Origin: an uncultured bacterium
GTDB taxonomy: Bacteria; Krumholzibacteriota; Krumholzibacteriia; LZORAL124-64-63
Assembly (NCBI GenBank): GCA_963727525.1
Contig: CAVSGO010000007.1
Span: 192,001 to 256,000 of the forward strand
Length of the DNA: 64,000 nt
Direction: 5' to 3'
The notes below the pieces were generated by a model. That model worked only from the letters and a program-made list of their open reading frames with translations, did no database searches and was not told where the DNA came from. The translations under genes were made by a program, and so were the position numbers. Shown here one piece after another: positions 1 to 64,000 of the stretch (position 1 is its first letter; every line of letters begins with the position of its first letter).

Positions 1-1488
1 ATGGCCGGCGAAGCGGGCGGCGAGCAGGCCAAGGTGCTGATCCAGGCGGGCAGCGTCGCCGGCATCTACCAGCTCGCGCTGAGCACGTTCAAGCTCTGGG
101 GCGAGCAGTTCACGACGATCAAGTTCGGCTGGGGCGAGCGCCTCGCCGCGTCTACCCGACTCGAGTTCCGCATGCTCGTGGAGGCGGCGGTCGTGGGTCT
201 GGGCTACATCGTCGGCCTGCGCTATGCGCTCATCATCGCCTCGGGATCGTTCCTGGCCTGGTGGGTCATGACGCCGATGATCGGCATCCTCGGCAAGGGG
301 CTGCGGATCGGCGACGAGACCTACCAGCTTCCGGCGATCGCTGCGCTCGCGCCGCAGGACATCTTCTACAACTTCGTGCGGCCGGTGGGTATCGGCGCCA
401 TCGCGATGGCGGGCCTGATCGGCGTGTGGAAAAGCCGCCGCATCATCCTGGGCGCGTTCAAACTGGCCATGCAGGCGGGCAAACGCGCGGGCGAGGCGGG
501 CGACAGCGTCGAGCGTACGCAGCACGATCTGCCCATGCCGCTGGTGACGACTCTGACGGTGGTCACGCTGGCCGCCGTGTTCCTCTTCTTCTGGGCCGGC
601 GTCACGCACAACCTCGGCCATGCGATCGCCGGACTGCTCATCGTGGGCGTGATCGCGTTCCTGTTCACCACGGTCGCCGCGCGGGCGATCGCTATCGTCG
701 GTTCGAACCCCGTGTCGGGCATGACGCTGATGACGCTGATCATCAGCTCGGTCGTGCTGAACTGGGTGGGGCTCAACGGCACCGAGGGCATCGTCGCCGC
801 CTTGCTGATCGGTGGTGTGGTGTGCACCGCGCTGTCGATGAGCGGTGGCTTCGTCAGCGACCTCAAGATCGGCTACTGGCTGGGCACCACGCCCAGCGTG
901 CAGCAGAAGTGGAAGTTCCTGGGCACGGCGGTTTCGGCCGCCGCAGTGGCCCTGGTCATCATGTTGCTCGACCGCACCTACGGCTTCGGCGAGGGGGGCC
1001 TCGAGGCGCCGCAGGCCAGTGCCATGGCGGCGGTGATCGAACCCCTGATGACCGGGCAATCGGCGCCCTGGGTCCTCTACATGGCCGGGGTGTTCATGGC
1101 ACTCGTGCTCGAGTGGTCCGGCGTGCCGGCCCTCGCCTTCGCGCTGGGTATGTACCTGCCGCTGCATCTGAACACACCCGTGCTCGCGGGCGGCATCGTG
1201 GCCTACCTCGCCGCCAGGGGCAAGACGGAGGAGGTCGTGACCAAGCGCCGCGAGCGCGGCACGCTGATGGCCAGCGGTTTCGTGGCCGGCGGCGCCATCA
1301 TGGGCGTGGTCTCGGCACTGGTGCTCTACCTCGGCCGCCTCGTGGGTGGCGACGATTGGTCGGTGGCCACGTCCATCGGCACAGAGCACTGGTCGGAGAC
1401 CGGTGCGGCCGGCCTGGTGGGTCTGGTGCTGTTTCTCGGCCTCTGTCTGTACCTGTGGGCCGGTGCGCGGAGTGCCGCGAAGGACTGA
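1..1488 (+). CDS. OPT family oligopeptide transporter (probably 5'-truncated by the window edge)
   Basis: Polytopic membrane protein with OPT-family motifs GSNPVSGMT, GGFVSDLKIGYWLG and APQASAM, and the segment LAFALGMYLP. It is shorter than typical full-length members. Confidence 0.85.
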   Translation: MAGEAGGEQAKVLIQAGSVAGIYQLALSTFKLWGEQFTTIKFGWGERLAASTRLEFRMLVEAAVVGLGYIVGLRYALIIASGSFLAWWVMTPMIGILGKGLRIGDETYQLPAIAALAPQDIFYNFVRPVGIGAIAMAGLIGVWKSRRIILGAFKLAMQAGKRAGEAGDSVERTQHDLPMPLVTTLTVVTLAAVFLFFWAGVTHNLGHAIAGLLIVGVIAFLFTTVAARAIAIVGSNPVSGMTLMTLIISSVVLNWVGLNGTEGIVAALLIGGVVCTALSMSGGFVSDLKIGYWLGTTPSVQQKWKFLGTAVSAAAVALVIMLLDRTYGFGEGGLEAPQASAMAAVIEPLMTGQSAPWVLYMAGVFMALVLEWSGVPALAFALGMYLPLHLNTPVLAGGIVAYLAARGKTEEVVTKRRERGTLMASGFVAGGAIMGVVSALVLYLGRLVGGDDWSVATSIGTEHWSETGAAGLVGLVLFLGLCLYLWAGARSAAKD

Positions 1489-1509
1489 GGTGCCAGTTGA
1501 ACGCTTGGG

Positions 1510-1536
1510 GAGGCCGCCGGCCCGGTCGGCGGCCTC
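1510..1536 (+). terminator. GC-rich hairpin after the OPT gene (possible terminator)
   Basis: GAGGCCGCCG-N7-CGGCGGCCTC perfect 10-bp inverted repeat. There is no U-tract. Confidence 0.4.
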
Positions 1537-1617
1537 ACCGTCTCCGCCGCGATTGGCGCCCGTCCCCCCGACGACCTAATTTGACGCCAGTTTCCAGTCC
1601 GACCAGGAGGTCTTCGC

Positions 1618-2112
1618 GTGTCCTGTCCCTGCGGTTCCAGTCTCGATTTCACCGCCTGCTGCGAACCCATCCTCTCCGGCATGAGCCCGGCGCCCACCGC
1701 CGAGGCACTCATGCGGGCCCGTTACACCGCTTTCACCCGCGCGGACATCGCCTTCCTCATGGCGTCGGTCCATCCGGATTCCCGCCACGAGCACGACGAG
1801 GACGCGGTTCGGGATTGGGCGGAGAACAGCACCTGGAAGGGACTGGAGATCCGGGATACCGTGGACGGCGGCGAGGGCGACGACACGGGCAGCGTGGAGT
1901 TCGTCGCGCGCTACGTCTACCAGGACGAGGACCGCACCCGACGTCACCATGAGCTGGCCACCTTCGCCCGTCACGAAGGCCAATGGCTCTTCGTCAATGG
2001 CGAGAAGGTGAAGTCGAAGCCCGTGGTGCGCGACGAGCCGAAGGTCGGGCGCAACGATCCGTGTCCGTGCGGCAGCGGCAAGAAGTATAAAAAGTGCTGC
2101 GGGCAGGCCTGA
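1618..2112 (+). CDS. ychJ: YchJ family protein with SEC-C metal-binding motifs
   Basis: N-terminal CPCGS..CC, core [13 protein letters not shown] and VEFVARY, C-terminal [27 protein letters not shown] precedes the GTG start. Confidence 0.9.
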
Positions 2113-3908
2113 CACTCCTGGTCTTTCTCTTCCTCCCGGCGACCGCGGTCGTGGCCACGCCTCCGGCCGCCGCGGATTCGACGGACACGTCGCCCTGGTT
2201 CATGCGCAACATCACGCGCTGGTTCGCCAGCCGCGATCCGGCGCTGTCCGCCTCGCCGATCGGCACGATCCGGCGCGCCGAGACGCCATTCCTGCCCGAG
2301 GCCGGCCGCCGTATCCGCCAGATCGAGATCCGCGACCGCAAGGCATTCGGCACGGTGGTAGGGGACTCGTCTGCAGGTCAGAACTGGCTGCTCAGCGCCG
2401 TGCGCCTGACGACGTCGCCCCTGGAGGCTGCCCTCAACAGCCTCTACACCGGAACGCGGCCGACGGTGGCGGCCGACTACCTCCTGTTCCACGTCGGCGA
2501 CCTGCTCGATCCTTTCGCGCTGGCCGACACCGAGCGGTTGCTGCGCGAGGCCGCGTTCACCTACGACGTCCGCATCGAGGTCTTCCCGGCCGCCGACGGG
2601 TCGGACGCCGTCGATGTCGTCGTGCTCGTGCGCGATCGCTGGCCGTATGGTGCCGACCTCGTGGTCAAGGAGAGCGATCGCTACGATCTGACACTTTTCC
2701 ATCGCAACCTCCTCGGCCGCGGCATCGATCTGGAGACGCGCCTGCTCTTCGACGCGGGACACGTGCCCAGAACCGGACATCAGTCGCGGTTGCAGTGGTC
2801 GAATCTCCAAGGCACCCTCGTTGATGCGCGACTCGCCTGGCGACGCGCGTGGGATCGCGACGAACGCAGCGCGACCCTCGCGCGACGGCTGCGCACACCC
2901 TCGCAGCACGTGGTAGGCGGGCTGGGCGTGGGGCAGTTCACGGATCGCACGCTGCAGCCGGAGGCCCCGGGCGCCGAGGTCGTCTGGCGCACTTACGACG
3001 CCTGGGCCGGTCGTGTCTATGCGTTGGGGCGTGACGAGCCAGGCCGGCGCCCGCGCCGCCGTGTGGTGCCAGCCCTCAGCGTGGGCGACGTGGCCTACGT
3101 GCGTCGGCCCGACGTACCGGCCGAGCAGCGGCCACTCTTTCTGGACCACACGCAGTACCTCGTTGGTGCGACCCTGATCGACTGGGAGAGTTACCGGACG
3201 AGCCTCGTGCTCGGCTACGGGGAAACGGAGGACATCCCGGCCGGCCTTCTGCTGTCGTTCGTGGGCGGATTCGAGACGTGCGAGTGCCACGATCGCCTGT
3301 ACCACGGCGTGTCGCTACGCCTGGCCCGCGTGCTGGCCGATGGTGGCTACTTGAACGGGCGTGCGGCGTGGGGCGCGTACCGACGGCAAGGCAGGGTGGA
3401 AGATGGCGTCTTCGACGTGCGCCTGGGCGCGTTCTCGCGCCTACGCCAGGCGGGAGCGATGCTGTGGCGGCACTTCCTCGAGGTGGCGTATACTCGCGGC
3501 CTGAACCGTAGCCAGCTCGACGGTATCACGCTCGAGGGGGCCACGGGCGTGCGCGAACTGGACACGGATGGATTGAGAGGCAATCAGCGCCTGCAGGCGA
3601 GCCTGGAAACCGTGGCCTTCACACCGTATTCGGTTCTCGGCTTCAAGCTGGCTGTGTATGCCTTCGCCGATGCGGGATTGCTGGGCGACACCGAGGATGC
3701 GCTCTTCGACCGACGTCTCGCCACCAGCCTGGGCCTGGGACTGCGTATCAAGAACCCGGGACTGGCGTTTCCCACCCTGCAGGTGCAGCTGGCGAACGTG
3801 CATTCCCAACGTGGGTGGGACGCATTGATCTCGGTGGGCTCGGGCGACGGGGGGCTCGTCGAACTCGGCACGGCCGACGTGCGACCGGCCGTGGTTCCGT
3901 ATCGCTGA
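2094..3908 (+). CDS. Putative outer-membrane protein (Omp85/BamA-TamA-like, POTRA plus beta-barrel)
   Basis: Signal peptide, a POTRA-like segment ([22 protein letters not shown]), the motif NLLGRG, and amphipathic beta-strands at the C-terminus. The start codon is uncertain. Confidence 0.6.
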
Positions 3909-3953
3909 GCGATATGCTAACGTGACCGACGATTCACCCCGAAAGGACCGGAC

Positions 3954-4991
3954 TTGCGACAGATCTGGCAGATGCGACGCGGTGGTCCCGACGTGCTCAT
4001 GTTGCGCGAGGTGCCCGATCCGCAGCCGCGTGCTGGCGAGGTGCGGGTGCGCACGGCGCTGGCCGGCGTGAACTTCGCCGACCTGATGATGCGCTTCGGT
4101 CTCTACCCAGATGCGCCGACGCCGCCCTGCGTACCGGGCTACGAGGTCGCCGGCGTGATCGATGCCGTGGGCGACGACGTGCCGGCCGAGCGCCTCGGAG
4201 AGCGGGTGGTCGCCCTGTGCCGATTCGGCGGCTACAGCGAGTGCGTCTGCGTGCCGGCCCGGCAGGCGCTCGCCGTGCCCGACGGTGTGGACGACGTGGC
4301 CGCTGCCGCGCTGCCGGTGGCGTACCTGACGGCCTACATGATGCTGCGTGTCCTGGCCCCGGTGCGCCCCGGCGACCGCGTGCTCGTGCATGGCGCGGCC
4401 GGCGGGGTCGGACAGGCCGCCTGCCAGCTCGTCCACCTCGCCGGTGGCGAGGTGCTCGCGTCGGCGTCGCCGGCGAAGCATGAACGGTTGCAACGCGAGG
4501 GTGCGCGGATGGTCTTCGACTCGCGGGCGCGTCATTTCGCGACGGCAGTGCGCGCGGCCACCGCCGGGCATGGATGCGACATCGCACTCGAGCCGCGCCA
4601 CGGTCGGTGGATCATGGAGAGCTACCGGTCGCTCGGCGAGGGCGGGCGTCTGGTGCTCCATGGCTTCGCGAGCGCGGCCACGTCGCGGCCGGGTACGCTG
4701 TCGGCCCTGCGCACGCTCGCCCAGGTGCCCTGGCTGCGCCTGAATCCGCTGGCGTTGATGAACGACAACCGCGCGGTGGCGGGCGTGAACCTGGGACGCA
4801 TGTGGGAGCGCGGCGACCTGCTCGAGGCGTGGCTGGGCGAGCTGCTGCAGTTGCTGGCTGACGGCGCCATCGCGCCGACCATCGATCGCGTCGTTCCCGC
4901 CGGCGAGGCCCCCTCGGCGCATCGGCGGTTGCAGGAACGGCTGAACGTGGGCAAGGTGCTGCTCGATTTCCGCTCCGGAGGCGATGCGTGA
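3954..4991 (+). CDS. MDR-family (VAT-1/quinone oxidoreductase-like) NADPH-dependent oxidoreductase
   Basis: Motifs GVNFADL, PGYEVAG, VLVHGAAGGVG and NVGKVLL. TTG start after AAGGA. Confidence 0.88.
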   Translation: MRQIWQMRRGGPDVLMLREVPDPQPRAGEVRVRTALAGVNFADLMMRFGLYPDAPTPPCVPGYEVAGVIDAVGDDVPAERLGERVVALCRFGGYSECVCVPARQALAVPDGVDDVAAAALPVAYLTAYMMLRVLAPVRPGDRVLVHGAAGGVGQAACQLVHLAGGEVLASASPAKHERLQREGARMVFDSRARHFATAVRAATAGHGCDIALEPRHGRWIMESYRSLGEGGRLVLHGFASAATSRPGTLSALRTLAQVPWLRLNPLALMNDNRAVAGVNLGRMWERGDLLEAWLGELLQLLADGAIAPTIDRVVPAGEAPSAHRRLQERLNVGKVLLDFRSGGDA

Positions 4992-5728
4992 AGGTGTCGG
5001 CGGCTATCATCACCCACAACGACGCCGCCGCGCTGGCGCGTTGCCTGGCGTCGCTCGGCTGGTGCGACGAGATCCTGGTGCTCGACCAGGCCAGCACCGA
5101 CGACACGGCGGCGGTCTGCGCGCGGCACGGAGCCGTGCTGCAGCAGAGCGAGTGGCTGGGCTTCGGGCGCACGAAACAGCGCGCCGTCGACGCGTGCCGC
5201 AACCGCTGGGTTCTGAGCATCGACACGGACGAGGTGGTGACGCCGCCGTTGCGCGACGCGATCCTCGCCCTGCCCGCGTCGCCCCCCGAGGCCGCCTTCG
5301 CCGTGAACCGTCTCAGCCGCTTCCTCGGCCGCTGGATCCATCATTGCGGCTGGCATCCCGACCGGGTGGTACGGCTCTTCGACCGCGAACGCGCGCATTT
5401 CGACGCGAAGCCGGTGCACGAATCCGTGCAGACCGACGGTGCGGTCGGCCGTCTGCCCGGGCTGCTGGAGCACGCCACGTACGACACGATGGAGCAGTAC
5501 GTGGACAAGCTGAACCGCTATACGACGGCGGCCGCCGAGGACCTTCACGCCGCCGGTCGGCGGGCCACGCTGCCCCAGGCTGTGGTGCGCGCCCAGGCCG
5601 CGTTCTGGCGTATGTGGCTGCTGCAGCGGGGCCTTCAGGACGGCTGGGCGGGCACGGTGCTGTGCCTGGCCTCGAGCTTCTACGTGCTCACGAAGTACGT
5701 GAAGCTCTGGCGGATGGATCGGCCATGA
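4988..5728 (+). CDS. Glycosyltransferase family 2 (KdtX/WaaE-like LPS glucosyltransferase)
   Basis: Motifs SAAIITHN, STDDT, WLGFG, WVLSIDTDE, VHE and KLNRYT. Confidence 0.88.
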   Translation: MKVSAAIITHNDAAALARCLASLGWCDEILVLDQASTDDTAAVCARHGAVLQQSEWLGFGRTKQRAVDACRNRWVLSIDTDEVVTPPLRDAILALPASPPEAAFAVNRLSRFLGRWIHHCGWHPDRVVRLFDRERAHFDAKPVHESVQTDGAVGRLPGLLEHATYDTMEQYVDKLNRYTTAAAEDLHAAGRRATLPQAVVRAQAAFWRMWLLQRGLQDGWAGTVLCLASSFYVLTKYVKLWRMDRP

Positions 5729-6759
5729 AGGTGCTCGTTGCCCGCTGTGATCGCCTCGGCGATCTCGTCCTCTCGCTGCCGGTCTTCGCCTGGCTAAGGG
5801 AGCGGCGCCCGCAGTGGGAGATGCACGCCCTGGTGGCGCCCTCGGGCGTGGCCCTGGTGGAGCACGACCTGGCCATCGATGCGCTCTATACCTGGAACGG
5901 CGTCGACGATCCGGCGCTGGAACAGAAGCTGCGCGACGAACACTATGACGCGGCTCTCGTCCTGCAATATCAGGTGCCGCTCGCGAAGATGCTCAGGCGC
6001 TGCGACATTCCGCGGCGCATCGGACCGCTGTCGAAACTGTCGAGCTGGTGGCTGCTGAACCGGGGTGTGGTGCAGGGGCGTTCGCGCGTCCGCCGCCACG
6101 AGCGGGACTACAATCTGCAACTCGCCCGGAAACTCGCGTCGGGACCCCGCGATTCGGCGCCGGATCCGGTGCTCCGGCTGAGCCCGCAGCAACGCGAGGC
6201 CGGGTTGCTGCTGCGCGCACGGCTCGCGCCGGGGGCGCACACGCTCGTCTTCGTGCACCCGGGCAGCGGCGGCTCGGCTCTGGACTGGCCGCCGCGGGAA
6301 TTTGCCGCCCTGGCCGGACTCCTGGCCCACGAGCGGGGATGGAAGGTGCTCGTCACCGGGAGTCACCACGACCGGCTCTGCCTGGACCAGCTCGCGCCCT
6401 ATCTCGATCCGGCGGTCACCGTCGTGGCGGAACGCTTTGCGCTGCGCGAGTTTCTCGGATTGGTGGCCGCCGGTGACGCGATGATCGCGCCGAGCACGGG
6501 GCCGCTGCACATGGCCGCGGCGCTGGGGCTGGTGGCCGTCGGTCTGTATCCGCCGGCGCCGACGATGAGCGCCCGTCGCTGGGGACCGCTGGGCCCATGG
6601 AGCCGCGCGATCACCCCCGACGTGCAATGCCCGTCGCGGCGCCACTGCTGGCGGGAGCAATGCCTGCTGTACAACTGCCTCGCGGCGATCCGGCCGGCCG
6701 ATGTGGCCGCCATGGTGCGCGAGCTCGTCTTGCGGCGCGAGCGCGCCGCCGCCTCGTGA
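5725..6759 (+). CDS. Glycosyltransferase family 9 (LPS heptosyltransferase-like)
   Basis: True start is MKVLVARCDRLGDLVLSLP (ATGA overlap with the GT2 stop). Motifs HPGSGGS..DWP and STGPLHMAAA. Confidence 0.88.
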   Translation: MKVLVARCDRLGDLVLSLPVFAWLRERRPQWEMHALVAPSGVALVEHDLAIDALYTWNGVDDPALEQKLRDEHYDAALVLQYQVPLAKMLRRCDIPRRIGPLSKLSSWWLLNRGVVQGRSRVRRHERDYNLQLARKLASGPRDSAPDPVLRLSPQQREAGLLLRARLAPGAHTLVFVHPGSGGSALDWPPREFAALAGLLAHERGWKVLVTGSHHDRLCLDQLAPYLDPAVTVVAERFALREFLGLVAAGDAMIAPSTGPLHMAAALGLVAVGLYPPAPTMSARRWGPLGPWSRAITPDVQCPSRRHCWREQCLLYNCLAAIRPADVAAMVRELVLRRERAAAS

Positions 6760-6773
6760 AGGAGAGAGTCATC

Positions 6774-7895
6774 ATGATCGTAAGTTCGCCCGCCTACCCG
6801 CGTCCGCGTCGCCGGGCCCTCCTGATCCTCGGCGCGCTCCTGGTCACCGGCGCGCTTCTGGCCAGCCATCAGCCGGCGCTGGCTGCCGATACGCCCGCGG
6901 CGGACGATCCGCTGGCGACCGTCGCCACGCGCTTGCAGCAGGCTTCGCGTCTGGGCGCCAGGGGTGATCTGCCCGGCTCCTACCGGACGCTCGAGAAGAA
7001 GCTGGACGATGCGCGCAGGAACGGCGCGTCCGCCCAGCAGATCGTGGACATGGAACTGGATGGCCGGCGCCTCGTCAACCAGGCCGCCTTCGTGCAGCAG
7101 GTCCGCGATTCTCGCAGCCCTCTGGAGACGATGACTCTGCGCTTCGACAGCGCGTTGCGCGAGATCGCGTCGGTGGAGGGTGTCGACCTCGACTCTGGCC
7201 TGGCCGGAAGCGAGGCCGCCGATCGCCTGCTCGAACTGCTCACGCGACAGTCCCGGGCGCGCCAGGTCCTCATCGATTCCCTGCGCGTGGAGGTGGGCAA
7301 GCTGAGCGAGCGGGCGTATGGCCATGGAGCGGCCAATGACTCGCTCATCACCTCGCTGCAGGTGGAGAACAGCGACCTGCGGCGCCGGCTCTGGGAAACC
7401 GAGCTACGCGCCGGCGTGGCCGAGGCCGATCGCTCGGCCGCGGAGTCGGCGCTCACCAGGCGGCAGCAGCGCGAAGCGGCCGTGAAGGACATCCGCAAGG
7501 ACCTGGGCGACCAGGCCGGCGATGTGCTCATGACGCCCGATGGCGCGATCATTCTCCAGGTGCACGGCCTGGATTTCGGTGTCGGCAGCTCACAGCTGCG
7601 GTCGGGGCAGGAGGCACTGGTCGGCAAGCTCGTGGATGCGATCAAGCGCTTCCCCGACACATCGATCCGCGTGGAGGGCCACACCGACGACACCGGCAAT
7701 CGCGCGGCCAATCTCGCGCTGAGCGAGAAGCGCGCCGCCACCGTCGCCTCGTTGCTGGCGAAGAAGCTGGGCGTGGCTCCGGACACGATCCCGACCAAGG
7801 GTTACGGGCCCGACCGTCCCGTGGCCCCGAACAGCACGCCCGAGGGGCGGGCGCGCAACCGGCGCATCGACGTCGTGATCACGCCGCAGGAGTGA
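6774..7895 (+). CDS. OmpA-family peptidoglycan-binding protein with coiled-coil N-terminus
   Basis: Signal peptide and heptad-rich region. The C-terminal domain carries VEGHTDDTG..NLALSEKRA and GRARNRRIDV. AAGGAG RBS. Confidence 0.85.
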   Translation: MIVSSPAYPRPRRRALLILGALLVTGALLASHQPALAADTPAADDPLATVATRLQQASRLGARGDLPGSYRTLEKKLDDARRNGASAQQIVDMELDGRRLVNQAAFVQQVRDSRSPLETMTLRFDSALREIASVEGVDLDSGLAGSEAADRLLELLTRQSRARQVLIDSLRVEVGKLSERAYGHGAANDSLITSLQVENSDLRRRLWETELRAGVAEADRSAAESALTRRQQREAAVKDIRKDLGDQAGDVLMTPDGAIILQVHGLDFGVGSSQLRSGQEALVGKLVDAIKRFPDTSIRVEGHTDDTGNRAANLALSEKRAATVASLLAKKLGVAPDTIPTKGYGPDRPVAPNSTPEGRARNRRIDVVITPQE

Positions 7896-7921
7896 TCGCG
7901 TCGGCTCCAATTCATCGAGGA

Positions 7922-8494
7922 TCAGATCTCCTTGAGGATGCTTGCCACCTGCTTGAACTCGGCCGTGCGTGCCTTGCGAAGGATCTCGAAGAGCACCATC
8001 TCCACGCTCATGATCTGCACGCCGACGTCGCGCATGCGTTGCAGGCCGATCTTGCGGTTGAACGCCTGACGGCTGCTCACGGCATCGGCGGCCACGGCCA
8101 CCTGCAGCCCGCGCTCGCGCAGGTCGCGCGCCGTCTGGTAGATGCAGACGTGGGTCTCGATGCCGCAGAGCACGATCTGGTCGCGCCCCGTGTCCGCCAG
8201 GGCCGTGTTGAAGCCCGCATCGCCGGCGCAGGAGAAGGAGATCTTCTCCAGCGGCGCGAAGTCGTCGAAGAGGTCGCGCAGTTCGGGCACGGTGGCGCCG
8301 AGCCCGTCGGAATAGTGCTCCGTGACTAGGATGGGCAGGTCGAGTTGCTGGTGGAAGCGTACCAGCCGGCTGCACCCCTGGATCACGCCGGGCATGCCGT
8401 GGATCAGGTCGCGGAAGCGCGACTGGACATCGACGAGGACGAGGCAGACCCGCTCCTTGGCGAGGCGCGGTGGGACGGCGGTCGGGACGGTCAT
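7922..8494 (-). CDS. Isochorismatase-family cysteine hydrolase
   Basis: Motifs LVLVDVQ, TEHYSDGLG, EKISFSC and CGIETHVCIYQT. GGAGG RBS before MTVPTAV. Confidence 0.88.
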   Translation of the reverse strand: MTVPTAVPPRLAKERVCLVLVDVQSRFRDLIHGMPGVIQGCSRLVRFHQQLDLPILVTEHYSDGLGATVPELRDLFDDFAPLEKISFSCAGDAGFNTALADTGRDQIVLCGIETHVCIYQTARDLRERGLQVAVAADAVSSRQAFNRKIGLQRMRDVGVQIMSVEMVLFEILRKARTAEFKQVASILKEI

Positions 8495-8517
8495 CGGTAG
8501 CCTCCAGGTCGTTGCGG

Positions 8518-9747
8518 TCACTGCCGGCGCGGCGCCTCGTAGTGGCCGCAGGGGTCGACGGTCTCGGCATAGGCGCTGGACCAGCTGCGGCGGAAGAATG
8601 CGTCGGCCGCCTCGGTGCAGCCCTCGCCCTCGAGCACGAGGCTCAGGTTGCGCGACTCCTCGAAATAGTCGCGGGAACCGTTGCTCGTTCCCAGCCAGAG
8701 CCGCTGGCCGTCGGCCGTGACGTACTTGGCGTGCTCCACGCGCGCGAAAGGCACGAAGCCGCCGCTCCACTCCGGGATGTTCGTGAAGCGCACCTCGATA
8801 TGCGCCAGGACGGCGACGCTCTGGATAGGTGTGCACATATAGCTGCGCTTGGCCCAGTTGCTGAAGATGAGCTGTACCGTCACGCCACGGGCCGCGGCAC
8901 GGCGCAGCGCGTCGTCGAGCACAGGCCAGTAGCCGCCGCCACGCTCGGTGGGCGCGTAGGACAGCATCTGCAGACGCAGCGTGTCCTGCGCTGCGTCGAT
9001 CGTGGCTACGAGCAGCGGCAGGTCCCAGGGCACACCCGGGGGCAGGGCATGCGGCGGGTCGGCGGCCAGCACAGCGTTGCAGACGCGCCCGTCGGGCAGG
9101 CGCAGCCGGTGGACGGGGGCGAACTCGGGCTTGTCGCTCACGCCCTGGCGCACGGGCGGGGTTGTCTCGCCTCCGGCCAGCGCCCAATCGAGGTCGAAGA
9201 CTCGCGCCATGGCTGCAGCCATCGCGGGCTCGTCGACCAGAGCGCCGAACTCGTGGATGTGCATGAGCGCGCGCCAGTCCCAGTTCTGGCTGCCGACATA
9301 GAAGCGCGTGTCGTCGACGATCATGCCCTTCGCGTGCAGGATGCCGCCCCACAGCGCGCGCCCGTCGAGCAGGCGCGCCTCGATGTTCGGCGTGGCCGCG
9401 AGAAGGTCCTGGGTTTCGGGATACGTCTTGTAGAAGCCCTTGTCGCTCAGCGCGCGCACGTGCACGCCGCGCCTGGCGTCCGCGACCACGGCGTCGAGCA
9501 CGGGCGTGAGCGGTCCGCTCGCGTCGGGCGCCGGCGAGAAGTAAAACGTGACGATGTCGAGGCTCTGCTGCGCGCCACGCACGAGGTCGAGCCATACGTT
9601 GGGCGCGTTGGGCACCTGGGGCAGGTCGAGCGTGGTCTCCACCGGCACCGACTCCACGAAGGTGATGGTGCCAGTGGGGTCGTCGGCTGCGCCGGCGCTG
9701 GCGGTGGCGAGCGCGAGGAGCGCGATGCTCAAGATACGACGAATCAT
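8518..9747 (-). CDS. Secreted phospholipase D superfamily protein (two HKD motifs; PLD3-like)
   Basis: Signal peptide, FVESVP, HAKGMIVDD..YVGSQNWDWR and HAKYVTADG..WLGTSN. Confidence 0.85.
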   Translation of the reverse strand: MIRRILSIALLALATASAGAADDPTGTITFVESVPVETTLDLPQVPNAPNVWLDLVRGAQQSLDIVTFYFSPAPDASGPLTPVLDAVVADARRGVHVRALSDKGFYKTYPETQDLLAATPNIEARLLDGRALWGGILHAKGMIVDDTRFYVGSQNWDWRALMHIHEFGALVDEPAMAAAMARVFDLDWALAGGETTPPVRQGVSDKPEFAPVHRLRLPDGRVCNAVLAADPPHALPPGVPWDLPLLVATIDAAQDTLRLQMLSYAPTERGGGYWPVLDDALRRAAARGVTVQLIFSNWAKRSYMCTPIQSVAVLAHIEVRFTNIPEWSGGFVPFARVEHAKYVTADGQRLWLGTSNGSRDYFEESRNLSLVLEGEGCTEAADAFFRRSWSSAYAETVDPCGHYEAPRRQ

Positions 9748-12122
9748 CAGTGACTCTCACCCTTCGCGTGCGCCACGAGGTGCACCAGGGTCTTCATGCG
9801 GTGCGGGTAGGCCTCGGCGAAAGCGACGAGCCCGCGCGCGATGCCCTCGGGATCGAGGCCCATCTCCGCGTAGATCTCCGCCACCGTGCCGCCGGGACGC
9901 CAGCGGTTGTCGCGATCGCTGGTGAGCGCCCAGTCGTCCGCGAGGGGGCCGAGCGACCAGTCGGTCATGCAGCGACGCGCCATGTTAGCGACATAGGTGG
10001 AGTTGAGCCGGTCGGCCTTGGAGATCGTCCGGTCCTGGACCTCCTGCGGTTGCTGCGCGAAGAGATAGCAGCTCGGCACGGCGACGAACTTGAGGTTCAC
10101 GCCGGCCGCGTCGATTGCCGGCAGCGCGTCGATGAGGTTGGCCGTGGTCATCGTTCCCTGCACGAAGACGCAGCCCTGCTGCGGCAGCCCGGGTTTGTAG
10201 TCGCGCAACACATAGGCGCCGCGCGCAGCTCCGCGATACGAGCCCAGGCCGAGGGCCTCCCGGTCGGGGATGGTGACGGCGGGGCGGGTGAGGTGAAGCA
10301 CGATGATCGGCGGCTTCTGCTTCAGAGCCTCCGCGAGCATCACAGGCACCTCGTTGTACTCCCAGGGTACGAGGTCGACCACCTGGCCGTCGGGGAAGAG
10401 CTGCGTGACGCCGGGAGAGAACACGCCGAAGTGGGTGCGGCTGTCCTCGGCCGTCTCCGGGCCGCTGTGGCCGGCCACCCAGATGACCTTGCCCACCTGC
10501 AACTCGCAGTCCTGCGCGATCTGGCTGTAGAGGCGCATCATGCCGTACTTCAGGTAGCTGAACGAGGCATAGGTGGAGCAGGCGGTGTACCAGCCGTTGA
10601 AGTCGTGTTCGGGGTCGGCGCTCAGATTCACCGAGGCACAACCGGCCATGATGCCGGCGTTGGCGAACTCGGTGATGGCCTGAGGCAGGATCACGCCGTC
10701 GGGGTTCTGCGCGCGGTCGAACCAGCCGGTGTTGGTCAGTTCCTCGCTGTAGTCCTTGCCGAAGCCGGCAATGTTCGTGGACCCGGCGAGGTCGGCGGAG
10801 CAGACGAGAAACAGTGGTCGGCCGTACTTCTTCAGACACGTGCTGTTGATCCAGCTTCCCCACCGTGCGAAGCCGGCGCGGTTGGGCTGCTTCGTGCCGG
10901 GGGCGGCCCAGAGGTCGGCGGGGTAGCGCTGTGGATCGACGAGGTCGGCGTCGTGCACCGGATTGCGCGAACCCGGCATCACGAACGTGGGCACCTCGCG
11001 CGGGATGCTGCCGGCGATTTCCAGAAGGCGGTCGGCGAGGTAGGTGAGCGTGGCCTCGTGGTCGCGCAGCACGTCGAGAGCCGTGTTCAGATGGGCCGCC
11101 AGCCGCTCGCGGCGCGCGCCCGTGGTCGCCGGCGCCGGCTCGCCGGTTCCCTGCCAGGTGACGCCGTACTTCTTGGCGAAGTCGCGGCGGCACTCCCAGA
11201 ACCTGTCGCTGTGGTACTTGTGCGCTTCGCCGTGGCTCTTCTCGTCGTACGTATGGTAGCCGCGGCCCTTGCGCGTGCGGCCGAACATCATGCCCGGCTG
11301 CAGCGGCGGATTGTCGCCGACGAGGTTCTGCAACGCACCGATGACGTCTGCCCAGTCACTGCCATCGTGCGCCTCGTGCACGTGCCAGCCGTAGGGCGCG
11401 AACCAGTCGCGCGGCGTCCCGTGCACCACCGCAGAGAACGGACGCGGGTCGATGCCGAAATCATTCCAATCGAGGATGACACCTAGGTTGTCCAGACCCA
11501 GCCCATACGCGCTGTTCTTCGACTCGTGCCAGCAGCCGGCGGTGTGGCCGCCCTCGCCTTCCATGGCGAAGACCCGCACGCCGCCCAGGCCGGCGTGCTT
11601 GAGCGCGAGGGCCTGGCCCACGGCGGCCGGCGCCCCGTGGCCGCTGGGACCTGTGTTCCACTTGGCGAGCAATGTCTTGCCCTCCATCTCGATGTGGCCG
11701 GACGGGCCGCCGAGATGGCGCAGATCGAGCAGATCGTGCCAGGTGAGCACGCGCTCGGGCCCGCCGGGTACGATGTAGCGGTCGTCGCCGGTGCGTTCGT
11801 GCGCCACCCGCAGCGCCTCGTGGAAGACGCTGAGCACGGCGTACACGAGGGGCGCGCAATGTCCCGCCACGAGCACGAAGCGGTCGGCGAACCGGTGTTC
11901 CGGATGGCGGATGTCCCAGCGCATCGCGCCCGAGAGCAGGAGGCTGATGAGCATGTGAGCCTTCGAACGGCTCCCGCCGGGATGGCCGCTCTGGCGAGCG
12001 TCGAGCATGAGATCGATGTGCTGGTCGACGACGTCCTTGATGATCTCCCAGTGTCCGAGATGGGGGGCGAGGTCGGTACGCGGACGCACGATATCGCGGG
12101 TCGGCCTGGCTAGGTCGGGCAC
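9747..12122 (-). CDS. Transketolase-like thiamine-diphosphate enzyme
   Basis: Motifs SGHPGGS, DRFVLVAGH, TGPSGHG, SADLAGS, ITEFAN and EDSRTH. The ThDP motif is GEG...N rather than GDG. AAAGGAG RBS. Confidence 0.8.
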   Translation of the reverse strand: MPDLARPTRDIVRPRTDLAPHLGHWEIIKDVVDQHIDLMLDARQSGHPGGSRSKAHMLISLLLSGAMRWDIRHPEHRFADRFVLVAGHCAPLVYAVLSVFHEALRVAHERTGDDRYIVPGGPERVLTWHDLLDLRHLGGPSGHIEMEGKTLLAKWNTGPSGHGAPAAVGQALALKHAGLGGVRVFAMEGEGGHTAGCWHESKNSAYGLGLDNLGVILDWNDFGIDPRPFSAVVHGTPRDWFAPYGWHVHEAHDGSDWADVIGALQNLVGDNPPLQPGMMFGRTRKGRGYHTYDEKSHGEAHKYHSDRFWECRRDFAKKYGVTWQGTGEPAPATTGARRERLAAHLNTALDVLRDHEATLTYLADRLLEIAGSIPREVPTFVMPGSRNPVHDADLVDPQRYPADLWAAPGTKQPNRAGFARWGSWINSTCLKKYGRPLFLVCSADLAGSTNIAGFGKDYSEELTNTGWFDRAQNPDGVILPQAITEFANAGIMAGCASVNLSADPEHDFNGWYTACSTYASFSYLKYGMMRLYSQIAQDCELQVGKVIWVAGHSGPETAEDSRTHFGVFSPGVTQLFPDGQVVDLVPWEYNEVPVMLAEALKQKPPIIVLHLTRPAVTIPDREALGLGSYRGAARGAYVLRDYKPGLPQQGCVFVQGTMTTANLIDALPAIDAAGVNLKFVAVPSCYLFAQQPQEVQDRTISKADRLNSTYVANMARRCMTDWSLGPLADDWALTSDRDNRWRPGGTVAEIYAEMGLDPEGIARGLVAFAEAYPHRMKTLVHLVAHAKGESH

Positions 12123-12226
12123 GGGCGGCTCCTTTTGCGGGCAGCGCGATGGTGTGCCAGGTCCCGGCCGGCTCGGCGGGATGGCGCAGCGGGTTGGGGG
12201 TAATGTCGCCTATCAGGGACCGTGTT

Positions 12227-12814
12227 TCAAGAATCCAACGCCCGACCCAGGTGGAAGACCTGCAGCACCGCCGCGGCGGCGCGGGCGTCGGAGATCGCGC
12301 GGTGGCTCGGGAAGCGGTCGGCAAGGCCCATCTTGGCGATGATCTCGGGCAAGCCGATGCCTGAGGTGCGGTGCCCGTTCTGCGCCAGCCAGACCATGCC
12401 CACGGCACGCAGATCGAAGGCTCCTCCGGCGATGTGCTCGCGGAACGGCAGCGCGTGGCGCTCGCATTCCAGACGTAGCAGCGGGATGTCGTAGTACGCG
12501 CCGAAGGCCGCGATCACGGCCTTGTTGCGCGGCCCGTACCATTCCAGGAACCGCGTACCCACAACCGCGAAGGCGGCGGCGCCGGCGACCATGGCCGGCG
12601 TGATGCCGGTGATGTCGGTGATGAACGGGGGAATCGCGAAGTCCGCGGGGCGCACGAGTTCGCTGAACTCGGCCGTGACCTCGAGGCTGCGACGGTCGAG
12701 CCGCACGGCACCGATCTCGATGATGTTGCTGCGTTCAACGGCGTTGTTCCCCTCGTCCTCGGCGGGGCAGGTGGCCTCGAGATCGATGACGACGATGTCC
12801 GTGGAGTAGCGCAT
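12227..12814 (-). CDS. DEDDh 3'-5' exonuclease (ERI-1/KapD-like)
   Basis: Motifs VIDLEAT, IIEIGAV, ITGIT, YD and HRAISDA. Confidence 0.85.
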   Translation of the reverse strand: MRYSTDIVVIDLEATCPAEDEGNNAVERSNIIEIGAVRLDRRSLEVTAEFSELVRPADFAIPPFITDITGITPAMVAGAAAFAVVGTRFLEWYGPRNKAVIAAFGAYYDIPLLRLECERHALPFREHIAGGAFDLRAVGMVWLAQNGHRTSGIGLPEIIAKMGLADRFPSHRAISDARAAAAVLQVFHLGRALDS

Positions 12815-12912
12815 GGGCGGGCAGCCTCGGTTGTCGGAGTGAAGCCGGGACGGTACCACGGGGCTTCGCGATGCCGCAACTCCTGCGGTGGTCCCAATTT
12901 AGGCCGCCCCGG

Positions 12913-12950
12913 CCAATTTTAATCTATTGGTCGTTAATTTGTGCTATGAT
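12913..12950 (+). promoter_or_regulatory. AT-rich intergenic element: inverted repeat plus extended -10
   Basis: CCAAT-N8-ATTGG at 12913-12930 and TGcTATGAT at 12942-12950, in an AT-rich patch between divergent genes. Confidence 0.45.
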
Positions 12951-12991
12951 CATTGCAGGCTGGCAAGGACGCCGAAACGGGGAGGGACTCG

Positions 12992-13195
12992 ATGAACACC
13001 TGGCTGCGCTTCCTGGCTTTCGTCCTGTATTTCTTCGCCTTTGCCGCCCTGCTGGGTACCGTGATCCTAGCGGCGGCAGCGCTACGCCAGCCGCTCCTGC
13101 TCATCGCGGTGCCGGTGCTGGCGCACGGGTCATACGCCATTTACCGGCGCTCTTGCCGCGCGCTGGCACCGCAAGGCGGCGCGACGCGATCGTGA
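12992..13195 (+). CDS. Small hypothetical membrane protein (67 aa)
   Basis: GGAGG RBS, then MNTWLRFLAFVLYFF with two hydrophobic segments. Confidence 0.6.
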   Translation: MNTWLRFLAFVLYFFAFAALLGTVILAAAALRQPLLLIAVPVLAHGSYAIYRRSCRALAPQGGATRS

Positions 13196-13199
13196 CGAT

Positions 13200-13328
13200 C
13201 TAGTCGACCTTGACGATTTCCGGCTTGTTGAGCTCGGCGATGACGAGCGTCGCCAGCGAGCCGGCGATGAGCACCATGATGAAGAGGACGATCCAGATCC
13301 AGGGGCGTGCTGCCAGCCAGGCTCGCAT
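13200..13328 (-). CDS. Mini CcoH/FixH-like membrane peptide (42 aa), not in the ORF track
   Basis: MRAWLAARPWIWIVLFIMVLIAGSLATLVIAELNKPEIVKVD*, with a GGAGGTG RBS. It lies immediately downstream of ccoG, where ccoH normally sits. Confidence 0.65.
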   Translation of the reverse strand: MRAWLAARPWIWIVLFIMVLIAGSLATLVIAELNKPEIVKVD

Positions 13329-13349
13329 GGGCACCTCCGCCACCAGCGG

Positions 13350-14741
13350 TCACGGTCCGCGGAAGCGAACCGGGATCAGCTGCGCCTTACCGGTCGCCGA
13401 ATCGGCGACCGTGATGTGGAAATCCTGCGGTCCCGCGTAGGCTCCGCGCGGGATGCTCACGAACATGGGGACCCGCTGATCGCCCAGCGGGCCGATGCGC
13501 ACTTTCGCCTGCGGAATGATGAACGACACGCTGTCGCCCAGCGTGCTCGCATCGTCCGCCGGGGTGATGGTGAACGTGTGCGGGGCGTCGCTCTTGTTCT
13601 GCAGGTGCAGGTTGTAGAGGTTGCGGATCGCGCCGTCCTCGATCGAGTAGGGTAGACCGGCGGGCCGCAGCATGTTCACCTGGAAGAACGAGCGGCTGCC
13701 GGCCTTCCACGCGAAGACGCCGAGGCCGGCGAGGCCCACGAGCACGTAGATGATCAGGCGCGCCCGTAGCAGCAAGCGCTTGCCGCCCGCGAATCCGCGC
13801 TCGCTGTCGTAGCGCACCAGGCCGCGCGGTTTGCCGATCTTCGCCATCACGTTGTCGCAGGCGTCGACGCAGTTTGCGCAACCGATGCACTCCATCTGCA
13901 GGCCGTTGCGGATGTCGATGCCGGTGGGGCAGACTTCGACGCAGCGATTGCAATCGATGCAATCGCCGCCCTTGTCCACGCCCTTGTGCCGCGGTTCGCC
14001 GCGCTTCTCGTCGTAGCCGATGACGATGGTGTCCGGGTCGATGAGCGTCGACTGCAGGCGCCCATACGGGCAGATGATGAGGCACGTCTGCTCGCGGAAC
14101 CACGCATAGTCGAAGTACAGTACCGCGGTCCACACCATGCCCCAGACGAAGGCGCCCAGGTGGACCCGGGGCGAACCCGTAACGACGTGGGCCAGCTCCT
14201 TGGCCGGCATGAAGTAGGCAATGAAGGCGTGCGCGAAGAGCCAGCAGAGCCCAAGGAACACGCCGTGCTTGAGGATCTTGCGCCACGCCTTGTCCGGCGA
14301 CCAGGGGCCGAGGTCGCGGCGGATGCGCGCCAGACGCGGTCCCTCGATCCAGCGTTCGATGCGCCGGAACACGCCCTCCATGAATACCGTCTGGGGGCAG
14401 GCAAAGCCACACCACACACGGCCCCACAGCGATGTCACCATGAACAGCGTCAGCCCGAAGCCGACGAGCAGGAAGAACATCAGGGGAAAATCCTGGTTCG
14501 TGAACGCCGTGCCGAAGATGTGCGCGGTGCGGCCGGGGATGTCGAAGAGTACGGCAGGATTGCCGCCGATCTCGATCCACGGCAAGACGAGGTAGACCGC
14601 CAGCAAGATCGTCCAGATGAAATTCTTGCGCACCTGCCAGCGGCCGTGCACGTCGGCCGGGTGCAGGAAGTTGCGCGATCCATCGGCATTGATGGTGTAG
14701 ACGGAATCCAGGTCGGGACGGCGCTTGTCCTTCATGGTCAT
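13350..14741 (-). CDS. ccoG: Cytochrome c oxidase accessory protein CcoG (4Fe-4S membrane protein)
   Basis: Motifs GRVWCGFACPQTV, REQTCLIICPYGRLQ, and CIDCNRCVEVCPTGIDIRNGLQMECIGCANCVDAC. Confidence 0.95.
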   Translation of the reverse strand: MTMKDKRRPDLDSVYTINADGSRNFLHPADVHGRWQVRKNFIWTILLAVYLVLPWIEIGGNPAVLFDIPGRTAHIFGTAFTNQDFPLMFFLLVGFGLTLFMVTSLWGRVWCGFACPQTVFMEGVFRRIERWIEGPRLARIRRDLGPWSPDKAWRKILKHGVFLGLCWLFAHAFIAYFMPAKELAHVVTGSPRVHLGAFVWGMVWTAVLYFDYAWFREQTCLIICPYGRLQSTLIDPDTIVIGYDEKRGEPRHKGVDKGGDCIDCNRCVEVCPTGIDIRNGLQMECIGCANCVDACDNVMAKIGKPRGLVRYDSERGFAGGKRLLLRARLIIYVLVGLAGLGVFAWKAGSRSFFQVNMLRPAGLPYSIEDGAIRNLYNLHLQNKSDAPHTFTITPADDASTLGDSVSFIIPQAKVRIGPLGDQRVPMFVSIPRGAYAGPQDFHITVADSATGKAQLIPVRFRGP

Positions 14742-15397
14742 GAACCCGTCGTCGAGCTTGCCGAATCGCCCGTGGCAGTCGCCGTGCTGTCGCTCGCGGC
14801 GGGGCTCGCCGCCGTGACGCTCGCCGGCTCGCCCTGCGGCGCCTTGCCCGGCACGTCGGTATTGCGCAGCGTCAGGACGTAGGCCACCACCGTCTGCACG
14901 CGCTTCGGTCCGAGCTGGTTGCCCCAGGCGGCCATGCCCTTCGCAGGCACGCCCTCGGTGACGACCTTGTAGTTGTCCATGGGCTGGCTGCCGTGAAGCC
15001 AGAAGTTGTCGGTGAGGTTGGGCCCCACCATGCCCTGCCCCTTGTCGCCGTGGCACACGACGCAGTACTGCACGAAGATCTGCCGGCCCTCGGCGACCGT
15101 GGCGGGAATCGTCGACATCAAGGTGAGCGACTCGTTGGTCACCCCGCCGGCGGCCATCCGCTCGAGCTGCGCCTGGGCCGCGGCCACCATCTCCTTCTGG
15201 AACCGTTCCCGCGGCAGATCGCGCACATGGAGCGTGTGGAAGACGATCCAGTAAGCCAGAGCGAAGACGATCGACCCGTAGAGAATCCAGAGCCACCAGT
15301 TGGGCAGCTTGTTGTCGTACTCCTGGATGCCGTCGAACTCGTGGGCACGCAGGGCGTCGACCGGTTCGTTCGCCTGGTCTTGGCGGTCGTTGCTCAT
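14738..15397 (-). CDS. ccoP: cbb3-type cytochrome c oxidase subunit III (mono-haem)
   Basis: HEFDGIQEYDNKLPNWW, a single CVVCH haem motif, GPNLTD and GMAAWG. Confidence 0.92.
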   Translation of the reverse strand: MSNDRQDQANEPVDALRAHEFDGIQEYDNKLPNWWLWILYGSIVFALAYWIVFHTLHVRDLPRERFQKEMVAAAQAQLERMAAGGVTNESLTLMSTIPATVAEGRQIFVQYCVVCHGDKGQGMVGPNLTDNFWLHGSQPMDNYKVVTEGVPAKGMAAWGNQLGPKRVQTVVAYVLTLRNTDVPGKAPQGEPASVTAASPAASDSTATATGDSASSTTGS

Positions 15398-15599
15398 CGG
15401 GTCGTCCCTTTCTCGTAGTCGTCGCCGGAGGCGTGACCTTCGTCCAGTGGCAGGGCCGCGAGATGGTGGCGTTTGCGGTCGTCGCGCAAGCCGAAGATGA
15501 CGTAGAACAGCACGCCCGCGAAGGCGGCCAGGAAGATGACCAGCCCGACCAGCGGCCACACGAGCAGTGGCGAGCGGGCGTGGAAGAACTCCTGGAACA

Positions 15600-15600
<1 letters not shown>
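15394..15600 (-). CDS. ccoQ: cbb3-type cytochrome c oxidase subunit IV
   Basis: 68 aa, one TM helix followed by LAALPL. Located between ccoNO and ccoP. GGAGGTG RBS. Confidence 0.8.
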
Positions 15601-17985
<2,385 letters not shown>

Positions 17986-17999
<14 letters not shown>

Positions 18000-18198
18000 G
18001 AGTGGACTCTTCCTCCTCGGTGGTGTGTTCCGAAGCGGCCTTCTCAGGCGCCGGGCGCCCATCGTCGTCGAGCAAGGGCAACAGGGACAGCCGATCGCCG
18101 TGGTCGAAGTCGCCGCCCCGCAGGCGCGTCATGAAGAACGCGAGGGCGGCCGCGACCAGGATCAGGCTGATGAACACGAGTACGATCACGACATCCAT
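17986..18198 (-). CDS. ccoS: cbb3 oxidase maturation protein CcoS/FixS
   Basis: MDVVIVLVFISLILV..F...GDFD, located between ccoI and ccoN. Confidence 0.85.
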
Positions 18199-20645
18199 GC
18201 CAGGCGCCTCCCGGTGAGCCGGTATGCGGTCAACGTGACCACCGTGACGGAGCTGAGCGGCATGAGGATGGCGGCCACCACCGGCGTGACCAGACCGGCC
18301 AGGCATAGCGCGACGGCCGCGAGATTGTAGACCGCGGCGATTGCCAGGTTCACGCGTACGATGCTGCGCAGATGCCGGGCGGCGAAGAGGGCGCGGCGCA
18401 GCGCTGCGATGCCGTCGCCCAGGAAGTAGAAGTCGGCCTTGCCGGGCAAGACGGGGCGGTCGACGGCGGGGGTCGCGGCGCAGAGCGCGGCGGCGAACGC
18501 AGGGCTGTCGTTGAGACCGTCGCCGACCATGAGTGTGTCGCGATCGTCGAGGGCGCGGACGCGGGCGGCCTTGGCCTCGGGGCTGAGCCCGCCGAGCGCT
18601 TGCGCCGGCGCGATGCCCAGGTGCACGGCCGCGGCCCGCACGCGCGCCGGCGCATCGCCGCTGAGCAGGTGCAGGTCGTACCCGGCGCGCTGCAGAGCCG
18701 CCACCTCGCTCGCGGCATCGGCCTTCAGATCCTCGCGCAGCGGGAGTCGTGCCAGGACGGTCCCGTCGACGCCGAACATCGTGACGAGATCGTCGGCAGC
18801 ATCATCGCGCGCACCGGTGACGAAGGCGGGGCGCCCGAGGCGGTACCCATGGCCGCCGTGCGCGAGGCTCAGGCCCTGTCCTGGATGCTCGCGCACCGCC
18901 TCGGCTGCCACGGCGAGCCCGGCATCCACCGCGCCGTCCTCGCAGCGCCGGGCGCGCAGGGCGGCGGCGAGGCAACGGCTCACCGGATGGTTGCTGCGTG
19001 CGGTCATCTCCAGGAGGATGGCGCGTCGGTCCCCGGACAGGTCGGCGAGGGCGGTCTCGGCGTTCGGCGTGGTGGCCAGCTCGCCGAGGGTGAGCGTGCC
19101 CGTCTTGTCGAGGAGGATCTTGCGCACACGCAGGGCTTTCTCCAGGAAGTCCTCCTGGCGCAGGAGCACGCCGCGTCGGCGCAGAGCGTGGTGCACGAGT
19201 TCTTCGGCCAGCGGCGTGGCCAGACCCAGGGCGCAGGGGCACGTCACCACGAGCACCGCCACCACCACCGGCAGCGCCGCGCCCAGGCCATGTGGCAACC
19301 ACAGCGCGAAGCCCGCGGCGGCCGCGAAGAGTACCGCGCTCACGTAGATGCTGCTCACGCGGTGCCACCACACGGGACGGAAATCGCCGCCGCGCTCGGC
19401 CGGGGCGCGTAGCAGCTCCTGCAGGCGGCTCGCGGCGAAGCTCTCCACGGCGGTGGCGGCGAATCCGTGTTTGCCGAGGTTGAAGGCGCCGGCCTGCACC
19501 ACCTCGCCGGGCTCCCGGGCCACGCGATCGCTCTCGCCGGTGATCCAGTCGAGCGACACCTCCGCTGCCTGGCGCAGCAGCACGCCGTCGACCGGCATCA
19601 CATCGCCCGGCGCGATCCACAGCTCGTCACCGCGATCGATCACGGTGGCGGCCACCGCCTGCAGGCCGCCGGCGTCGCGCCGCTTGACGGTGAGCTGGTC
19701 GGCGCCCGCCGCGTACAGCAGGGCGTTGCGATTGCGCTCGAGGACGTGCTGCTGGGCCCAGCGGCCCACGAGCATGAGGGTGATGAAGACGGTGAGCGTG
19801 TCGAAGTACGCCGCGCGCGGACCGCGCGCGAGGAACGCGCCCACGCTGCCGGCCCACGCCAGCACGATGCCCAGGGAAATGGGCAGGTCGAGGTGCGCCA
19901 CGCGCGCCCGCAGTCCGGCCACGGCGCCGCGGAAGAACACCTGGCCACCCACGGCCGTGGCCAGCGTGCCGAGAGCCAGGCTCAACCAGCCGAAGAAGTG
20001 ATAGATGGCGCCATCCTGCGGCGCGAGCCCGAAGTAATAGCTCAGGCTGAACATCATGACATTGAGCGCGGCCGCCACGCAGATCGCCATGCGCACGAGC
20101 AGGCCCCGCGACGTACGCCGCGCTTGCTTCTGGGCCGGGCCCAGCCGGTAGCCGAATTTCTCGACGCTCGCGAGATAGTTGCGCAGCTCGCCCTGCGTGG
20201 GATCCCAGGCGAGGTCCACGGTGCCCAGGGTGGGGTTGATGCGAAGGTTCACGCCGCCGGGTTCGCGGCGGAACAGCTCCTCGATCAGCCATACGCAGGC
20301 CGCGCAGTGCACGCCCTGGATGTCGAGGCTGAGTTGCCACGGCCCCTGCTCGCGCTCCGTCGGCGGCAGGGCCTCGACCATGCGATCGAGCCAGGCCAGG
20401 CTGTCGAGACGCAGAGAGGCGGCGGGCGGCTGGGTCCCCTGGCGCAGGTCGTAGTAGCGCGTGAGCCCGTCATTCTGGATCAGTTCGTACACCGAGCGGC
20501 AACCGCGGCAGCAGAAAGGGCCGTCCTGGGGGCGCCAGAATCGGTCGAGCGGGCTGCCGCAATGCAGGCAGTCCCGGGGCTTCTCCTCGGCTGTCATGGC
20601 GGTCCGGTGCTCGTCACCGGGCCAGTCGACAGGCAGCGCGGGCAT
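18186..20645 (-). CDS. ccoI: P1B-type Cu-transporting ATPase CcoI/FixI
   Basis: N-terminal CxHC...CCxGC, HMA motif CAAC, TGES, CPC, DKTGT, HP and GDGLND. The start could be 20597. Confidence 0.92.
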   Translation of the reverse strand: MPALPVDWPGDEHRTAMTAEEKPRDCLHCGSPLDRFWRPQDGPFCCRGCRSVYELIQNDGLTRYYDLRQGTQPPAASLRLDSLAWLDRMVEALPPTEREQGPWQLSLDIQGVHCAACVWLIEELFRREPGGVNLRINPTLGTVDLAWDPTQGELRNYLASVEKFGYRLGPAQKQARRTSRGLLVRMAICVAAALNVMMFSLSYYFGLAPQDGAIYHFFGWLSLALGTLATAVGGQVFFRGAVAGLRARVAHLDLPISLGIVLAWAGSVGAFLARGPRAAYFDTLTVFITLMLVGRWAQQHVLERNRNALLYAAGADQLTVKRRDAGGLQAVAATVIDRGDELWIAPGDVMPVDGVLLRQAAEVSLDWITGESDRVAREPGEVVQAGAFNLGKHGFAATAVESFAASRLQELLRAPAERGGDFRPVWWHRVSSIYVSAVLFAAAAGFALWLPHGLGAALPVVVAVLVVTCPCALGLATPLAEELVHHALRRRGVLLRQEDFLEKALRVRKILLDKTGTLTLGELATTPNAETALADLSGDRRAILLEMTARSNHPVSRCLAAALRARRCEDGAVDAGLAVAAEAVREHPGQGLSLAHGGHGYRLGRPAFVTGARDDAADDLVTMFGVDGTVLARLPLREDLKADAASEVAALQRAGYDLHLLSGDAPARVRAAAVHLGIAPAQALGGLSPEAKAARVRALDDRDTLMVGDGLNDSPAFAAALCAATPAVDRPVLPGKADFYFLGDGIAALRRALFAARHLRSIVRVNLAIAAVYNLAAVALCLAGLVTPVVAAILMPLSSVTVVTLTAYRLTGRRLAWMS

Positions 20646-20714
20646 CGGTTCCTCTCGGCTGGTGGCGGGAAGGTCTCGGGGCAACGGCTCGCTCCCCGCT
20701 CGGAGGCCGGCTCA

Positions 20715-20743
20715 ATAGTAGAGGGAAAGACTCCGCAGGTCAA
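20715..20743 (-). promoter_or_regulatory. Sigma-70-type promoter upstream of ccoI
   Basis: Minus strand TTGACC-N17-TACTAT (-35 at 20738-20743, -10 at 20715-20720). Confidence 0.65.
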
Positions 20744-20771
20744 ACGCCGGCGGCGACTTAGGCGATCTTGA

Positions 20772-21548
20772 TCACCAGAATACGACTTCACCCAGACGCA
20801 CATGGCCGATCCAGCCGAACGCCGCGGCCCCCCTCAGGGCGAGTTGCAGGCCGATGACCACGACCAGGGCGGCTCCCGCCCGGTTGAATCGCCGCCGCAG
20901 GGTCGGACCCAGGCGACCCGCCCCCAGACCCAGGGCGACAAGCACCGGCACCGTTCCGGCCCCGTAGAGGGCCATGGCTCCCGCGCCCGCCGCCGGACGC
21001 GCCACGGCCAGCGTCGCCACGGCCATGGCGTACACCGGGCCACACGGGAGCAGGCCGTTGGCCGCGCCCAGAAGGAAGCGCCCGCCGGTGCGTCGCGTGC
21101 CCAGGAAACCCCGTACCCGCCCGATCACGGCACCCCCCAGGCGGCTGCTCTCGACCCAGCGCTGGGTGGGCAGCCACCCCACCAGCCCCATTCCCAGGGC
21201 CAGCATCGTCAGGCCCACGACGAGTGACAGCCCGCCCTGCAGGGTCACCCGCCCGCCCAGTTGCGCCACCGATCCCACGAGGCCAAAAACGAGGCCGATC
21301 GCCGCGTAGGCGGTCACGCGGCCCAGGTGGTAGACGGTCAGCGCCGGCAACAGGGCGTACCACGGCCGCGCACCGGCGAGCGCGACGGTCCCGGGCCCGC
21401 TGGCGCACTGCGCCGTGGCGTAGGCGCCCACGAGAGGGCCGCACATGCCGATGCAGTGGCCGAAGCTCATGAGGAAGCCGGTGCTCAGGAAGAGCAGGGC
21501 GTCCAGAGTCGGCACGCTCGGCAATAATCCGGGATGACAGCAATCCAT
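20772..21548 (-). CDS. TauE/SafE (DsbD_2-like) membrane protein associated with cco clusters
   Basis: Motifs HCIGMCGP, YHLGR..Y, GLLPCGPVY and GTVP. GGAGG RBS. Confidence 0.88.
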   Translation of the reverse strand: MDCCHPGLLPSVPTLDALLFLSTGFLMSFGHCIGMCGPLVGAYATAQCASGPGTVALAGARPWYALLPALTVYHLGRVTAYAAIGLVFGLVGSVAQLGGRVTLQGGLSLVVGLTMLALGMGLVGWLPTQRWVESSRLGGAVIGRVRGFLGTRRTGGRFLLGAANGLLPCGPVYAMAVATLAVARPAAGAGAMALYGAGTVPVLVALGLGAGRLGPTLRRRFNRAGAALVVVIGLQLALRGAAAFGWIGHVRLGEVVFW

Positions 21549-21628
21549 CGGGGCGACCTCCCGTCGCTCCGGCAAGGATGCCTCACGAACGCGCCGTGAT
21601 CAAGCGCGGGTGCGCGCTGATCCGGCGA

Positions 21629-23311
21629 TCATTTCACGAGCAAGACTTTCATCTGCCGAACCCGTTCGCCTGCGCGCAGTCTTAGCACGTATGGTCCGCT
21701 CGCGCAGCGGCGACCGCCATCGTCGTGGCCATCCCAGCGCACGGTCGCCACACCGGCCGGTCGCGTGCCGTCGACGAGAGCGCGCACCCGCCGTCCCGCA
21801 GCGTCGTACACGGCCAGTTCGACGGAACCTGCTACCGGGACCGCGTAGGTGACGGTCGTCAGCGGATTGAACGGATTCGGCGCGCATTGCAGGCGCAACC
21901 CGGCGACCGCCGGCGTATCGTGCACAGGCGTACTCTGCAGGGCCTGGATCGCGGCGAACGCGTTCACCTTCACGCCCAACGGTTGGTCATAGGCCGCCAT
22001 ATCGCCGGTGTCGATGAGGTGCTGGCGCACCTGCGCCGGCGTGAGGCCGGCACTGGCACTGTGGATCAGGCCGCACACGCCGGCCACGAGCGGACACGCC
22101 ATGGATGTGCCGTCGCAGTACATGTACGGGTTGGTGCCGTCCCACTCGTAGAGGAGGGTGTAGAGCAGGCCCGTGAGGAAGTCGAACTCGTAGTTCGTCT
22201 GGATCGTCGACCAGATGTGCTCGCCCGGGGCGTTCACCGTGACCCAGTTGCCGTAGGACGAGAAACTCGAGCGCTGACCGTTGTTGCTGGTGGAACCCAC
22301 CGAGATCACGCCGTCGCAGGCCGCGGGATACACGAGCGAGGCGTCGTTGTTGTTGCCTGCCGCGGCGACGCAGACGATGTCCGCCGCGGTAGCCTGGTCG
22401 ATCAGATTCTGGAAGAACGCCGCGGCGCCCCCCTCGTCGGGTCCGCCGAAGCTCATAGAGACCACGTCGGCTCCGTTGTCGATGGCGTAGAGGAAGGCCT
22501 CGGTGATCGCCGCGTCGGTGAACGCGCTGTTCGAGTCGACGATCTTCAGCGGCATGAGGCGGCAACCACCGGCCGCGCCGGCCACGCCCACCCCGTTGTC
22601 CGTGACGGCGGCTGCGATTCCCGCGCAATGCGTCCCGTGGAATCCCACGTCGAGTCCCTGCTCGAGCGTCGTGTGCGGGCGCGCGTCGGCGTCGTGGTTG
22701 CCGAAATCCCAGCCGCGTACGTCGTCCACGTAGCCGTTGCCGTCGTCGTCGAGGCCGTTGCCGGCCACCTCGCCGGAATTCGTCCACACGCTGCCCGCAA
22801 GGTCGGGATGGCTCCAGTCGACACCGGTGTCCATGATCGCGATCACCGTGCTCGCGACTCCCAGCCCGAGGTCCCAGGCTTCGGCGAGATGAATGCCGGC
22901 GCTGTTGCCCGGCTGCAGGTGCCACTGATTACCGAAGTAGGGATCGTTTGGAACCAGGAAGAGCTGCCGCAGTCCGTTCACCGCGGCCACGGCGATCTCG
23001 GGGCGCGAGGCGAGCGCGGCCGCGGCCTCGGCCTCGTCGAGGTCGGGATCGTCGCTCTGCAGGAGCAGATAGCGGCGATCGCGGTCGACCAGTGGACCGA
23101 TCTTGTGCACGATGGTGGTGCCGCGTACGAAACCCCGCGTAACGAGCGCAGCATCGAGTCCGGGGGAGGCCGCGGCGAGCTGGCCGTTCGCCGTCACGCG
23201 CAGCGCGTCGGGATGATCGAGGACAACGAGAACCTGGCCGGGCACGTGCGCGGCGAGGGCCGGCAAGGCCGCGGCGAGCATGAGGACGGGAAGGGCGAGT
23301 CGTAAGCGCAT
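21629..23311 (-). CDS. Secreted S8 subtilisin-like serine peptidase with C-terminal FlgD-Ig domain
   Basis: Signal peptide and catalytic triad motifs DTG, HGTH and GTSMA. GNGLDDDGNGYVDD loop. C-terminal PNPFNP...WDG domain. Confidence 0.92.
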   Translation of the reverse strand: MRLRLALPVLMLAAALPALAAHVPGQVLVVLDHPDALRVTANGQLAAASPGLDAALVTRGFVRGTTIVHKIGPLVDRDRRYLLLQSDDPDLDEAEAAAALASRPEIAVAAVNGLRQLFLVPNDPYFGNQWHLQPGNSAGIHLAEAWDLGLGVASTVIAIMDTGVDWSHPDLAGSVWTNSGEVAGNGLDDDGNGYVDDVRGWDFGNHDADARPHTTLEQGLDVGFHGTHCAGIAAAVTDNGVGVAGAAGGCRLMPLKIVDSNSAFTDAAITEAFLYAIDNGADVVSMSFGGPDEGGAAAFFQNLIDQATAADIVCVAAAGNNNDASLVYPAACDGVISVGSTSNNGQRSSFSSYGNWVTVNAPGEHIWSTIQTNYEFDFLTGLLYTLLYEWDGTNPYMYCDGTSMACPLVAGVCGLIHSASAGLTPAQVRQHLIDTGDMAAYDQPLGVKVNAFAAIQALQSTPVHDTPAVAGLRLQCAPNPFNPLTTVTYAVPVAGSVELAVYDAAGRRVRALVDGTRPAGVATVRWDGHDDGGRRCASGPYVLRLRAGERVRQMKVLLVK

Positions 23312-23371
23312 GGGGGAACTCCTTTGTCGGAGGTTGGCGTTTGCCGCGATGATAGCAGATGCCTCCGCGAC

Positions 23372-24732
<1,361 letters not shown>

Positions 24733-24733
<1 letters not shown>

Positions 24734-25788
24734 CAAGCCCCCTCACTTACGAAAGGCAGCTGGACGACGACGCGTGCGCCGGGCGAATGCGTCTCGTCGA
24801 CGGTGAGCCGCCCCCCGTGATCTCGCGCGATGCGCATGCCGGTGGCGAGGCCGAGGCCCGTGCCGCCCTCGCGCGTGGAGTAGAAGGGCGTGCCGAGCGC
24901 GGTCAGCGCTTCGCTCGTGAACCCGGGACCGGTGTCCGTGACGCAGAGGGCGATCGCCGCGTCGGTTCGCTCGAGCGCCAGGGACACCGTGCCGTCCGGG
25001 CCGGCGGCCGCTGCGGCGTTCAGGGCGAGGTTGAGCAGGAGCTGTCGCAATTGCACCGGATCGCCGGCCAGCGTCCAGGCGCCCGGGGGCACGTCGACAT
25101 CCACCCGGGGCGCGCCTTCGCGCGCGCGCAGCAGGTCGGCGATCTCGCGCAGTTCGAGGGCCAGGTCGACCGGCTGGCGCGTGCGGCCGGCCGGCCGGGC
25201 GAAATCGAGGAAGCGCGTGAGGACGTCGTTCAGGCGCGCGGCTTCCTCCTGCAGGATGTGCAGGAACCGGCTCTTGGGGTGTGCCGCGGGAAACTCGCTG
25301 GCCAGGATGTCGGCCGAACCCTTGATGCTGGCCAGGGGATTGCGGATCTCGTGCGCGAGGCCCGCCGAGAGCTTTCCCACGGCAGCCAGCCGCTCGCTGC
25401 GCACGAGCTCGCGCTGGGCCTGCTGCAGCCTTGCCAGCGCCGCACGCTGCCGGTCCACGAGCATACCGCACACCAGCCCGACTGCGAGGTATAGCACCAT
25501 CTCGAGGACCTTCTCCAGCGACGGCGCCGGATCGAAGCCGATGAGGCCGAAAGCATGGGGCACGTACATGGCGCACACCGCCACCGCGGTGAGCAGGCCC
25601 GCCCGCCGGCCGCCGCGGAACGCCGCGATGATGATCGGGAAGTAGTAGAGACGCCGGTAGATGCCATGCAGCGCGTGCACGTGCATTGCCGTGTTGTAGT
25701 GCAGCAGCGACACGAGCAGCACCATGGCGCCGATCGTGGCGTACCTCGTCGTCCAGTTTCGTAGGCTGTGTGCGCCGGTTGTCGCCAT
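24733..25788 (-). CDS. Membrane sensor histidine kinase
   Basis: Four N-terminal TM helices with a His-rich loop, H-box LAHEIRNPL, N-box NLALNA, DTGPG and GTGLGL. Confidence 0.92.
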
Positions 25789-25819
25789 CACCTCGCTCCG
25801 GACTGCACAATAGTCTCCA

Positions 25820-25876
25820 TTGTCGTGCCCCAACATTGGCGAATATTCTCCAGGTCGCACCTTGTCAGAAGCCAAC
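25820..25876 (+). promoter_or_regulatory. Two phased candidate enhancer (UAS) sites TTGTC-N5-CCAAC
   Basis: Identical-arm motif at 25820-25834 and 25862-25876, 42 bp apart, upstream of the -24/-12 element. Confidence 0.55.
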
Positions 25877-25902
25877 TCGCTGTCAATCATGGGCTTGCGT
25901 TC

Positions 25903-25917
25903 TGGCGCGCCCCTTGC
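25903..25917 (+). promoter_or_regulatory. Sigma-54 (-24/-12) promoter of the efflux operon
   Basis: TGGCGC-GCCCC-TTGC, with GG and GC separated by exactly 10 nt. It is adjacent to a GAFTGA activator gene. Confidence 0.8.
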
Positions 25918-25954
25918 CCTCCCTGGCCGGACCCTTAACCGAAGGATGGCGGCC

Positions 25955-26086
25955 ATGGCCCTCTTACTGAATCTCCTGGTGGTGGCGATCCTGGCCGCGC
26001 TGGTCTGGCGGGCGGTGCGAGACGACGCTCCGGAACCCATGGACCACCCGTACCGGGACGACACCAAGCGAGGCGACGATGCGTGA
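25955..26086 (+). CDS. Small single-TM protein heading the efflux operon (43 aa)
   Basis: GAAGGA RBS, then MALLLNLLVVAILAALVWRAVRDDAPEPMDHPY. It overlaps the TolC-family start. Confidence 0.5.
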   Translation: MALLLNLLVVAILAALVWRAVRDDAPEPMDHPYRDDTKRGDDA

Positions 26087-27431
26087 CCCCTGGAAATGGC
26101 TGCTCATCGTGCTCCTGTCCCTTGCCGTCGGCGCCATGCCGGACCCCGCCGGTGCGGCCGACGACGCGCCGGCGTTCGCCGACCTCGGGGTGCGCTTCTC
26201 GGTGACGCCCGTCGACTCGTTGCCGACCGCGGCCGACCTCGCCACCTACGTGGGTTACGCGCTCGCGCATCATCCCGAGCTGGCAGCCGCTCGCGCCACC
26301 TGGCGCGCCAGCGGAGCCGCCGCGCGCGCGGCCGGCGGACTGCCCGATCCCCACCTGGGCTGGGGCGAGATGGTGCAGAGTGTGGAGACGCGCGTGGGCC
26401 CGCAGGAGCGCGTGCTGTCGCTGCAGCAGTCGCTGCCCTGGTTCGGCACGCTCGGTGCCCGACGCCGGGCGGCGAGCGACCGTGCCGATGCCGCCGGGGC
26501 ACGTCTCGCCCAGGCGGCGCTCGCGGTCATGGGCGACGTGAAGGACGCCTGGTACGACGCCGCGTTCCTCGCGGAGAGCATGCAAGTGACCCGTCGCCAT
26601 CTCGTCATCCTCGACCAGCTCGAGGCGGCTTCGCGCGCGGCGTACGAGAGCGGCGGCGGCGGCTACGCCAACCTGCTGAAGGCCCAGATCGAGCGCACGC
26701 GCCTGCAGGAGCGCCTCGACGACCTCGCCGACCACCGCCGCGCCGTGGCGGCACGGCTCAACGCGGCTCTCGGCCGTCCCGTGGATGCGCCGCTGGCGCT
26801 GCCCGATTCGTTGCCAGCGACACGTCCGGCGGTACCCGACTCGGCGACGCTCCTGTCCCAGCAGGCGATGGTGCATCCCCAGCTCGTCGCGCGCGACCGC
26901 GAACGGGCTGCAGCCGCCGCCGACGTCGCTGCCGCTCGCAAACTCGGCTGGCCGTCGCTGACGCTCGGCGTCGACTGGATCCAGGTGGGCGCGGCGCGGA
27001 TGGACGGCGTGCCGGACAGCGGCAAGGATGCGGTCGTCGCGCGCCTCGGGCTGTCGCTGCCGGTCTGGCGCGGCAAGGTGGCTGGCGCCGTACAGTCAGC
27101 GAACAGCCGGGAGCGCGCGCAGGACGACCTGCGCCTCGCCGAGCAGCGCACCCTGGCGGCGAAGCTCGAGGGTGCGCTCGCCGACGTCGCCACGGCGCGG
27201 CGCCGGGACGACGTGCACGGGCGCGAGCTGATCCCGCGGGCGCGCCAGTCGCTCGCCTCGGTCCAGGCCGCGTACGCCGCTGGCAGCGCCGGTTTTCTCG
27301 ACGTGCTGGAAGCGGAACGCACGCTCCTCGATCTCGACCTCGCCGCGCGCATGGCCCGCCGCGATCTGTGGCAGGCGGCGACCCGGGTGGAGACTCTCAC
27401 AGCCATGCCCATGACGGGCAGGAGCGAATGA
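26079..27431 (+). CDS. TolC/CusC-family outer-membrane efflux protein
   Basis: Signal peptide, ALAHHPEL, QSLPWFG, GLSLPVW and FLDVLEA repeats. First large gene of the RND operon. Confidence 0.88.
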   Translation: MRDPWKWLLIVLLSLAVGAMPDPAGAADDAPAFADLGVRFSVTPVDSLPTAADLATYVGYALAHHPELAAARATWRASGAAARAAGGLPDPHLGWGEMVQSVETRVGPQERVLSLQQSLPWFGTLGARRRAASDRADAAGARLAQAALAVMGDVKDAWYDAAFLAESMQVTRRHLVILDQLEAASRAAYESGGGGYANLLKAQIERTRLQERLDDLADHRRAVAARLNAALGRPVDAPLALPDSLPATRPAVPDSATLLSQQAMVHPQLVARDRERAAAAADVAAARKLGWPSLTLGVDWIQVGAARMDGVPDSGKDAVVARLGLSLPVWRGKVAGAVQSANSRERAQDDLRLAEQRTLAAKLEGALADVATARRRDDVHGRELIPRARQSLASVQAAYAAGSAGFLDVLEAERTLLDLDLAARMARRDLWQAATRVETLTAMPMTGRSE

Positions 27432-27432
27432 T

Positions 27433-29139
27433 ATGAGCAAGCGCATGATCCTCGGAATCGGCGTAGTCGTCGTGGTGGCCGCGTTCGGACTCGGACACCT
27501 CGCTGGGCGTGGAACCCATGGCGATGCCCCCGTGGCGACGGCGGTGCCGGCGGACGCGGCGGCGACTGTGTGGACCTGCAGCATGCACCCGCAGATCAAG
27601 CTGCCACATCCCGGCAAGTGCCCCATCTGCTTCATGGACCTCATCCCGCTCGTGGCTGAGCCGGCCAACGCAGGCCTGGGGCCTCGCGACCTCGTGTTGT
27701 CGCCAAATGCGGCGGCCCTGGCCGAGATCGAGACGACTCCCGTGCGCCGCGCCGCCGCGACCCGCAACGTCGATCTGGTGGGCAAGATCGCCGCCGACGA
27801 GACCCGCACGCGCGTGCTCACGGCCCGGGTGGCTGGTCGCCTCGACCGCCTCCACGTCGATGTCACCGGCCAGGTGGTCCGCGAGGGGCAACCGCTCGCG
27901 GAGATCTACAGCCCGCGTCTCTTTGCCGCGCACGCCGAGCTGATCGCGGCTCGGCAGGCGGCCGATCGTGGGGAGCCCGGCGCTGCGGAGAATCTCGCAA
28001 GCGTGCGCGAACGCCTGCACCTGCTGGGACTGCCGTCCGCGCAGATCGACGCCATGGAGACGGCGTCGGCGAGCGACCACGTCACCCTGCCCGCGCCGCT
28101 GGCGGGCGTCGTGGTGCATCGCGCGGTTCTCGAGGGCGCCTACGTGCAGGAAGGGTCGCCGCTGTTCACGATCGCCGACCTGTCACAGGTTTGGGTGGAG
28201 CTGCAGGCCTACGAATCGGACCTGGCGTGGCTCCACGAGGGGCAGTCCGCCGACTTCACCGTCACGGCGTTGCCGGGCCGCACGTTCCATGGCACCGTGG
28301 TGCTCATCGATCCGGTCCTCGATCCCACGACCCGCACGGTGCGTGTGAGGCTGAATGCCGCCAACCCAGACGGCAGCCTGAAGCCGGGGATGCTGGTCCG
28401 CGGTCGGGTCATGAGTGCGCTTGCGGGCGCGGTGTCGTCGCCACTTCTGATCCCCGCGACGGCGCCGTTGCTCACCGGCAAACGCGCCGTCGTCTATGTG
28501 AGGCTGCCGGGTGATGAACCGCATTTCCAGGGCCGCGAGGTCACGCTGGGTCCGCGGACGAACGATGGCTACGTGGTGCTTTCCGGACTGCGCGAGGGCG
28601 AGCAGGTCGTCACGCACGGCGCGTTCAAGATCGACAGTGCGCTGCAGATCCTCGCGCGGCCGAGCATGATGTCCGAACCTAGCGAGGAGGAACCGCAGCC
28701 GATGGCCGATATGGCGGCCCCCACCGCGGCGGCCGAACCCGTCCCCGCCGCGGCCGTCGACGCTTACCTCGCATTGCAGGCTGCACTCGCCGGCGACGAC
28801 GACGGCGTGGCGCGGGATGCGGCGAGGCGCCTCACAGCGGCCATCCCCGCCGCCGACCTGTCCGACCTGGACCGACTCGCGCGGGCCACGGCCGAGGCCG
28901 CCGACCTTGCCGCGCGGCGCGAAGCTTTCTCGCCCCTGTCCGATCGGCTGTGGGGCGCCCTGAGCAGCGGTGGCTGGCAAGGCGACACGGCGCTACGCCG
29001 TTTCCACTGCCCGATGGCCTTCGACAGCCGCGGCGCCGACTGGGTACAGACCGATACCACCACCGCCAACCCGTACTACGGCGCGACGATGCTGCGCTGC
29101 GGCAGCGAGACGGCCGTCCTTACGCCCAAGGAGCATTGA
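27433..29139 (+). CDS. cusB: CusB-family RND periplasmic adaptor with heavy-metal-binding N-domain and DUF3347-like C-domain
   Basis: WTCSMHPQI...GKCPICFMDL, IYSP, LKPGM, and C-terminal HCPMA...W...NPYYGATMLRCG. Confidence 0.9.
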   Translation: MSKRMILGIGVVVVVAAFGLGHLAGRGTHGDAPVATAVPADAAATVWTCSMHPQIKLPHPGKCPICFMDLIPLVAEPANAGLGPRDLVLSPNAAALAEIETTPVRRAAATRNVDLVGKIAADETRTRVLTARVAGRLDRLHVDVTGQVVREGQPLAEIYSPRLFAAHAELIAARQAADRGEPGAAENLASVRERLHLLGLPSAQIDAMETASASDHVTLPAPLAGVVVHRAVLEGAYVQEGSPLFTIADLSQVWVELQAYESDLAWLHEGQSADFTVTALPGRTFHGTVVLIDPVLDPTTRTVRVRLNAANPDGSLKPGMLVRGRVMSALAGAVSSPLLIPATAPLLTGKRAVVYVRLPGDEPHFQGREVTLGPRTNDGYVVLSGLREGEQVVTHGAFKIDSALQILARPSMMSEPSEEEPQPMADMAAPTAAAEPVPAAAVDAYLALQAALAGDDDGVARDAARRLTAAIPAADLSDLDRLARATAEAADLAARREAFSPLSDRLWGALSSGGWQGDTALRRFHCPMAFDSRGADWVQTDTTTANPYYGATMLRCGSETAVLTPKEH

Positions 29140-29140
29140 G

Positions 29141-32100
29141 ATGACCGACCAGGGCCGCCATGGCGTACTGGACGGCGTGATCGCCTTCTGCCTCGACAAC
29201 AAGCTCGTGGTGTTCCTCGTGCTGGCGCTGGCCGTGGGCTGGGGACTGGCCACCGCGCCCTTCGCCTGGCATCTCGGCGGCTGGCCGCGCGATCCCGTGC
29301 CGGTGGACGCGATCCCCGATCTGGGCGAGAACCAGCAGATCGTCTTCACCGAGTGGCCCGGGCGCTCACCGCGCGACGTGGAGGACCAGATCACCTACCC
29401 GCTCACGTCGGCGCTGCTGGGTGTGCCGGACGTGCGCACGGTGCGCAGCTACTCGATGTTCGGCTTCTCGTCGATCTACGTCATCTTCAAGGACAGGTCC
29501 GACTTCTACGACTCCCGCTCCCGCATCCTCGAGAAACTCGCCAGCCTGCCCACCGGCACGCTGCCGCCGAGCGTTTCGCCGGCACTGGGCCCTGACGCGA
29601 CGGCGCTCGGTCAGGTCTTCATGTACACGCTCGAGGGCCGCGATGCGCATGGGCGCACCACCGGTGGCTGGGATCTCGACGAGCTGCGCTCGATCCAGGA
29701 TTTCCAGGTGAAGAACGCCCTGCTCTCGGCCGAGGGCATCGCCGAGGTGGCGTCGGTCGGCGGATTCGTACGCGAGTACCAGGTGGAGGTCGATCCCGAT
29801 CAGCTGCACCGCTACGACCTGTCCCTCGACGATGTGGTGCGGGCCGTACGCGAGAGCAATGCGGAGGTGGGCGCGCGTACGCTCGAGATCAACCGCGTCG
29901 AATACGTGGTGCGCGGCGTGGGCTTCGTGAAGACGGTGGAGGACATCGGAAAGAGCGTGGTGGCGGTACACGGCGAGGTTCCCATCACGGTGGCCGATGT
30001 CGCCCATGTGACCACCGGCCCGGCGCTGCGCCGCGGCGCGCTCGACGCGGCCGGAGCCGAGGCGGTGGGCGGCATCGTCGTGGTGCGCTACGGAGAGAAT
30101 CCTCTGGCCGCGATCTCGCGGGTGAAGGACAAGATCGCCGAGATCGCGCACGCGTTGCCGCGCAAGACGCTCGACGATGGCACCGTGAGCCAGGTCGCCA
30201 TCGTGCCGTTCTATGACCGTTCGGGCCTGATCCACGAGACGCTGGGTACGCTCAACGACGCACTGAGTCTGGAGATCCTGATCACCATCCTCGTGGTGAT
30301 CGTCATGGTCGCGAACCTGCGCAGCGGATTGATGATCGCGGGCTTGCTGCCGGTGGCCGTGCTGCTGTGCTTCGTGGCGATGAAGACGGCCGGCGTCGAG
30401 GCCAACATCGTCGCTCTCTCGGGCATCGCCATCGCCATCGGTACCATGGTGGACATGGGCATCGTGCTCACGGAGAACATGCTGCGGCGGCTGGAGGAGG
30501 CCGCTGCCGACACGCCGCGGCGCGACGTGATCTTCGCCGCGGCGGCCGAGGTGGCGCCGGCTGTGCTCACGGCCGTGATGACCACGATCCTCGGCTTCCT
30601 GCCGGTCTTCACGCTCACCGCGGCCGAGGGCAAGCTCTTCAGGCCGCTGGCCTTCACCAAGACCTTCGCGCTCGCGGCCGCGCTCCTGCTCGCGGTGCTC
30701 GTCATGCCGCCGCTTGCGCAGATCGTGCTGGCCACGCGTGCACCGCGGCGGCTGCGGCGGTTGCACACGAGCGGACAGCGGCTGACCGCATCGCTGCCAG
30801 CATGGCTGCGCGGGAATCTGGCCACGTGGGTCGTGGCGCTCGTCGTGCTCGTGCTGCTGGCCGGACGCTGGCTGCCCCTCGGCCCACAGCGTGGCCTGCT
30901 CGTGAACGTGTTCTTTGTGGTGCTGGTGACGGGCGGATTGCTCAGCGTGTTCGCGGTATTCCAGCGCGGCTACCCGCGGCTGCTGGCCGGTTGCCTGCGC
31001 CACAAGGCGCTGTTCCTCGTGCTGCCGGCGCTGGTCATCCTGGGCGGCTTCACTGTGTGGCTGGGATTCGATCGTGTCTTCGCCATGTTGCCGGGCGCCG
31101 GCGCCCACGGAGGCGACGGGAGCGCCTGGTCGCGCGTGTGGGCGGCACCGCGCCACGCGTTTCCCGGCCTGGGCAAGGAGTTCATGCCGCCGCTGGACGA
31201 GGGTAGCTACCTCTACATGCCCACGACCATGGCCCACGCATCGATCGGCGAAGCGCAGGATGTGATCAGCAAGCTCGACGAGGCCATTGCCACGATTCCA
31301 GAGGTGGCGCAGACGGTGGGCAAGCTGGGCCGCGCCGACTCGGCCCTCGATCCGGCGCCGATCTCCATGATCGAGACGGTGATCAACATCAAGCCGGAGT
31401 ACGTGATCGACGCGCAGGGCAACCGGCTTCGCTTCGAGTACGATCGCAAGTACCACGCCTTCGTGCGTGACGCGCAGGGTGCGCTGATCCCCGATCCCCA
31501 CGGCCGACCCTTCCGTCAGTGGCGCCCGGAGATCCGCACGGCCGACGACATCTGGGACGAGATCGTCCGCGTGGCGCAGATTCCCGGTACCACGAGCGCG
31601 CCGAAGCTGCAACCCATCGGCACCCGCCTCGTCATGCTGCAGAGCGGCATGCGCGCGCCCATGGGCCTGAAGGTGCGGGGACCGTCGCTGGAAGCCATCG
31701 ACACGGCCGGCCGCGAGCTCGAGGCGTTGCTCAAGGAGGTGCCGTCGATCAATCCCGCCACCGTGGTGGCCGATCGCATGGTGGGCAAACCGTATCTGGA
31801 GATCGTGGTTGATCGCGACGCCGCCGCACGGCACGGATTGACGGTGGCGCACATTCAGCGGGAGATCCAGACGGCGATCGGCGGACGCACGGCCACGACC
31901 ACGGTGGAAGGACGCGAGCGTTACGATGTGCTCGTGCGCTACCAGCGCGAGCGGCGCGACGACCTCGAGGCGGTCATGCAGGTCGCCATCAAGGCGCCCG
32001 GCGGACATTTCGTGCCCCTGGGCGAGGTGGCGCACCTGCGTTATGTGCGGGGCCCGCAGGTGATCAAGAGCGAGGACACGTTCCTCGTGGGCTATGTGAT

Positions 32101-32848
32101 CTTCGACAAGCAGCCGGACGTGGCGGAGGTCGATGTCGTGGAGCAGGCGCGCGACTTCCTCGCGGCGAAGCGCGCCGCCGGCACACTGGTACTGCCCGCC
32201 GGCGTGAACTACGTCTTCGCCGGCAGCTTCGAGAACCAGGTGCGCAGCCAGAAGACCCTCGCGGTGGTCATGCCGCTGGCGTTGCTGCTCATCCTGCTGG
32301 TGCTGTACTTGCAGTTCAAGTCGGCCGGCACCACGATCATGGTCTTCGGCGGCATCTTCCTGGCCTGGGCCGGTGGGTTCTGGCTGATCTGGCTGTACAA
32401 CCAACCGTGGTTCCTGCACGCCACGGTCTTCGGCGTGAACCTGCGCGACCTCTTCCAGATCCACACGATCAACCTGAGCGTGGCCGTGTGGGTGGGCTTC
32501 ATCGCCCTGTTTGGCGTGGCCTCGGACGACGGCGTGGTGATGGCCACATACCTCGACCAGAGCTTCGCCGCGCGCCGTCCCGACACCTGCGCCGACGTGC
32601 GCAGCGCCGTGATCGCCGGCGCGACGCGTCGCCTGCGGCCGGCGCTCATGACCTCGGCCACGACGATCCTGGCCCTGCTGCCCGTGCTCACCCTCACCGG
32701 CCGCGGCGCCGACATCATGGTACCCATGGCCATCCCAAGTTTCGGCGGCATGTCCATGGCCCTGCTCACGCTCTTCATCGTGCCGACACTGTACTGTTGG
32801 CGCGAGGAGCGCCGTCTGGCGAGCGGTGGTGCGGCTGCTGGAGCATGA
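29141..32848 (+). CDS. cusA: CusA-family heavy-metal (Cu/Ag) RND efflux pump
   Basis: Motifs VDAIPDLGENQQIVFTEWPG, GIAIAIGTMVD, GKEFMPPLDEG..LYMPTT, DPAPISMIET and RLRPALMT. Confidence 0.93.
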   Translation: MTDQGRHGVLDGVIAFCLDNKLVVFLVLALAVGWGLATAPFAWHLGGWPRDPVPVDAIPDLGENQQIVFTEWPGRSPRDVEDQITYPLTSALLGVPDVRTVRSYSMFGFSSIYVIFKDRSDFYDSRSRILEKLASLPTGTLPPSVSPALGPDATALGQVFMYTLEGRDAHGRTTGGWDLDELRSIQDFQVKNALLSAEGIAEVASVGGFVREYQVEVDPDQLHRYDLSLDDVVRAVRESNAEVGARTLEINRVEYVVRGVGFVKTVEDIGKSVVAVHGEVPITVADVAHVTTGPALRRGALDAAGAEAVGGIVVVRYGENPLAAISRVKDKIAEIAHALPRKTLDDGTVSQVAIVPFYDRSGLIHETLGTLNDALSLEILITILVVIVMVANLRSGLMIAGLLPVAVLLCFVAMKTAGVEANIVALSGIAIAIGTMVDMGIVLTENMLRRLEEAAADTPRRDVIFAAAAEVAPAVLTAVMTTILGFLPVFTLTAAEGKLFRPLAFTKTFALAAALLLAVLVMPPLAQIVLATRAPRRLRRLHTSGQRLTASLPAWLRGNLATWVVALVVLVLLAGRWLPLGPQRGLLVNVFFVVLVTGGLLSVFAVFQRGYPRLLAGCLRHKALFLVLPALVILGGFTVWLGFDRVFAMLPGAGAHGGDGSAWSRVWAAPRHAFPGLGKEFMPPLDEGSYLYMPTTMAHASIGEAQDVISKLDEAIATIPEVAQTVGKLGRADSALDPAPISMIETVINIKPEYVIDAQGNRLRFEYDRKYHAFVRDAQGALIPDPHGRPFRQWRPEIRTADDIWDEIVRVAQIPGTTSAPKLQPIGTRLVMLQSGMRAPMGLKVRGPSLEAIDTAGRELEALLKEVPSINPATVVADRMVGKPYLEIVVDRDAAARHGLTVAHIQREIQTAIGGRTATTTVEGRERYDVLVRYQRERRDDLEAVMQVAIKAPGGHFVPLGEVAHLRYVRGPQVIKSEDTFLVGYVIFDKQPDVAEVDVVEQARDFLAAKRAAGTLVLPAGVNYVFAGSFENQVRSQKTLAVVMPLALLLILLVLYLQFKSAGTTIMVFGGIFLAWAGGFWLIWLYNQPWFLHATVFGVNLRDLFQIHTINLSVAVWVGFIALFGVASDDGVVMATYLDQSFAARRPDTCADVRSAVIAGATRRLRPALMTSATTILALLPVLTLTGRGADIMVPMAIPSFGGMSMALLTLFIVPTLYCWREERRLASGGAAAGA

Positions 32849-32891
32849 TGGCCGCGATTCTCCTCGGAGTGCGACGCCGGGGCAAGGCGGT

Positions 32892-32911
32892 CCGGACCTT
32901 GACAGGTCCGG
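32892..32911. promoter_or_regulatory. Perfect inverted repeat overlapping a TTGACA -35 box
   Basis: CCGGACCT-TGAC-AGGTCCGG. TTGACA lies at 32899-32904, upstream of the sulfatase gene. Confidence 0.45.
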
Positions 32912-32978
32912 GCCCCGGCCTATCTATTGCCAGGAGTCGCCTTCCTCAATGGCCCGATTTGCCCCACAGGACCGTGAG

Positions 32979-34286
32979 ATGTTCCGAACGCTCGCCATCG
33001 TCATCGCCGCCGCGCTCGTGAGCGGCCTGCTTCCCGGGTGCGCGCACGACACGCCGCCGCATGAGCGTCCCAACGTGGTGCTCATCGTGATGGATACGGT
33101 GCGCGCCGATCACCTGCCGTTCTACGGCTATGCGCGCAACACGGCACCGTTCCTGGCGACGCTCGCGAGCCGGGGGACGGTGTGCGTCGGCACGCAGTCG
33201 ACATCGTCGTGGACGGCGCCGGCCACGGCGTCGTTGCTCACGTCGCTGCATCCGTTGCAGCATGCCGTCACTTCGGGCATCCTGGCCCAGCAGGAGCGCC
33301 AGCGTATCGATCCCCACATCACCCTGACACGCCTGCCCGAGGCCGTGGAGACCGCCGCCGAGGTCTTCCAGGAGCAAGGCTACGAGACCTGCGGGATCAC
33401 GGACAATCTGAATATCTGCGAGGGCATGGGCTTCGCCCAGGGCTTCACCACCTTCGAGAACTCGTGCGACGACGGTTCGAGCGCGGTGAACGCGCGCGTG
33501 AAGAAGTGGGCCGGGGAGCGCGACGGGGCGCGGCCGTACTTCCTCTACATCCACTACATGGATCCGCACCGACCGTACGTCGGCCATGCGCCGTGGTACA
33601 AACCCCAGAGCAATGAGCGCGAGGACTACATCGCCCGCTACGACAGCGAGATCAACCAGGTCGACCGCGCGATCCGTGGGCTCTACGAGCGCCTCGGCTG
33701 GGATCACGACACCATCGTCGTCGTCACGGCCGACCATGGCGAGGAGTTCCTCGATCATGGGGGCTGGGAGCACGCGCGTACGCTGTATCACGAGGTCACC
33801 ACGGTGCCGCTGCTGATCTTCTCTCCCGACGGGGGCGTGCAGGCGCGGCGCATCACGCAGCCCACGAGCCTGCTGGACGTGCTGCCCACGTTGCGCGAAG
33901 CGGCGGGTTTGCCGCGTGGCGTGGGGGATCTCGGCGTGTCGTTGCTGGGGGCGGCACGCGGCGAGGACGATCTGCGGTCCGACCGTACACTCTGCCTCGA
34001 TCTGCAGTGCCCGGATCGTTTCGGCGCGAGCCGGCGCAAGGCCGTGATTCGCGAGCACGAGAAGTTGATCATCACGCGGCCTGATACGCTCGAGCTGTAC
34101 GACCTGGCCACCGACCCGGCCGAGACCGTCTCCGTGGCGGCCCTGCACCCCGAGGTCGTGGCCGACCTCGTTTCGCGGCTGCAGGCATTCGAGCGCGACT
34201 GTCCGAAATACGCCAGCGACGTGGTGGCGGACACGCTCGACGCGGCCACCGTGCAGCAGCTCAAGTCGCTCGGTTACGTGCGCTGA
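32979..34286 (+). CDS. Sulfatase/alkaline-phosphatase-superfamily lipoprotein
   Basis: Lipobox LLPGC, PNVVLIVMDTVRADH, WTAPATASLLT, HYMDPH, TADHGEEF, LYDL..DP and LKSLGY. Confidence 0.85.
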   Translation: MFRTLAIVIAAALVSGLLPGCAHDTPPHERPNVVLIVMDTVRADHLPFYGYARNTAPFLATLASRGTVCVGTQSTSSWTAPATASLLTSLHPLQHAVTSGILAQQERQRIDPHITLTRLPEAVETAAEVFQEQGYETCGITDNLNICEGMGFAQGFTTFENSCDDGSSAVNARVKKWAGERDGARPYFLYIHYMDPHRPYVGHAPWYKPQSNEREDYIARYDSEINQVDRAIRGLYERLGWDHDTIVVVTADHGEEFLDHGGWEHARTLYHEVTTVPLLIFSPDGGVQARRITQPTSLLDVLPTLREAAGLPRGVGDLGVSLLGAARGEDDLRSDRTLCLDLQCPDRFGASRRKAVIREHEKLIITRPDTLELYDLATDPAETVSVAALHPEVVADLVSRLQAFERDCPKYASDVVADTLDAATVQQLKSLGYVR

Positions 34287-34301
34287 TCGCCGTGCGCCAC
34301 G

Positions 34302-35147
34302 TCAGCGTGGCAAGCCCGCGAGAAAGGCCACGAAGTGCGAGGCAACGCGCCGCGCACCCTGGTCGTTGAGATGCCCGCCGTCCGACGAGATGGCCGGATC
34401 GAGGCAGGCCACGTCGTGACCGTCGACCCGGCAGACCGCGCCGCCCGACTCGATCGCAGCCAGGTCGAACAGCCGTCCTGAATCGCCGTAGCGTGCGCGC
34501 AGGATGTCGTTGAAGATCTGTCGACGCTCGTTCTCCGCGTAGCCGAGCGGCACCTTGCCGAGCAGCCGCTTGAGCGCGGCCCGGGGCCCCGCCTGCACGG
34601 TCGTCAGCGGCGACGTGACAGCCGCGAAGGTGGTGGACGGGAAGCGACGCGCAAGGTCGTCGAGCGTATCGCAGTAGACGGCGGCCGTCTCCCGCGGGTC
34701 GCGAGTCGTGGGAAAATCCACGTAGCACAGTTTCATGAGCGCCACGTCGATCCCAGCCTGTGCATTCTCGGCGACGACGCCGGCGAAATCAGCGCATTTC
34801 TCGAGCGGATTGCCGTTACGCCCGACCGCGAAGTGCGTGATACCCGGCGCGCCCGCCGGCGTGCGCGACTCGATGACGGGCACGTCGGCACCGGCGTCGG
34901 CGGCCAGGGCAGCCATTCCGGCCAGGATGTTGCGCCCGACGGACTGGTGCCCGAAGACGATGCGCCGGGATGCGACCGCCTGCCACTGGGCTGCGGTGAC
35001 CTGTTCCTCCGTGGTCATGGCGTTCTCCTGCTGCTGCGCGTCGCCGCAGGCCGCGATCGCGCCGATGATGGCGAGTGTCGCGACCAGGACCAGGTGGATC
35101 CGGGTGTCGGGCTTGCGGTGAGTACGGATCTTGCGAGGACCGGTCAT
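34302..35147 (-). CDS. Hypothetical lipoprotein, possibly SGNH-hydrolase-like
   Basis: Lipobox-like IAAC, FGHQSVG, KLCYVD and DGGHLN. Its start overlaps the VOC gene stop (ATGA). Confidence 0.6.
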   Translation of the reverse strand: MTGPRKIRTHRKPDTRIHLVLVATLAIIGAIAACGDAQQQENAMTTEEQVTAAQWQAVASRRIVFGHQSVGRNILAGMAALAADAGADVPVIESRTPAGAPGITHFAVGRNGNPLEKCADFAGVVAENAQAGIDVALMKLCYVDFPTTRDPRETAAVYCDTLDDLARRFPSTTFAAVTSPLTTVQAGPRAALKRLLGKVPLGYAENERRQIFNDILRARYGDSGRLFDLAAIESGGAVCRVDGHDVACLDPAISSDGGHLNDQGARRVASHFVAFLAGLPR

Positions 35148-35959
35148 GGGGCCTCCTCGGGATCCCCGCCCGTCGACGGTTGCGGCACGGCCTGGAACAC
35201 GGCGAACTCGGCATACTGCGGGTCGGCGAGGACGGCATAGCGACCGAAGCCGGGAATGTCGGTTGGCGGGCAGTACACGATGGCCTCGAGGTTCTCCGCC
35301 CGGGCGATGGACGTATTGATGTCGGCCACCGCGACGTACGGCAGCCAGTGCGCCGGGGTCTGGGCGGTGGCGCCCTCGGGGATCGATAGCATGCCGCATT
35401 CCATCCGGTCGCCCCGCAGGAAGATCCAGTACCGGCCCAGTCCCGGCATCTCGCTGACCTCGGTCCGCCAGTCGAAGAGGGCCTCGTAGAACGGGACACA
35501 CGCTTCCGGGTCGTCGGTGAGCAATTCGTGCCAGCAGAAGTAACCCGGTGGAATGGGCCGGGGCGATTCGGGTGCGAGGGGGCGAGTGCTCTCGAACGGG
35601 AGGATCACCGCGCCGCGCGGGTCCTTGACCACGGCGAATCGACCGATGTCCGGGATCCGCGTGGGACCGACGACGACCTGGCCGCCTGTGCGCGGCGCCG
35701 CGGCGATCGCCGCGTCGAGATCGTTCACCGTGACGTAGGCCATCCAGTGGGCGGCCGATCCGGCGGGCTTCGGCGCAACGAGTCCGCCTTGCAACACGGT
35801 GCCGACGCCGAACATCGGATAGGTGCCGAAATCGCCGAGATCCTGCTCGCGCCAGTTCCAGCCGCAGATGTCCCGGTAGAAACGCTGCGAGGCGAGCCGA
35901 TCGCGGGTGGCGAGTTCGAGCCAGTAGAATCGACCCTGAGAGGGCAGAGGTGGCGACAC
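35144..35959 (-). CDS. VOC/glyoxalase family protein with tandem domains
   Basis: Two repeats of FxWxEL.T...FY...W...W..YV.V.D...IP..GR.AV..DP. Confidence 0.88.
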   Translation of the reverse strand: MSPPLPSQGRFYWLELATRDRLASQRFYRDICGWNWREQDLGDFGTYPMFGVGTVLQGGLVAPKPAGSAAHWMAYVTVNDLDAAIAAAPRTGGQVVVGPTRIPDIGRFAVVKDPRGAVILPFESTRPLAPESPRPIPPGYFCWHELLTDDPEACVPFYEALFDWRTEVSEMPGLGRYWIFLRGDRMECGMLSIPEGATAQTPAHWLPYVAVADINTSIARAENLEAIVYCPPTDIPGFGRYAVLADPQYAEFAVFQAVPQPSTGGDPEEAP

Positions 35960-36064
35960 GGTGTTCCTCCAGACGGAGTCGCGTGACGCCAGCCGACGCC
36001 ACGTGTCGAACGATCACCGGAAAATCTAGTCGAGACGGGCCGGGATTGCGAATCCGGACCGTGC

Positions 36065-36092
36065 TTGACGCGGGCCGCCCTGACCCTACTCT
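36065..36092 (+). promoter_or_regulatory. Sigma-70-type promoter of xth
   Basis: TTGACG-N16-TACTCT. Confidence 0.5.
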
Positions 36093-36117
36093 GGCCGGAT
36101 GACCTGGGAGGTCCATC

Positions 36118-36870
36118 TTGCATCTCGTATCCTGGAACGTCAACGGCCTGCGGGCCTGCCTGCGCAAGGGCGGCGGCGAGTTCCTCGGGCAATGCGGCGC
36201 CGACGTGATCTGCTTGCAGGAGACACGCGCGCTGTCGGAGCAGGTCGCACTCGAATTACCGGGCTACCAGGCGCACTGGAATCCGGCCACGAAGCCCGGA
36301 TATTCGGGCGTCCTCACCCTCACCCACGACAAGCCGCTCGCCGTCACGCGAGGCCTGGGCCAGCGCGACCTCGACGGCGAGGGGCGTGTGGTGACCATCG
36401 AACTCCCCGAGATCTTCGTGGTGAACGTCTACACGCCGAACGCGCAGCGCGAGCTGGCGCGCCTCGACTATCGCACCCACACCTGGGACCCCGCTTTTCT
36501 CGCTCATTGCCGCAAGCTCGACCGGCGCAAGCCGGTCGTCTTCTGCGGTGACCTCAACGTCTCGCATCGCGAGATCGACCTCGCGAATCCCCGGGCGAAC
36601 CGGCGCAACGCCGGATTCACCGACGAGGAACGGGCCGGGTTCGACGCCATCCTAGGTGGCGGATTCCTCGACAGCTTTCGCGAATTCGAGCCCGGGGGCG
36701 GGCACTACACGTGGTGGAGCAACCGTCCCGGTGTGCGGGCGCGGAACGTGGGCTGGCGGATCGACTACGTCCTCGTGTCGCGCAAACTACGGCCGCGCCT
36801 CGTGGCCGCGAAGATCCATCCCGAGATCATGGGCTCCGATCACTGTCCGGTGTCCGTCACGCTGAGCTGA
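36118..36870 (+). CDS. xth: Exodeoxyribonuclease III (AP endonuclease)
   Basis: Motifs SWNVNGLRA, CLQET, GYSGV, CGDLNVSH, YTWWS, GWRIDY and GSDHCPV. TTG start with GGAGG RBS. Confidence 0.95.
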   Translation: MHLVSWNVNGLRACLRKGGGEFLGQCGADVICLQETRALSEQVALELPGYQAHWNPATKPGYSGVLTLTHDKPLAVTRGLGQRDLDGEGRVVTIELPEIFVVNVYTPNAQRELARLDYRTHTWDPAFLAHCRKLDRRKPVVFCGDLNVSHREIDLANPRANRRNAGFTDEERAGFDAILGGGFLDSFREFEPGGGHYTWWSNRPGVRARNVGWRIDYVLVSRKLRPRLVAAKIHPEIMGSDHCPVSVTLS

Positions 36871-36908
36871 ACTTGACCCCGGCGTCGGGGCAGGGCAGAT
36901 TGAGGGCC

Positions 36909-38780
36909 GTGAGTACTTATCTACGCATGCTCCGCTGGATCCGGCCGTACCTGCCGCAGGTGGTGGCGTCGATCGCCTTCACGGTGTTCTTCTCGGTGCT
37001 ATCGGTCGTGAGCATCGGGATGCTGCAGCCTTTCCTGAAGACCATCTTCGCCACGCCGCAGACCGAGGCGGCGTTGACGGCGCCCTCGCCGCTGGACGTG
37101 ACCGGCGGCCTGGCTCGCCTGCCCGCCCTCGCGCGCGTGAAGTCGAAGGTCGAACGACTGCGCGCGAAGGTCGACGCGTCCTTGCTGAAAGGTAGCAAGA
37201 CCGACGCCCTCTGGCGCATCGTCTGGGTGTTCTTCTTTCTCTATCTGGCCAAGAACATCGCCGGTTACGCCAGCAACCTGCTCATGACCTACATCGGTCA
37301 GCGCGTCATCAAGGACATGCGCGATGCTCTCTTCGACCGCTACACACGCTTGCCGCTCGGCTTCTACCACCGACACCGCGCGGGCGAGCTGATCAGCCGG
37401 GCCACGAACGACGTGCAGATCGCGCAGATGTGCATCAACGTGAGCTTCACGAACCTGGTGCGCGATCCTGTGCTGATCGTCGCCAACCTCGGGATCTGTC
37501 TGGTCATCAGCTGGCACATGACGCTCGTGGCGCTCATCGTGCTGCCGGTATCGATGACCGTGATCGTGCAGATCGGCAAGCGATTGCGCCGCTACAGCCA
37601 TCGCCAGCAGGAGCGGCTGGCCAGCCTGACGAGCGTGCTGCAGGAGGCGGTGTACGGCATCCGCGTGGTCAAGGCTTTCGCAATGGAAGGGTTCGAGAAG
37701 CGCAAATTCCTGCATGAGAGCGAGAGCCTGTTCCGCCAGCTCTACAAGATCGCGCGCATGCAGCGGCTCAGTTCCCCACTGTCGGAGCAGCTCGCGGTCA
37801 TGGTGGGGGCGTTCATTCTCTGGTATGGCGGCAACCAGGTGCTGGCCTCGGGGCAGCTCTCGCCCGATCTGTTCATCACGTTTCTGGCGTTCCTGTTCCT
37901 GACGATGCAGCCGATCAAGGAGCTGAGCCAGGTCAACAACGCGATCCAGGAGGGGATGGCCGCGGCGGAACGCATCTTCGTCGTGCTCGACCAGCCGCCC
38001 GAGATCGGACCGGAGGATCCCCGGCCAGCGTTGTCGGCGGTGGCCGGCAGCGTGGAGTTCCAGCACGTGACGTTCGGCTACGATCCGCAAACCCCGGTGT
38101 TGCGCGACATTTGCCTCGGTGTGCAGCCCGGTCAGATCGTGGCCCTGGTGGGCGGCAGCGGAGCGGGCAAGTCGACGCTGGTCGACCTCATCCCGCGCTT
38201 CTACGATCCCCAGCAGGGGCGCATCCTCGTCGACGGACACGACATCCGCGACGTCTCGCTGGCCTCGCTACGCCGTGCGATGGGCATCGTGACGCAGGAA
38301 GTGATCCTGTTCAACGATACGGTGCGTGCCAACATCGCCTACGGGCTGGATTCCATCGACCAGGCCGCCATCGAGGCCGCGGCCCGCGCGGCCAATGCCC
38401 AGGAGTTCATTTCGCAGATGCCCCAGGGCTATGACACGCCCATCGGCGATCGCGGCACGAAACTCTCCGGCGGCCAGCGTCAGCGCATCTCCATCGCGCG
38501 CGCCATCCTCAAGAACCCGCCCATCCTGATCCTGGACGAGGCGACGAGCGCCCTGGACACCGAGAGCGAGAAGCTCGTCCAGGAAGCCATCGATCGGCTC
38601 GTCAGGGACCGTACCACCATCGTCATCGCGCACCGCCTCTCCACGATCCAGAACGCCGACCGGATCTTCGCGCTGAAGGACGGGCGCCTCGTCGAGTCCG
38701 GCACCCACGCCGAACTGCTCGCACGAGGCGGCGTCTACGCGGAGCTGCACAACCTGCAGTTTCGACGCCAGGAGCACTAG
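36909..38780 (+). CDS. msbA: MsbA-like lipid A ABC exporter (permease plus ATPase)
   Basis: Six-TM membrane domain, Walker A GGSGAGKST, LSGGQRQR and ILDEATSALD. The start is approximate. Confidence 0.85.
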   Translation: MSTYLRMLRWIRPYLPQVVASIAFTVFFSVLSVVSIGMLQPFLKTIFATPQTEAALTAPSPLDVTGGLARLPALARVKSKVERLRAKVDASLLKGSKTDALWRIVWVFFFLYLAKNIAGYASNLLMTYIGQRVIKDMRDALFDRYTRLPLGFYHRHRAGELISRATNDVQIAQMCINVSFTNLVRDPVLIVANLGICLVISWHMTLVALIVLPVSMTVIVQIGKRLRRYSHRQQERLASLTSVLQEAVYGIRVVKAFAMEGFEKRKFLHESESLFRQLYKIARMQRLSSPLSEQLAVMVGAFILWYGGNQVLASGQLSPDLFITFLAFLFLTMQPIKELSQVNNAIQEGMAAAERIFVVLDQPPEIGPEDPRPALSAVAGSVEFQHVTFGYDPQTPVLRDICLGVQPGQIVALVGGSGAGKSTLVDLIPRFYDPQQGRILVDGHDIRDVSLASLRRAMGIVTQEVILFNDTVRANIAYGLDSIDQAAIEAAARAANAQEFISQMPQGYDTPIGDRGTKLSGGQRQRISIARAILKNPPILILDEATSALDTESEKLVQEAIDRLVRDRTTIVIAHRLSTIQNADRIFALKDGRLVESGTHAELLARGGVYAELHNLQFRRQEH

Positions 38781-38782
38781 GC

Positions 38783-39937
38783 GTGGTCGTCGCGGATACG
38801 GCCTGTCCCGGGCGCCTGCTCGTGACCAACACGAGCCGCAGCTGGGGCGGCAACGAGTACTGGGCGGTTCAGCTGGCCGCCGGCCTCGCGCGGCGCGGCC
38901 ACGATGTGCTGTTCGTGTGGGGATATTCCGTGGTCGGCGAGCGCGTGCAAGCCGCCGGACTGGCCGGACGGAACGTGCGGCTGCGCGGCGACGGCGACGT
39001 GCTCGGTATGGCGGCGCTGGCCGGCGCCATGAGCCGCTTCCGCCCCGACGCGGTGCTGCTGACGAAATGGCGGGAGTACCTTCTGGGAGGCCTCGCCGCG
39101 CGCGCGCGGCCGGGCCGGCGTCCCCGCGTGGTCACGAACATCAGCCTGGCGCAGTCGTCGCGGCCGGATGCCAAGCGCCGCCTCATCATGGGCCTGGCCG
39201 ACCGGATCCTGGTCAACGCCGACGAGGTGCGCGACAGCCTCGTCGCGACCGGCTGGGTCGCGGCGGACAAGATCACCGTCGTCGTCAACGGCCTGGATGT
39301 CGCGTCACGACGTCCGCGCTGGCATCCCGACGCGCTGGCGGCCGGGCAGGCGCTGCGGCGCGCCCTCGGCATCCCCGCGGGAGCCCCGCTGCTCGTGAAC
39401 GTGGCCAACCTCACGCCGCAGAAGGACCAGGCCACACTCTTGCGCGCGGCGGCGCGTCTGCGCGCCCGCTGGCCTCAGCTTCGGGTGCTCATCCTGGGCG
39501 AGGGCATGCTGCGCGGGGAGCTGACGGCGCTCGTGACGCGCCTCGCCCTGACCGACTGCGTGCTCATGCCCGGCTTCGTGTCCGACGTATGGCCTGCCCT
39601 CGCGGCGGCGGATCTCTGCGTCCTGTCCTCGAATAACGAGGGGATGCCCTGGTCGCTGATCGAGGCCGATACCGCGGGACTGCCGGCGGTGGCGACGGAC
39701 GTACCCGGCGCACGGACGTGCGTCGAGGACGGGCAGAGCGGCTGCATCGTGCCGGTAGGCGATGACGCGGCCGTGGCGGACGCCGTCGCTGTGCTCCTCG
39801 CCGATGCACCCCGCCGCGAGGCCATGGGGCATGCCGCCCGGCGGCTCGCCGAAGCCAGGTTCACCGAGGCCCGCATGCTCGACGAGACCGCGCGCGTGCT
39901 CTTCGGCCCGATCGCCCCCGAAAACCAGGCTCAATAA
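38783..39937 (+). CDS. Glycosyltransferase family 4
   Basis: Motifs WGGNE, VVNG, QKDQ and SSNNEGMPWSLIEA..G.PAVATDV. Confidence 0.88.
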   Translation: MVVADTACPGRLLVTNTSRSWGGNEYWAVQLAAGLARRGHDVLFVWGYSVVGERVQAAGLAGRNVRLRGDGDVLGMAALAGAMSRFRPDAVLLTKWREYLLGGLAARARPGRRPRVVTNISLAQSSRPDAKRRLIMGLADRILVNADEVRDSLVATGWVAADKITVVVNGLDVASRRPRWHPDALAAGQALRRALGIPAGAPLLVNVANLTPQKDQATLLRAAARLRARWPQLRVLILGEGMLRGELTALVTRLALTDCVLMPGFVSDVWPALAAADLCVLSSNNEGMPWSLIEADTAGLPAVATDVPGARTCVEDGQSGCIVPVGDDAAVADAVAVLLADAPRREAMGHAARRLAEARFTEARMLDETARVLFGPIAPENQAQ

Positions 39938-40059
39938 GATCCCTATCGTGCCGATAGGAGCGGAGAACCGATCGGTCCTGCGGGACCGGGGTCCCGCGAC
40001 CCCTGGACGCCACGTCCCGGGTCTCCGTATCCTGGGTCTCTTCGCCCAGCGAGGTTGCC

Positions 40060-42978
40060 ATGCCGACCTGTGAACAGCTGCTATTCGGCAACCGACCCGA
40101 CGCCGAGCCAGGCCGCGATGTCCTGGGATGTTCACCGGGCATGGAGACCGAGTGTGCCCGCGAGGTCGTGCATCTGTGCGAGGGCTGGGGCGCAGGGCCT
40201 CCCGAGGGTTTGCGGCGCGCCGTGCTGATGTCGGCGCCGTTGAAAGCGCACCTGTCGGGTCTGCCGGGCCGACTCTTCGCCGTCGTCCGCATCGCGTGCG
40301 GTTTGCGGCCGCTCTACCACGCGTTCGTGATGACGGAGGGGGCGTTCGCGGAATTTGCACGCAATCCGTACGCCGTCGCAAGCACGGGCGTGTTCATGGA
40401 TTCCTTCAAGCCGGGGCCCCTGCTCAGCCGCGTCGTCATCGAACCGCCGCAGCCCTGCAGTCTGCCGACACCTGTCCCTGGCGACGTCGGTTTCGTCGAC
40501 GAGGGGCTGCGCACGGCGATCGCCAACCAGCAGCTCCACCTGCCGCTGGAGTTTCCGACCGAGGAGAGCGATCGCTACCTGTCGCTCCTGATCGCCGCGC
40601 TGCCGAAGCTCATGCGCCGCGACCTGCGCTTCGTCTCCTGGGCGCCGGTGGGACGCAACACGTATACGCTGGCCGCCACCCAGCTCGAGGCCGCGCTCTT
40701 TCGTGGCTGGAAACCGTATCTGATGTCGAGCGCCGTGGGAACGCTGCACGAATCTGCGCAGCGCTATGTCGACAACGTGCGGCTTCGCCTCGGCGACGGC
40801 GATTTCGTGGCGCTGCTGGACGGAGCCGATCGCGCCGTCATCGAGCTCGGCGTGAAGCCGGAGAATCCGGCGCTCAAGGCCAAGAACACATTCGCGGCCA
40901 TGGCCATCGCCGACGCGCGCCCGAAGGACGGCCCGCGGCCGAGGCAGCGTGGACGCCTGCTGCCGCCGACCACGCGTCCGGTCTCGGAGGCCATGCCGTC
41001 GGCCCGCCGCCCGGGACCACGACCGGCCGCGCGTTACCGGCCGCCGCGGCGGGCCTCGCTCTCCTGGACGCGTCGAGCCCTCGCGGGTCTACTCGTTCTC
41101 GGCATCGTCGGCACCGGCGGCTACCAGCTCTGGTGCTACGGCCTGTGGGGGCGCCTGCCCGGCGTCCGCATCAGCGCGAGCGTGAGTCTGCACACGAATC
41201 CCAGCAATGGCGTCCTCGACGTGGGGCGGATGCACGACGACGCGTTGCGCCAGTGGGGCGGGGCCGCGCTCGGTGACCATGACCCCGGCGATCACGTGCT
41301 CCGTTTCTCTCAGGAAGCCGTGCAGCAAGCCCAGCTACTCCTCGACGCGCAGGGCGAGGCCTATGTCGAGCAGGTCGGTGCCACGCTGGCCAGCGGCGGT
41401 CGCGGCGACATCCACGCCGCCGGCGAGGCGCTGCCCGCCGGCAAGCTCGTGACCAAGGGCACGGCGCTCACCCGCGAGCTGCGCCGGCTCGCTCTCGCAA
41501 GGGTGTCCCTGCTCGACGGTGCGCACTGGCGCGACCTGTCTCGCCTCGACGCGCGCGACCTGGCCGCGCGCTACGATTCGGTGGCCCACGCGCGGGCCGG
41601 CGGCCAGCCGGACGCCTTCTGGACCTCCGTGGACGACCGGCTCCACGGCGTCGACCGTGCGTGCCGGCACGTGGCGGCGCTGGATCGTGTCCAGACATTG
41701 CTCGCGGAATCCCACTGGCGTGACCGCTGGCCCGACGATGTGGAACAGGCCTCTCGCAACCTCGCGACCGCCCAGGGCGCCGGAGCGCGAGCCTGGCTGG
41801 AGGCTGCCCATGCGCTCGTGGGCACCAAGCGTGCCGAACGGAGCATCGGCGTCGCCGAGGCTGCCCTGTCCGTCGACGATCCCACGGTCGTCTGGCATGG
41901 CGGACCGATCGCCGTCCTCTTACCCGAACTGCGCCGTGCCCTGGGCGGATTCCCGGACGGCGGGCCGCCGCCCCTGTTGCGCGATACGACCCGCTTCTAC
42001 GACGATCTGGCCGCCGGATGGGATGCGCTCGACACGGCGGCTCCCGATCAACTGGCCGCGACGATCCGCACGCTTCGCCAGAATCCCGTGCTCGCATACG
42101 ATCCGCAGACCTATGACGATCACGTGGCGCGACTCGGTGTGGCGATGGTCGCCAGCTTGCGCACCCGCGGGATGCCGGTCGAATCCATGCCCGAGTCGCT
42201 GTTTCCTCAGGGTCAGCGGCAGGAAACCGTGTTTTTCCTCGCGGCGGTCGCTGAGGGACGGCGTAGCGACGGCTGGCGCGACCTGGCTCAGCAGTGTCAG
42301 GTCCCCTTCTTCGTCCGCTGGGCCGAGGGGCTTTCCCAGCGCGCGGCGGCCACGCGCCAGGCCCGCGACGACGCCTTCGATGCGGGCTACCAGCAGCTCC
42401 AGGATGCGTACGGAGCGCTGACGACCACGGTACTGAGCGGCAGCGATCCCTTGCCGGCCGCGCACGCTCTCGCGCAGCGAGCGGCCGACCTCCTGCGCGA
42501 CACGCCGGGCGGTTTCAGCGACGATCCGCTCCACCGCGAACGCTGGTTGCGCGTGCAGTTGCTCCACAGCACGTTGACGACGCCCCTGCCCCTGGATCTG
42601 GCGACCGTCACAGTACGCCGCGATCAGGCGGCATCGAGCGCGCCGGATTCGGTCGTCGTCGAGATCACGATGCCGGGCTGCGTGCCGCTCACCTCCGCGC
42701 CATGCGTGCTTGGGCCGTCGGCGCCGGCCGGAACCGGTTGGGTCGGAACCGCGCAAGCGCCCTGGCGTCTGCGGCCTGCACCCGGCGACCGGATCCAGCT
42801 CCGTGTGCTGAGCGCGGCCGACGGTGCCGAGGTCTGCCATGTCGCATACGCGCCCTGGCTCGACGAAGGCAGCGAGAAGGATCTGCAGCGCCCGCGTAGC
42901 GTCTCCGGAGGCAGCGTGGCCATACGACTCGAGACGGACTACTGGGCGTCGCTCCTGGACCTCGATCTCTCGAACTGA
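40060..42978 (+). CDS. Large hypothetical single-pass membrane protein with GAP1-N-like N-terminal domain
   Basis: 972 aa. N-terminus EQLLFG...VLGCSPG...YHAFVM...NPY, then a Pro/Arg linker, one TM and a large helical C-region. GAGG RBS. The domain call is by eye. Confidence 0.65.
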   Translation: MPTCEQLLFGNRPDAEPGRDVLGCSPGMETECAREVVHLCEGWGAGPPEGLRRAVLMSAPLKAHLSGLPGRLFAVVRIACGLRPLYHAFVMTEGAFAEFARNPYAVASTGVFMDSFKPGPLLSRVVIEPPQPCSLPTPVPGDVGFVDEGLRTAIANQQLHLPLEFPTEESDRYLSLLIAALPKLMRRDLRFVSWAPVGRNTYTLAATQLEAALFRGWKPYLMSSAVGTLHESAQRYVDNVRLRLGDGDFVALLDGADRAVIELGVKPENPALKAKNTFAAMAIADARPKDGPRPRQRGRLLPPTTRPVSEAMPSARRPGPRPAARYRPPRRASLSWTRRALAGLLVLGIVGTGGYQLWCYGLWGRLPGVRISASVSLHTNPSNGVLDVGRMHDDALRQWGGAALGDHDPGDHVLRFSQEAVQQAQLLLDAQGEAYVEQVGATLASGGRGDIHAAGEALPAGKLVTKGTALTRELRRLALARVSLLDGAHWRDLSRLDARDLAARYDSVAHARAGGQPDAFWTSVDDRLHGVDRACRHVAALDRVQTLLAESHWRDRWPDDVEQASRNLATAQGAGARAWLEAAHALVGTKRAERSIGVAEAALSVDDPTVVWHGGPIAVLLPELRRALGGFPDGGPPPLLRDTTRFYDDLAAGWDALDTAAPDQLAATIRTLRQNPVLAYDPQTYDDHVARLGVAMVASLRTRGMPVESMPESLFPQGQRQETVFFLAAVAEGRRSDGWRDLAQQCQVPFFVRWAEGLSQRAAATRQARDDAFDAGYQQLQDAYGALTTTVLSGSDPLPAAHALAQRAADLLRDTPGGFSDDPLHRERWLRVQLLHSTLTTPLPLDLATVTVRRDQAASSAPDSVVVEITMPGCVPLTSAPCVLGPSAPAGTGWVGTAQAPWRLRPAPGDRIQLRVLSAADGAEVCHVAYAPWLDEGSEKDLQRPRSVSGGSVAIRLETDYWASLLDLDLSN

Positions 42979-43057
42979 ACATCAGCGTTCACGCAACCTA
43001 TCCCGTGGTGCGGCGTACGATCCCGGATCGACGTCACTTGCACCAGGGAGGCCCAGC

Positions 43058-43642
43058 ATGTCCAGGACGCTGACAACCAGGACGCTCAAAACCAGCGCGC
43101 TCACTGCCGCCGTCCTCTTCGTCGTCATCGTTGGTCCAATGGGCCGACCCGCGTCCGCCGCCACCGACGACCAGCTCGTGGTCATCACCGACGACGGCCA
43201 GCCGACGACCGTCACCGTGCACGATGGCACGTTGACCGTCGTCACCGGCACGGGCGATGACGCCACCGTCCACGAGGTGGACCTGACGGGTCTCGGCGAG
43301 CTGGTGGGCGAGGCGGTGACGCAGGCGCTGGCCGGGCTCGACGGGGCGTTCGCCGGCCTCGCCGATATGGACGTCGACATCCACGTCCGGCCCGAACATC
43401 AGCTCGTGCTGGATATCGACGGCGGCACGACGGTGATCGATCTGGGCGAGGTCATGGCCCAGGTCGACGATGCCCTGGCCGCCGTGCGGTCCGAGGTCGC
43501 CTGCATCGGCGAGCAGCAGCGGGAACACGACGGCGCTGCATCGCTCCACCGCGAGTCGCGGCGGCTGCGGCGCCAGATCGCCGAGCTCGAGGAGCAGATC
43601 CAGGAGACGAAGGAAGAACTGGCGGCCCAGGATCGCCGCTAG
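43058..43642 (+). CDS. Hypothetical secreted protein with C-terminal coiled coil
   Basis: GGAGG RBS, signal peptide ending ASA-A, acidic beta-rich segments and heptad repeats. Confidence 0.65.
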   Translation: MSRTLTTRTLKTSALTAAVLFVVIVGPMGRPASAATDDQLVVITDDGQPTTVTVHDGTLTVVTGTGDDATVHEVDLTGLGELVGEAVTQALAGLDGAFAGLADMDVDIHVRPEHQLVLDIDGGTTVIDLGEVMAQVDDALAAVRSEVACIGEQQREHDGAASLHRESRRLRRQIAELEEQIQETKEELAAQDRR

Positions 43643-43689
43643 AACGTGACGATCGCCAGGGCCAGACCATCGCGAGAACGCGAGCATTG

Positions 43690-44448
43690 CTAGCGGTCGC
43701 CGGAAACGAGCTTCCCCTGTGCGGTGTCCGGGTGCCCGGCTTCCCCCTTGGCCGGCGGCACCGCCAGGGGGAGTTCGAGCAGTTGCAGTGGGTGCGTGAT
43801 GTGCCAGTCGGCCTCCGCCAGTTCGTCGGCTCCACCGAATCCGTAGAGGCAACCCACCGTCCGAGCCCCCATGGCCTGCCCGGCCTCGATGTCGTGGATC
43901 CGGTCGCCCACCACCACGGCTCGTTCGAAACCGCGCGCCAGGTGCTTCACCATGCCCCGCTTGTGCCGCGCCACGCGGGACCGCACCGCGTGCTCCAGAG
44001 ACAGCGCCCGGTCGAAGTAGCGGCCGAGGCGATGCACGTCGACGACCGCGCGGAAGTAAGGCTCGCATGCGTTGCTGAACAGAGCCATCCGGTGCCCGCG
44101 CTCGTGCAGGGTCGCGAGCATCTCCTCGGCACCCTCGTACAGGACGGTCTCGCCGTGCTGCAGAGCCGCGACCTCGGCGCGGGTGGATCGCACCTCGAAC
44201 TCTCCCGCGAAGACGTCGTGCAGGTCGGACGGCACGGTCTCGGGGTCGAAAGCCATGCGGAAGAACGTGGAAGAGGGAAGACCCATGGACAGGCTGATGC
44301 GGTCGCGATCGGGTTCGCACGCAGGCAGCAGGAAATGCCGGTAGGCTTCCTGCAAGCCCGTGATCACGGCGTCGATGACCGCCTGGCGACCATCCATCAG
44401 GGTTCCGTCGGTGTCGAAGACGAGGGTGAGGTCGGCGGCTGCGGTCAT
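43690..44448 (-). CDS. HAD-family hydrolase (phosphoglycolate phosphatase-like)
   Basis: Motif I FDTDGTL, FSN, GDRIHDIEAG and YGFG. Confidence 0.88.
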   Translation of the reverse strand: MTAAADLTLVFDTDGTLMDGRQAVIDAVITGLQEAYRHFLLPACEPDRDRISLSMGLPSSTFFRMAFDPETVPSDLHDVFAGEFEVRSTRAEVAALQHGETVLYEGAEEMLATLHERGHRMALFSNACEPYFRAVVDVHRLGRYFDRALSLEHAVRSRVARHKRGMVKHLARGFERAVVVGDRIHDIEAGQAMGARTVGCLYGFGGADELAEADWHITHPLQLLELPLAVPPAKGEAGHPDTAQGKLVSGDR

Positions 44449-44451
44449 GCG

Positions 44452-44682
44452 TCAACTCCCGGCAATGAGATCGAGTCGATCGAAGATCTCCGCGTCCTCG
44501 GGGAACCGGCCACATTTCTTCTTCGAGAAGATCAGCGTGCCGTCCACCAGGACCTCGAAGACACCTCCACTGGATGGGATCATTTCGCTCTCGACGCCGT
44601 AGCGCTCCTTGAGGCGTGCTGCCAGACCGGCAGCGGTGGGTTCGTAATTTCAGACCTGACAGTATTCGATCGCGATGTGCAT
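44452..44682 (-). CDS. SelT/SelW/SelH (Rdx) family selenoprotein, Sec at the in-frame UGA 44650-44652
   Basis: MHIAIEYCQV-U-NYEPTAAGLAARLKERYGVESEMIPSSGGVFEVLVDGTLIFSKKKCGRFPEDAEIFDRLDLIAGS*. It has a CxxU motif, the Rdx signature GG.FEV.VDG.LIFSK...GRFP, a GGAGGTGA RBS and a SECIS hairpin. Confidence 0.92.
44618..44634 (-). other. Bacterial SECIS element
   Basis: On the mRNA strand GCUGCC-GGUCU-GGCAGC, starting 15 nt 3' of the UGA. The GGUCU loop resembles the E. coli fdhF SECIS apical loop. Confidence 0.8.
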
Positions 44683-44699
44683 GCCATCACCTCCCGATT

Positions 44700-45872
44700 T
44701 CAGAACTGCAGGAGCGGCTTTGGCCACGCCGCCAGCGTCTCCTCGAACCCGGCCGGCGTGAAGTCGTCGATATGCACCACGGGCGCCTCGCCACCGCCGA
44801 GGATGACGTCGAGGATGCGGTCGTGGATGCCGTTGCCGCGGTCCTCGAGCAGGTTGCGCGTGATGTACCAGTCGGCGAACAGACGCCGTCCGATGACGGA
44901 TCGCAACGTCAGACCGTTGACGATGACGCGGTCGAAGGCCTGGATCCTGAAGCTGCCCTGCTTCAATCCGAACAGGATAACGTCGCCGCCACGGCGCGTC
45001 GACTGGATGGCATTGTTCACGCTCGTATTGTATCCGGCCATCTCCAGGCTGATGTCGGCGCCGCCGCCGCCAAACGCGGCACGCACGTCGTTCACCAGTT
45101 CCCGATCGGCGGTCCAGCCGTTCTTCGCCACCCGCGTCGGATCCAGCGGAATGACATCGTCCGCGCCGAGGCGCCGTGCCATCTCGATGTTGTGCGGCGA
45201 CGGCTCGATACCGATCACGCGCGTGGCGCCGAGTGCGCGCGCGACCATGATCGCGAACAGGCCGATCGTGCCGCAGCCGAATATGGCCACTGATTGACCG
45301 CGCATGTCGGCCACCTGACAGGCGTGCACTGCATTGCCGAAGGGCTCCTGGACGGCGGCCACCTCGAGCTTGATCTTGCGCGCATCGGTGGGCCACAGGG
45401 TCTGCGCCGGCAACTTGATGTACTCCGCGAAGCATCCGTCCTGACCGATGCCGATGATGATGTCATTGGCGCAGATGTGCGTCTGCCCGATGCGGCACTG
45501 GTAGCACACGTTGCAGATGATGTGCGATTCGGTCGTGACGATGTCCTTGGGTCGATATCCGTAACGGGCGGCGGCCCGTGGACCGACCTCGACGATCTCA
45601 CCCACCATCTCGTGCCCGATGGTCCGCACCGTGCGCTGCTCGCGCTTGAGGCTCTCGAAGATCATTCCCTTGAACGCGACACGGTTCCAGATGCCACGGT
45701 CGCTGCCGCAGAACCCGGAGTAGATGACCTTCACGATCACCTTGTCGGCGTCGCCGGGATCGGCGGAGTCGAGAACCGGGCGCGAAATTTCCCGACGCTC
45801 GAATCCGCGGGTGGTATCCCACGGCATGGAGGACTTGTCGTAGACCAGGGCCTTCATCGTTGCGGGCTGCAC
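44700..45872 (-). CDS. Zn-dependent dehydrogenase, L-threonine 3-dehydrogenase-like
   Basis: CGSD, GHE, structural Zn site CNVCYQCRIGQTHIC, EPFGNAVH and GCGTIG. GGAGG RBS. Confidence 0.8.
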   Translation of the reverse strand: MQPATMKALVYDKSSMPWDTTRGFERREISRPVLDSADPGDADKVIVKVIYSGFCGSDRGIWNRVAFKGMIFESLKREQRTVRTIGHEMVGEIVEVGPRAAARYGYRPKDIVTTESHIICNVCYQCRIGQTHICANDIIIGIGQDGCFAEYIKLPAQTLWPTDARKIKLEVAAVQEPFGNAVHACQVADMRGQSVAIFGCGTIGLFAIMVARALGATRVIGIEPSPHNIEMARRLGADDVIPLDPTRVAKNGWTADRELVNDVRAAFGGGGADISLEMAGYNTSVNNAIQSTRRGGDVILFGLKQGSFRIQAFDRVIVNGLTLRSVIGRRLFADWYITRNLLEDRGNGIHDRILDVILGGGEAPVVHIDDFTPAGFEETLAAWPKPLLQF

Positions 45873-45971
45873 GCACGAAACCTCCGGTTAGGCACCGCCT
45901 GGGCAGGGACGGGGAAATCGTCCGGGTCCTTTATGGAGCAGCGCCAAGGTAGAAGGTTCACCCCGCGGAGG

Positions 45972-46005
45972 CAATAACAACGGCGACCGGGGGGACCGGT
46001 CGCCG
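45972..46005 (-). terminator. Rho-independent terminator after parA
   Basis: 10-bp stem CGGCGACCGG/CCGGTCGCCG followed on the minus strand by TTGTTATTG. Confidence 0.65.
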
Positions 46006-46035
46006 ATATCCTCGCGCGCGGCGGGCCGCGTCCAA

Positions 46036-47238
46036 CTAGTTGAAACGACTATTGGTCCAGCCCTCGTCCCAGTCGCCATCCTTTTCTCCCCGCTCCTCCT
46101 CCGCCAGCAGATCGTCGAGCGAGAGCATGTCCGGCCCGGAGAACTCGTCGGGCATGGGGACCACGGGCTGCCGGAGCGCGCCGCTGGCGCGGAGTTCGCC
46201 GAGCAGGCGGTCGAGGCCGCCGCCACCGAGCGCGCCGCCGGTCGGAGTCACGGCGCGGACGGTTCCGTCCAGTGAGGAGAGTGCCGTGGCGCGCGGGAGC
46301 GCGTCGCGTTCGTCGGGGAGTTCCGGGGTATCGGGCACGGTGTCCGGCGTCGGGACACATTCTTTCTCGCAGTAGCGCATGACGACCTCGTCGGCGAGGT
46401 CGAAGTAGGCACGGCTGCCGGCCGATCGACGGTCGTAGATCACCGCCGGCTTGCCACGCAGCGCCATCTCGCTGAGGCGGGTGGTGCGGGGCACGGCGGC
46501 GGCGAACATCACGGGTCCGAATTCCGACGCCACCCGGGCCGAAACGTGGCGACTCATCCGTGTGCGGTCATTGACCATCGTCAGGAAGATGCCCTCGATC
46601 TCCAGGGGGCGCTCGTCATTCTCGTCGAAGGTGGCGCTGGGACTGAAGACCCGGTCCCGGAACGCATCCACCGAGCCGATGAGGGGACCGACCGAATCGC
46701 GGCAGAGTTCCTCCGCCTGCACCGGCACGAGGTAGCTGTCCGACGCGAGCAGAGCGGCGCGTGTCGGCTGGGATAGCCCCGGCGGACAGTCGATGAGGAT
46801 CGTGTCGTAAAGATTACGCGCACGATCGATCTGGGCGACGAAGTGGTCGGCCTTCTCGTGCATCGCGGCGATGAAACGCTCCTCCTCCTCGAGGCAGGAG
46901 ATGCGCGGCGACACGAAAAACAGATTCTTGAGCGTCGATGTGTGGGCGAGGTGTGTCAACGGCACGTTCCGGTCGAACATGCTGAGGAGACCGTCGTCGA
47001 GATCGCTGACAGCGTAGCCGAGCGAGCGGCTGACGCCGCACTGCGGATCCACGCCGACGATCAGGACGGTGTGGCCCGAGAGCGCGAGGGCGGCACCGAG
47101 GTTCACCGTCGACGTCGTCTTGCCGACGCCACCCTTGCGGCTGACGAGACTGATCACGCGGGCAGAGACGGTGTTCCAAGGTGTGCGGCGCTTCGGGGCG
47201 CCGGTAGATGTCGGTGTGGCGTGGCTGTCGTGCTCCAT
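46036..47238 (-). CDS. ParA/Soj family ATPase with acidic C-terminal extension
   Basis: Deviant Walker A KGGVGKTT, DPQ, IDCPPGL and PVQAE. No parB is adjacent. Confidence 0.88.
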   Translation of the reverse strand: MEHDSHATPTSTGAPKRRTPWNTVSARVISLVSRKGGVGKTTSTVNLGAALALSGHTVLIVGVDPQCGVSRSLGYAVSDLDDGLLSMFDRNVPLTHLAHTSTLKNLFFVSPRISCLEEEERFIAAMHEKADHFVAQIDRARNLYDTILIDCPPGLSQPTRAALLASDSYLVPVQAEELCRDSVGPLIGSVDAFRDRVFSPSATFDENDERPLEIEGIFLTMVNDRTRMSRHVSARVASEFGPVMFAAAVPRTTRLSEMALRGKPAVIYDRRSAGSRAYFDLADEVVMRYCEKECVPTPDTVPDTPELPDERDALPRATALSSLDGTVRAVTPTGGALGGGGLDRLLGELRASGALRQPVVPMPDEFSGPDMLSLDDLLAEEERGEKDGDWDEGWTNSRFN

Positions 47239-47354
47239 CGATGCATCTCCTTGCCAGAGATGAAAGCTGACCCAAAGGAACGAACCGGAACTGCAAAATA
47301 TCCGATCCGACCCCCATTAGACAAGTCTATTTCCGGGAAGGCGCCCCCCGCTGT

Positions 47355-48017
47355 TCAGGCGAGGAGTTCCTGGAGGTCGGCAACGAGCCTCGCGGCGCCG
47401 TCGAAAACCTCGGTGATCGTGCTTGCGACCATGTAGGCTGGCGTGGTGACCATGAGGTTCGGGCGGTCGATCACCGTGTCGGTGACGGCGCAGTCCTGGT
47501 GTCGGGCGCCCATGGCGACGATGGCGGCTGCCGTGTCCCGATCGTTGCCGATGGTGACCGTCGGGTGGGCGGTGGCGCCGAAGACGCGTGCCAGGATCAC
47601 GGGAGCGATGCACATCGCCGCGATGGGCTTGCGCGTATCGTACGTGGATCGCAGGAGCGCGGCCACCGGCGGGTGCACGGCACACGCGGCGCCGCGGACG
47701 GCGAAATCGCAGAGGTTCTTGGCTGCGCCGTAACCGCCTGGAAGCAGGACGGCATCGATGGCATCGACCCGGACCTCGGCGAGGTCGCGGATCTTGCCGC
47801 GCGCGATGCGGGCCGATTCCGCGAGCACGTCGCGGCTCTGGTTGCCGATCGGCTGGCCGGTGGCATGATCGATCACGTGCCGCTGGGGCATACGCGGCGC
47901 GCAGATTACCGGATCGAGACCTGCACGGGTGAGGGCCAGCAGAGCTGCGCAGGCTTCTTGAATCTCCGTGCCGTCCATGACGCCGCAGCCGCTGAGGATC
48001 ACCGCGACCTTCTTCAT
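47355..48017 (-). CDS. elbB: ElbB glyoxalase (DJ-1/PfpI, ES1 family)
   Basis: MKKVAVILSGCGVMDGTEIQE, ESARIARG, PGGYGAAKNL, CIAP and TTPAYM. Confidence 0.93.
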   Translation of the reverse strand: MKKVAVILSGCGVMDGTEIQEACAALLALTRAGLDPVICAPRMPQRHVIDHATGQPIGNQSRDVLAESARIARGKIRDLAEVRVDAIDAVLLPGGYGAAKNLCDFAVRGAACAVHPPVAALLRSTYDTRKPIAAMCIAPVILARVFGATAHPTVTIGNDRDTAAAIVAMGARHQDCAVTDTVIDRPNLMVTTPAYMVASTITEVFDGAARLVADLQELLA

Positions 48018-48142
48018 AGTGTATCCTTTCTGCCAGCGTGGGCCGACCGCGAGGTCGAGCTCGATGTCCCCCTCGGCCATGAAGCGCCACCGGACGGGTG
48101 CTGTCAACCCCGTGGCGCCGCGTAGCCCGGACAGAGCCGGCG

Positions 48143-48193
48143 GCCGACCTGGGATGGGTGCCGACCTGGGGTGGGTGACGACTTGGAGTTTGT
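48143..48193 (+). repeat. Three tandem 17-bp degenerate repeats
   Basis: GCCGACCTGGGATGGGT / GCCGACCTGGGGTGGGT / GACGACTTGGAGTTTGT, plus an inverted core CCAGGTCGG at 48228-48236. Confidence 0.7.
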
Positions 48194-48273
48194 GCGGGAG
48201 GGATCGGCGCATAACTTTGACCGCATGCCAGGTCGGACCCCGGCCGTAGCCCCTCAACCAGGAGACGCGCAGC

Positions 48274-48750
48274 ATGACCGGCAAGATCGCCATCGGCGGG
48301 ATCACGAGAACAGACAATCTCGTACTCGTTCGCGTGCTCGGGGCCCCACTGGGCCGCCCATTCGTGGGGCGGGTCCTCACGGCGCTCGGCCATGCCGGTA
48401 TCAACGTGCTATGCGTGGCCTCGTTCGTCGACACCGGGAAGCGCGCCAACCTGTGCCTGGCCATCACCCACGGTGACCTCGATCAGGCGTTGGGACTGTT
48501 GCAGGATATCCGCGACGAAGTGGGGGCCGAACGCGTCGAGACGCAGCGCGGCTGCAGCGCGATCTCGGTGTATGGGCCGCAGTTCAGCAGCAGTCCGGCC
48601 ATCGGCGGTCGCATCTTCGATGCCACCGCGGGCGCCGGCGTGAGCGTGCACATGATCAGCTCGTCGTTCACGACGATCGCGTTTCTGGTGGATATGGAGT
48701 GTGCCGACGCGGCCGTCGCCCAACTACGGGAGACATTCCTCGTTCCCTGA
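48274..48750 (+). CDS. Stand-alone tandem ACT-domain protein (aspartokinase beta-subunit-like)
   Basis: Two ACT repeats (...ALGHAGINV...; ISVYGP...P.I..RIF.A..AGVSVHMISSS...AVAQLRETF). CAGGAG RBS. Confidence 0.8.
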   Translation: MTGKIAIGGITRTDNLVLVRVLGAPLGRPFVGRVLTALGHAGINVLCVASFVDTGKRANLCLAITHGDLDQALGLLQDIRDEVGAERVETQRGCSAISVYGPQFSSSPAIGGRIFDATAGAGVSVHMISSSFTTIAFLVDMECADAAVAQLRETFLVP

Positions 48751-48901
48751 CTTGGACCTGGACGGTCGTTGATGCGGCCGGAAGTGCCCATTCCGGACCC
48801 ATTCCCCATTGTGCCGACGCCACGTTGCGTCAGCCCATGCCAACGGTTCACCATCGGCATCCGCGTCTCCACCCGCCGGTCGCCGATCTCCCGAGCACAA
48901 C

Positions 48902-50572
48902 CTAGTAGGCGAACCCGGAGCCGCCGATGAATTCGCGCAGCAGCGACGTTGGCGGCACCTCCCGCGCATCGATCGGCAGCAACGTGGCAAGCAGGTCGAT
49001 GAGGCCGCGTGCCGTCCCGTAGTTGGGATCGTCGATGCCCACCGCGGCCAGTCGCGGTTCTGCCCAGAGTTTGAGCACCGCCAGTTCGTACGCGAGGCCA
49101 GAATTGAAGAAGATGTCGGCCTGGTCCTGGAACGGGAAGATGTGCTTTTCCTCGCCAACGCGGACGCGAGGCCAGCGCGCCAGGGTGTCGCTGGCCGTGT
49201 AGCCGCGGAATTGCGCGTCACGTACGATGCGGCGGAACAGGCGCGTACGCGAGGTGCGGATGTAGCTGGTGTTGTCGACGTTCATGTGGCACAGCGCGGA
49301 AACGTACACGAGCAGCTTGTTGCGCATGTCCACTGCCTCGCTCAGGCGTGGATTGAGTGCGTGGATGCCCTCGACGATGAGCGGCTGACCGCGCTCGAGC
49401 ATCACGGTGCTTTTGCGCACCGTGCTCGTGCCCGTGTGGAAGTCGTACTCCGGCAGGTGCACGGGCTCGCCGGCCAGCAGGGCATGCAGGTGCTCGTTGA
49501 AGAGGTCGAGGCGCAAGGCGTTCAGGGCCTCGAAATCGTAGTCGCCGTCGGAGGTCCGGGGGGTGTGTTCGCGATCGACGAAGTAGTCGTCGAGGCTCAG
49601 GGCGAACGGGCGCAGCCCGAGCACGCGCATCTGCAGCGACAGGCGCTTGGCGAAGGTGGTCTTGCCGCTGCTCGATGGGCCGGCCACCAGCACGAGGCGG
49701 CCGTCCGCCGGCAGGTCGGCCACCTGCTGGGCGGCTTCCACGAAGACCCGGGCGTGGCGAGCCTCGCTGATCTGGATGAGGTCGCCGGTGTTGCCCTGGA
49801 CGATGTAGCGGTTGAGGTGCCCGACGTCCTGGAGACCGATGGCGTCGAGCCAGTCGGCGTATTCGCGCATGGTGGCGAGCAGCTTGGGCTGCCGCGTCGG
49901 CTCGAGCAGTTTCTCCGGATTGCCCGGCGGCCCCACCTGGAGGATGAAGCCCGGAGTCTCAGGTACCAGCCGGAAGGCGCGAACGAAGCCGGTGGAGGGT
50001 AGCTGGCGTCCGTAGAACAGGTGAGACACGCCCTCGATGCGGTAGAGCTGGAGGGAGTCGCGCCGCAGGTACTGAGCGAGCTGGGTCTCCGCGGGCTTGC
50101 CCTGGGCTCGGGCCAGCTTGATGAGCGTGCGCAGGCCGTAGGTGTGGGGGATGATGGGCAGATCCGCCGCCGCGATCTCCCGCATGCGGACATCGAGGGC
50201 CGTGATGTCCTCTGGCGTGAGGGCGTCCCGGCCGCGCAGGCGGCAGTGGACGCCGCGTCCATAGCTGAACTCGGTGCGCAGTTCGGCTTGGGGGAAGAGC
50301 TGCTCGACGGCGGCCTGGAGGAGGAAGATCACGGCCCGCTGGATGGTCGGCTGGACCCGACGGTCGCGTAGGTGGTATAGGCGCACCTCCTCGCCGCCCA
50401 TGAGAGGCTCGTGGAGGTCGGTGCGGCGGCCGTTGACCGAGGCCATGGCCACCGGATTCTCGGCCCTGGCGTCGGCTTCGCCCGTAGACCGCAGGATCTG
50501 CAGGAGTGTGACGCCGGGTTCGATCTCGCGTTTCTTGCCGTCGATCTCGATGGCTGCGGTCACGATGGCCAT
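48902..50572 (-). CDS. Uridine/nucleoside kinase family protein with TGS/ThrRS-N-like N-terminal region
   Basis: Walker A GPSSSGKTT, LSLDDYF, IVEGIHALNP, RRIVRD..RG and FNSGLAYEL. The N-terminus resembles ThrRS N1/N2. Confidence 0.88.
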   Translation of the reverse strand: MAIVTAAIEIDGKKREIEPGVTLLQILRSTGEADARAENPVAMASVNGRRTDLHEPLMGGEEVRLYHLRDRRVQPTIQRAVIFLLQAAVEQLFPQAELRTEFSYGRGVHCRLRGRDALTPEDITALDVRMREIAAADLPIIPHTYGLRTLIKLARAQGKPAETQLAQYLRRDSLQLYRIEGVSHLFYGRQLPSTGFVRAFRLVPETPGFILQVGPPGNPEKLLEPTRQPKLLATMREYADWLDAIGLQDVGHLNRYIVQGNTGDLIQISEARHARVFVEAAQQVADLPADGRLVLVAGPSSSGKTTFAKRLSLQMRVLGLRPFALSLDDYFVDREHTPRTSDGDYDFEALNALRLDLFNEHLHALLAGEPVHLPEYDFHTGTSTVRKSTVMLERGQPLIVEGIHALNPRLSEAVDMRNKLLVYVSALCHMNVDNTSYIRTSRTRLFRRIVRDAQFRGYTASDTLARWPRVRVGEEKHIFPFQDQADIFFNSGLAYELAVLKLWAEPRLAAVGIDDPNYGTARGLIDLLATLLPIDAREVPPTSLLREFIGGSGFAY

Positions 50573-50614
50573 ACGGGCAACTCCCCGCGCCGCGGCCTCC
50601 CGCGGCGCCGTCTA

Positions 50615-50929
50615 CTACTGCGGCTTGTCAGGCGCGGCCGTCTTGCTATCATTGGCAGCGGGAGGGCTGGCAGGCTTGTCGCCGGCCGCTGCGTCGGTCT
50701 TGTTGAGTTCGGGCGTCGCTGACCCGGATTTCGCCGGTCCCGCGGCCTGGCTGCGGGAATCGTTGACGTAGAAGCCGCTGCCCTTGAAGACGATCCCCAT
50801 GCCGCCGCTGATGAGGCGGCGCACCTTCCCGCGGCAACGCGGGCAGCGCTGGCGCGGCGGGGCGCTCATCGGGGCCTCTTCCTCGAAGGTGTGGTTGCAC
50901 TTGGTGCACTCATATTCGTAAGTCGGCAC
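50615..50929 (-). CDS. FmdB-family zinc-ribbon protein
   Basis: MPTYEYECTKC...CPRC...FKGSGFY. Confidence 0.9.
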   Translation of the reverse strand: MPTYEYECTKCNHTFEEEAPMSAPPRQRCPRCRGKVRRLISGGMGIVFKGSGFYVNDSRSQAAGPAKSGSATPELNKTDAAAGDKPASPPAANDSKTAAPDKPQ

Positions 50930-51118
50930 GCTGATTCACCTCGGCAGACGACGGCAAGAACCGTTGACGACTCGACAAGCGGAATCCGGATGCTCCCGAT
51001 CCGGGCCGCAACCGGACGGCCGGACAATATCGCCTCCAGTGCCGGAAGGCGCCAGAATTAGGGGATCCAGCCAATGGGATCCGCGGCGCCGGGATGTCAA
51101 ACGAAGGAAGGTCACGAG

Positions 51119-52120
51119 ATGAGAATCGCCATCAATGGATTCGGTCGCATCGGCCGCGCGGTCTACCGCATCCTGCATGAGCGCCAGGATGTCGAGGTCG
51201 TGGCCGTCAACGATCTCTTCGACCCGGCCGCCCTCGTCCACATGCTGCGGTACGATTCGGTGATGGGCCGCTTCGGCCGCCCGGCGACACTCGACGGCGA
51301 TACCCTGAAGACTGACCGATTCGCGACGAAGATCATGGCGCAGAAAGACCCGAAGGCGTTGCCGTGGAAGGAGCTGAAGGTCGATTTCGTGGTGGAGTCG
51401 ACCGGTGTATTTCGCAAGCGCGAGCAGTGCTTGATGCACGTGGAAGCCGGGGCTCGCAAGGTGCTGCTCACGGTACCGTCCAAGGACGAGATCGATGCCA
51501 CCATCGTCCTCGGCGTGAACAACAGTGAACTCAAGCCCGAGCATCGCGTCGTCTCCAACGCATCGTGCACGACGAACTGCCTGGCGCCGCTGGCCTACGT
51601 CATCGACAAGGAGTTCGGAATCGAACGCGGCCTGATGACCACGACCCACGCCTACACCAACGACCAGCGCCTCGTCGACATGCCGCACAGCGATCTGCGC
51701 CGCGCCCGCGCCGCCGCGATGAGCATCATCCCGACGACGACCGGCGCGGCCCGCGCCGTGGGCAAGGTGCTCCCGCAACTGAGCGGCAAGCTCGACGGTA
51801 TGGCCATGCGCGTGCCCACGATCGACGGTTCGGTGGTCGATCTGGTGGCCATCCTCAAGAAATCGGCCACGGCCGAGGAGATCAACGCGGCGGTGAAGGC
51901 GGCCGCCGCCACGCCGCAGCTCAAGGGCATCCTCGAGTACTGCGAGGATCCGATCGTATCCGTGGACGTGGTCGGCAACCCGCACAGCAGCGTCTTCGAT
52001 GCGCTCAGTACCACCGTGATCACCGGCAACATGGTCAAGCTCATCAGCTGGTACGACAACGAGTGGGGCTACAGCAACCGCGTCTGCGATCTGCTCCAGT
52101 TCATGCACAAGGTCGGTTGA
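51119..52120 (+). CDS. gap: Type I glyceraldehyde-3-phosphate dehydrogenase
   Basis: Motifs INGFGRIGR, ASCTTNCLAP and WYDNEWGYS. Confidence 0.97.
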   Translation: MRIAINGFGRIGRAVYRILHERQDVEVVAVNDLFDPAALVHMLRYDSVMGRFGRPATLDGDTLKTDRFATKIMAQKDPKALPWKELKVDFVVESTGVFRKREQCLMHVEAGARKVLLTVPSKDEIDATIVLGVNNSELKPEHRVVSNASCTTNCLAPLAYVIDKEFGIERGLMTTTHAYTNDQRLVDMPHSDLRRARAAAMSIIPTTTGAARAVGKVLPQLSGKLDGMAMRVPTIDGSVVDLVAILKKSATAEEINAAVKAAAATPQLKGILEYCEDPIVSVDVVGNPHSSVFDALSTTVITGNMVKLISWYDNEWGYSNRVCDLLQFMHKVG

Positions 52121-52146
52121 TCCGGAATCGCCCGTATCCGGTCGTG

Positions 52147-52180
52147 CGGCGCGGGGCCTCGGCCTCGCGCCGTTTGCATT
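52147..52180 (+). terminator. Rho-independent terminator after gap
   Basis: CGGCGCGGGGC-CTCG-GCCTCGCGCCG stem-loop followed by TTTGCATT. Confidence 0.6.
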
Positions 52181-52245
52181 CCCGGCCTAAACGGAGTAGA
52201 ATCAACGGACATTTCACGCCCCGTCCGTTGCCAAGGAGCCATGCG

Positions 52246-54252
52246 ATGCGTCGCGTCTGTCTGTCCATTCTCATCGTGCTCGCCTTCGCGTTCGCCGCCT
52301 CGGCCCAGGTCATCCCCTACGCGCTTCCGCCAGACGCGAGCCCGGTGCCGCCGCGGCGGGCAGAAGATCTGTGGCGGTTCAACGAGGCAATGCTGAAGGG
52401 CCGCTTCGTCGAGAAGATGCTCACCACCGACGCCGGCGCCACGCCCAACATGGATCTCTACGACGCCACCTGGTACGGCCTCGACCTCATGGTCGACCCG
52501 ACGGCCCACCAGGTCAGCGGCACGGTGACGATGCGGGTCACCGTCACGGGCGCCTCGCTCGCCACCCTCGACCTGCACCTGGCCGCGGGCATGACCGTCG
52601 ATGGGATCGCGACGGGGGCCACGCCTCTTTCCTTCACGCGGGTGGGCGAGGTGGTCACCGCCACGCTCGATCGCGCCTACACCCAGGGCGAGGACGTCAG
52701 TCTCGCAGTCACCTATCACGGCAATCCCGCGGGCGACGCTTTCGGCTGGAGTTCCATCAGCGGGCAGACCCTGGTCTGGACATTGAGCGAGCCCTACGGC
52801 GCGCGCACCTGGTGGCCGTGCAAGGATCTCAATGCCGACAAGGCCGACTCGGCCGACGTCACCATCACCGTGCCGCAGAACCTCATCGTGGCCAGCAACG
52901 GCCGCCTCGTCTCGCAGACGACGAACGGCGGCTGGGCCACGTATCACTGGCACGAGCAGTACCGCATTTCGACCTATCTGATCTCATTCGCCGCACACCC
53001 CTACGTGGTCTTCTCCGAGTATTACCACTACTCGCCCACGGACTCGATGGAGGTGCGTAATTTCGTGTCGCCATCTTACGAGTCGCAGGCGCGAACCGGA
53101 TACGCGGCGGTTCCGCAGATGATCGGCGTGTTCGCCGGCGCCTATGGCGAGTACCCGTTCATTGCCGAGAAGTATGGCCATGCGCACTTCACGTGGGGCG
53201 GCGGCATGGAACACCAGACATGCTCGAGCATGTCCTATGGCTATTACGCCGACACCTTCATAGCCCACGAGCTGTCGCACCAGTGGTGGGGCGATATGGT
53301 CACCTGCGCCGATTTCCATCACATCTGGTTGAACGAGGGATTCGCGACCTGGAGCGAGGCCTACTGGCGGGAGCAGCACGAAGGCGAGGCCGCGTATCGC
53401 GACGAGATGGCGGCCGCCGAGTATTACGGCGCCGGCACGGTCATCGTCGAGGACCCGGGCGACTTCAACGGCATCTTCGACTACAACCTATCGTACCTCA
53501 AGGCGAGCTGGGTGGTACACATGCTGCGCGGCGTGCTCGGCGACGACGACTTCTTCGCCGGCCTCGCGCTCTATCGCCAGCAGCACGAGTATGACGTGGC
53601 TACCACCGAGGATCTCCAGGCGGCGCTGGAGGCCGTCTCGGGACGCGACCTCGGTGCATTCTTTCAGCAGTGGATCTATGGCGAGTACTTTCCACAGTAT
53701 GCCTACTCATACGCGGTGACGCCGCAGGGCGGACAGTACCTCGTACAGGTGCGGATCGAGCAGACGCAGACCAATGCCGGTGTCTTCGTCATGCCCATCG
53801 ATCTGAAATTCACGACTTTCAACGGCGCGGTTCGCCGTCGCGTGGAGAACGACCAGCGCGTGCAATATTACAGCTTCTTGCTGAATGCGAACGTGCAGGG
53901 CGCCGCCTTCGATCCCGACCACTGGATCCTCGCGCAGGTCACGCAGGTGGCGCCCACGGCTGTCGGACCCCCCGACCTCGCGGCGAATCTGAGCGCTTAT
54001 CCGAATCCGTTCAATCCCGCCACGAACCTTCGCTTCACGGTGCCTACGGCAGGGCCGGTGCAGCTGGCGATCTACGATGTGCGCGGGCACCATGTGCGCA
54101 CCCTGTTGCACGAGGAACACCCGGCTGGTGCGGGCACTATTCGCTGGGACGGCGCCGATGACGCCGGCCGCGCCCTCGCCTCCGGCACGTACTATGCGCG
54201 ACTCGTGGCTGGAGCGAGCCGGTCGGTCACCAGCCTCGTTCTCGTGCGCTGA
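52246..54252 (+). CDS. Secreted M1-family aminopeptidase with C-terminal FlgD-Ig domain
   Basis: Signal peptide, GGMEH, HELSHQWWG...LNEGFA zinc motif and C-terminal YPNPFNP...WDG. AAGGAG RBS. Confidence 0.92.
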   Translation: MRRVCLSILIVLAFAFAASAQVIPYALPPDASPVPPRRAEDLWRFNEAMLKGRFVEKMLTTDAGATPNMDLYDATWYGLDLMVDPTAHQVSGTVTMRVTVTGASLATLDLHLAAGMTVDGIATGATPLSFTRVGEVVTATLDRAYTQGEDVSLAVTYHGNPAGDAFGWSSISGQTLVWTLSEPYGARTWWPCKDLNADKADSADVTITVPQNLIVASNGRLVSQTTNGGWATYHWHEQYRISTYLISFAAHPYVVFSEYYHYSPTDSMEVRNFVSPSYESQARTGYAAVPQMIGVFAGAYGEYPFIAEKYGHAHFTWGGGMEHQTCSSMSYGYYADTFIAHELSHQWWGDMVTCADFHHIWLNEGFATWSEAYWREQHEGEAAYRDEMAAAEYYGAGTVIVEDPGDFNGIFDYNLSYLKASWVVHMLRGVLGDDDFFAGLALYRQQHEYDVATTEDLQAALEAVSGRDLGAFFQQWIYGEYFPQYAYSYAVTPQGGQYLVQVRIEQTQTNAGVFVMPIDLKFTTFNGAVRRRVENDQRVQYYSFLLNANVQGAAFDPDHWILAQVTQVAPTAVGPPDLAANLSAYPNPFNPATNLRFTVPTAGPVQLAIYDVRGHHVRTLLHEEHPAGAGTIRWDGADDAGRALASGTYYARLVAGASRSVTSLVLVR

Positions 54253-54308
54253 CCGACAGGCAACGGGAGCAATCGGTAGACGGACACAATCGGCACACGG
54301 AGGCCCCC

Positions 54309-55301
54309 ATGGATGCTCGCCATCGTCTCGATGAGATCTCCCGCGGGTACCAGGACGCGATTGTCCTGATCACCGCGAATCACCTCGGCGTGCTGGCGGC
54401 TCTGGCTGGCGGGCCCCGGACGCCGTCCGCTCTGGCAACCGAGTTGCAGCTCGATGGTCGTGCGCTGGCAGTGGTGTTGCACGGCCTGGCCGCGATCGGC
54501 GTACTCGACCGCCGCGAGGACGGGCATTTCCAGCTGAACGCGGCCTTCGCGCCCCTGCTGACGCCGGGGAATCCCCAGACGATCACCAGCATGCTGAGCC
54601 ACCACTACCACCTGCTCGCGCGCTGGGTCCAGCTACCGGACGTGCTGCGCTCGGGCCGGCCGGCCGACGTCGGCGAGCATTCGCCTGGTGCGTTGCGGGC
54701 GTTCATCTGTGGGATGCGCGACGTCTCGCGCCGTTCCAGCCGCGAGGTCGCCGATACGGTGCCGGAAATTGGCGCGTGCAGTCGCCTGCTCGACCTGGGC
54801 GGTGGCCCGGGCACCAGCGCCCTCACATTCTGCGACCGCTGGGAGTCGTTGCATGCCGTGGTCTTCGATCTGCCCGAAGTCGTACCCATCGCGCGCGAGG
54901 AAATCGCGGCGGCGAACCTTGCCGATCGCGTGACGACTCTCGCCGGCGACTACCTCGAGGATCCCCTGATCGCCGACGGCGAACCGCTCTACGATGCGGT
55001 CTATCTGTCCAACATCATCCACAGCCTCGATGATGCGCAGACGCACGCGCTGCTCGCGCGGGCCGTGGCGGCGCTCGCGCCCGGCGGATTGCTCGTGGTG
55101 AAGGACTTCTTCCTGTCCGAGTCGCGTACCGCGCCGGCCCAGGCGGCGCGATTCGCCGTCAACATGCTGGTGAACACGCCGGGCGGAAAGTCCTACACCT
55201 GGACGGAGGTGGAGACCATGCTCGCGGATCTGGGCGTCGCGGAACCCAGCCGGCGCCCGGTGGCGATCGCCAGCGGCTTGCTGGTGGCTCGGCGGTCCTG
55301 A
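54309..55301 (+). CDS. SAM-dependent O-methyltransferase (Methyltransf_2 with dimerisation domain)
   Basis: N-terminal wHTH dimerisation region, LLDLGGGPG, FDLP, GDY and SNIIH. Confidence 0.88.
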   Translation: MDARHRLDEISRGYQDAIVLITANHLGVLAALAGGPRTPSALATELQLDGRALAVVLHGLAAIGVLDRREDGHFQLNAAFAPLLTPGNPQTITSMLSHHYHLLARWVQLPDVLRSGRPADVGEHSPGALRAFICGMRDVSRRSSREVADTVPEIGACSRLLDLGGGPGTSALTFCDRWESLHAVVFDLPEVVPIAREEIAAANLADRVTTLAGDYLEDPLIADGEPLYDAVYLSNIIHSLDDAQTHALLARAVAALAPGGLLVVKDFFLSESRTAPAQAARFAVNMLVNTPGGKSYTWTEVETMLADLGVAEPSRRPVAIASGLLVARRS

Positions 55302-55382
55302 CGTCCGCGAGACGATTCATCAACTCCGGCGCGGATCGGCCGATCATTCCTGGAGGGACCACCGTTCCGGGAGCTGATCCGC

Positions 55383-58300
55383 ATGCTGCGTCACGCCTTC
55401 GTCGCCGCCGTGCTTCTGGCCCTCGTCTGGGGGCTGGCGTTACCCGTGCTCCGCGAGCCCGCGCCGCCGGATGCGTTGGTGCCGACGCCCGTGACGCGGT
55501 CGGCAACCATCACGCGGATCGCGACCACGGGTACCACCTCGCCGCGCCAGGCGCCCGCGGTCGGCACCCTCGCGGCGAGCGGACGCCACGGCTGGCCCGC
55601 GGTGCTGGCCCACGCTACGCGCCCCGGTGTCCGCCGCGCGGCCCGGCCGACGTGGCATGACGTCGCGGCGCGGGTCGTTCCGCCCGGCGATGCCCTCGGA
55701 CGGTTGCGAGATGCCCCACACCTGCGCCTGCGCGCCGCGCGGCCGGCGATGGAGGATACGCTGGCGGATACCGTCCGCGATCGCTCCCTGCCCTGGGCGG
55801 CCGACCGCCTGCTCGCCGATCCCACCCACATGAACGACGAGCACCTCGCTCTGGCGGCGAATCCGGCCACCGGCCACCTCTTCGCGGTGTGGGAGGCCTA
55901 CGACCTCGGCGGCACCGACCGCGACATCCACATCGCGCGCAGCACCGACGGCGGCCAGGTCTGGCAGACCTGGGAGATGCCGTCCTTCAGTCTCGACGAG
56001 GCCATGCCCGACCTCGCCGTCGACGCGAGCGGATATCTGCATGTGGTCTGGGTCCGCGACGACGGCGTGATCCTGCGCGCCCGCTCGGCCGGTCCGGAGG
56101 ACTGTCAGAACTGGTCCTGGGTGCAGGGCTTCACGGTGGGCGAACCGGTGTACACGCCTTCCATCGCCGTGTCCGGTGGCGGCGACTTCGCGAAGGTTTT
56201 CATCGCCTGCACCTGGGTCACCATCAACTACGACTGGTACCAGTACGAGGGCACGCTGTTGTGGCTGTACTCCACCAACGGCGGCGCCACCGTCAGCTAC
56301 AACTACCTGCAGCCTGACGGCTTCGAGGATCTGTGGCCCGACGTCGCCTTCACCGGCACGCGCGTGATCATGCTCAATGGCGAGGCCGATCCGTACAGTG
56401 GCCGCGTGCGCATTCTCGCGGCTGGCGACGCCATGAGCGGCACGTTCGGCGACTTCGTCGACCTCAGCGCCACCACCCCCATGAGTTGTGGCTTTCCCGG
56501 CGTCGCCTGCGATGGCGACGGGGTCTACATGACCTACCAGCTCGACTGGGACGACGGCCTCGGCAACGTTGACGGCGACATCATGTACGCCTTCTCCTGG
56601 GACGGGCTCGCCACCGTCTACGGGCCCTACGAGATGATGGCGACCACCAGTGAGAGCGTGGGACCGGCGATCTATGCGCGCGACGGCATGGTGGGCTGCC
56701 TGTGGCTGGAGGCGCCGCCGGGTGGCGACGAGTTCGACCTCGCCGCGCGGCAGGCCGGTAGCGACGGCCATCCCGACGCCTGGGGCGACATGGAGATCGT
56801 CACCGACCAGCCGCGCGTGGAGCCGCGATTCCGCTCGGTCGCCGGCGCAGTGGGGCCGCTCGGCCTGAACGCCGCCTGGGTCGACCGGCGCGACTTCCCC
56901 ACGCAGGGGCTGAACATCTACGCGAGCGACCGCGGCCTGGCGGCGGACCTCGGGCCGTTCGCGCCCGACGGCTGGGCGTCGCCCCTCGTCATCTCGATGG
57001 TGCCGGGGGCCAGGGAGGACGGGATCGTCGCCGCCGGCCAGACCGCCTACGTGAGTTTCGGTCTGGCGAATCTCGGGCTCGCAGATGCCACGGCGACCGT
57101 CCAGGCGCAGCTGCGAATCGATGGCGACGTCGTCGGCACCTGGCAGATCGATGGCGGGCTCGCCGTGTCCACCTACGCGACCGTCGAGGACTGGTCGGTC
57201 GTGCTGCCCTCCGGGGCGCACACCCTCACGTTGTGGATCGATCCCGCCGACCTCGTGCCCGAGTCCGACGAGACGGATAACCTGCTCGACAAGGATATCT
57301 GGGTGATGACGGGGGCGGCCCAGCTCACGCTGTCGCCGACCCAACTGCGCTTCGACGTGACGCGGGAGCCTCCATGCCCCTTGCTGCTTCGCGACGCACC
57401 GGCACGGGCTGACCGGGTGGAGTCGCGGCTGGCCGCTGCTGTCGCGCGGGCCGTGCCCGGAGCGGCGCTGCGGGTCGTCATCACGCCCGCAACCCGTGTC
57501 GACATCCCCGCGCTCGTAGCGTCGCTCCAGGCACTGCCACCCGCAACGCGCCGCGAGGAAGCGGTCGGGGCGCTCCAGCTGCGGGCCGATGCTTTCGCGG
57601 CCACGCTCGTAGCGCGCGCCGGCGGCGGACGTGGCACGGCGGACCTGCACAACTGGCGCCCGCTGTGGCTCTCGGGCGAGGTGTGCGTCACCGCCACGCC
57701 GGCGGGGGTGGCCCAGCTCGCATCGTGGTCCGAGGTGGGGGCACTCTGGCTCGACGACCAGCTCAGCCAGCCGTTCTTCACACCCGGCCCGCGCAGCGAC
57801 GAACCGACCCGAACGCGGTGGTTCCAGAGTCTCGTGGGAGCCGACGCCGCCTGGGCCCAGGGCTTCGACGGCACCGGCATCCTCGTCGGTCACACCGACA
57901 GCGGCTGTGCCTACGACCATCCTGATCTCGCGGGCCATCTCTGGGACGGCGGCACCGCGTACCCGCATCACGGTTGGGACTGCCTGGACGAGGATGACGA
58001 TCCTTACGATGGCGACACCCAGTACTGGCACGGCACTCACACCGCCGGCCTCGTGGTCGGCTCGCTCACGGGTACGGCTCCCGGCGCGCGCCTCGTCGTC
58101 ACGCGCTGCGTGCCCGGATACTACGACGATCTCGTCGAGGCGCTCCAGTTCTGCCTCGACCACGGTTGCCGGCTCATCACCACGAGCGCGGGGTGGACCC
58201 AGCCCGGCGCGGCCCTCAAGGCCGCCAATCGAGCCAACGCCGAGGTTCTGCTCGCCCTCGGCATCCCCTGGTTCGTGGCGGCGGGCAACGGAGACAATCA

Positions 58301-59336
58301 GGGCGGCCACGTGGCCATCCCCGAGGACATCTCCTCGCCTGGCGACGGGCCCGAGCCGTGGTTCGGCGACGCCGGTCACGCAGCGGTACTCGCCGTCGGC
58401 GCCGTGACTCAGGCGCGCGTCGTGTGGAGTAGCAGCAGCCGCGGCCCCACGGCGTGGGGGGCGAACGATCAGGACTATGCCGATTATCCGTACCCGCCCG
58501 GGCTCGGGAAACCCGACCTCGCCGCGCCTGGCGCGAGCATCACCTCGACGATCGGCGGCGGCGGCTACGCCACCTATAGCGGCACCAGCATGGCCACGCC
58601 GCTGGCCGCCGGCTGCGCTGCCATCCTGCTTCAGGCCAACCCATATCTCACGCCGGCCGAGGTGGCGCAGGCGCTCGAGACGACGGCGAGCGATCTCGGC
58701 ACCAGCGGCCGCGACAACGACACGGGCGCCGGGCTCATCCAGGTGGCGACGGCCCTCACCATGTTGCCCGATTGCGATGCCCAGGCCGTCACGGTCACGA
58801 ATCGCGGCAATATCCCGCTGATCATCGACACGATCAGCTGGTCGGCCCCGTGGCTCGTCCTCGGTCCCACGAGCGGCGTCGTGCAGCCCGGCGACTCGCT
58901 CCGGGTGGTCGCCAGCGTCGATGCCGCCGGACTCGAGGACGGTCTCCACGCGACGAACGTCCGACTGTTCTCGAACGACCCGGCTTCGCCGGCCGACCTG
59001 CCCGTGACCCTGGCGTTCGGAAACGTCGTCGGTGTATCCGACACGGCGACGGCGATGACGCGCGCGGCCATCACCTGCCGGCCGAATCCGTTCAATCCCC
59101 GCACGACGGTGAACTTCGCGATGGTCCGGGCGGGAACCGCGAGGCTGGCCGTCTACGACCTGCGGGGCCGGCGCGTGCGCGTCCTCGTGCACGGCGAGGT
59201 GGCGGACGGCCTCCACAGCGTGGAGTGGGACGGGTGCGACGCGGAGGGCCGCGCCTGCGCCAGCGGCGTCTACGTGATGCGACTGGAGAGCGCACAGGCT
59301 GTGCTAGCCGTCGGCAAGGCCGTGCTCGTACGCTAG
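55383..59336 (+). CDS. Large multidomain secreted S8 peptidase (BNR-type repeats, CARDB-like, S8, FlgD-Ig)
   Basis: STDGG/STNGG Asp-boxes, ESDETDN CARDB motif, triad motifs DSG, HGTH and GTSMA, and C-terminal PNPFNP...WDG. Confidence 0.88.
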   Translation: MLRHAFVAAVLLALVWGLALPVLREPAPPDALVPTPVTRSATITRIATTGTTSPRQAPAVGTLAASGRHGWPAVLAHATRPGVRRAARPTWHDVAARVVPPGDALGRLRDAPHLRLRAARPAMEDTLADTVRDRSLPWAADRLLADPTHMNDEHLALAANPATGHLFAVWEAYDLGGTDRDIHIARSTDGGQVWQTWEMPSFSLDEAMPDLAVDASGYLHVVWVRDDGVILRARSAGPEDCQNWSWVQGFTVGEPVYTPSIAVSGGGDFAKVFIACTWVTINYDWYQYEGTLLWLYSTNGGATVSYNYLQPDGFEDLWPDVAFTGTRVIMLNGEADPYSGRVRILAAGDAMSGTFGDFVDLSATTPMSCGFPGVACDGDGVYMTYQLDWDDGLGNVDGDIMYAFSWDGLATVYGPYEMMATTSESVGPAIYARDGMVGCLWLEAPPGGDEFDLAARQAGSDGHPDAWGDMEIVTDQPRVEPRFRSVAGAVGPLGLNAAWVDRRDFPTQGLNIYASDRGLAADLGPFAPDGWASPLVISMVPGAREDGIVAAGQTAYVSFGLANLGLADATATVQAQLRIDGDVVGTWQIDGGLAVSTYATVEDWSVVLPSGAHTLTLWIDPADLVPESDETDNLLDKDIWVMTGAAQLTLSPTQLRFDVTREPPCPLLLRDAPARADRVESRLAAAVARAVPGAALRVVITPATRVDIPALVASLQALPPATRREEAVGALQLRADAFAATLVARAGGGRGTADLHNWRPLWLSGEVCVTATPAGVAQLASWSEVGALWLDDQLSQPFFTPGPRSDEPTRTRWFQSLVGADAAWAQGFDGTGILVGHTDSGCAYDHPDLAGHLWDGGTAYPHHGWDCLDEDDDPYDGDTQYWHGTHTAGLVVGSLTGTAPGARLVVTRCVPGYYDDLVEALQFCLDHGCRLITTSAGWTQPGAALKAANRANAEVLLALGIPWFVAAGNGDNQGGHVAIPEDISSPGDGPEPWFGDAGHAAVLAVGAVTQARVVWSSSSRGPTAWGANDQDYADYPYPPGLGKPDLAAPGASITSTIGGGGYATYSGTSMATPLAAGCAAILLQANPYLTPAEVAQALETTASDLGTSGRDNDTGAGLIQVATALTMLPDCDAQAVTVTNRGNIPLIIDTISWSAPWLVLGPTSGVVQPGDSLRVVASVDAAGLEDGLHATNVRLFSNDPASPADLPVTLAFGNVVGVSDTATAMTRAAITCRPNPFNPRTTVNFAMVRAGTARLAVYDLRGRRVRVLVHGEVADGLHSVEWDGCDAEGRACASGVYVMRLESAQAVLAVGKAVLVR

Positions 59337-59522
59337 GTGCGAGATCGACGACCTCCCATTCACGATGTTTCGTCCCTGGCGTATACACGCGTGGCCCCAC
59401 GTGCGCCGGATGAGCGAGTTCTGCCCTGCCTGGTGCTGCCCAGCCTGGAGATTGAATCGGTGGTCCCGCTCTGCTAGAGTGAAACAGGGGGTGTTCCTTG
59501 ACGCCGAACGCCGGAGGCGCGC

Positions 59523-60131
59523 ATGGATTGGCTCCGCTTCCTCGCCCGTCGCAAGGATCCGGGTGCCCGAGCGGAAGGTGAGCGGCGCCGGCTCGCGTCC
59601 ATGCTCGCGCGACCGGACAGGCGCCTGCGCGATCTCGAGCGCCAGCTCGAGGCGACCCTGGCCGCCTGTGGTCCCTTACCCTCAGGTCGGCTGCGCGAGA
59701 TTCATGACGATGCCTCCCTCGGCCTGGCGGTGGTCTACCTGCACTATGCCCGGCAGTTCTGCGCACTGGAGGTCGACGAGATCGTCGCCCCCAGCTGGAC
59801 CGGTTTCGCCACCAAGGCGCGGGCATATGCCCAGCAGGTGCTGGCCGCCGACCTCGGCACCATGGTGGACGCCGTGGCCACGCTCGCCGACGAGGCGCGG
59901 GCCGTCACGCCGGACGATGCCAGCGCACGCGGTCGACTCCAGTGTCTTCGGCGCGCGCAGGCGCCCGAGAGTGCGCTCGTGAGCGATCTCGCGCCGGTGC
60001 GCGGCGGCTGGACGCTGGCGGAGATGTATGCACAACGCGAACTCGGACAACGCCGGGTACGGGACGTCCTTGCCTTCCTCGACGTGTTGCCCGGAGCCGA
60101 CACCTGGCGCCGGCGTCTCGCGGATTCATGA
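59523..60131 (+). CDS. Hypothetical protein
   Basis: GGAGG RBS, 202 aa, predicted helical. An extended -10 (TGcTAGAGT) lies upstream. Confidence 0.6.
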   Translation: MDWLRFLARRKDPGARAEGERRRLASMLARPDRRLRDLERQLEATLAACGPLPSGRLREIHDDASLGLAVVYLHYARQFCALEVDEIVAPSWTGFATKARAYAQQVLAADLGTMVDAVATLADEARAVTPDDASARGRLQCLRRAQAPESALVSDLAPVRGGWTLAEMYAQRELGQRRVRDVLAFLDVLPGADTWRRRLADS

Positions 60132-60234
60132 GCGGCGAGTTTCCCTGTCTACCAAGCTGTATCCGTGTATCCTGTCGCGCGACCGGCGCCGTTGGCGCAC
60201 GGTGGGCCGACGGCAATCACGTCGCGAGGACATC

Positions 60235-60413
60235 ATGAAGAATCGACGCAACATCCGGCTGATCCTGGCGATGGCGGCGCTCGTGCTGGCTGTCGCCTAT
60301 TCCCGCTGGCATCACGAGGTTCCGCCGGCACCGTGACGCGCGTGCTCGACGATGACGAGGAGGGCTCGCGCCACCAGCGCTTCATCGTGTTCCGCGGCGA
60401 GCGCTACGAGTGA
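60235..60413 (+). pseudogene. Internally deleted DUF3465-like gene remnant
   Basis: Signal-anchor fragment MKNRRNIRLILAMAALVLAVAYSRW (GAGGA RBS), then the out-of-frame fragment VTRVLDDDEEGSRHQRFIVFRGERYE*. Confidence 0.55.
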
Positions 60414-60441
60414 CGATCCCGGACAACGAGCGAGGGTGAGC

Positions 60442-62877
60442 ATGGACTACGAGAAACTGGGCGTGTTCTATCTCGGGCGGCGCTTCGATGGTGCTCTCGG
60501 CAGCGTGACCGACGAGCCCATCCTGTACGACGCGAAGGATCTCACGACGCACGCCGTATGTGTCGGTATGACGGGCAGTGGCAAGACCGGTCTCGGGGTG
60601 GCCCTCCTGGAGGAGGCGGCCATCGACGGCATTCCCGCCATCGTCATCGATCCCAAGGGCGATCTCGGCAACCTGCTGCTCACCTTTCCCGACCTCGCCG
60701 CGCAGGACTTCCTCCCCTGGGTCGATCCTGCCGAGGCTGCGCGCAAGGGGCGCACGCCCGAGGAGCAAGCGCGCTGGACTGCGGATCTCTGGCGCACGGG
60801 GCTGGCCCAGTGGAACGAGTCGCCCGAGCGTATCGCGCGCTTCGCCGGTTCCTGCGAGCGCGTGATCTACACGCCGGGCAGCCAGGCCGGCCGTCCGGTC
60901 ACGGTGCTGCGGTCATTCGCCGCGCCATCGCCGGCGGTGCTGGCCGATGGCGAGGCCATGCGCGAACGCGTGCAGGCGGCGACGTCGGGCATCCTGGCCC
61001 TGCTCGGCCTCGCGGCCGATCCGCTACGTAGTCGCGAACACATCCTGGTGTCCACCCTGCTCGATACGGCCTGGCGCCAGGGCCGCAGCCTCGACATCGC
61101 CACGCTGATCCGCGAGATCCAGAACCCGCCGGTGCAGCGCGTGGGCGTGCTCGACCTGGAGTCGTTCTATCCTGCAAACGATCGTTTCGAGCTGGCGATG
61201 CGGTTGAACAACCTGCTCGCCGCACCGGGCTTCGCCGCGTGGATGGAAGGCGAGACCCTCGATATCGGCAAGCTGCTCTACGGCGAGGGCGGTAAGCCAC
61301 GCCTGGCGATCTTCTCGATCGCCCACTTGACCGACAGCGAGCGCATGTTCTTCGTGACGATCCTGCTGAACGAGATACTGGCCTGGGTGCGCGCGCAACC
61401 GGGGTCGTCGTCGCTGCGGGCGCTGCTGTACATGGACGAGATCTTCGGGTTCTTTCCTCCCACGGCGAACCCACCGTCCAAGATGCCCATGCTCACGCTG
61501 CTCAAGCAGGCTCGCGCCTGCGGGTTGGGCGTGGTGCTGGCCACGCAGAATCCGGTGGACCTGGACTACAAGGGCCTGGCCAACGCCGGCACCTGGTTCC
61601 TCGGGCGGCTGCAGACCGAACGCGACAAGGCACGGGTGCTCGAGGGGCTCGAGGGCGCCTCGGCGGCCTCGGGCGCGGCCTTCGATCGCGGCGCCATGGA
61701 GCGTACCCTGGCGGGGCTCGGCAACCGCGTGTTCCTGATGAACAACGTGCATGACGATGCGCCGGTGCTTTTCCAGACCCGCTGGGTGCTGTCGTATCTC
61801 GCCGGTCCGCTGACGCGCCCGCAGATCCAGAGCCTCGGCGGGGCGGCGGAAGCCACGTCTCCTGCGGCGCCAGCCCCGGCCGCCGCGGCGACCATGGCCA
61901 CCATTCCCGCGCCTCCGGCCGTGTCGGCGTCGACGCGGCCGGTCTTGCCGCCGGAGGTCACGGAGCGATTCGTGTCGGCGCGCGGCGCGGTGGAGGCGAA
62001 TGCCACGCTCAGCTACCGGCCGGCGTTGCTCGGCACCGGAACGTTGCACTACGTCAACGCGAAGCTCGGCGTGGACGAGTGGACCAAGCTCACCCTGCTG
62101 GCGCCCCTGGCCGACATGGACGCGGTGTCGCCGTGGGAGGGGGCGCAGTCGCTGGCTTCACCGCCACCGCTCGCCGACCGGCCCGATCCGGGGGCGGCGT
62201 TCGCCCCGCTCCCTGCCGAGGCGGCGCAGCCGCGCAGCTACGGCAAGTGGGAGAGCATGCTGAAGACGCAACTCTACCAGGACCGACCGCTCGCACTCTG
62301 GCGCTGCGCGCCGCTCAAGCTGGTGTCGCAGCCGGGGGAGAGCGAGTCGGAGTTCCGGGCGCGGATCCGCGATGCCGGGCGTGTATCGCGCGACCTCGCC
62401 GTGGCGAAGCTGCGCGCGAAGCTGGCACCGAAACTGCAGCGCCTGCAGGACGGGCTCGCCCGTGCCCAGGAGCGCGTGGACCGGGAGACCTCGCAGCTCG
62501 CCCACCAGCGCACGCAGACGGCCATCGCCATCGGGTCGACGGTGCTGGGAGCGCTCTTCGGCCGCAAGTTGCAGAGCACCCGCACGGTGAGCGGCGCCTC
62601 CTCGAGCATGCGGGCCGCCAGCCGGGCCCGGCACGAGGAGGGCGACGTGAAGCTGGCGCGCGACAAGCTGGCCGCACTGCAGCGGGAACTGATCGAGCTC
62701 GAGGCCGACTGCCGGCGCCAGCTCAAGGCCGTGCGCACCGGCGAGGACGGCCCCGACCTGGAAGCCGACGCGGTGAGCGTGGCGCCGCGCAAGACCGACC
62801 TCACGGTCGACCAGCTCCTGCTCGTCTGGATACCCTGGCGCGTCGGCGCCGACGGGGTCGCCGAGCCTCGTTTCTAG
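60442..62877 (+). CDS. HerA/FtsK-superfamily (DUF87/DUF853-like) ATPase with C-terminal coiled coil
   Basis: Walker A GMTGSGKT, IDPKGD, Walker B LYMDE and LATQNP. Confidence 0.82.
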   Translation: MDYEKLGVFYLGRRFDGALGSVTDEPILYDAKDLTTHAVCVGMTGSGKTGLGVALLEEAAIDGIPAIVIDPKGDLGNLLLTFPDLAAQDFLPWVDPAEAARKGRTPEEQARWTADLWRTGLAQWNESPERIARFAGSCERVIYTPGSQAGRPVTVLRSFAAPSPAVLADGEAMRERVQAATSGILALLGLAADPLRSREHILVSTLLDTAWRQGRSLDIATLIREIQNPPVQRVGVLDLESFYPANDRFELAMRLNNLLAAPGFAAWMEGETLDIGKLLYGEGGKPRLAIFSIAHLTDSERMFFVTILLNEILAWVRAQPGSSSLRALLYMDEIFGFFPPTANPPSKMPMLTLLKQARACGLGVVLATQNPVDLDYKGLANAGTWFLGRLQTERDKARVLEGLEGASAASGAAFDRGAMERTLAGLGNRVFLMNNVHDDAPVLFQTRWVLSYLAGPLTRPQIQSLGGAAEATSPAAPAPAAAATMATIPAPPAVSASTRPVLPPEVTERFVSARGAVEANATLSYRPALLGTGTLHYVNAKLGVDEWTKLTLLAPLADMDAVSPWEGAQSLASPPPLADRPDPGAAFAPLPAEAAQPRSYGKWESMLKTQLYQDRPLALWRCAPLKLVSQPGESESEFRARIRDAGRVSRDLAVAKLRAKLAPKLQRLQDGLARAQERVDRETSQLAHQRTQTAIAIGSTVLGALFGRKLQSTRTVSGASSSMRAASRARHEEGDVKLARDKLAALQRELIELEADCRRQLKAVRTGEDGPDLEADAVSVAPRKTDLTVDQLLLVWIPWRVGADGVAEPRF

Positions 62878-62931
62878 CGGGCGCCTTCCACAGTGGAAAT
62901 CCCGGTCGGCGGATGGGATACTCCGCCGTCT

Positions 62932-63858
62932 ATGAACCTGGTGACCATCGTCCTGCCGGTTTTCCTGGTGATCGCGCTCGGCTATGCCCTGCGCCGTCTG
63001 CGTTTCGTCGCGCCCGCGACCGACACCGCGCTCTCGCGCCTCGTCTTCTACGTGGCCGCGCCGGCTCTGCTGCTGCGCAGCACGGCCCGCACGCCGCTGC
63101 AAGCGCTCACGGCCTTGCCCACCCTCGCCGTGCTCGCGGCCGTGAGCGTGGCGATGGCGGTGGGCACGTACCTGGTCGCAGCGCACGCCAGGCCCGCGCG
63201 CCGCGGCGTGATTGCCCAGGGCGCGCACCGTAGCAACATGGTCTTCCTCGGCCTGCCGGTGGTGGCCAACGCCCACGGCGAGGCCGGTCTCGCCGTGGCG
63301 GCCGTCGTCATCGGATTCATGGTGATGTTCTACAATCTGCTCGCGGTGCTGGTGCTCACGGTGCCGCACCAGGGGTTGAGCGCGCGGTCCGTGGCCGTGT
63401 GGCGGGACACGCTCGTCAAGATGGGGGCCAATCCGCTGGTGCTGGGGTGCGCGGGCGGGCTGTTTCTCTCGGTCAGCGGACTTGCGCTGCCGCCCACCGT
63501 CGACCGGTTCCTCGAGATGGTCGGGCGCATCGCACTGCCTCTGGCCCTGATCTCCGTGGGCGTGGGGCTCGACTTCGGGCAATTGCGCGCGGAGCTGGCG
63601 GTGACGTCGGCGGTGGGCGTGCTCAAGCTCATCGTCTATCCCGCGGCGGTGTGGCTGGGCCTGCGCGCCGTGGGGCTGCAGGGGCTGGCGGTGGACGTGC
63701 CCGTGCTACTGATGGCAGCACCGACGGCGGTCACGAGTTACATCATGGCGCGCGAGATGAATGGCGACGAGCATCTCGCCGGCGCCATCGTCATCGGCAC
63801 GACGGTCGCGTCGCTGGTGTCCTACATGGGCTGGCTGCTCGTACTGCGCGCCGTCTGA
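62932..63858 (+). CDS. AEC (auxin efflux carrier) family transporter
   Basis: Motifs LPVFLVIALGY, VFYVAAPALL, SNMVFLGLP, NPLV and PTAV. Confidence 0.9.
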   Translation: MNLVTIVLPVFLVIALGYALRRLRFVAPATDTALSRLVFYVAAPALLLRSTARTPLQALTALPTLAVLAAVSVAMAVGTYLVAAHARPARRGVIAQGAHRSNMVFLGLPVVANAHGEAGLAVAAVVIGFMVMFYNLLAVLVLTVPHQGLSARSVAVWRDTLVKMGANPLVLGCAGGLFLSVSGLALPPTVDRFLEMVGRIALPLALISVGVGLDFGQLRAELAVTSAVGVLKLIVYPAAVWLGLRAVGLQGLAVDVPVLLMAAPTAVTSYIMAREMNGDEHLAGAIVIGTTVASLVSYMGWLLVLRAV

Positions 63859-63870
63859 GACTGGAGAAGG

Positions 63871-64000
63871 GTGCTTTACCTCTGGGCTGCATCACTGCTT
63901 TGGGCCTTCTCGTTCGGCCTGATCAAGACCCGGCTCGCCGGAGTCGATCCGCTGCTGGTGGCGACGGTGCGTCTGGCGCTGGCTGCCCTCGTCTTCCTGC
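63871..64000 (+). CDS. EamA/DMT family transporter (YigM-like), 3'-truncated
   Basis: GGAG RBS, then (M)LYLWAASLLWAFSFGLIKTRLAGVDPLLVATVRLALAALVFL. The LWAFSF motif is characteristic. Confidence 0.75.
   Translation, partial: MLYLWAASLLWAFSFGLIKTRLAGVDPLLVATVRLALAALVFL

Follow-up and report, generated by a model that had tools for sequence, protein, structure and literature searches.

SelW-like proteins with a CxxU motif are a high-confidence predicted selenoprotein family of prokaryotes (PMC13188914, PMC9312934). Known since about 2005, they are among the commonest bacterial selenoprotein families: 48 SelW-like genes were described in the Sargasso Sea set (PMC1088965), 427 in the GOS set (PMC2398784), and 10 in the genomes sequenced by 2006 (PMC1794560), and the family is the most abundant one in both the Sargasso Sea and the GOS selenoproteomes (PMC1088965, PMC2398784). 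BSepDB, which is reported to hold 57,630 bacterial selenoproteins (PMC13326102), may include the lineage described here.

The window, by which we mean the whole 64,000-nucleotide stretch of DNA that was analysed, contains an ordinary, real member of this long-known family. It has in common with bacterial SelW (SELENOW)-like genes the CxxU motif, the GxFEV signature, and an in-frame UGA followed by a bacterial SECIS. That it is a true SelW-like (Rdx) gene encoding a bacterial selenoprotein, with selenocysteine (Sec) predicted at codon 11, we hold at a probability of roughly 0.9. The gene comes from an uncultured lineage that goes unmentioned in the available text of the SelW-like papers cited above. 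Prx is the one operon partner of SelW-like genes named in the accessible part of PMC13188914 (section 9), but the gene next to this one encodes a threonine dehydrogenase.

The closest solved structures are bacterial SelW-related proteins of the same fold: 2fa8 (Agrobacterium Atu0228), 2obk and 2oka (Pseudomonas), 2ojl (Bordetella), 2p0g (Vibrio), and 3dex (Streptomyces). They match our structural model at TM 0.80–0.90 with 29–38% identity and are ~103–108 aa long, versus 76 aa here; we take them to have Cys in place of Sec. Mammalian SELENOW (2npb) and MIEN1 (Rdx12; 2ljk) share the Rdx fold and the CxxU/CxxC motif, and the model matches mouse SelW at TM 0.65 and MIEN1 at TM 0.80, with about 24–33% identity. 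Unlike the hairpin that lies just past the UGA here, the SECIS of mammalian SELENOW is of the eukaryotic kind and is located in the 3' UTR, and the partners of animal SELENOW/MIEN1 are not transferable to the bacterial protein.

An in-frame UGA within a SelW-like gene

The gene and its immediate surroundings comprise the following features:

44452..44682, minus strand: selW-like gene of the Rdx family, encoding 76 aa, Sec11 predicted (profiles, translation, model)
44650..44661, minus strand: putative redox motif C8-Q-V-U11 (sequence and conserved TGA)
44690..44694, minus strand: ribosome-binding site GGAGG, 7 nt 5' of the ATG (sequence)
44551..44568, minus strand: Rdx tGxFEI(V) signature, present as G39-G-V-F-E-V44 (22-protein alignment; PMC10650576)
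44452..44583, minus strand: shortened 43-aa product from Met34 in the public protein collection (protein-collection search)
44700..45872, minus strand: upstream Zn-dependent (MDR) L-threonine 3-dehydrogenase-like gene, tdh-like (NCBIfam, PDB, distribution)
43690..44448, minus strand: HAD-family hydrolase, starting 3 nt past the selW stop (Pfam, NCBIfam)

An earlier note on this DNA had read a hidden minus-strand gene in the gap that separates the tdh-like gene from the HAD gene, and its ATG, TGT, in-frame TGA, ribosome-binding site, and hairpin were all recovered where it had placed them. The start codon ATG is at 44682, the TGT of Cys8 at 44661–44659, and the in-frame TGA at 44652–44650, past which the reading frame stays open to a terminal TGA at 44454–44452. 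The frame does end 3 nt ahead of the HAD start, as had been described, the HAD ATG being at 44448. Translation from 44682 to 44452 gives 76 residues when the in-frame TGA is read as Sec. A motif scan found no sigma-70 promoter match, and an Rfam search returned two chance hits only, both with E above 1.

With Sec read as Cys, the product exceeds three curated profile cut-offs: PF10262 Rdx (74 bits versus a cut-off of 22.6, E 1e-20), TIGR02174 CXXU_selWTH (65.4 versus 34.2 bits), and NF041051 SelTWH_Campy (98.6 versus 88 bits). The profile search proposed in the earlier note thus bears out its description of a clean Rdx-family body. C8, the Sec position, G39, G40, V41, F42, and E43 do not vary among the 22 proteins aligned, and tGxFEI(V) is described as the Rdx signature (PMC10650576). 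An AlphaFold model built on the 22-sequence alignment (pLDDT 94.8) predicts a minimal thioredoxin-like fold for the product, in which helix 1 begins at C8xxU11. Its best Foldseek matches are 2fa8, 2obk, 2ojl, 2oka, and 2p0g (TM 0.85–0.90), with TM 0.87–0.90 for 2fa8 and 2p0g. A single-sequence fold (pLDDT 57.8) was set aside, and designed PPR proteins that appeared as PDB sequence matches were rejected as summed weak repeat matches.

The full-length sequence, with Cys for Sec, was not found in the public protein collection; for this contig only the 43-aa form was, and this fragment is without the active site. The gene has been cut short by the gene caller, just as the earlier note expected when it warned that standard callers would truncate or miss it. 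A word-based protein search for relatives returned only four proteins, because the relatives are truncated or uncalled. The gene matters mainly as an annotation fix, in that gene callers reduce a gene widespread in an uncultured phylum (131 of 201 sampled genomes) to a fragment that looks inactive; knowledge of selenocysteine decoding is unchanged by it. The conserved link to threonine dehydrogenase adds a modest extra value as a testable lead on the function of bacterial SelW-like proteins.

Homologues were compared for Cys or Sec at the aligned position, a check that the earlier note had called for. An Rdx match occurs in 47 of 60 relatives, and a TGA lies inside all 49 matches listed, the gene itself included. 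In the phylum sample of 201 genomes, one TGA is found in 132 of the 133 matches, and the one exception starts at profile position 18, behind the CxxU motif. We then considered 60 distinct loci, namely the best 30 of the relatives' matches, the best 30 of the phylum sample, and six others, with duplicates removed: the TGA is at the CxxU codon in all 60, none has the Cys form, and conserved residues flank the TGA on both sides. Second, divergent Rdx-like genes with a TGA were also seen at G047:C115:12943-13173 and G051:C46:7677-7910.

These comparisons bear on the reading that the TGA is a nonsense mutation in a pseudogene or a sequencing error, or that the real product is the fragment from Met34, which can point to the fact that the public collection has the 43-aa form only. 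The position of the TGA is the same in all 60 loci, between conserved residues, the ribosome-binding site precedes Met1, and the fragment would have no active site; we give this reading next to no chance, and the comparison, albeit among kin that are not independent, excludes a nonsense mutation or an error at the TGA. A changed genetic code, with UGA standing for another residue (Trp, Gly, or Cys), had no observation in its favour and is very improbable as well. In the genome, 1116 long protein-like ORFs end at TGA as their ordinary stop, and therefore the code is not generally changed; the selW-like gene itself also ends in TGA. The only tRNA with a UCA anticodon is tRNA-Sec, and tRNA-Trp has CCA (ARAGORN, RF01852).

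The hairpin downstream of the UGA

One further feature lies within the coding region:

44618..44634, minus strand: putative bacterial SECIS hairpin GCUGCC-GGUCU-GGCAGC (folding, covariation, synonymous constraint)

The hairpin that had been reported 15 nt past the UGA is present at 44634–44618. It has a 6-bp stem and a 5-nt GGUCU loop, with 21 nt from the UGA to the loop, and an energy of −11.6 kcal/mol in context or −10.1 kcal/mol by our consensus script. This script, which we wrote after the figure legend of PMC13188914, implements the bSECIS consensus (loop 3–9 nt, stem 4–16 bp, G in the first two loop positions, 16–37 nt from the UGA, energy at most −7.5), and the selW hairpin agrees with it. 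The same rule is satisfied by 153 of the 1116 ordinary TGA stops of the genome (14%), and folding z-scores are low (−0.6 to −1.6 for fragments of 40–73 nt, −2.8 for the bare 20-nt hairpin), so that the hairpin on its own is weak evidence, no more than chance. A looser hairpin rule is satisfied by 503 of 1160 TGAs. Not one of the 1116 ordinary stops carries a GGUCU loop at the same distance.

Conservation and covariation lend the element stronger support than the hairpin itself does. Across 30 sequences, 92.2% of the stem cells are paired and 8 cells are changed on both sides; none of 500 shuffles reached as high a pairing, and all six slid controls were lower. Only one pair shows a change on both its sides, a number that the shuffles reach as well. 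The base pair that joins two Ala wobble positions is kept in all 60 loci (CG in 44, GC in 10, TA in 3, and TG in 3), although this is a single pair in related sequences and thus represents few independent events. Codon choice is similarly constrained: all 25 loci with Gly in the loop use GGT for it, versus 12% in the relatives' ORFs, and the codon that follows is Leu CTG in 29 of 29, versus a background of 60%. Gly codons further along the gene vary freely. RNAalifold recovers the same stem.

Selenocysteine machinery and a frame-broken selB

Insertion of Sec at UGA by way of SelB and a SECIS is an established mechanism. At this locus, ribosomes would begin at ATG 44682, and SelB-GTP-Sec-tRNA(Sec) would bind the GGUCU hairpin just past the UGA and insert Sec at codon 11, in line with the SelB-SECIS decoding described in PMC1794560 and PMC9312934. 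We infer decoding at codon 11 from the hairpin and from the machinery genes found in the genome. Judging from motif and fold, the product would most likely be a small cytoplasmic thiol/selenol oxidoreductase, in which the Sec11 selenolate may attack a disulfide or an oxidised cysteine of a partner, and Cys8 would then resolve the mixed bond. Rdx proteins are described as thiol oxidoreductases of which the exact function is unknown (PMC10650576), and the same is said of bacterial SelW-like proteins (PMC1088965).

Of selA, selB, selC, and selD, for which the earlier note had suggested looking, three are accounted for without complication: profile searches of the genome identified selA (462 bits versus a cut-off of 268, no stops), tRNA-Sec(UCA) (70.4 versus 47), and selD, the catalytic position of which is itself an in-frame TGA with a similar hairpin behind it. 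The fourth, selB, is present but frame-broken in the assembly. The genome has one SelB GTPase region over the cut-off and one C-terminal SelB wing domain, and selB is over the cut-off in 59 of 61 genomes. The gene (G000 C5:675706-677602, minus strand, L002) has at least four frame breaks and no in-frame stop. The breaks lie near C5:676580, 676526, 676213, and 675970-676005 and are seen versus five of five relatives; a further compensating pair is probably located near C5:675905. All breaks are within the 3' 700 bp, one of them at a run of eight G. With X placed at the breaks, SelB is a full-length protein of 631 aa without a stop. It differs at 6.6% of otherwise invariant columns, compared with 0.5–9.4% for nine relatives, and the same measure gives 6.8% and 7.4% for the genome's own murA and prfA.

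The damage raises the question of whether the Sec gene is true of the lineage while the host's selB has been inactivated, by recent decay or switching at a homopolymer, in which case UGA would be a stop and no full-length protein would be made. In favour of such a loss are the four breaks versus all five relatives, with probably one more compensating pair, the single SelB GTPase region over the cut-off and single wing domain in the genome, and the divergence of 6.6%, which is toward the high end. Against it, there is no in-frame stop and no clear substitution excess despite 4–6 indels, selA, selD, and tRNA-Sec are intact, and other candidate Sec genes retain their UGA. Breaks are also absent from the majority of the genes nearby: none was seen in murA, rho, or (net) ispG, and of the nine genes of the region that could be compared with at least four relatives, selB and one TPR gene alone are broken versus all of them. 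The damage to selB thus exceeds what a uniform error rate would produce. The indels are, however, clustered, with similar damage close by. In the adjacent ispG (C5:~675560), a +1/−1 pair splits a conserved motif between frames, and a TPR-like gene 8 kb from selB (C5:684739-685987) is broken versus four of four relatives, which together suggest a low-quality stretch of the assembly. The assembly, of eight contigs, also looks like a long-read product. We regard inactivation of selB as a minor, improbable explanation and the selB breaks as most likely consensus errors. With selB frame-broken, automated annotation may wrongly class the organism as Sec-negative.

Breaks were taken as real only if seen versus all of four or more relatives. 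A filtered frameshift control, in which 201 of 238 relative ORFs in 79 gene groups were kept, flagged 7 of 28 near selB, compared with 2 of 15 inside the window and 2 of 36 in other places, artefacts still included in these counts. The first frameshift controls (raw, e.g., 5/29 versus 1/60) were discarded, being inflated by shadow ORFs and N-terminal overhangs. One public read run (share 0.05) covered 151 bp between two selB breaks and no break itself.

On the reading of UGA as Sec, the earlier note is supported by the conserved TGA, the covarying hairpin, and the machinery, and neither outcome that it named as refuting, a genome devoid of selABCD or tRNA-Sec or homologues devoid of C/U at this position, was obtained; with selB frame-broken, working decoding in this host is a prediction. 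A crude genome scan for in-frame TGA codons also returned, among many false ones, UxxC candidates at C7:310558, 312762, and 314977 (minus strand), C6:186092 (plus strand), and C5:627511 (plus strand), which are three tandem paralogues of ~700 codons, a thioredoxin-like gene, and a Prx-like gene.

Gene neighbourhood and threonine dehydrogenase

The tdh-like gene ends 17 nt ahead of the selW start, and this spacing, with that of 3 nt to the HAD gene, suggests a tdh-selW-HAD operon; the three genes are probably co-transcribed, with tdh as the probable first gene. Upstream of tdh there is one candidate signal:

45981..46005, minus strand: weak terminator-like hairpin, located between tdh and the parA-like gene (matches the consensus only)

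Three sites with terminator-like hairpins were found, versus 1.7 expected in shuffles. The HAD gene adjoins selW in 19 of the 60 loci.

The best NCBIfam match of the tdh-like gene is tdh, below its cut-off (235 versus 380), and all five of five PDB matches at E<=1e-35 are threonine dehydrogenases. Across 61 genomes, MDR and SDR threonine dehydrogenases (TDH) are nearly mutually exclusive (both in G022 and G059, neither in eight), which supports the tdh label despite the sub-cut-off score. The closest named relatives of this neighbour carry the labels Ca. Krumholzibacteriota or uncultured Fibrobacteraceae; the lineage is probably Krumholzibacteriota.

Comparison of coordinates within the family placed selW in 32 of 36 relatives, in all 32 directly downstream of a threonine dehydrogenase. 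The dehydrogenase is of the MDR type in 29 and of the unrelated SDR type, in the same slot, in 3; the best PDB matches of the SDR enzyme are L-threonine 3-dehydrogenases, and the exchange of SDR for MDR is an in-place non-orthologous displacement. In the SDR-type loci (L021, L023, and L048, of G004, G020, and G023), kbl is divergent beside the dehydrogenase. The three cases are 85–87% alike and, by this similarity, probably represent one event. With the queries used, the other 4 of the 36 family genomes have no selW and no MDR or SDR dehydrogenase; for two of them, genome completeness is just 59% and 82%. Gene order is in any case shared over much of the wider region within the family.

Outside the family, tdh and selW are adjacent in none of the 11 genomes that have both genes, and the neighbours of selW vary (heavy-metal ATPase, TrkA, antiporter, and others). 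For example, in family f5 (L030, L033, L034, and L044), the genes on either side of selW are a heavy-metal P-type ATPase and a 400-aa gene, followed by an Rrf2 regulator. By its C-terminal motif, the 400-aa gene is presumably a PP2C phosphatase.

A tie of the SelW-like protein to threonine breakdown, in which it would be co-expressed with TDH to repair thiol oxidation by aminoacetone, is a speculative idea that we think unlikely to be right. It draws on the chemistry of TDH, the product of which, 2-amino-3-ketobutyrate, breaks down to aminoacetone, a pro-oxidant (PMC3364214), and an ElbB glyoxalase gene is located two genes upstream of tdh. In its favour are the adjacency in all 32 relatives with selW, in two dehydrogenase types, and the joint absence of selW and both dehydrogenases in the other four; against it are the probable single origin of the SDR cases, the lack of adjacency in the 11 genomes of other families, the synteny of the wider region, and the incompleteness of two of the four genomes. 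If true, it would offer a first way into the physiology of a bacterial SelW-like protein. No paper linking threonine dehydrogenase, selenoprotein W, and an operon was found in a literature search that left subscription journals mostly outside its reach. A search for glycine reductase B gave no match, and its control was likewise without a match anywhere.

Several other genes share this part of the window. A ParA-like ATPase (46036-47238, minus strand), which also occurs upstream of tdh in several relatives, has an unusual acidic C-terminal tail of ~110 aa with a D/W-rich end. Two genes upstream of tdh is a gene for the glyoxalase ElbB (47355-48467, minus strand; NF008747, 282 bits versus 180), the real start of which is near residue 151 of the ORF. 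On the plus strand, 40060-42978 and 42824-43642 encode secreted-looking coiled-coil proteins of 972 aa and ~220 aa without a Pfam match, and a small gene similar to the coiled-coil one faces selW/HAD in many relatives.
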